Shown one piece after another: positions 1 through 23,745 of a stretch of DNA of 23,745 bases. The notes under the pieces are model-generated. The model saw nothing but the letters and a program-made list of their open reading frames with translations. It searched no databases and was not told the origin of the DNA. Position numbers and translations under genes: made by a program. This DNA is from Myxococcota bacterium. Lineage in GTDB: Bacteria; Myxococcota_A; UBA9042; PHBI01; JAWLBL01. The first letter of the stretch is position 1; each line of letters begins with the position of its first letter. The stretch covers positions 1 to 23,745 of the forward strand of contig JAWLBL010000052.1 in assembly GCA_041687695.1 (NCBI GenBank), read 5' to 3'.

Positions 1-107
1 TCCTTGCACCCATGCCCCCGAGTAGATCACGGTACGGTCGGCACGTCGATCGCTAATCGCCCGGATCGACTGCGAAATCTATTCGCTACAGGCTCCTAGG
101 GCAGCTG

Positions 108-1652
108 ATGGTGGACCCGCCCCTGGGAGATTTCTGCGAGCTGCGCCGACCGACGCGCCGGCTGTTCGACCTGGTCCTGCCCCCCGACGCCCGCGATCAG
201 GTCGACGCCCTCATGGCCACCATCCATCACCGTGAGCACGGCCTCGCGCTGCGTGACGGCACGTGGCAGGTGCTGCTGCTCGGTCCGCCCGGCACCGGCA
301 AGACCGCCCTGGCCGAGGCCATCGCCCACGCGGTCGGCCGCCCCCTGTTCGTGCTCGCGCTCCACGCGCTCGCCGCCCGTCGCGAGCCTGGCGCCCTGCT
401 GCGTCGCGCCGTGCACAACGCCCGCAACCTCGGCGCGGTGCTGCTCGCCCAGGAGCCCGACCGCCTGACCGCCGAGCGACCCGAGTGCGAGGGCGTCCTG
501 CGGCGCGCCCTGGCGGACTTCCGCGGCCTGGTCCTCATCGAGCCGCGCGACGCCGCGGCGCTCCCGGCCGCCCTCACCGAGGCGCTGCACGGCACCATCG
601 CGCTGGGGCGGCCCGACACCGAGGCCCGCGAGCGCCTGTGGGAGTCCGCGCTGCCTCACGACGTCGAGATCGCCGCCGACGGGCTCGACCTGGCGGCGCT
701 CGCCCACGCCTACGAGCTCACCGGCGCTCAGATCGCCAGCGGCCTCCAGTGGGCCGTCCAGCGGGTCCGGGCCCGCAGCGACGACGGAGGCTCCCTCGAG
801 CAGGCCGATCTCGAGGCCGGCGCGCGCGCCCAGGTGCGGGTGGACGCCGGCCAGCTGGCGCGTCGTGGTACGTCCAACCTCTCGCTGGACCAGCTCGTGT
901 TGCCGACCAAGACCTTCGCCGCCGTCCTCGAGCTTCGCGACGCAGCGCGCCATCGCGGGACCCTGATGAGCGGGTGGGGGTTCGGCCGGCGCCTCGTCAC
1001 GGGCAAGGGGCTCGTCGCGCTCTTCACCGGGCCGCCCGGCACCGGGAAGACGCTCACGGCCGAGATCCTCGCCAGCGAGCTCAACCTCAAGCTGCACATC
1101 GTCAGCATCCCCGACGTCGTCTCGAAGTGGGTCGGTGAGACGGAAAAGCACGTCCGGCAGCTCTTCAGCCAGGCGCGCGCGCACCACCTGATGCTGCTCT
1201 TCGACGAAGCCGACGCCCTGTTCGGGACGCGCGTCAACGTCGAGCGCGCTCAGGACCACTACCAGAACATGCAGGTCAACAACCTCCTACAGGAGGTCGA
1301 GCGTTTCGACGGCACCGTCATCCTGACGACCAACCTCACGACCAACATCGACAAGGCCTTTCAGCGCCGCATCCTGTTCCGCATCGACTTCCCCGAGCCC
1401 CGGCGCGAGGAACGCGAGCGGCTGTGGCGCAGCCTCATCCCGCAGGAGGCTCCCAAGGCGCGCGATCTGGACTTCGAGCGGCTCGCGGCCTCGTACGAGT
1501 TGACCGGAGGCGAGATCAAGAACGCCATCTTGCGTGCGGCGTACCGCGCCTGCGCCCGGGCGCGCCCCCTCGACATGGCCGAGCTCACCGCCGCGGCCGA
1601 GCAGCAGTGCGCCGCCTCGGGCAAGCTCGTCAAGGCGATGGCCCCCACCTGA
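108..1652 (+). CDS. Tandem AAA+ ATPase (degenerate N-terminal module, intact C-terminal module; resembles Afp15/Pvc15-like ATPases)
   Basis: Two Walker A motifs GPPGTGKT. Module 2 has Walker B LLFDEAD, SKWVGETEK, sensor-1 ILTTN and Arg-finger DKAFQRR; module 1 Walker B is degenerate (LLAQE). An in-frame TAA at 54 bounds the ORF. Confidence 0.9.
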   Translation: MVDPPLGDFCELRRPTRRLFDLVLPPDARDQVDALMATIHHREHGLALRDGTWQVLLLGPPGTGKTALAEAIAHAVGRPLFVLALHALAARREPGALLRRAVHNARNLGAVLLAQEPDRLTAERPECEGVLRRALADFRGLVLIEPRDAAALPAALTEALHGTIALGRPDTEARERLWESALPHDVEIAADGLDLAALAHAYELTGAQIASGLQWAVQRVRARSDDGGSLEQADLEAGARAQVRVDAGQLARRGTSNLSLDQLVLPTKTFAAVLELRDAARHRGTLMSGWGFGRRLVTGKGLVALFTGPPGTGKTLTAEILASELNLKLHIVSIPDVVSKWVGETEKHVRQLFSQARAHHLMLLFDEADALFGTRVNVERAQDHYQNMQVNNLLQEVERFDGTVILTTNLTTNIDKAFQRRILFRIDFPEPRREERERLWRSLIPQEAPKARDLDFERLAASYELTGGEIKNAILRAAYRACARARPLDMAELTAAAEQQCAASGKLVKAMAPT

Positions 1653-1857
1653 GCTGCGCTGGACCTTCGGGGCCTCGGCCAGCGCGCTCGGTCCTCGGGG
1701 CGTCGCCCAGCACGCCGGCCCGCTGCCCCTCCTTCGAATCCGCTGGTCCTCCCAATCGCCGGCGCAGGTCATTTTCTTCGGTCCGCGGGCGGGGGTATGT
1801 TGCGTCGCAATGACGGCGGACGCCCCCGCCGAACCCTCTCCAGCCCCGGACCCACCC

Positions 1858-2682
1858 ATGAAGCTCGGACTCGCGACCGTCCTCCTGGCCTCCTCCCTGG
1901 TGGCCCTGCCCGCCTTCGCCGCGGACAAGGTCAGCTTCAAGGACCCCACCGGCGACGACAACGGCCCCGGCACCTACACCTACCCGACCGACACCGTGTA
2001 CAAGCGGGGCTCCTTCGACCTCACCGGCTTCACGCTCGAGCGTCGCGGTGACAAGCTCGCGCTCGAGGTGACCGTGGCGACGTCCCTCGAGGACCCGTGG
2101 CGGATGGGCGGCGGCTTCGCCGTCCAGATGGTCTTCGTCTTCATCGACACCGACGGCGCGCCCGGCCGCGGCCACACCGTCGCCCCGCCGGGCCTCAACG
2201 TCCGCTTCGACCCGGCGCACGCCTGGGACAAGCTCATCATCCTGTCGCCGCAGTCGCCCGAACGGGTGCGGCGCGAGATCGCCACCAAGGCGCCGAACCT
2301 GAAGGCCGACATCCTCGTCCCGGCCCGCACCAGCGGCGCCGGCAACAAGATCCGCGCCACCCTCGACGCCGCCGACCTGCCCGGCGACCCCGGCCAGTGG
2401 GCCTATCAGGTGGTGATGCAGTCCAACGAGGGCTTCCCCACGGGCACCGATCTCCTGACCCGCCCGGTCAACGAGTACCCGGGCAAGCACCGCTTCGGCG
2501 GCGGCAACGACGGCAGCTGCGACCCCCATGTGATGGATCTGTTGGCCGGCAAGGCCACCGGCGCCGCCAGCGAGGCCAAGGCCCAGCACGCCATGCTGCA
2601 GTACGAGTGCGCCGACGACGGCTCGGCCAAGAAGCAGGCCACGCTGACCCTCGTGCGCCCCGCGTCGTCCGCCAAGCGCTGA
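1858..2682 (+). CDS. Secreted Glucodextran_C / DOMON-like domain protein
   Basis: Signal peptide MKLGLATVLLASSLVALPAFA. Motifs DPTGDDNGPGTYTYPT, FDLTGF, DPW..GGF..Q..FVFID and FGGG....PHVMDLL match glucodextranase C-terminal DOMON-like domains. Start taken at ATG 1858 rather than 1534. Confidence 0.8.
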   Translation: MKLGLATVLLASSLVALPAFAADKVSFKDPTGDDNGPGTYTYPTDTVYKRGSFDLTGFTLERRGDKLALEVTVATSLEDPWRMGGGFAVQMVFVFIDTDGAPGRGHTVAPPGLNVRFDPAHAWDKLIILSPQSPERVRREIATKAPNLKADILVPARTSGAGNKIRATLDAADLPGDPGQWAYQVVMQSNEGFPTGTDLLTRPVNEYPGKHRFGGGNDGSCDPHVMDLLAGKATGAASEAKAQHAMLQYECADDGSAKKQATLTLVRPASSAKR

Positions 2683-2711
2683 CGCACGCCAAGCTCGCCC
2701 GGCGCCCGCCG

Positions 2712-5132
<2,421 letters not shown>

Positions 5133-5266
5133 CTCGGTCCCTCCCCCCGGGCTCGTCTCGCGCGGAGCCTACCGACGAACCCGCCCCCGCTCAACCCGAG
5201 CCTGCCCGCCCGCCCAGCGAGCCGATCGAGCTCGAGCTCGGGCCACTGGACTGCACCAGCCCGCTC

Positions 5267-5701
5267 GTGCTCCGGCTCGCCGGAGCTCCGACGTGGCGCA
5301 GCTTGCTGCGCCGGACGTGCCGGCCATGTCCCAGCGTCCAGCGACTGCGTTATGGGCGACGGCGGCCCCGGAGTGCCCCGGCTTGCCGGAGCCCCGAACC
5401 GGCGCAGCTTGCTGCGCCGGACGTGCCGGCCATGTCCCAGCGTCCAGCGACTGCGTCATGGGCGACGGCGGCCCGGAGTGCTCCGGCTTGCCGGAGCCCC
5501 GAATCGGCGCAGCTTGCTGCGCCGTGACAGCGCCCACATCCCAGCGGCCGGCGACTGCGTCATGGGCGACGGCGGCCCGGAGTGCTCCGGCTTGCCGGAG
5601 CCCCGAATCGGCGCAGCTTGCTGCGCCGTGACAGCGGCCATGCCCCAGCGGCCAGCCGCCGGTGTCGGGGCGCGAGCAAGCTCGCAAGCTCGCGCACTCC
5701 C
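5267..5701. repeat. REP/BIME-like tandem array (~105-bp unit, about 4 copies)
   Basis: Hairpin GGCGCAGC-TT-GCTGCGCC at 5295, 5401, 5506, 5610 alternates with (GGA)GTGCTCCGGC-TT-GCCGGAGC. An inverted GGAGTGC-hairpin copy lies at ~5670-5701. Confidence 0.85.
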
Positions 5702-5808
5702 GTCGACCCCCTGGCGACACCCTCGCCCTGCGAACGCTCTGGACTGCACGACCTCTCAGACCACGAGGCCAGCGCGCCGAGACGCGCCGACCCGCGCCCG
5801 CGCCCGCC

Positions 5809-6180
5809 TCAGACGTGCTGGTCGAGCAGGACCGGGTTGCCGTCCGGGTCGACCAGGCTCAGCGAGGCCGGGCCGGTCGTCGACTCGTCGGCCTCGGTGA
5901 CGGGCGTCAGGCCGCGCGCCTTCAGCTCGCGCTGCAGCTCGCGCACGTCGGTGAACGCGCCCAGCGGCCTCGCCGACTGGTCCCAGCCGGGGTTGAAGGT
6001 CAGGATGTTGCGCTCGAACATGCCCTGGAACAGGCCGATGACGTGCTCGCCGTTCTTCAGGATGAGGTAGCTCTTCGCGGCGTCGCCGGCGAACACGCTG
6101 AAGCCGAGCTTCTCGTAGAACGCGCGCGAGGCCTCGAGATCCTTGACGGCGAGGCTGACGGAGAAGGCGCCGAGGTCCAT
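5809..6180 (-). CDS. VOC (glyoxalase/bleomycin resistance) family protein
   Basis: [27 protein letters not shown]...[20 protein letters not shown]...[16 protein letters not shown] 6180 with GGGGA upstream. Confidence 0.92.
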
Positions 6181-6344
6181 GTTTTCGTCCCCTGGTTCGG
6201 TGCTCCAGACGGCCTCGAACCTGCCCCTCGCGCCGTCCCCTGTCAACGAGTCCCAGCCACGCCGCCGGACGTGACCGCCCATTCCCCCGCCCAGCGCCTC
6301 GCGCCAGCCTTAGGCGCTCTGGACCCCATCCGTCGCCCCTGAAC

Positions 6345-7019
6345 TCAGTCGTCCTTGTCCGGGGGCGGAGGCGGCCCGTCGGGAAAGTCGTGCAGCTCCG
6401 ACGGCGTCACACACATCGGCGCGTACCCCACGACCTCCACGTGTGGCCTGTACACCCGCAGCGCCATGGCGGCGCAGTCCTCGTCGGCGGAACACAGCGC
6501 CTGGTCCCCAGGCCCGAACCCAGCCCCGCTCGCGCACGACCGTCGGCAAACACCAACGCGCCCCTCCGCTTCCAGCAGCAGATGCGCGCCGGCGTAGTAT
6601 CCGCCATCACACACCTCGCCTTCGGGACACGCCATGCCCGGATCGACGAACGCGTCCGGCTCGCCGTCGTCGTCGAAGTCGTCCCGCACGCCGTCGCCGT
6701 CCTCATCCTTGAAGAAGGGCACCTGTCGATGATCGCAGCGCTCGCCCGTCGGGTAGCACAAGCACGGCTGCAAGGACGACCTCGGCACGTCCGGCTCACC
6801 GCCCGCCTCGCGACCCTCGACCTCTCCCCCGGACAGGTCCCCGACGACAGCATCCGCATCCCCGCCGCCTGAACGCCCCTCGTCGCGTTCGTCATCGCTC
6901 CCTGGCTCGTCCCGCCCACACCCCAGGTGCCCCGACGCGAGCCCGGCCGTCGCGACCATCGCCACGCACGCCCCGAACAACGAGCGCCAGGTCCCATCCG
7001 GTGAACCGATCCCTGACAT
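6345..7019 (-). CDS. Hypothetical Cys-rich lipoprotein with DxDxDG acidic loop
   Basis: Hydrophobic segment ending GHLGC, acidic linker, DEDGDGVRDDFDDDGEPD, paired Cys. Start uncertain (7019 vs 7127). Confidence 0.65.
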   Translation of the reverse strand: MSGIGSPDGTWRSLFGACVAMVATAGLASGHLGCGRDEPGSDDERDEGRSGGGDADAVVGDLSGGEVEGREAGGEPDVPRSSLQPCLCYPTGERCDHRQVPFFKDEDGDGVRDDFDDDGEPDAFVDPGMACPEGEVCDGGYYAGAHLLLEAEGRVGVCRRSCASGAGFGPGDQALCSADEDCAAMALRVYRPHVEVVGYAPMCVTPSELHDFPDGPPPPPDKDD

Positions 7020-7113
7020 CACACGCCCCTTCCCGTCCCCGTCTCCGGTCCGCCGTTCCCCCCGCGTCTCGACTAGCAACCATCCACCGTCGCCCGCGGA
7101 CAGCGCAAGCCCC

Positions 7114-8160
7114 TCACCGCGCCCCACAGCCCTTTCGCGCCAGCTCGACCTGTCGGCAAGTCTCCCCGGCCTGCCTGCAGTCGTCGATCACGACCCGCCC
7201 CTCGTCGCACCGGACGAAGTACGCACCCGCGCACTGCCCCCCCGAGGCCAGCTCACCGCAGCCGTCCTCGTCCAGCGGCGGCCTGCAGGCCACGGGCCCG
7301 CCGCACTCGCCCGCCCCGCACACCCGGCCCGACGCCAGGCAGTCCTCGAGCTCCAGCTTGCCGCCCACGCACGCGGCCAGCGTGTGACCCAGGCACTGCG
7401 CGCCGACGTCCTCGCCCCCGCACCCCTCCGCCTCCGGGACGCACACCCCGAAGCCGCCCTCGCAACTCTCGCCCGGCCCACAAGCGCCGCACGATCCCCC
7501 GCACCCATCATCGCCGCACTGCCGCCCGAAGCACGCCGGCACGCACTCGGGGCTCGCGCACACCGCCCCTGCGTCCGTCTCCACGCACTCCCGGAACGGG
7601 CAAACCACGACCTCCAGCACCCCCTCGTCGCACGTCACCCGCGACCCGATGACACACTGCCCGCCCGCCGGCACGGCCGCACACCCTCCGTCGGGCACGC
7701 ACCCGCCCGCGTCCCCGCAGCTCCAACCATCAGGGCACTTGCCGCAGCTTCCTCCGAACGAGTCGGGCCCGCAGACCTTGCCCTCGCACTGCGGAGGGTC
7801 CGCGACGACGCACGCCCTCTCACCCGCTCCGACCAACATGCAGGCCTGGTGGTCCTGGCACTCCCAGCACCACCCTCCACATCCGTCTCCCCCGCACGCC
7901 TTGCCCTCGCAGTCCGGGACACAAGCGACGCACTCCGACGCATCGCCGCCGACCCCATTCCTCTCATCCCCGCCGACCTGGTCCGCTCCGACGTCCGCCG
8001 CCTCCGCGACGTCCCCGCCTCCACCCCCGTCGACGACCTCGCCCCCCGGCCCGTCGTCGGGCGCGACGGCTCCATCCGAGCCGCCCTCGTTCGCCGACCC
8101 GCACCCGGCGACGAGCACCACCACGCAAGCAAAGCGACTCACGGCCCGCTCAAACCTCAT
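7114..8160 (-). CDS. Cys-rich repeat lipoprotein (CxGKxCGxDGCGGxC-type repeats)
   Basis: ATG 8160 preceded by GGAGGAG; lipobox VLVAGC; three myxobacterial-type Cys repeats. Confidence 0.85.
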   Translation of the reverse strand: MRFERAVSRFACVVVLVAGCGSANEGGSDGAVAPDDGPGGEVVDGGGGGDVAEAADVGADQVGGDERNGVGGDASECVACVPDCEGKACGGDGCGGWCWECQDHQACMLVGAGERACVVADPPQCEGKVCGPDSFGGSCGKCPDGWSCGDAGGCVPDGGCAAVPAGGQCVIGSRVTCDEGVLEVVVCPFRECVETDAGAVCASPECVPACFGRQCGDDGCGGSCGACGPGESCEGGFGVCVPEAEGCGGEDVGAQCLGHTLAACVGGKLELEDCLASGRVCGAGECGGPVACRPPLDEDGCGELASGGQCAGAYFVRCDEGRVVIDDCRQAGETCRQVELARKGCGAR

Positions 8161-8228
8161 CGATGGCTCCTCCACCCAAGGACGCGCTTCCCTGCGGCGG
8201 CCCACAGGGCGGGCATGGATGTTACCGA

Positions 8229-8305
8229 AACCAGAGTTGTCAGGGTTCCCCATTTTCCACTTCTCGCTGCAGGAAACAACCAGAGGTGTCAGGGTTCCCC
8301 ACTTT
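8229..8305. repeat. Tandem pair of GKTGTCAGGGTTC elements
   Basis: AACCAGAG[T/G]TGTCAGGGTTCCCCA[T/C]TTT at 8229 and 8278 (49 bp apart). The first extends to TTCCACTTCTCGC, similar to the reverse complement of the right arm of the 93-bp elements at 11670 and 11904. Confidence 0.8.
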
Positions 8306-9155
8306 GATACCTTCGCCTCATCAGGATACCGAGCGTAGCGAGCAGCGCGATGGGCCACTGCGCTTCGCGACCCGACTGGCATCCCGACGCCCCAGGGACT
8401 TCGCCGTTCGGCACCCAGACCGAGAAGTTGCCTGCGAGGTCGAAAGCCCCGACGAAGATGCGTTCACCAGCGATCGGCTCTGGAAAGATAGAGCAGAACG
8501 AGTTTCCGATCTCGACCTCGAATCGCGTGATGGCGTCGTCGGAGACGTGAGCCCCGGTGGCGTGAGCCAGGTCGGAGAAGTCCTCAGGCGGGCTCCAACG
8601 GCGGTCTGCGGATCGCGTCGAGATGAGGACGTGTCCCCCCGTTGCGACGACCGAGTAGTTCCAGATCATGCCGCCGCCGCAACTCGAGCGCCCCGAGTCT
8701 CGAGAGGACATCCTACTCAACGCCGCGATGACGGGCGGGGTCTCGTCCGGGCCATCACCAACACGAACGAGCGTCTCCGAGCGCGCCCCCTTGATTCGAT
8801 ACTCCCCATGGCTCGTAAGCCGTTCCCGAGGCGCCCAGACTTCCAGAGACGTCCTCTCGCCAACGGTGTAGCTCTTCTCGAGCTCGACTTCCACGGACGT
8901 GCCATCGGAAGCCTCGATGACGGGCCGTTCGATGAGTCCACCGCTGCCACGGTTCGGCCAGTCCGACACTCGCAACACGAACACCTTCATGTTGGTCGGG
9001 ACGTCGTCGGCCTTCGAGAGAGGAGCGAGTAGTTCGCTGCCCTTCGTGTTCGAGCACTTACAGGCGTTCGCTGGTGAAACCACACAGAGCAGCCAAGCAG
9101 CCGAGACCACCAGGATGACCGCAAGGCGGGACCGCTTCAAGACGCTCGTGAACAT
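8289..9155 (-). CDS. Secreted protein with MYXO-CTERM-like C-terminal sorting signal
   Basis: Signal peptide ending SPANA-CKCS; C-terminus SGCQSG...WPIALLATLGILMRRR. Start taken at ATG 9155; the frame is open back to 9299. Confidence 0.75.
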   Translation of the reverse strand: MFTSVLKRSRLAVILVVSAAWLLCVVSPANACKCSNTKGSELLAPLSKADDVPTNMKVFVLRVSDWPNRGSGGLIERPVIEASDGTSVEVELEKSYTVGERTSLEVWAPRERLTSHGEYRIKGARSETLVRVGDGPDETPPVIAALSRMSSRDSGRSSCGGGMIWNYSVVATGGHVLISTRSADRRWSPPEDFSDLAHATGAHVSDDAITRFEVEIGNSFCSIFPEPIAGERIFVGAFDLAGNFSVWVPNGEVPGASGCQSGREAQWPIALLATLGILMRRRYQSGEP

Positions 9156-9195
9156 GGATAGTCGCCCTCGACTCTCGCTTTGCGGCAGCTCCAAC

Positions 9196-9236
9196 CGTCG
9201 AGAAGTCAACCAGTTGGAACCTGGCCCCTGCTCCTC
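9196..9236. repeat. 41-bp direct repeat, copy 1
   Basis: CGTCGAGAAGTCAACCAGTTGGAACCTGGCCCCTGCTCCTC; 35/41 identical to 9717-9757. Confidence 0.85.
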
Positions 9237-9298
9237 GGAGCCCGACAAGTGGAATGGGGCGAGCCCTGTCCCCAGCGACGCCGACCCCTTAGCTCGCA

Positions 9299-9697
9299 TT
9301 ACTGCCCTGACTCCTCAGCGATGGTGGGACAGGCGGTCGACACCACCGGCTCGGCCGAGAACTTGCAGCAGCCGTCACAGCTGAGCCCCTCGATGCTGAC
9401 TCTGCAGCCTGTGACGAGGTCCTCGAAGACCCTATCCGGTCCCGCCGAATCAGCCGTGCAGGCAAGCGCCTCGCACCTGGCTCGCGGGTTCTCTCCCAGC
9501 GCTCTCATCGGAGCGGCGGAGATCGCCTCGTCACAGGCAACAGGGCGACCGTTCACCCGGCAAGAGGCTGCCCCGGCCGTGTCGCACGGACTACTACCGA
9601 ACCCATCACACGAGAGGAGCGCGGAGAGACCGATGACCCCCGATAGGCCACTTCTCAACCACTGCCAACCATGCGCTGAAGAGGTTCGAGCTTTCAT
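9299..9697 (-). CDS. Small Cys-rich lipoprotein, paralog A (132 aa)
   Basis: Lipobox LLSC plus 10 further Cys; RBS AGGA; 104/132 identical to 12081-12479 by manual count. Confidence 0.85.
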   Translation of the reverse strand: MKARTSSAHGWQWLRSGLSGVIGLSALLSCDGFGSSPCDTAGAASCRVNGRPVACDEAISAAPMRALGENPRARCEALACTADSAGPDRVFEDLVTGCRVSIEGLSCDGCCKFSAEPVVSTACPTIAEESGQ

Positions 9698-9716
9698 GCT
9701 GGTCCTACGGGCTCGA

Positions 9717-9757
9717 CGTCGAGAAGTTGACGAGCTGGGGCCTGGCCCCTGCTCCTC
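9717..9757. repeat. 41-bp direct repeat, copy 2
   Basis: CGTCGAGAAGTTGACGAGCTGGGGCCTGGCCCCTGCTCCTC. Confidence 0.85.
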
Positions 9758-9758
9758 T

Positions 9759-9788
9759 GGGCCAACCTCCTGGCTCGGAGGTTGGCCC
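9759..9788. other. Perfect 12-bp stem hairpin (possible terminator or RNA stabiliser)
   Basis: GGGCCAACCTCC-TGGCTC-GGAGGTTGGCCC, 8 nt past the stop of 9797-10699; no U-tract. Confidence 0.55.
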
Positions 9789-9796
9789 TGGGCGTC

Positions 9797-10699
9797 TCAT
9801 CGATCACTCCAGTTGAAGCACGTATCATCGCAGCCAAGGGTGCCGTCGGGTTCTTCTATGCAGCGACCGTCTCCGTCCACCGAATGCGGGGTACACGCTT
9901 TACGCTTTGGACACAGTGACTTGGGGAGTACGTACCTGCACCCTTCACAGGCGCTCGCGCAGTTACTGAAGTGCTCTGGAAGCTTGGATTCTTCGACGTG
10001 CACGCACGCGTAGATGTGTTGCGTATGAACCGATCCATAGGATCCACAGCTCTCGACGTCCGGCGTCGCACACAGAGCCGCACCGTACAATGGGACATAG
10101 CTGCCGTTCGACCGGCACCGGGTGGAGCAGCATCGTGCACCCTCTGGATACTCCACGCAAGTCGCCGTAGACGACTCCTTGAGCGCTGGGTAATACCCGA
10201 CACATGGGGGAGGTGGCGGTTGGCACTCTTCCTCGACCCAAACGCCCTCGCCGTTGGGGCCTTGCTCACAGTACAATCGATAGGGTTGCCGACACTTGCT
10301 GATCAGCTGACCGATCAATTCACCTGAATCGCTCCGAACGAATTCGGGGTCTTGATAGGTCACCATGCCGCGAGTCGAGCATCTCGAGTGACCGATCGGC
10401 GAGCAACCCTCGCCGACCTTGGGCTCGTTGGGGTCGACTTCAGGACAGACGGCTTCCACTGGGGCCAAGGTGTCCCCTGCGACGTCTGCGTCAGTCACGA
10501 CCGTATCGGACTGAACCGGCACAGAGCCATCGCCAGCCTCAGCGGCCTCCCAGTCTTCGGCTGCGGAGTCATCGTCTCGTTCGACGAAGCCCACGTCCTC
10601 CAAGATGGGGTTCCCGCGCGACGGCGTCGGTCCTGGGGTGCAGGCCGAGACCGCGAGCCAGGCGACCATGCCCGCGAGGATCCTCTCGATTCCGTTCAT
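9797..10699 (-). CDS. Hypothetical Cys-rich lipoprotein
   Basis: MNGIERILAGMVAWLAVSAC lipobox, acidic linker, many Cys. ATG 10699 chosen; the ORF track starts at GTG 10747. Confidence 0.75.
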   Translation of the reverse strand: MNGIERILAGMVAWLAVSACTPGPTPSRGNPILEDVGFVERDDDSAAEDWEAAEAGDGSVPVQSDTVVTDADVAGDTLAPVEAVCPEVDPNEPKVGEGCSPIGHSRCSTRGMVTYQDPEFVRSDSGELIGQLISKCRQPYRLYCEQGPNGEGVWVEEECQPPPPPCVGYYPALKESSTATCVEYPEGARCCSTRCRSNGSYVPLYGAALCATPDVESCGSYGSVHTQHIYACVHVEESKLPEHFSNCASACEGCRYVLPKSLCPKRKACTPHSVDGDGRCIEEPDGTLGCDDTCFNWSDR

Positions 10700-10774
10700 C
10701 CTGTCTCTCGTGCTGATCTCATGTCCCCTCTCCTGACCACCCCGCACCGGGCGGTTCCCATGATATGCAATTCG

Positions 10775-10817
10775 CTGCGGAAGTCGATGGGTGCCAGGGT
10801 TCAGTCACGGGCACGGC
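10775..10817. repeat. Internal core of the 93-bp element (partial copy)
   Basis: CTGCGGAAGTCGATGGGTGCCAGGGTTCAGTCACGGGCACGGC is nearly identical to the centre of 11670-11762 and 11904-11996. Confidence 0.85.
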
Positions 10818-10918
10818 TGCATCTCGAGGGCTGCCGAATCATGCGGGGTCCTGCCGCGACGTCGGAGAGTCGGACCTCAGCAAGATCGTTGAACAAGGCA
10901 TCAGCGAAAACTCCTTGA

Positions 10919-11653
10919 TCATTCAGGTGGACCACACGGCGGACACGGGTAGTACGACGTCTCGAACACCAGCTTGCCGCTGGTGTCGAACTCCATGCCC
11001 CGGATGCGGTCCGGGCGGACGACCATGACCCCGACGCCGATGTCTGCGAACTTGATGGATACGCCCTCACGTCCCGTTCGGAACTTCCATCCCCCCAGGC
11101 CATGGTCCGGCTTGAACTCGTGGGTCTCGGGATCGTATGACGGCGACATCAGCTCGACCGAACCGTCCGGGAACACGTACAAGTTGGGCCCCCACCACTC
11201 ACCGGCCAGCCCATCGAACCAGGCGCCGTCCAGGTGCGTGTCACACACTAGATGAGTAGGCGTGCCCGTCGCGAGCCCCGCATCCGCCAGCGTCTCGAGC
11301 GGCCCAAGGTCGACCTCGGGCCACGCGAGCGCCGGAGGCCTACAAGGACAGTCCTCCTCCAGCCCACACCAGCCGTCCTTCCGAGTTCCCGCGTCGGTCC
11401 CGCCGTCGACGCGCTCGTTCACCTCCACCGTCGAGGCGTCCGTTTCGTGCAAGTCCAGCGGCACGTCACGGTCCCCGCCAGGAGCATCGGACACATCGCC
11501 GGAGGCATTGGCCTCGGCGTCGTCATCGGATGCATCAACCATGGGAAGCTCGGCTCGCGGACCCCGTTGCATGCCGCACGCTGCCATCCATCCCAAACCC
11601 ACCGTCATGAGCGATACATGGGCCACAAGCAAAGTAAGAGACCTGCTACTCAC
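10919..11653 (-). CDS. Hypothetical lipoprotein
   Basis: GTG start, hydrophobic N-terminus ending GWMAAC, acidic linker, globular C-terminal part. Confidence 0.7.
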   Translation of the reverse strand: MSSRSLTLLVAHVSLMTVGLGWMAACGMQRGPRAELPMVDASDDDAEANASGDVSDAPGGDRDVPLDLHETDASTVEVNERVDGGTDAGTRKDGWCGLEEDCPCRPPALAWPEVDLGPLETLADAGLATGTPTHLVCDTHLDGAWFDGLAGEWWGPNLYVFPDGSVELMSPSYDPETHEFKPDHGLGGWKFRTGREGVSIKFADIGVGVMVVRPDRIRGMEFDTSGKLVFETSYYPCPPCGPPE

Positions 11654-11669
11654 ACTACACCGTGAACCG

Positions 11670-11762
11670 GGTGTCAGGGGGCATCATTCTGCGAAAGTCG
11701 ATGGGTGCCAGGGTTCAGTCACGGGCACGGCGAGAAAATGGAAAGTGATGAACCCTGACACC
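11670..11762. mobile_element. 93-bp MITE/REPIN-like element, copy 1
   Basis: GGTGTCAGGGGGCATCA...TGATGAACCCTGACACC terminal inverted repeats (15/17), with an internal GGTGCCAGGGTTCA copy. No obvious target-site duplication. Confidence 0.65.
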
Positions 11763-11767
11763 TGAAG

Positions 11768-11887
11768 TCATGGGAAGCTCGGCTCGCGGACCCCGTTGCA
11801 TGCCGCACGCTGCCATCGATCCCAAACCCACGGCCACAAGCAACTCATGGGCCACGAGGACAGGACAGTAAGAGACCTGCTAGTCAC
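11768..11887 (-). pseudogene. Frameshifted, truncated duplicate of the 5' end of gene 10919-11653
   Basis: 11769-11997 repeats 11540-11763. A 5-bp GTCCT duplication (minus strand) shifts the signal-peptide frame, and the copy ends next to the 93-bp element. Confidence 0.75.
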
Positions 11888-11903
11888 ACTACACCGTGAA
11901 CCT

Positions 11904-11996
11904 GGTGTCAGGGTTCATCATTCTGCGAGAGTTGATGGGTGCCAGGGTTCAGTCACGGGCACGGCGAGAAAATGGAAAGTGATGAACCCTGACACC
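11904..11996. mobile_element. 93-bp MITE/REPIN-like element, copy 2
   Basis: Perfect 17-bp terminal inverted repeats GGTGTCAGGGTTCATCA / TGATGAACCCTGACACC. Confidence 0.7.
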
Positions 11997-12080
11997 TAAA
12001 GTTTGGACCTCGGCCTCGAGGTGTTTGCAAGTTGGGACTTGACCCCGGAGCCTCCAGCGACGCCGACCCTTTCCATCGCA

Positions 12081-12479
12081 TTAGTACCCTGACTCCTCAG
12101 CGATGGTGGGACAGGCGGTCGACACCACCGGCTCAGCCGAAAACCTGCAGCAGCCGGCACAGCTGAGCCCCTCGATGCTGATTCTGCAGCCTGTGACGAG
12201 GTCCTCGAAAACCCTTTCCGATCCCTGCGAATCGGCCGAGCAGGCAAGCGCCTCGCACCTGGCTCGCGGGTTCTCTCCCAGCACTCTTATCGGAGGGGCG
12301 GAGATCGCCATGTCGCAGGGAACTGGGTGACCGTTCACCCGGCAAGAGGCTGCCTCGGAATTCTCGCACGAACTACTACCCAACCCATCACACGAGAGGA
12401 GCGCGGAGAGACCGATGAGCCCCGAAAGGCCAATTCTCAGACACTGCCACCTTTGCGCTTTCGAAGTTTGATTCTTCAT
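12081..12479 (-). CDS. Small Cys-rich lipoprotein, paralog B (132 aa)
   Basis: Lipobox LLSC; starts 7 nt after the protease stop (TAGGACCATCATG); 79% identical to paralog A. Confidence 0.85.
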   Translation of the reverse strand: MKNQTSKAQRWQCLRIGLSGLIGLSALLSCDGLGSSSCENSEAASCRVNGHPVPCDMAISAPPIRVLGENPRARCEALACSADSQGSERVFEDLVTGCRISIEGLSCAGCCRFSAEPVVSTACPTIAEESGY

Positions 12480-12486
12480 GATGGTC

Positions 12487-15400
12487 CTACGGCATCGGCG
12501 GATAGTCAGTTATCGCCACGCCAGTTGGGTAAAACTGAAGCACGTATCCAGATGAGAATACATTCTGGTCTGTGAAGACTTCCACGTAGTAGTATCCGGT
12601 GCGTGGTGCTGTGAGAGCCATCTGGGAATTGCGCTGCAATTCGTCGGGGCTCCTGGCGACGCCACCTTGCTTATCCTGAAGTATATAGGTGGGGCTTTCC
12701 CAATAGACCTCGAAATTGTCGCGATTGCATTCCGCGACATCTATTTCAACATCGAATGCTCCCTCCATTGTTAAGAGTCGCAATGCCGCCCAGCCTGAGT
12801 TCGGATTTGCTTCGACATCTAGGTTAATGAACTCACCCTGATGGGCCCAAAAGCGAAACACATCCTTGTCCGAGGCGCCTGACAGTTCAGACGCAACCGA
12901 ACGGACGCTGTTAGGGTATATGATCGCTGGATCGTACAGGTCGAACGCGGTTGAAACAGTACTCCCGATGTCGATGCTCGATTTGAATGCGTACCGATAT
13001 GCTCCGATTGTACTTGAGGGGCTGTCTATACGAAAGTAGTACAATCCCTTAGCTAGAGTCGCCGTCTGCCAGGATCCGCAGTCGTCGCTACTGTATGCGC
13101 CAACAAAGTTCAGGTATTGATCGTAAATGGCAACCATCGGCTCGAAGTCACCATCTCGCGAGCAGAGAGAGTATCGAATGTCACCTGCGCTAGGTTGTAT
13201 GACATAGAACCAGTCATGGTCTGCCGGAGAGTCGCTGTTGATGAAAGCTGTTCGAAACTTGCCGTCTGGGGGGACGGGAGTAGCCGCTGAGAAGGTGTCC
13301 CCGTGATCGTCGTCTTGCTGAAGTACTTGAAGGTTGTAGGTTGCCAGCGAGCCAATATCGGAATTCCACGTTGAACTGTGATACGGAAACACGTGAATGC
13401 GATACACGCCTGACGCGTTGGGCCGGAACTTGAGGCAGGAGCACAGATTGCCACTGGCACATGTCGCGCAGTCGTCGTTGTGGCATGCTTGGGAACCCGT
13501 GCTGCCACACTCGTTGACCACGCTTGAACCAGTAGCATCCAGGATTTCCAAGATTGTGTCGACGCCGGCATGGCCCGTTTCCGTTCTGATCTCGTACTCC
13601 TCGCCTTCTCTGGCGACGAGGCCCCACTTGTCTAGATCGCCTACATGATCGAGAGCCAACGGCTTACATGACGATGGCGATGAGTACTCGCAAGTCGATG
13701 GGCCGAACTCGGCCGCCCCCCAGAAAGTGGTCGCTGTACTAATCATTGAGTCGTTCGGCGGGTTATTCATGAAGAAGAAAGGTGCGAGATACGACACATT
13801 GGTCATGTCGTCGGCATACGGGAACGAGTCAATGTGTGGGTCGTTGATACTTAGGACGCCTCCATTGCAGCTGATTTGCGGATCGGAATCGGTAATTCGG
13901 TTGTGAAATGCACGCGAGACCTCGAAGGCGGTCTGCCAGTGTTGGTTCCATGGATCGCGTGACTTTGTAACAAGGTGCCTATAGTAGCTATTCGAACTGC
14001 AATTTTCGAAGCAACACTCGTTGGCGCATCCGATCAGCCGCGTCGAATTGTTCAATAGGGGAAGGTGCCAGAGAATCGATTGAAACGCGAGGGGGCCAGC
14101 GAACAGCGCATAGTCATTAAAGATTGTTGTGAAGGGTACTCCAAGGTATGCGTCCTCACAAGAATAGTCGGCTGGAAAGGTGGAGTCGGCACGGACGTCG
14201 CGAGCCGGATGCTGGGATTCAAACGCGCTGAGCATTCCGGCGCCGAAGATCGCAAACTGTTCCGAGAAACACTCGGGACGATTCGGGCATAGCCAAGACG
14301 GTACGTCAATGTGGTAGCCTCGGCTTGCATGGTCGACTACATGGGTGTATTCATGGTAAATTGCGTTCCGGGTCATCACTTCGCCATCATTGTACAGCTT
14401 GTTAGTATCGTCTGCGTTCTTCCCACAGAAGATGTTCACGTCACACAGCGACGAAGTACACGAAGCCGAGCCCGCACTGCACATTGACGTGCAAGGATTC
14501 AGTGCGGGGTCCGGACTGAGGGCGCCGCAGGCGTTGCAGTCGGAATCGAAGTGCATTTTGAAGTTTGTCTTGCGCACGGGTTGTCCAAAGAAGTCCGCAA
14601 CGAAGTGTTTTGCATAGCTCAGATGATAGAATCCCTCAGTGCGCCGACTAATCTGACCGACCCATGGGATGATATGATTCGCCCCATCGGGCGACGTGAG
14701 TATGTCTACTAGTTCTTGTGTGTAGTCGGAAACTCCCGGTGATGTGTCATTGATGTCTGAACAGCCCCTGGATTGGCTGCGCGGGTCAAAAGCCCAGCAG
14801 TCGGTGCAGATCGATCCGTCGCTCGCCTGAGTAGGTGAGTCATAAAAGCCGTTGTAGTTAGTTGCCCCAACGAACTTCGTCGATGCTCCGCGAATCGGTG
14901 AGCCTGAAACACCACGATACAGATTCGCGCAAGGCAGAGGTTTCGGAGTCTTTCCTGTTGCCGTCGTGTAGGGTTCATTTGGATTCGTAGCCCCGGCGAA
15001 AATGGTCCCGGTTCTATGCGCGACTTGACGCTTGTTGTATAGAATCTCACCAGAGTATGCGTCGATGTACAACAAGTGCGCATCGCCTTCCAATTGAGCC
15101 TCGATCCGGTAAGCGAGAGTCGCTTGCGCCCCGGCAAGCACGACTAGCTCGCTACTTTCGGCAGTTATGGCACTCCCCAGTGCTACCTCAGCGATAAAGA
15201 TGGACTCATTTGCTGTCAATGTCCATTCCGGTTTGATATTGGCGTTCGGGTTGATGGGCCGTATGTGTGCAGACACGCTGGTGAAAAGTAACGTTTGGGT
15301 GGATTCGCTCGTATTGTGTGCAACCAGGTGAACGTGCATCAGGTCGTCATCAACTCTGTACCCTTTGTGATAACGCTCCAATGCAATTGTATAGCCCCAG

Positions 15401-15792
15401 ATGAAGTCGCCTGCGCGGTTCGTTATGATGCGGCTCGTGAGCATGTCATCAAGAGTGAGAGCGTATGCGGTAGCGATCTCAGGAAAGTACTCGAGAGCAA
15501 TCACATCGAAGGCTTTGGCCGGATCTGTGGTCTGCGTATCGAAGTTGAACCCGCCAAGGACCCCTACTGCGGTGGCATCTTCCTCAAGTGCAATTTCGAG
15601 AGTCCCGTTCGTCCTAAGTAGAAGATCGTTCACAGCATCCCGCTGTGCGGTGTTCAACTGGCTAAGGCCGACATGTGGGTGTCGGCCGCTGTGAGATACC
15701 GCCTGTGGATGTGGTTTCGGAACAGCGTATGAGTGGTCGTGTGCAAAGATGCACCCCGCACACAGTAGTGCAACGGATGTGATTCTATTCAC
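12487..15792 (-). CDS. Secreted zinc metalloprotease (gluzincin, M4/M36-like) with FTP/PepSY-like propeptide and PPC-like C-terminal domains
   Basis: Signal peptide; PepSY-like LAYRIEA...LLYIDAYSGEIL; HExxH in AIYHEYTH with downstream FSEQFA as candidate third ligand; PPC-like repeats (DLDKW...GEEYEIRT...DTILEILD, DDHGDTFSAAT, DHDWFYV, DKDVFRF). Visibly AT-richer than the flanks. Confidence 0.8.
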   Translation of the reverse strand: MNRITSVALLCAGCIFAHDHSYAVPKPHPQAVSHSGRHPHVGLSQLNTAQRDAVNDLLLRTNGTLEIALEEDATAVGVLGGFNFDTQTTDPAKAFDVIALEYFPEIATAYALTLDDMLTSRIITNRAGDFIWGYTIALERYHKGYRVDDDLMHVHLVAHNTSESTQTLLFTSVSAHIRPINPNANIKPEWTLTANESIFIAEVALGSAITAESSELVVLAGAQATLAYRIEAQLEGDAHLLYIDAYSGEILYNKRQVAHRTGTIFAGATNPNEPYTTATGKTPKPLPCANLYRGVSGSPIRGASTKFVGATNYNGFYDSPTQASDGSICTDCWAFDPRSQSRGCSDINDTSPGVSDYTQELVDILTSPDGANHIIPWVGQISRRTEGFYHLSYAKHFVADFFGQPVRKTNFKMHFDSDCNACGALSPDPALNPCTSMCSAGSASCTSSLCDVNIFCGKNADDTNKLYNDGEVMTRNAIYHEYTHVVDHASRGYHIDVPSWLCPNRPECFSEQFAIFGAGMLSAFESQHPARDVRADSTFPADYSCEDAYLGVPFTTIFNDYALFAGPLAFQSILWHLPLLNNSTRLIGCANECCFENCSSNSYYRHLVTKSRDPWNQHWQTAFEVSRAFHNRITDSDPQISCNGGVLSINDPHIDSFPYADDMTNVSYLAPFFFMNNPPNDSMISTATTFWGAAEFGPSTCEYSSPSSCKPLALDHVGDLDKWGLVAREGEEYEIRTETGHAGVDTILEILDATGSSVVNECGSTGSQACHNDDCATCASGNLCSCLKFRPNASGVYRIHVFPYHSSTWNSDIGSLATYNLQVLQQDDDHGDTFSAATPVPPDGKFRTAFINSDSPADHDWFYVIQPSAGDIRYSLCSRDGDFEPMVAIYDQYLNFVGAYSSDDCGSWQTATLAKGLYYFRIDSPSSTIGAYRYAFKSSIDIGSTVSTAFDLYDPAIIYPNSVRSVASELSGASDKDVFRFWAHQGEFINLDVEANPNSGWAALRLLTMEGAFDVEIDVAECNRDNFEVYWESPTYILQDKQGGVARSPDELQRNSQMALTAPRTGYYYVEVFTDQNVFSSGYVLQFYPTGVAITDYPPMP

Positions 15793-15979
15793 CTAGCTTC
15801 TCCGCAATCATTTGAGTACAGGTGTCTCTCGTCTACGGTCGCTTCTGTACTGCCATTGAAGTAATTCACGGCAGCAGGCGGCTTCTGAACCGGGCTGCAG
15901 GTGGCGTTAACAGGCAATTTGTGATACTCTGTTCTCCAACGCGGTATGTTAGGAATTAAGGCCGCATCCAGATGCGTGT

Positions 15980-16894
15980 TCAATAGCTACACATGTAGCA
16001 GCGCTTCATACGCGGGAGCTCCGACGGCCGCGATGATGGTGGAACGCTGTGCAGGACCTTTCCCGTCGCGCGGTCGACCAGGCGCCACGCGACCACGCGA
16101 GCAGAAAGGCCCTCAACGGGGATTGCGACTGCATCCTTGTCCTTGCTGCGAGTCAGCGGGTAGGGTTGCTTGCCGTAACTGGAGTACCAGTAGATCCAGG
16201 GTTTGAATTTCCGATCCAGCGTGATGAGGCTCTCGACCACGAGGACGCCATGTTTCCTGATGGCCTCGGCTTCCTCCTGGTCTGGTACTCGAATGAAAAG
16301 CTTGCGCTCTCTCGCGTGAAACACCTCAGAAAGGCCACTGGGCGCACCGTCGGTCAGACCCAGTCTGGTCCATTTGTTGGACTTCGCTCCACGACACTCG
16401 GCTTGCTCGCACTCCCTCAGCCTGTCGATGGGGTGTTGTTTTGGATCGGTGAACTTCGGCCGATCACCCAAGTCGCCGGAAAAGCGGACCTCGAATCCGC
16501 GCCTCTGGAAGTCATACGGCGCGACTGCCACGGCTGCGGGTGAGGATACCACCCAGATTGGACCCGGACCCGAAAGCAAGTGTTTGATGTATCGGTCCTT
16601 GCGTTCGTTGCACCGTGCTGTTCTGAACTCGTTGTCGTGTGGTGTCGAGCTGGTGGGCAACAGAGTACAGTCGCGGAACACCCGGCGTAGTATGCTTCCC
16701 GGATAGTCTGGGTGATCCGGGACGCGAGTAGCAAGAAGGTACTCGAACGTGCCGCGTTCGGGCGGCGGGCTTGCTTCTCGTGCGGCATCGGCCTCGGAAT
16801 CCGGCGCCCCTCTGTCATCACTGGCGACGGTCGGCCACGCCGCAAGCAGCATGGCGACGGCCAGCCCGGATCCAAGTAGTGAGTGATTCCGCAT
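15980..16894 (-). CDS. Hypothetical secreted protein
   Basis: Signal peptide LAVAMLLAAWPTVAS; 304-aa ORF co-oriented with its neighbours. The PYDFQRRGF motif is only loosely reminiscent of DUF4852. Confidence 0.7.
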   Translation of the reverse strand: MRNHSLLGSGLAVAMLLAAWPTVASDDRGAPDSEADAAREASPPPERGTFEYLLATRVPDHPDYPGSILRRVFRDCTLLPTSSTPHDNEFRTARCNERKDRYIKHLLSGPGPIWVVSSPAAVAVAPYDFQRRGFEVRFSGDLGDRPKFTDPKQHPIDRLRECEQAECRGAKSNKWTRLGLTDGAPSGLSEVFHARERKLFIRVPDQEEAEAIRKHGVLVVESLITLDRKFKPWIYWYSSYGKQPYPLTRSKDKDAVAIPVEGLSARVVAWRLVDRATGKVLHSVPPSSRPSELPRMKRCYMCSY

Positions 16895-16960
16895 AGACGC
16901 CTCTGAGTCCTGGGGGGGCCACGGACTGGTGGAGTTCTCGAACGCCTCGGCGCGTACGCG

Positions 16961-17494
16961 CTATGATCGGATTCGCAGCATCGAGAGCATGCCTGCCATG
17001 ATGAGGGCGGAGGCGATGAAGCAGAGGTAGACGCCTGGGCCGATGCTGACGCGGATGAAGTCGTTGCCTGGGGGCAGGCTCTCTTGCAGGAGGAGGTAGT
17101 AGCGCGTGGTCAGCAGAGCGCCGACGCCGCCGGAGAGCATGCCCACCCAGCCCATCATGTCCTGCTTGCGGGCGAGGGAGACGAGGCCGGCGATCATGGC
17201 GAAGACCCCGAAGGCCGTCAGGATGAGCGCCTCGTTGCCAGTCTTCTCGACACCGGAGGCCGACATGGGACCTGCGGTGACGAAGGGTAGGAAGGGGCCG
17301 ATGGCCAGGCCGACGCCGCCGATGAGGACGAGGACCTGACCGGCGAGGGAGACGCCGCGCACGGGCTGGCCCTTGGCGTCGAGGTCCGTCCCGCAGAAGC
17401 GGCACTTGACGGCCTCGACGCGGATGTCCTCGGCGCACTTGGGGCAAGGGCGGGTGTTCGGGGTGGGAGACGGGAATTCTGGTTGTGCGGTCAC
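16961..17494 (-). CDS. Zinc-ribbon domain membrane protein
   Basis: CPKCAEDIRVEAVKCRFCG ribbon followed by about four hydrophobic helices. Confidence 0.85.
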   Translation of the reverse strand: MTAQPEFPSPTPNTRPCPKCAEDIRVEAVKCRFCGTDLDAKGQPVRGVSLAGQVLVLIGGVGLAIGPFLPFVTAGPMSASGVEKTGNEALILTAFGVFAMIAGLVSLARKQDMMGWVGMLSGGVGALLTTRYYLLLQESLPPGNDFIRVSIGPGVYLCFIASALIMAGMLSMLRIRS

Positions 17495-17538
17495 TGAGTC
17501 ACCTCTCGATCGAGTCGTTCAGGGCGCAGGTTGGAAGG

Positions 17539-18312
17539 CTACTTGGGATCGATGCGGACGTTCAGGGTCAGGACGTCGGCGGTGCCGATCAGGGTGGCGG
17601 TGCCGGCGCGGATGAAGTCGACGATGTTGTCATAGCCCTTGCAGTTCGCCGTGCCGCTGAAGAACAACTCGTCGTCGGCGAACGCGTCGCTGTCATAGGC
17701 GCAGAACCAGATCTCTTGTCCGGCTGCAGTGACCGTCACGGAGGCCGACTCGTTCCAGACCGGCTTTAGGGTGTCGTGCTTGGTCGAAGTCGTCGCGAGG
17801 AGCTTGTTGATTGTCGGGAAGTAGATCCTGACGAAGGGATCCGGATTGGAGCTGTCGCCGTCGACCGAGTTCTGGGTGAAGTCGATGGTCGCGTTCTGGA
17901 CCGAGACCGTGTAGACGCGGCCGACGGCGCTGGTGCAGTCGCCGTCGAGGCAGATCTGGGTGCTGCTGCACTGCGAGTGGCTGGTGCAGGGGCAGTCGTT
18001 CGCGCAGTTCGCGAAGGACTCGGCCCCTGGGGTGCAGACGCCGTCGCCGCAGGTCACCTTGGGACCGCAGTCGGCGGCGCAGCTCGAGGCCGTCTCTCCG
18101 GACTCGCAGCTGCCGTTGCCGCAGACCGGGCCGCCTTCGCCGCCGCCGCAGTCGGCGGGACATACTGCAGGGCCCTCGCCGGTCTCGCAGAAGCCGTTGC
18201 CGCAGACGGGGCCGAAGCCGCCGCCGCCGCCGCCGCCGGCGGAGTCGCAGGCGGTGGCGAAGGCCATCGTGATCAGACTGAATCCCCAGATCGCGGCGGT
18301 GCGCGTGGTCAT
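17539..18312 (-). CDS. Lipoprotein with Cys-rich repeats and a C-terminal C2-like domain
   Basis: Lipobox FATAC; three CG[N/D]GxC...CxxDC repeats; C2 signature DPFVRIY...TSTKHDTLKPVWNE...YDSDAFADDEL. Confidence 0.8.
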   Translation of the reverse strand: MTTRTAAIWGFSLITMAFATACDSAGGGGGGGFGPVCGNGFCETGEGPAVCPADCGGGEGGPVCGNGSCESGETASSCAADCGPKVTCGDGVCTPGAESFANCANDCPCTSHSQCSSTQICLDGDCTSAVGRVYTVSVQNATIDFTQNSVDGDSSNPDPFVRIYFPTINKLLATTSTKHDTLKPVWNESASVTVTAAGQEIWFCAYDSDAFADDELFFSGTANCKGYDNIVDFIRAGTATLIGTADVLTLNVRIDPK

Positions 18313-18348
18313 TTGTCGTCCCCCCGAAGTGATTGCGAACGCTGCGGG

Positions 18349-21300
18349 TCACAGCGTGTACTTGGCTTGGCCCGTGGGGCGAGCTTGGCCGAGGAGGACG
18401 AGGGTGTCCAGGATTTCTTGGACCTGGTCGGTGGGGGCGCGTTTGAAGTGGCGGGCTAGGGATTCGGGGGTGACGGGGGTGGCGAGGGATTGGAGGGTGG
18501 CGCGGACGAGGCGGACGCGGTCGACGAGGGTGGGGGGCCAGGGGGGAGGGTCGGTGGGGGGCAGGGGGGAGGGGGCCGCGGCGGGGGTGTCGGGGGTGTC
18601 GGCGTCGGGCTCGGAGGTGGGCGCGGGGGACGAGGCGGCGGGGGCCTGGTAGTCGGGGCGCAGGTAGCGGACGAGGCCGCGGCGCTCCTCTTCGGCGCGC
18701 TCGGCGTTCAGGGCGACCAGGCGCTCGAGGATCTCTTCGTCGGTCAGGGTCGGCGGCCAGCCGTAGGCCGCGAAGACCGCCGCGTCGAGGTCGTCGTGCA
18801 GCTTGAGCAAGACCGAGCACAGGGCCTGCTCGTGGACCTTCTTGTCTTTGGCCGTGAGCGGGGTGCCCTCGCGCAGTTTGGCGAGCACATTGTAGGTGTT
18901 GGTCAGCGTCAGGTCCGGATGGGCCGCCTGCCGAGCCTTGCGGTGCGTGTCGAGGGCCTCGGCGAGGTCGCGGATGCGGGCGGCCTGGGGCTCGGTCGGG
19001 GCGGGGAAGGGGAAGGGGAGGAAACAAGTGGAGTTGATCCAAAGCGGACGATCTTCGAGGGTGCTACCTGCAGCCAGCATCCATGTGATGTGGATACGCG
19101 ACGAGAGACAACCAAGAAGCATTGAGTCGTCAGATGCGATGACATACATATTGTGATCGATGGCCACTTTGGGAGCCTCGAACACAAAGAGCCTATGTTT
19201 GGCTGCGAAATTCGTGACGATTATTCGGCCGAGGCCAGCGGTGGCCTTGCGGAGTCCGGGCCGAGCTTCTCCCCATATCCACCATCGTTCACGATGATTC
19301 TTACGAGCTACTTGGGCGCGTTGCGGGTAGACCGTATCCAGCAAGTGCTGATAGAGGACCGGATGGGCCGTCCGGGCGGTATCCTCGGTGAGACCGAAGA
19401 AGTCGATCACATGACGGTGGCTAGGAGTCTGCAGGAGATCCCGTCCGTTCTTCCACGGGCGTACGACGGAGGGCAAGGCATCCTCGGCATACCCAAGTTC
19501 CTGTAGCTCCTGCTGCGAGATGCAGAAGCCCTTGCCCACTAGAATGTAGCCTTGGAAACACAAGCCCGTGTTGGCTGCCAACTTCGATGCGGCACCAGCG
19601 TTGGCTCCTACCTTGAAGTCAGCGTTCACGTTGCCTGACTTCGTCTCCAGCAAGACATCGAACTCGCCATCGGCGGTGGGAAGCTCGGCAACCGACTGCG
19701 CTGACACGCCGGCAGACGAGCCATGGCAACCGACGCTCATGCTAATGCGTACAGCCGCACCATTTGCCGAGTCGATCCAAGGGTGGTCCGGCACGGCCCA
19801 AGCGAGCGAGATCCCTGCTTCCAAGTGGGGTTGAATCACCTTCCGCGCGAAGGTCTGCGTGATGCTGTTGGTCGTGATGAACCCGAACCGTCGGACTCGG
19901 CCCGAGCGGACGAGTTCAGCCGCGACATCCCACCAGTACAATACGAAGTCAGCCGTGTCGGGTACGTTGGGGTGTGCAGACCGAAGGGCCTGTACATAGC
20001 CGTCGCCGAGCGCGCCGCGCATGCGCTTGTTGCCGAGGAACGGCGGGTTGCTGACGATGAAGTCGGCCTCGGGCCACTCGGCGCGGCGGGCGTTGGTGTA
20101 ACGATAGAGGACGCGGGTGGCCGTCTCGTCGGGGACGTCCTTGCCGGTGACGGGGTGCTTCTTCATCGTCTCGCCGTCCCAGCGGGTGACGGGGCGGCCG
20201 GTGTCGTCGAGGACCACTTCTTCGGCGTCGAAGGCGAGGACGGCGTCGCGGTGCTCGATGTTGCGGAAGTCTCGGAGGACCGGCTCGGCGGGGGCGACGC
20301 GGCCGTGCTGGCGGTAGTGCCACTGCAGGTAGCCGATCCACAGGACCAGCTCGGCGATGGCGGCGGCGCGGGGGTTCTTCTCGATGCCCAGGAACTGGTG
20401 GGGGTCGACGGTGACGCCCGCCAGGTCCAGGGCCTCTTGCCCGGCGCCGAGGTCGGCGAGGGTCTCGAGGACCTCGCCCTCGAGGCGTTTGATGTGCTCC
20501 AAGGTGATGTAGAGGAAGTTGCCGGTGCCGCACGCCGGGTCGAGGACGCGGATGGCGCAGAGTTGGCGGCGGAAGTCGCGCAGGGTCTCGATGGCCTTGT
20601 CGTGGCGCTCGCGGCGGGTGCGCTCGGTGCCCGTCTCGTTGTGCAGCAGCGTCATGGCCGCCGCCTTGACCGTCTGCCACTCGTCGCGCAGGGGCTCGAT
20701 GACGGTCGGGAAGACCAGGCGTTCGACGTAGGCGCGGGGGGTGAAGTGGGCGCCCAGGGCGTGGCGCTCGGTCGGGTCGAGGGCGCGCTCGAGCAGGGTG
20801 CCGAAGATGGCGGGCTCGACCTCGGACCAGTTGGTGCGGGCGGCGTCGATGAGGAGATCGATCTGGGCGGCGTCGAGCGGCAGGACCGTGACGTCGTGGA
20901 AGAAGCGGCCGTTGAAGCGCAAGATGGTCTGGCGCAGGGCGGGCGAGAAGCCGCCGCGGTCCATGTCGCGCCACAGGGACTCGATCATGGCGGCGAGGCC
21001 GGCCGGGGTCTCGCGCATGTCGGCGAGCAGCTTGGTGAAGCCATCCTTGGGGAGCAGGCCCACGTCCTCGGCGAACATGGTGAAGAGGCAGCGCATCAGG
21101 AAGTCGGCGACGAGATCCGGGCTGTGGCCCTGGCGCTCCAGCGAGGTCGCCAGGACGGCGAGTCGCTCGGCGACGTGGGTGGTGACCTTGGCGGCGTGGC
21201 GGCTGGGGTCGAGGCTGAGCGGGTCGGTCCACAGGCGGCGGAGGCGGTCGAGGACCTTGGGGTCGGCGAGATCATCGAGCAGGAAGCGGTGGGTGGCCGG

Positions 21301-21837
21301 GTCGGGGAAGGGCAGGTAGGCCTTGCCGTCGCGGGCGAAGTTGGCGAAGAGGGCGAAGGCGTGGCCGACGTCGACGACGACCAGGAAGGGGGGCCACTCG
21401 GGCAGGGCGCGGGCGTACTGGGCGGCCTGGCCGTAGGCGCGGTCCATGGCCTGGGACCAGCCGCGGCTGCCGCGGACGGCGGTGCCGAGCTTGCGGCGGA
21501 GCGGGGCGGCGAGGGGGACCGAGGGGGCGGCGGGGGCGGAGTCGCCGCCGGAGCCCTGCTTGGCCTCGAGGACGAAGCAGCCGCGGCGATAGAGATCGAT
21601 GCGGCCGGCGGAGGTCGAGCCGTCGCCGTGGCGGAAGGTGACGGCCTTTTCGAAGACGTAGGTGTTCAGGGCGTCGTCTTCGAGGGTCGGGTCGGGGCGG
21701 GGGACGCCGAGGAGATCGCACAGCTCGGAGAGGAAGGGCTGGGCGTTGGCCAGCTCGGCCCCGCCGGAGGAGCGCCACTTGGCGATGAAGGCGTCGACGT
21801 CGGCGGCGGCGGGGCGGGTGGCGATGGCTTGCGTCAC
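18349..21837 (-). CDS. MmeI-like type IIG/IIL restriction-modification enzyme (endonuclease + amino-MTase + TRD)
   Basis: PD-(D/E)xK nuclease GRIDLYRRGCFVLEAKQG; W..VEPAIFGTLLE; GAHFTP; motif I VLDPACGTGNFL; motif IV NPPF; C-terminal LHDDLDAAVFAAYGWP. GTG 21837 preceded by GGGGA; the Pro-rich extension to 22032 is judged spurious. Confidence 0.92.
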   Translation of the reverse strand: MTQAIATRPAAADVDAFIAKWRSSGGAELANAQPFLSELCDLLGVPRPDPTLEDDALNTYVFEKAVTFRHGDGSTSAGRIDLYRRGCFVLEAKQGSGGDSAPAAPSVPLAAPLRRKLGTAVRGSRGWSQAMDRAYGQAAQYARALPEWPPFLVVVDVGHAFALFANFARDGKAYLPFPDPATHRFLLDDLADPKVLDRLRRLWTDPLSLDPSRHAAKVTTHVAERLAVLATSLERQGHSPDLVADFLMRCLFTMFAEDVGLLPKDGFTKLLADMRETPAGLAAMIESLWRDMDRGGFSPALRQTILRFNGRFFHDVTVLPLDAAQIDLLIDAARTNWSEVEPAIFGTLLERALDPTERHALGAHFTPRAYVERLVFPTVIEPLRDEWQTVKAAAMTLLHNETGTERTRRERHDKAIETLRDFRRQLCAIRVLDPACGTGNFLYITLEHIKRLEGEVLETLADLGAGQEALDLAGVTVDPHQFLGIEKNPRAAAIAELVLWIGYLQWHYRQHGRVAPAEPVLRDFRNIEHRDAVLAFDAEEVVLDDTGRPVTRWDGETMKKHPVTGKDVPDETATRVLYRYTNARRAEWPEADFIVSNPPFLGNKRMRGALGDGYVQALRSAHPNVPDTADFVLYWWDVAAELVRSGRVRRFGFITTNSITQTFARKVIQPHLEAGISLAWAVPDHPWIDSANGAAVRISMSVGCHGSSAGVSAQSVAELPTADGEFDVLLETKSGNVNADFKVGANAGAASKLAANTGLCFQGYILVGKGFCISQQELQELGYAEDALPSVVRPWKNGRDLLQTPSHRHVIDFFGLTEDTARTAHPVLYQHLLDTVYPQRAQVARKNHRERWWIWGEARPGLRKATAGLGRIIVTNFAAKHRLFVFEAPKVAIDHNMYVIASDDSMLLGCLSSRIHITWMLAAGSTLEDRPLWINSTCFLPFPFPAPTEPQAARIRDLAEALDTHRKARQAAHPDLTLTNTYNVLAKLREGTPLTAKDKKVHEQALCSVLLKLHDDLDAAVFAAYGWPPTLTDEEILERLVALNAERAEEERRGLVRYLRPDYQAPAASSPAPTSEPDADTPDTPAAAPSPLPPTDPPPWPPTLVDRVRLVRATLQSLATPVTPESLARHFKRAPTDQVQEILDTLVLLGQARPTGQAKYTL

Positions 21838-21976
21838 GGTGGCTTGTCCCCAGCGAGGTGGCGGGCGGGTGAGCGGTCGCGGCGAGCGTAGGCGATGGGG
21901 TGAGGGGGGCGCAAGCGGGGCGGGGGCGGGGCGTGTGACCTGGGGGAGGGCGGGGTGCGGGGGCGGGGGAGGCGCG

Positions 21977-22282
21977 GGAGGGCTACGGGAGGGCGTCGGC
22001 GCCGGCAGGTGGGACTCGGTAGGACTCCGCATGCGCCTGGGGTCGGCAGGTGGGGCCGAGTAGAGCTACGACCAGGGATCTGTAGAAGGCGGGTGCGGCC
22101 GAGTAGGCCTACCGCGGAGCCGCTGGTCGCGTCAGGTGGGGTGGGGTAGGGCTACCGATGGGGGCCTGGCGCCGGCAGGAGGGGCTCGGTAGCGCTGCGC
22201 GAGGGTCTGAGCCGGGCAGGGGCGTGGCGGTAGGCCTACGGGAGTAGCTCGAACGCGGTCAGATGGCCCGCGGTAGGTCTGC
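21977..22282. repeat. ~42-bp periodic dual-palindrome array (7 units plus a terminal box)
   Basis: GTAGnnCTAC-like boxes at 21977, 22019, 22060, 22103, 22146, 22189, 22230, 22273. Each of the first seven is followed by 7-9 nt, a 15-nt CCTG-N7-CAGG-like box and exactly 9 nt. Confidence 0.85.
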
Positions 22283-22421
22283 GGATGTTCGAAGAGCTGC
22301 TTGGGAGCACGGGGCTGGTGCGGTGCAGGGGGCGGTTTGCGCGAGCGGCTCGACGGTGGTAGTCGTCGAAGTGGGCCCGATCGCGGGCCGTAACCTATCC
22401 CACATCCAGAGGAGAGGAGCG

Positions 22422-23150
22422 ATGGGCGACAAGTACATCGACTACGACGAGGTCGAGGAGTATGGCGGTCACCTGAGCACGATGGTGCCGAGGCTGTTCG
22501 GGGTGAGTCCGTTGGTGAACATGGAGGCGGTCAAGGCCGAGGTGGACGCCAAGGTCGCGGCGGTGCAGGTCGAGTTGGAGAAGGCCGGGCTGGTACGCAG
22601 CGTGGTGCGTGGTGCGGCCGGGGACATCGAGGAGCAGACGGCCAAGGGCAAGAAGCTCATCGAGCAGTTCTTCAACTACCTGGGGGCGCTGGACGAGGAC
22701 GTCCCGGTCGACCGCGAAGCCTTCTTCCCGGGCGGCAACAAGGGCGAGCTGTCGCGCCTCACGGCGTCGTCCGCAGCGGCCAGGATGGCGGGCATTCTGC
22801 GTGGGTTCGCGGTGCCGTCGAACGCGGCGCTGCCCGAGGGGGCCAGCTGGAAGGCGCGCTTCGAGCAGGCGCGGGCGGGGCTGGTGCAGACGTCGGGGGA
22901 CCGCGGTGGGGCGCGGGGCGACTCGATCGTCGCGACGGCGGAGCTGGTCGCGGCGCGGGACGGGTTCGTGAAGTTCTACAACGGCGTCGCCAAGCGGCTG
23001 GTGCTGGGCGCGCTGAACCACGTCGGGCGCGCGGGCGAGTACAAGCTGTTCTTCAAGGACCTGCAGGTCACCGAGCCGCGGACCTCGCCGTCCGGGTCGG
23101 GCGAGCCGGTGTCCGAGGCGCCGGCACCGCCCGAGCCGGTGGACGCCTGA
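22422..23150 (+). CDS. Hypothetical alpha-helical cytoplasmic protein (242 aa)
   Basis: ATG 22422 after a strong AGGAGAGGAG RBS; GC3-biased codons; helical composition with an AFFP motif; Pro/acidic tail; followed by a terminator. Confidence 0.85.
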   Translation: MGDKYIDYDEVEEYGGHLSTMVPRLFGVSPLVNMEAVKAEVDAKVAAVQVELEKAGLVRSVVRGAAGDIEEQTAKGKKLIEQFFNYLGALDEDVPVDREAFFPGGNKGELSRLTASSAAARMAGILRGFAVPSNAALPEGASWKARFEQARAGLVQTSGDRGGARGDSIVATAELVAARDGFVKFYNGVAKRLVLGALNHVGRAGEYKLFFKDLQVTEPRTSPSGSGEPVSEAPAPPEPVDA

Positions 23151-23154
23151 GGCC

Positions 23155-23194
23155 CGCGGGGGGCCCGGCCTTCGGGTCGGGCCCTCCGCGTTTT
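23155..23194 (+). terminator. Rho-independent terminator
   Basis: CGCGGGGGGCCCGGCC-TTCG-GGTCGGGCCCTCCGCG followed by TTTT, 4 nt after the stop codon. Confidence 0.85.
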
Positions 23195-23266
23195 GGGTGC
23201 CCGGCGGGATAGAGCTCCGGCTGGGATGGTCGGTGGGGTCATGGCGTCGGCGTGGCCGGTGGGTAG

Positions 23267-23745
23267 CCACCCGGCACCGGCGGTTGCGCCGTCGGCGCCG
23301 GGAAAGCGCCGGCATGGCCGGCGCACTCCGAAAGCGGGCCTGCGGCCCGCGTGAGCCGCGAATGCGCACGATCCCGCGACGCCAGCCGCGTACGCCGCCG
23401 CAGGCGGCTTTCGGAGTGCTCGGCCCATGGCCGAGCTTTGCGCCGGCGTGGCCGGCGCGTCGCCACCCGGCGCCGCCGGCTGCGCCGTCGGCGCCGGGAA
23501 AGCGCCGGCATGGCCGGCGCACTCCGAAAGCGGGCCTGCGGCCCGCGTGAGCCGCGAATGCGCGCGATCCTCCGAGTTTTTGGCCCGCGTGAGCCGCGAA
23601 TGCGCGCGTTCCCGCGACGCCAGCCGCGTACGCCGCCGCAGGCGGCTCTCGGAGTGCTCGGCCCATGGCCGAGCTTTGCGCCGGCGTGGCCGGCGCGTCG
23701 CCACCCGGCGCCGGCGGCTGCGCCGTCGGCGCCGGGAAAGCGCCG
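23267..23745. repeat. REP/REPIN-like tandem array (~196-bp unit, runs off the window end)
   Basis: Units start at 23267, 23463, 23701; the second has a 42-bp internal duplication. Each complete unit holds AAAGCGCCGGCATGGCCGGCGCACTCCG and an inverted CGGAGTGCTCGGCCCATGGCCGAGCTTT. Confidence 0.9.

Follow-up and report, generated by a model that had tools for sequence, protein, structure and literature searches.

A tandem array whose units measure four helical turns travels with a family of genes for small proteins that bear no family name: the period is kept while the sequence drifts, the array may lie on either side of the gene, no third gene is conserved beside the two, and in the clade of the protein described here the units follow a common short frame of triplets. 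Array and gene may thus make up a two-part cassette, in which the array would be a DNA docking strip where dimers of the neighbouring protein line up, a reading that we give about an even chance on the sequence patterns. The window, i.e. the whole stretch of DNA that was analysed (23,745 nucleotides), is the entire contig C52 of a 7.97-Mb genome, 73% GC, and the features concerned are these:

18349..21837, minus strand: MmeI-like type IIL restriction-modification gene (MmeI_N, MmeI_hel, MmeI_Mtase, MmeI_TRD), a divergent neighbour
21889..21976, no strand: G-rich stretch adjoining the array on its left, which may represent two decayed units (family D3, spacing 43), a weak case
21977..22282, no strand: non-coding tandem array of seven full 41-43-bp units that ends in one more box A, the eighth; dyads of two kinds alternate at a distance of about 21.5 bp
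22337..22365, plus strand: putative, weak sigma-70-type promoter (TTGCGC, 17 nt, TAGTCG) between array and gene
22410..22419, plus strand: Shine-Dalgarno-like AGGAGAGGAG ahead of the P0001 gene
22422..23150, plus strand: P0001 gene, the array's partner gene (242 aa, predicted all-helical, of an unnamed family, predicted symmetric homodimer)
23155..23200, plus strand: intrinsic-terminator-like hairpin (16-pair stem, T run) that closes the P0001 gene

The array is real and non-coding. Its eight box-A copies start at 21977, 22019, 22060, 22103, 22146, 22189, 22230 and 22273, spaced 42, 41, 43, 43, 43, 41 and 43 bp apart with a box B in between, and the letters quoted in the preliminary description, which had reported a dual-box array of about 42 bp, match the sequence. 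At lags of 41-43 there are 40 identical 4-mer pairs (z=7.5, p<0.001 against 2000 dinucleotide shuffles), a pattern that does not arise from composition alone, and stop codons occur in all six frames across the array, in agreement with the earlier argument against a coding repeat. The "fixed 9-nt spacers", on the other hand, did not hold up: the first spacer measures 8, 7, 9, 9, 9, 7 and 9 nt, and only the second is 9 nt in 7/7 units. Since spacer 1 varies in length and spacer 2 is itself a degenerate, decayed repeat (mean pairwise identity 0.52, compared to 0.39 expected from composition; spacer 1 is variable, at 0.31 compared to 0.40), the array stands and its fixed unique spacers do not. Both boxes had been called palindromic, which is true of box A (6-10 of 10 positions matching) and only loosely so of the 15-nt box B (4-12 of 15). 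Likewise, the alternation of about 21 bp persists as the 21.5-bp separation of the two dyad centres, but a direct 21-bp repeat is absent (lag 20-22, p=0.28, dinucleotide shuffles). The array was not picked up by Tandem Repeats Finder, and Rfam returned two weak matches far under gathering scores, both of which lie outside it. A strict-pattern search for phased box-A chains found, genome-wide, only the array in the window; the array itself appears in none of 60 close relatives examined, and contigs of three DNA runs hold exact matches to parts of the P0001 gene, none of which spans the array.

P0001 is flanked by the MmeI-like gene on one side and by repeats at the contig end on the other. Upstream periodicity is missing from seven of eight homologs of the MmeI-like gene, some of them anchored on partial matches, and borderline in the eighth (p=0.015); the array pairs with the downstream 242-aa gene, and the restriction gene is outside the module. 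The promoter candidate at 22337..22365 is not the top-scoring site in the promoter search and was not called by a consensus scan, and a sigma-70 promoter conserved across homolog loci was not borne out (p<=0.05 in 6/39). Other repeats also occur in the window. The contig-end repeats (23239-23745) are 238-bp direct repeats which reach past the end of the contig and have inverted copies on C55; they carry a weak 42-bp signal and constitute a dispersed structured repeat whose sequence is unrelated to the array. A non-coding 104-bp tandem repeat of 3.7 copies (91% matches, about ten helical turns) is located at 5267-5656, and two 234-bp copies (91%) at 11540-12002 lie inside an island of lower GC content, which also contains a pair of similar ORFs (9299-9697 and 12081-12479) and genes whose predicted products resemble lipoproteins.

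The association with the 22422-23150 gene, which the preliminary description had suspected, is borne out by homologous loci. P0001 has 34 close homologs and 185 profile matches at E<=0.001 among 1.84 billion representatives; the homologs that carry a name come from Polyangiaceae, by which the window's genome probably belongs to Myxococcota. The distribution of the family is patchy, with members in 7/401 genomes of the phylum (narrow profile), 14/401 genomes in another class (wide profile) and 15/301 in one family, and carrier genomes often hold several copies. A single fixed rule was applied, namely 41-44-bp periodicity within 400-bp flanks. By this rule 13/23 loci were array-positive in a first homolog set (both flanks testable, window excluded), 11/18 in a second (12/19 before L105, a locus identical to L005, was dropped; 2/4 among its weak profile matches) and 10/17 in a third, for which the upstream flank only was used. 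Altogether 34/58 homolog loci (about 59%) have an array upstream or downstream, and 24/58 lack one under the rule, compared to 185 of 5675 genes in the window's genome (3.3%, genes called by a simple in-house gene finder) and to 0/37 and 1/47 control windows placed 1 kb away. The loci are not independent, several coming from one genome, and a pooled p-value is therefore withheld.

A paralog on C45, 46% identical to P0001, has its own 42-bp array with a different sequence. The genes of L028 and L030 are 96% identical and share one unit, which lies downstream at one locus and upstream and inverted at the other; the position and strand of the array relative to the gene look free. A distant homolog (L031) has a period of exactly 44 bp, so that the ruler length differs slightly between clades. 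Among 61 flanking frames at 35 homolog loci there is no conserved flanking partner gene. A defence-island setting was considered as a general context and rejected, as about 5 of 35 loci have a defence-like flanking gene.

Unit sequences vary between loci, yet the arrays of P0001's clade have in common the frame GGA-N7-CTG-N7-CAG-N7-TCC followed by N9/10, whose triplets, of which a unit keeps up to four, stand one helical turn (10 bp) apart; 33+10=43 bp makes four turns per unit. Box B is the centre of the frame and box A is the local filling of the N10 gap, as the following copies exemplify:

22146..22155, no strand: one of the box-A copies (GTAGnnCTAC), a palindrome peculiar to this locus and occupying the 10-bp gap between two 33-bp frames
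22156..22188, no strand: best-kept frame copy, SGA-N7-CTG-N7-CAG-N7-TCS, 33 bp (score 14.0, the maximum in the window)
22166-22178, no strand: box B core CTG-N7-CAG, inside the 22156..22188 copy

In an unbiased scan of 960 trimer dyads, CTG-N6/7-CAG reached p=0.005-0.006, which fails correction; it was pursued because it is identical to the window's own box B. This anchor is repeatedly accompanied by TC at +8/+9 and by GA in the mirrored place, a flank pattern with p<0.01 in 7/10 loci when one locus at a time was left out (p=0.14 for the window). Among 17 held-out loci the strict motif is phased in 4, compared to 0/17 control windows, and in these 4 loci, 3 of which are similar, TC occupies +8/+9 in 13/26 flanks versus 31/572 at other offsets. 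A 33-bp matrix, built from 7 discovery loci with the held-out loci not used, forms chains in 6/9 of the held-out loci that lack the strict motif (p<=0.05, floor 0.016). The degenerate form CTS-N7-SAG, picked post hoc after inspection of the data, is phased at 9/13 close homologs, 4/29 distant ones and 49/1897 background genes; as a label on the protein tree, its clustering is not significant (50/500 shuffles). The frame thus recurs in held-out loci and is weak in the window itself: the matrix chains over 3 window units (p<=0.05), a partly circular result since the anchor was taken from the window's box B, and most of the outer triplets there have diverged, the left being kept in 1/7 and the right in 2/7.

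The N7 linkers between the triplets are related copies within each array (identity 0.54 versus 0.30 expected, 16 homolog arrays; in the window 0.60 for the right and 0.37 for the left linker, with 0.38 expected), which fits growth via tandem duplication and not spacer acquisition, and each former "spacer" partly overlaps the clade's conserved triplet positions. The earlier proposal of phased protein-binding sites gains support from the gene link and from a clade frame at one-turn triplet spacing, as judged from sequence patterns; a common frame could also stem from descent without recognition. In one subclade (L005, L010, L080, L092), a common palindrome TCAG-N7-CTGA is located about 100-170 bp before the start codon, between array and gene, and carries the box-B triplets in inverted arrangement. 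It is a possible operator candidate.

Arrays of this kind are abundant in the window's genome. It has 1876 intergenic regions of >=150 bp. Periodicity was detected in 333 of them, and in 64 the period is 41-44 bp, which makes this class one of the two most populous (periods 10-13 total 69). Unit lengths range from 40 to 45 with a mean of 42.3 (176 intervals in 30 arrays), or about 10.6 bp per turn; five arrays were left out of this set, four with under four units and one, beside C34:14955, which proved to be a coding repeat and thus a false positive. The two best dyads lie half a unit apart in 12/35 arrays, and the array sequences fall into several groups and 19 singletons. As judged by eye, at least 18 of 69 array candidates adjoin genes for 237-295-aa proteins of several unnamed families, at least 2 adjoin HNH genes and the remainder lie mostly between ordinary genes; at least 2 adjoin genes of the P0001 family. 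As few of the 69 candidates stand beside such genes, arrays exist without the gene, and dozens of them in this genome have no P0001-family gene. The profiles of the other array-linked families, which are based on shallow alignments, gave no alignment with that of P0001. Real arrays accompany 19 of 20 members of these other families, 18 of which had been picked for having one, and 1 of the 2 members found blind.

Gene and array can also be duplicated as one unit. Another gene-plus-array unit is present on contigs C1 and C6 (L032/L051) as a recent duplicate of 1392 bp, 90% identical, in unrelated surroundings, which spans from about 150 bp before the gene through the end of the array; by eye, neither terminal repeats nor a target duplication are evident at its ends. 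A further array (L049, C8:161092-161510) has ten 41-43-bp units between convergent transaldolase-like and protease-like genes and shows the phased CTG-N7-CAG of the P0001-clade arrays in the absence of a partner gene, which makes it a possible orphan. Arrays of 42-43 bp are also found near the genes for two HNH nucleases (L047 on C12 and L048 on C4; 75% identity to each other). At L030 in genome G389, an inverted pair of 46-bp repeats (1108-1153 and 2790-2835) was considered as transposon ends and rejected; it is a REP-like hairpin scattered through that genome (about 18 matches, often near contig ends).

Such abundance bears on two alternatives. The arrays could be neutral local satellites that arise from length-biased duplication, with the gene family merely sitting in variable regions, as the many periodic intergenic regions and the scarcity of such genes alongside most of them would suggest. 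This we hold to be quite improbable, since about 59% of homolog loci stand against 3.3% of background genes and 1/84 control windows, and since the triplets keep a fixed spacing between proteins of about 40-45% identity while the intervening letters differ. Alternatively, another host protein, such as a nucleoid protein or an activator, could read the phased array and control the gene family, whereby the neighbouring protein would be the regulated product. The presence of same-period arrays beside several non-aligning gene families and between ordinary genes speaks for such a reader, as do the net acidic charge of P0001 and the upstream position of the close-clade arrays, where these are found. 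Yet the frame tracks the protein clade across genomes, paralog-free arrays within one genome are mostly dissimilar (the 19 singletons), arrays of other clades lie downstream and the unit shared by L028 and L030 switches sides, and we consider this explanation unlikely.

The protein itself belongs to no family in four libraries (Pfam, NCBIfam, PHROGs, PADLOC), and searches of 123 family members against PADLOC, NCBIfam and PHROGs gave single stray matches. Viral contigs contain no P0001 relative, and among PDB sequences the best match has E=0.04. An AlphaFold2 model (123 sequences; pLDDT 90, pTM 0.61) is all-helical, with no beta strands, and contains two long helical runs, residues 34-89 and 140-200. 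The near-invariant residues are D3, D7, E10, Y14, Y186, L198, F211, D213 and L214, and basic positions are conserved at 63, 77, 82, 114, 165, 179, 191 and 203; the most conserved residues are acidic or aromatic, and the net charge is -6 (family median -2). The fold search with the first model gave a best VIA Z of 8.8, with generic four-helix bundles, and Foldseek with the second model gave no match at E<=0.001; no Nop, ParB or nuclease chain is among the matches listed, generic helical matches of this kind being unable to exclude a family. The modelling supports a symmetric homodimer: the homodimer model scored 0.63 (best of 3 controls, 0.01), against a mark which 20/30 solved one-chain pairs and 1/23 single chains reach, counts that apply only roughly to a model from an in-house alignment. 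The runs agreed on 100% of contacts, with partner pLDDT >=76 and an interface of residues 30-40 and 184-200. Since 55-60 helical residues measure about 80-90 A if straight, a head-to-head dimer could span the 33-43-bp unit (112-146 A).

The docking-strip reading can be described as follows. An elongated helical homodimer would occupy each 42-43-bp unit once, i.e. once per four turns; each monomer would recognise a pair of triplets from the same side of the helix, and the dimer axis would fall on the centre of box B. Adjacent dimers would abut over the 10-bp gap, occupied by box A in the window, and would thereby build a short protein filament. The array would expand via tandem duplication of its units and then decay, and arrays upstream of the gene would let P0001 control or titrate its own expression. 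We favour a self-contained cassette, presumably spread horizontally, over a core host function. Against a docking strip count the net acidic charge of P0001, the 24/58 array-free loci and the gene-free arrays in the genome.

The array could instead be transcribed and act as RNA, each unit forming a hairpin whose symmetric 7x7 internal loop lies between GGA:TCC and CTG:CAG pairs and which is bound by the dimer in an antitoxin-like or guide-like manner. The array indeed folds better than 100 shuffles (z=-3.5 on the plus and -2.6 on the minus strand), yet palindromic arrays in general fold well on both strands. Several of the box deviations in the window, as read from the sequence, are G-U compatible; upstream arrays, however, show no G-U bias, with no excess of G-T over A-C in the dyad arms (28:28, 27 expected), and a mild G-T excess was found in downstream arrays (49:35, 39 expected). 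Palindromes perfect to the centre, used to distinguish DNA from RNA, were seen in 3/13. Parallels are to be found in the TIGR layout of 5-15 units, upstream or downstream, with locus-varying repeats and a symmetric dimer, as given in the available part of PMC12045711, and in the constant-size satellites of B. coagulans, reported in part of PMC8625621 to appear in RNA-seq reads. The occurrence of one unit in either orientation relative to the gene, linkers which are copies of each other and a 10-bp triplet spacing that fits B-DNA all argue in the other direction, and an RNA role for the array is distinctly unlikely. A more elaborate variant, which we regard as highly unlikely, is an RNA-guided or RNA-scaffolded system without Nop, in which the array would be cut to RNAs of about 42 nt, the 7x7 internal loop would be held by the helical dimer, the Asp/Glu/Tyr cluster (D3, D7, E10, Y14, Y186, D213) would form an active site and the system would seed orphan four-turn arrays.

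In the preliminary description the architecture was likened to TIGR guide-RNA arrays. In the available parts of the sources (PMC12045711; bioRxiv 10.64898/2026.09.09.750476), the definition of TIGR combines motifs of the box C/D type with a 36-nt unit, spacers that vary and a Nop protein, and the rule for box C/D chains used here was taken from the available part of the latter. TIGR-Tas systems resemble the present case in their alternating short repeats, 5-15 units, position on either side of a small gene, locus-varying repeats and symmetric dimer, so far as these sources extend. Two short repeats alternate here as well, with gaps of about 9 nt beside a small gene, but TIGR-Tas repeats are 8-12 nt long with spacers of about 9 nt, while here box B is loose and extends over 15 nt and spacer 1 ranges from 7 to 9 nt. 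In place of a chain of box C (CCA and variants) and box D (UG), only scattered intervals were found: UG...CCA repeats are absent, CCA occurs once on the plus strand, and neither strand contains a run of four box C-N8-10-box D intervals at 4-5-bp gaps. The unit is 41-43 nt, mostly 42-43, with a family mean of 42.3, and not about 36. Variable guide spacers are replaced by decayed copies, the linkers not being unique, and when spacer pairs were compared as split guides with the own genome, 12/13 pairings had no exact match in five arrangements; the exception, a GC-rich 16-mer, had two own-genome matches plus one in another arrangement, taken as chance. P0001 has no Pfam family and no sequence sign of Nop, its fold matches being too generic to exclude one. 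A TIGR array with a divergent Tas protein has a negligible chance, and the guide-RNA option is not supported.

REP/BIME elements with RAYT occur as palindromic arrays scattered between genes; some are accompanied by a dedicated gene, which codes for an HUH Y1 transposase, and many stand without one. The present arrays are likewise dispersed, palindromic and intergenic, some gene-linked and many orphaned, yet P0001 matches no HUH or other transposase, and each array has its own sequence at a fixed four-turn period, in contrast to one genome-wide REP. One array-linked gene in the genome matches DUF6261 (PF19775, E=3e-7), and DUF6261 is among the two nearest named Atlas clusters for P0001 (0.87; a lead only); P0001 and 122 aligned homologs have no DUF6261 match, nor does a profile comparison with DUF6261 give one. 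A closer parallel in layout is sopC of the F plasmid, with 12 direct 43-bp repeats, each containing a 16-bp inverted repeat, together with sopA and sopB (available part of PMC3177203). Direct repeats of about 43 bp that hold an inverted repeat beside the gene of a presumed binding protein are found in both, to the extent that the source describes them. The differences are that ParA/ParB are absent in the window and among 61 flanking frames at 35 homolog loci (1.5-3 kb flanks), that many different arrays occur per chromosome and that each unit has two dyads.

Bacterial tandem repeats of constant size and variable sequence present an open puzzle, for which Subirana and Messeguer suggested either small RNAs or a protein, left unnamed in the available part of their paper, whose polymerisation on DNA would depend on repeats of constant size (PMC8161180). 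That part of the paper reports only lengths of 20-23 and 52 nt and names no adjacent gene family, while constant-size repeats in B. coagulans have RNA-seq evidence of transcription according to part of PMC8625621. A term search of PMC6749651 found no mention of '42 nt', '43 nt', Sorangium or Myxococcus, and searches of an open-access library turned up no paper that ties such arrays to a gene family; the authors' survey of 1241 genomes may list 42-nt repeats. The present genome has the same hallmarks, i.e. many non-coding arrays of one length and differing sequences (64 regions), but with a unit of 41-44 nt and dyad symmetry, a candidate reader and a clade-specific frame. It thus offers a concrete pair: a small protein without a known family, and a short frame which goes with the clade of that protein. 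Should binding prove true, DNA would here be recognised in a new way, by an all-helical dimer that acts like a ruler, and the pair may account for one of the major classes of repeats between genes in these genomes; if false, there is still a common cassette, missed by annotation and mistakable for TIGR arrays. The constant-size repeat class is the nearest description of these arrays, to which the present work adds the gene link, a candidate reader and a testable code.
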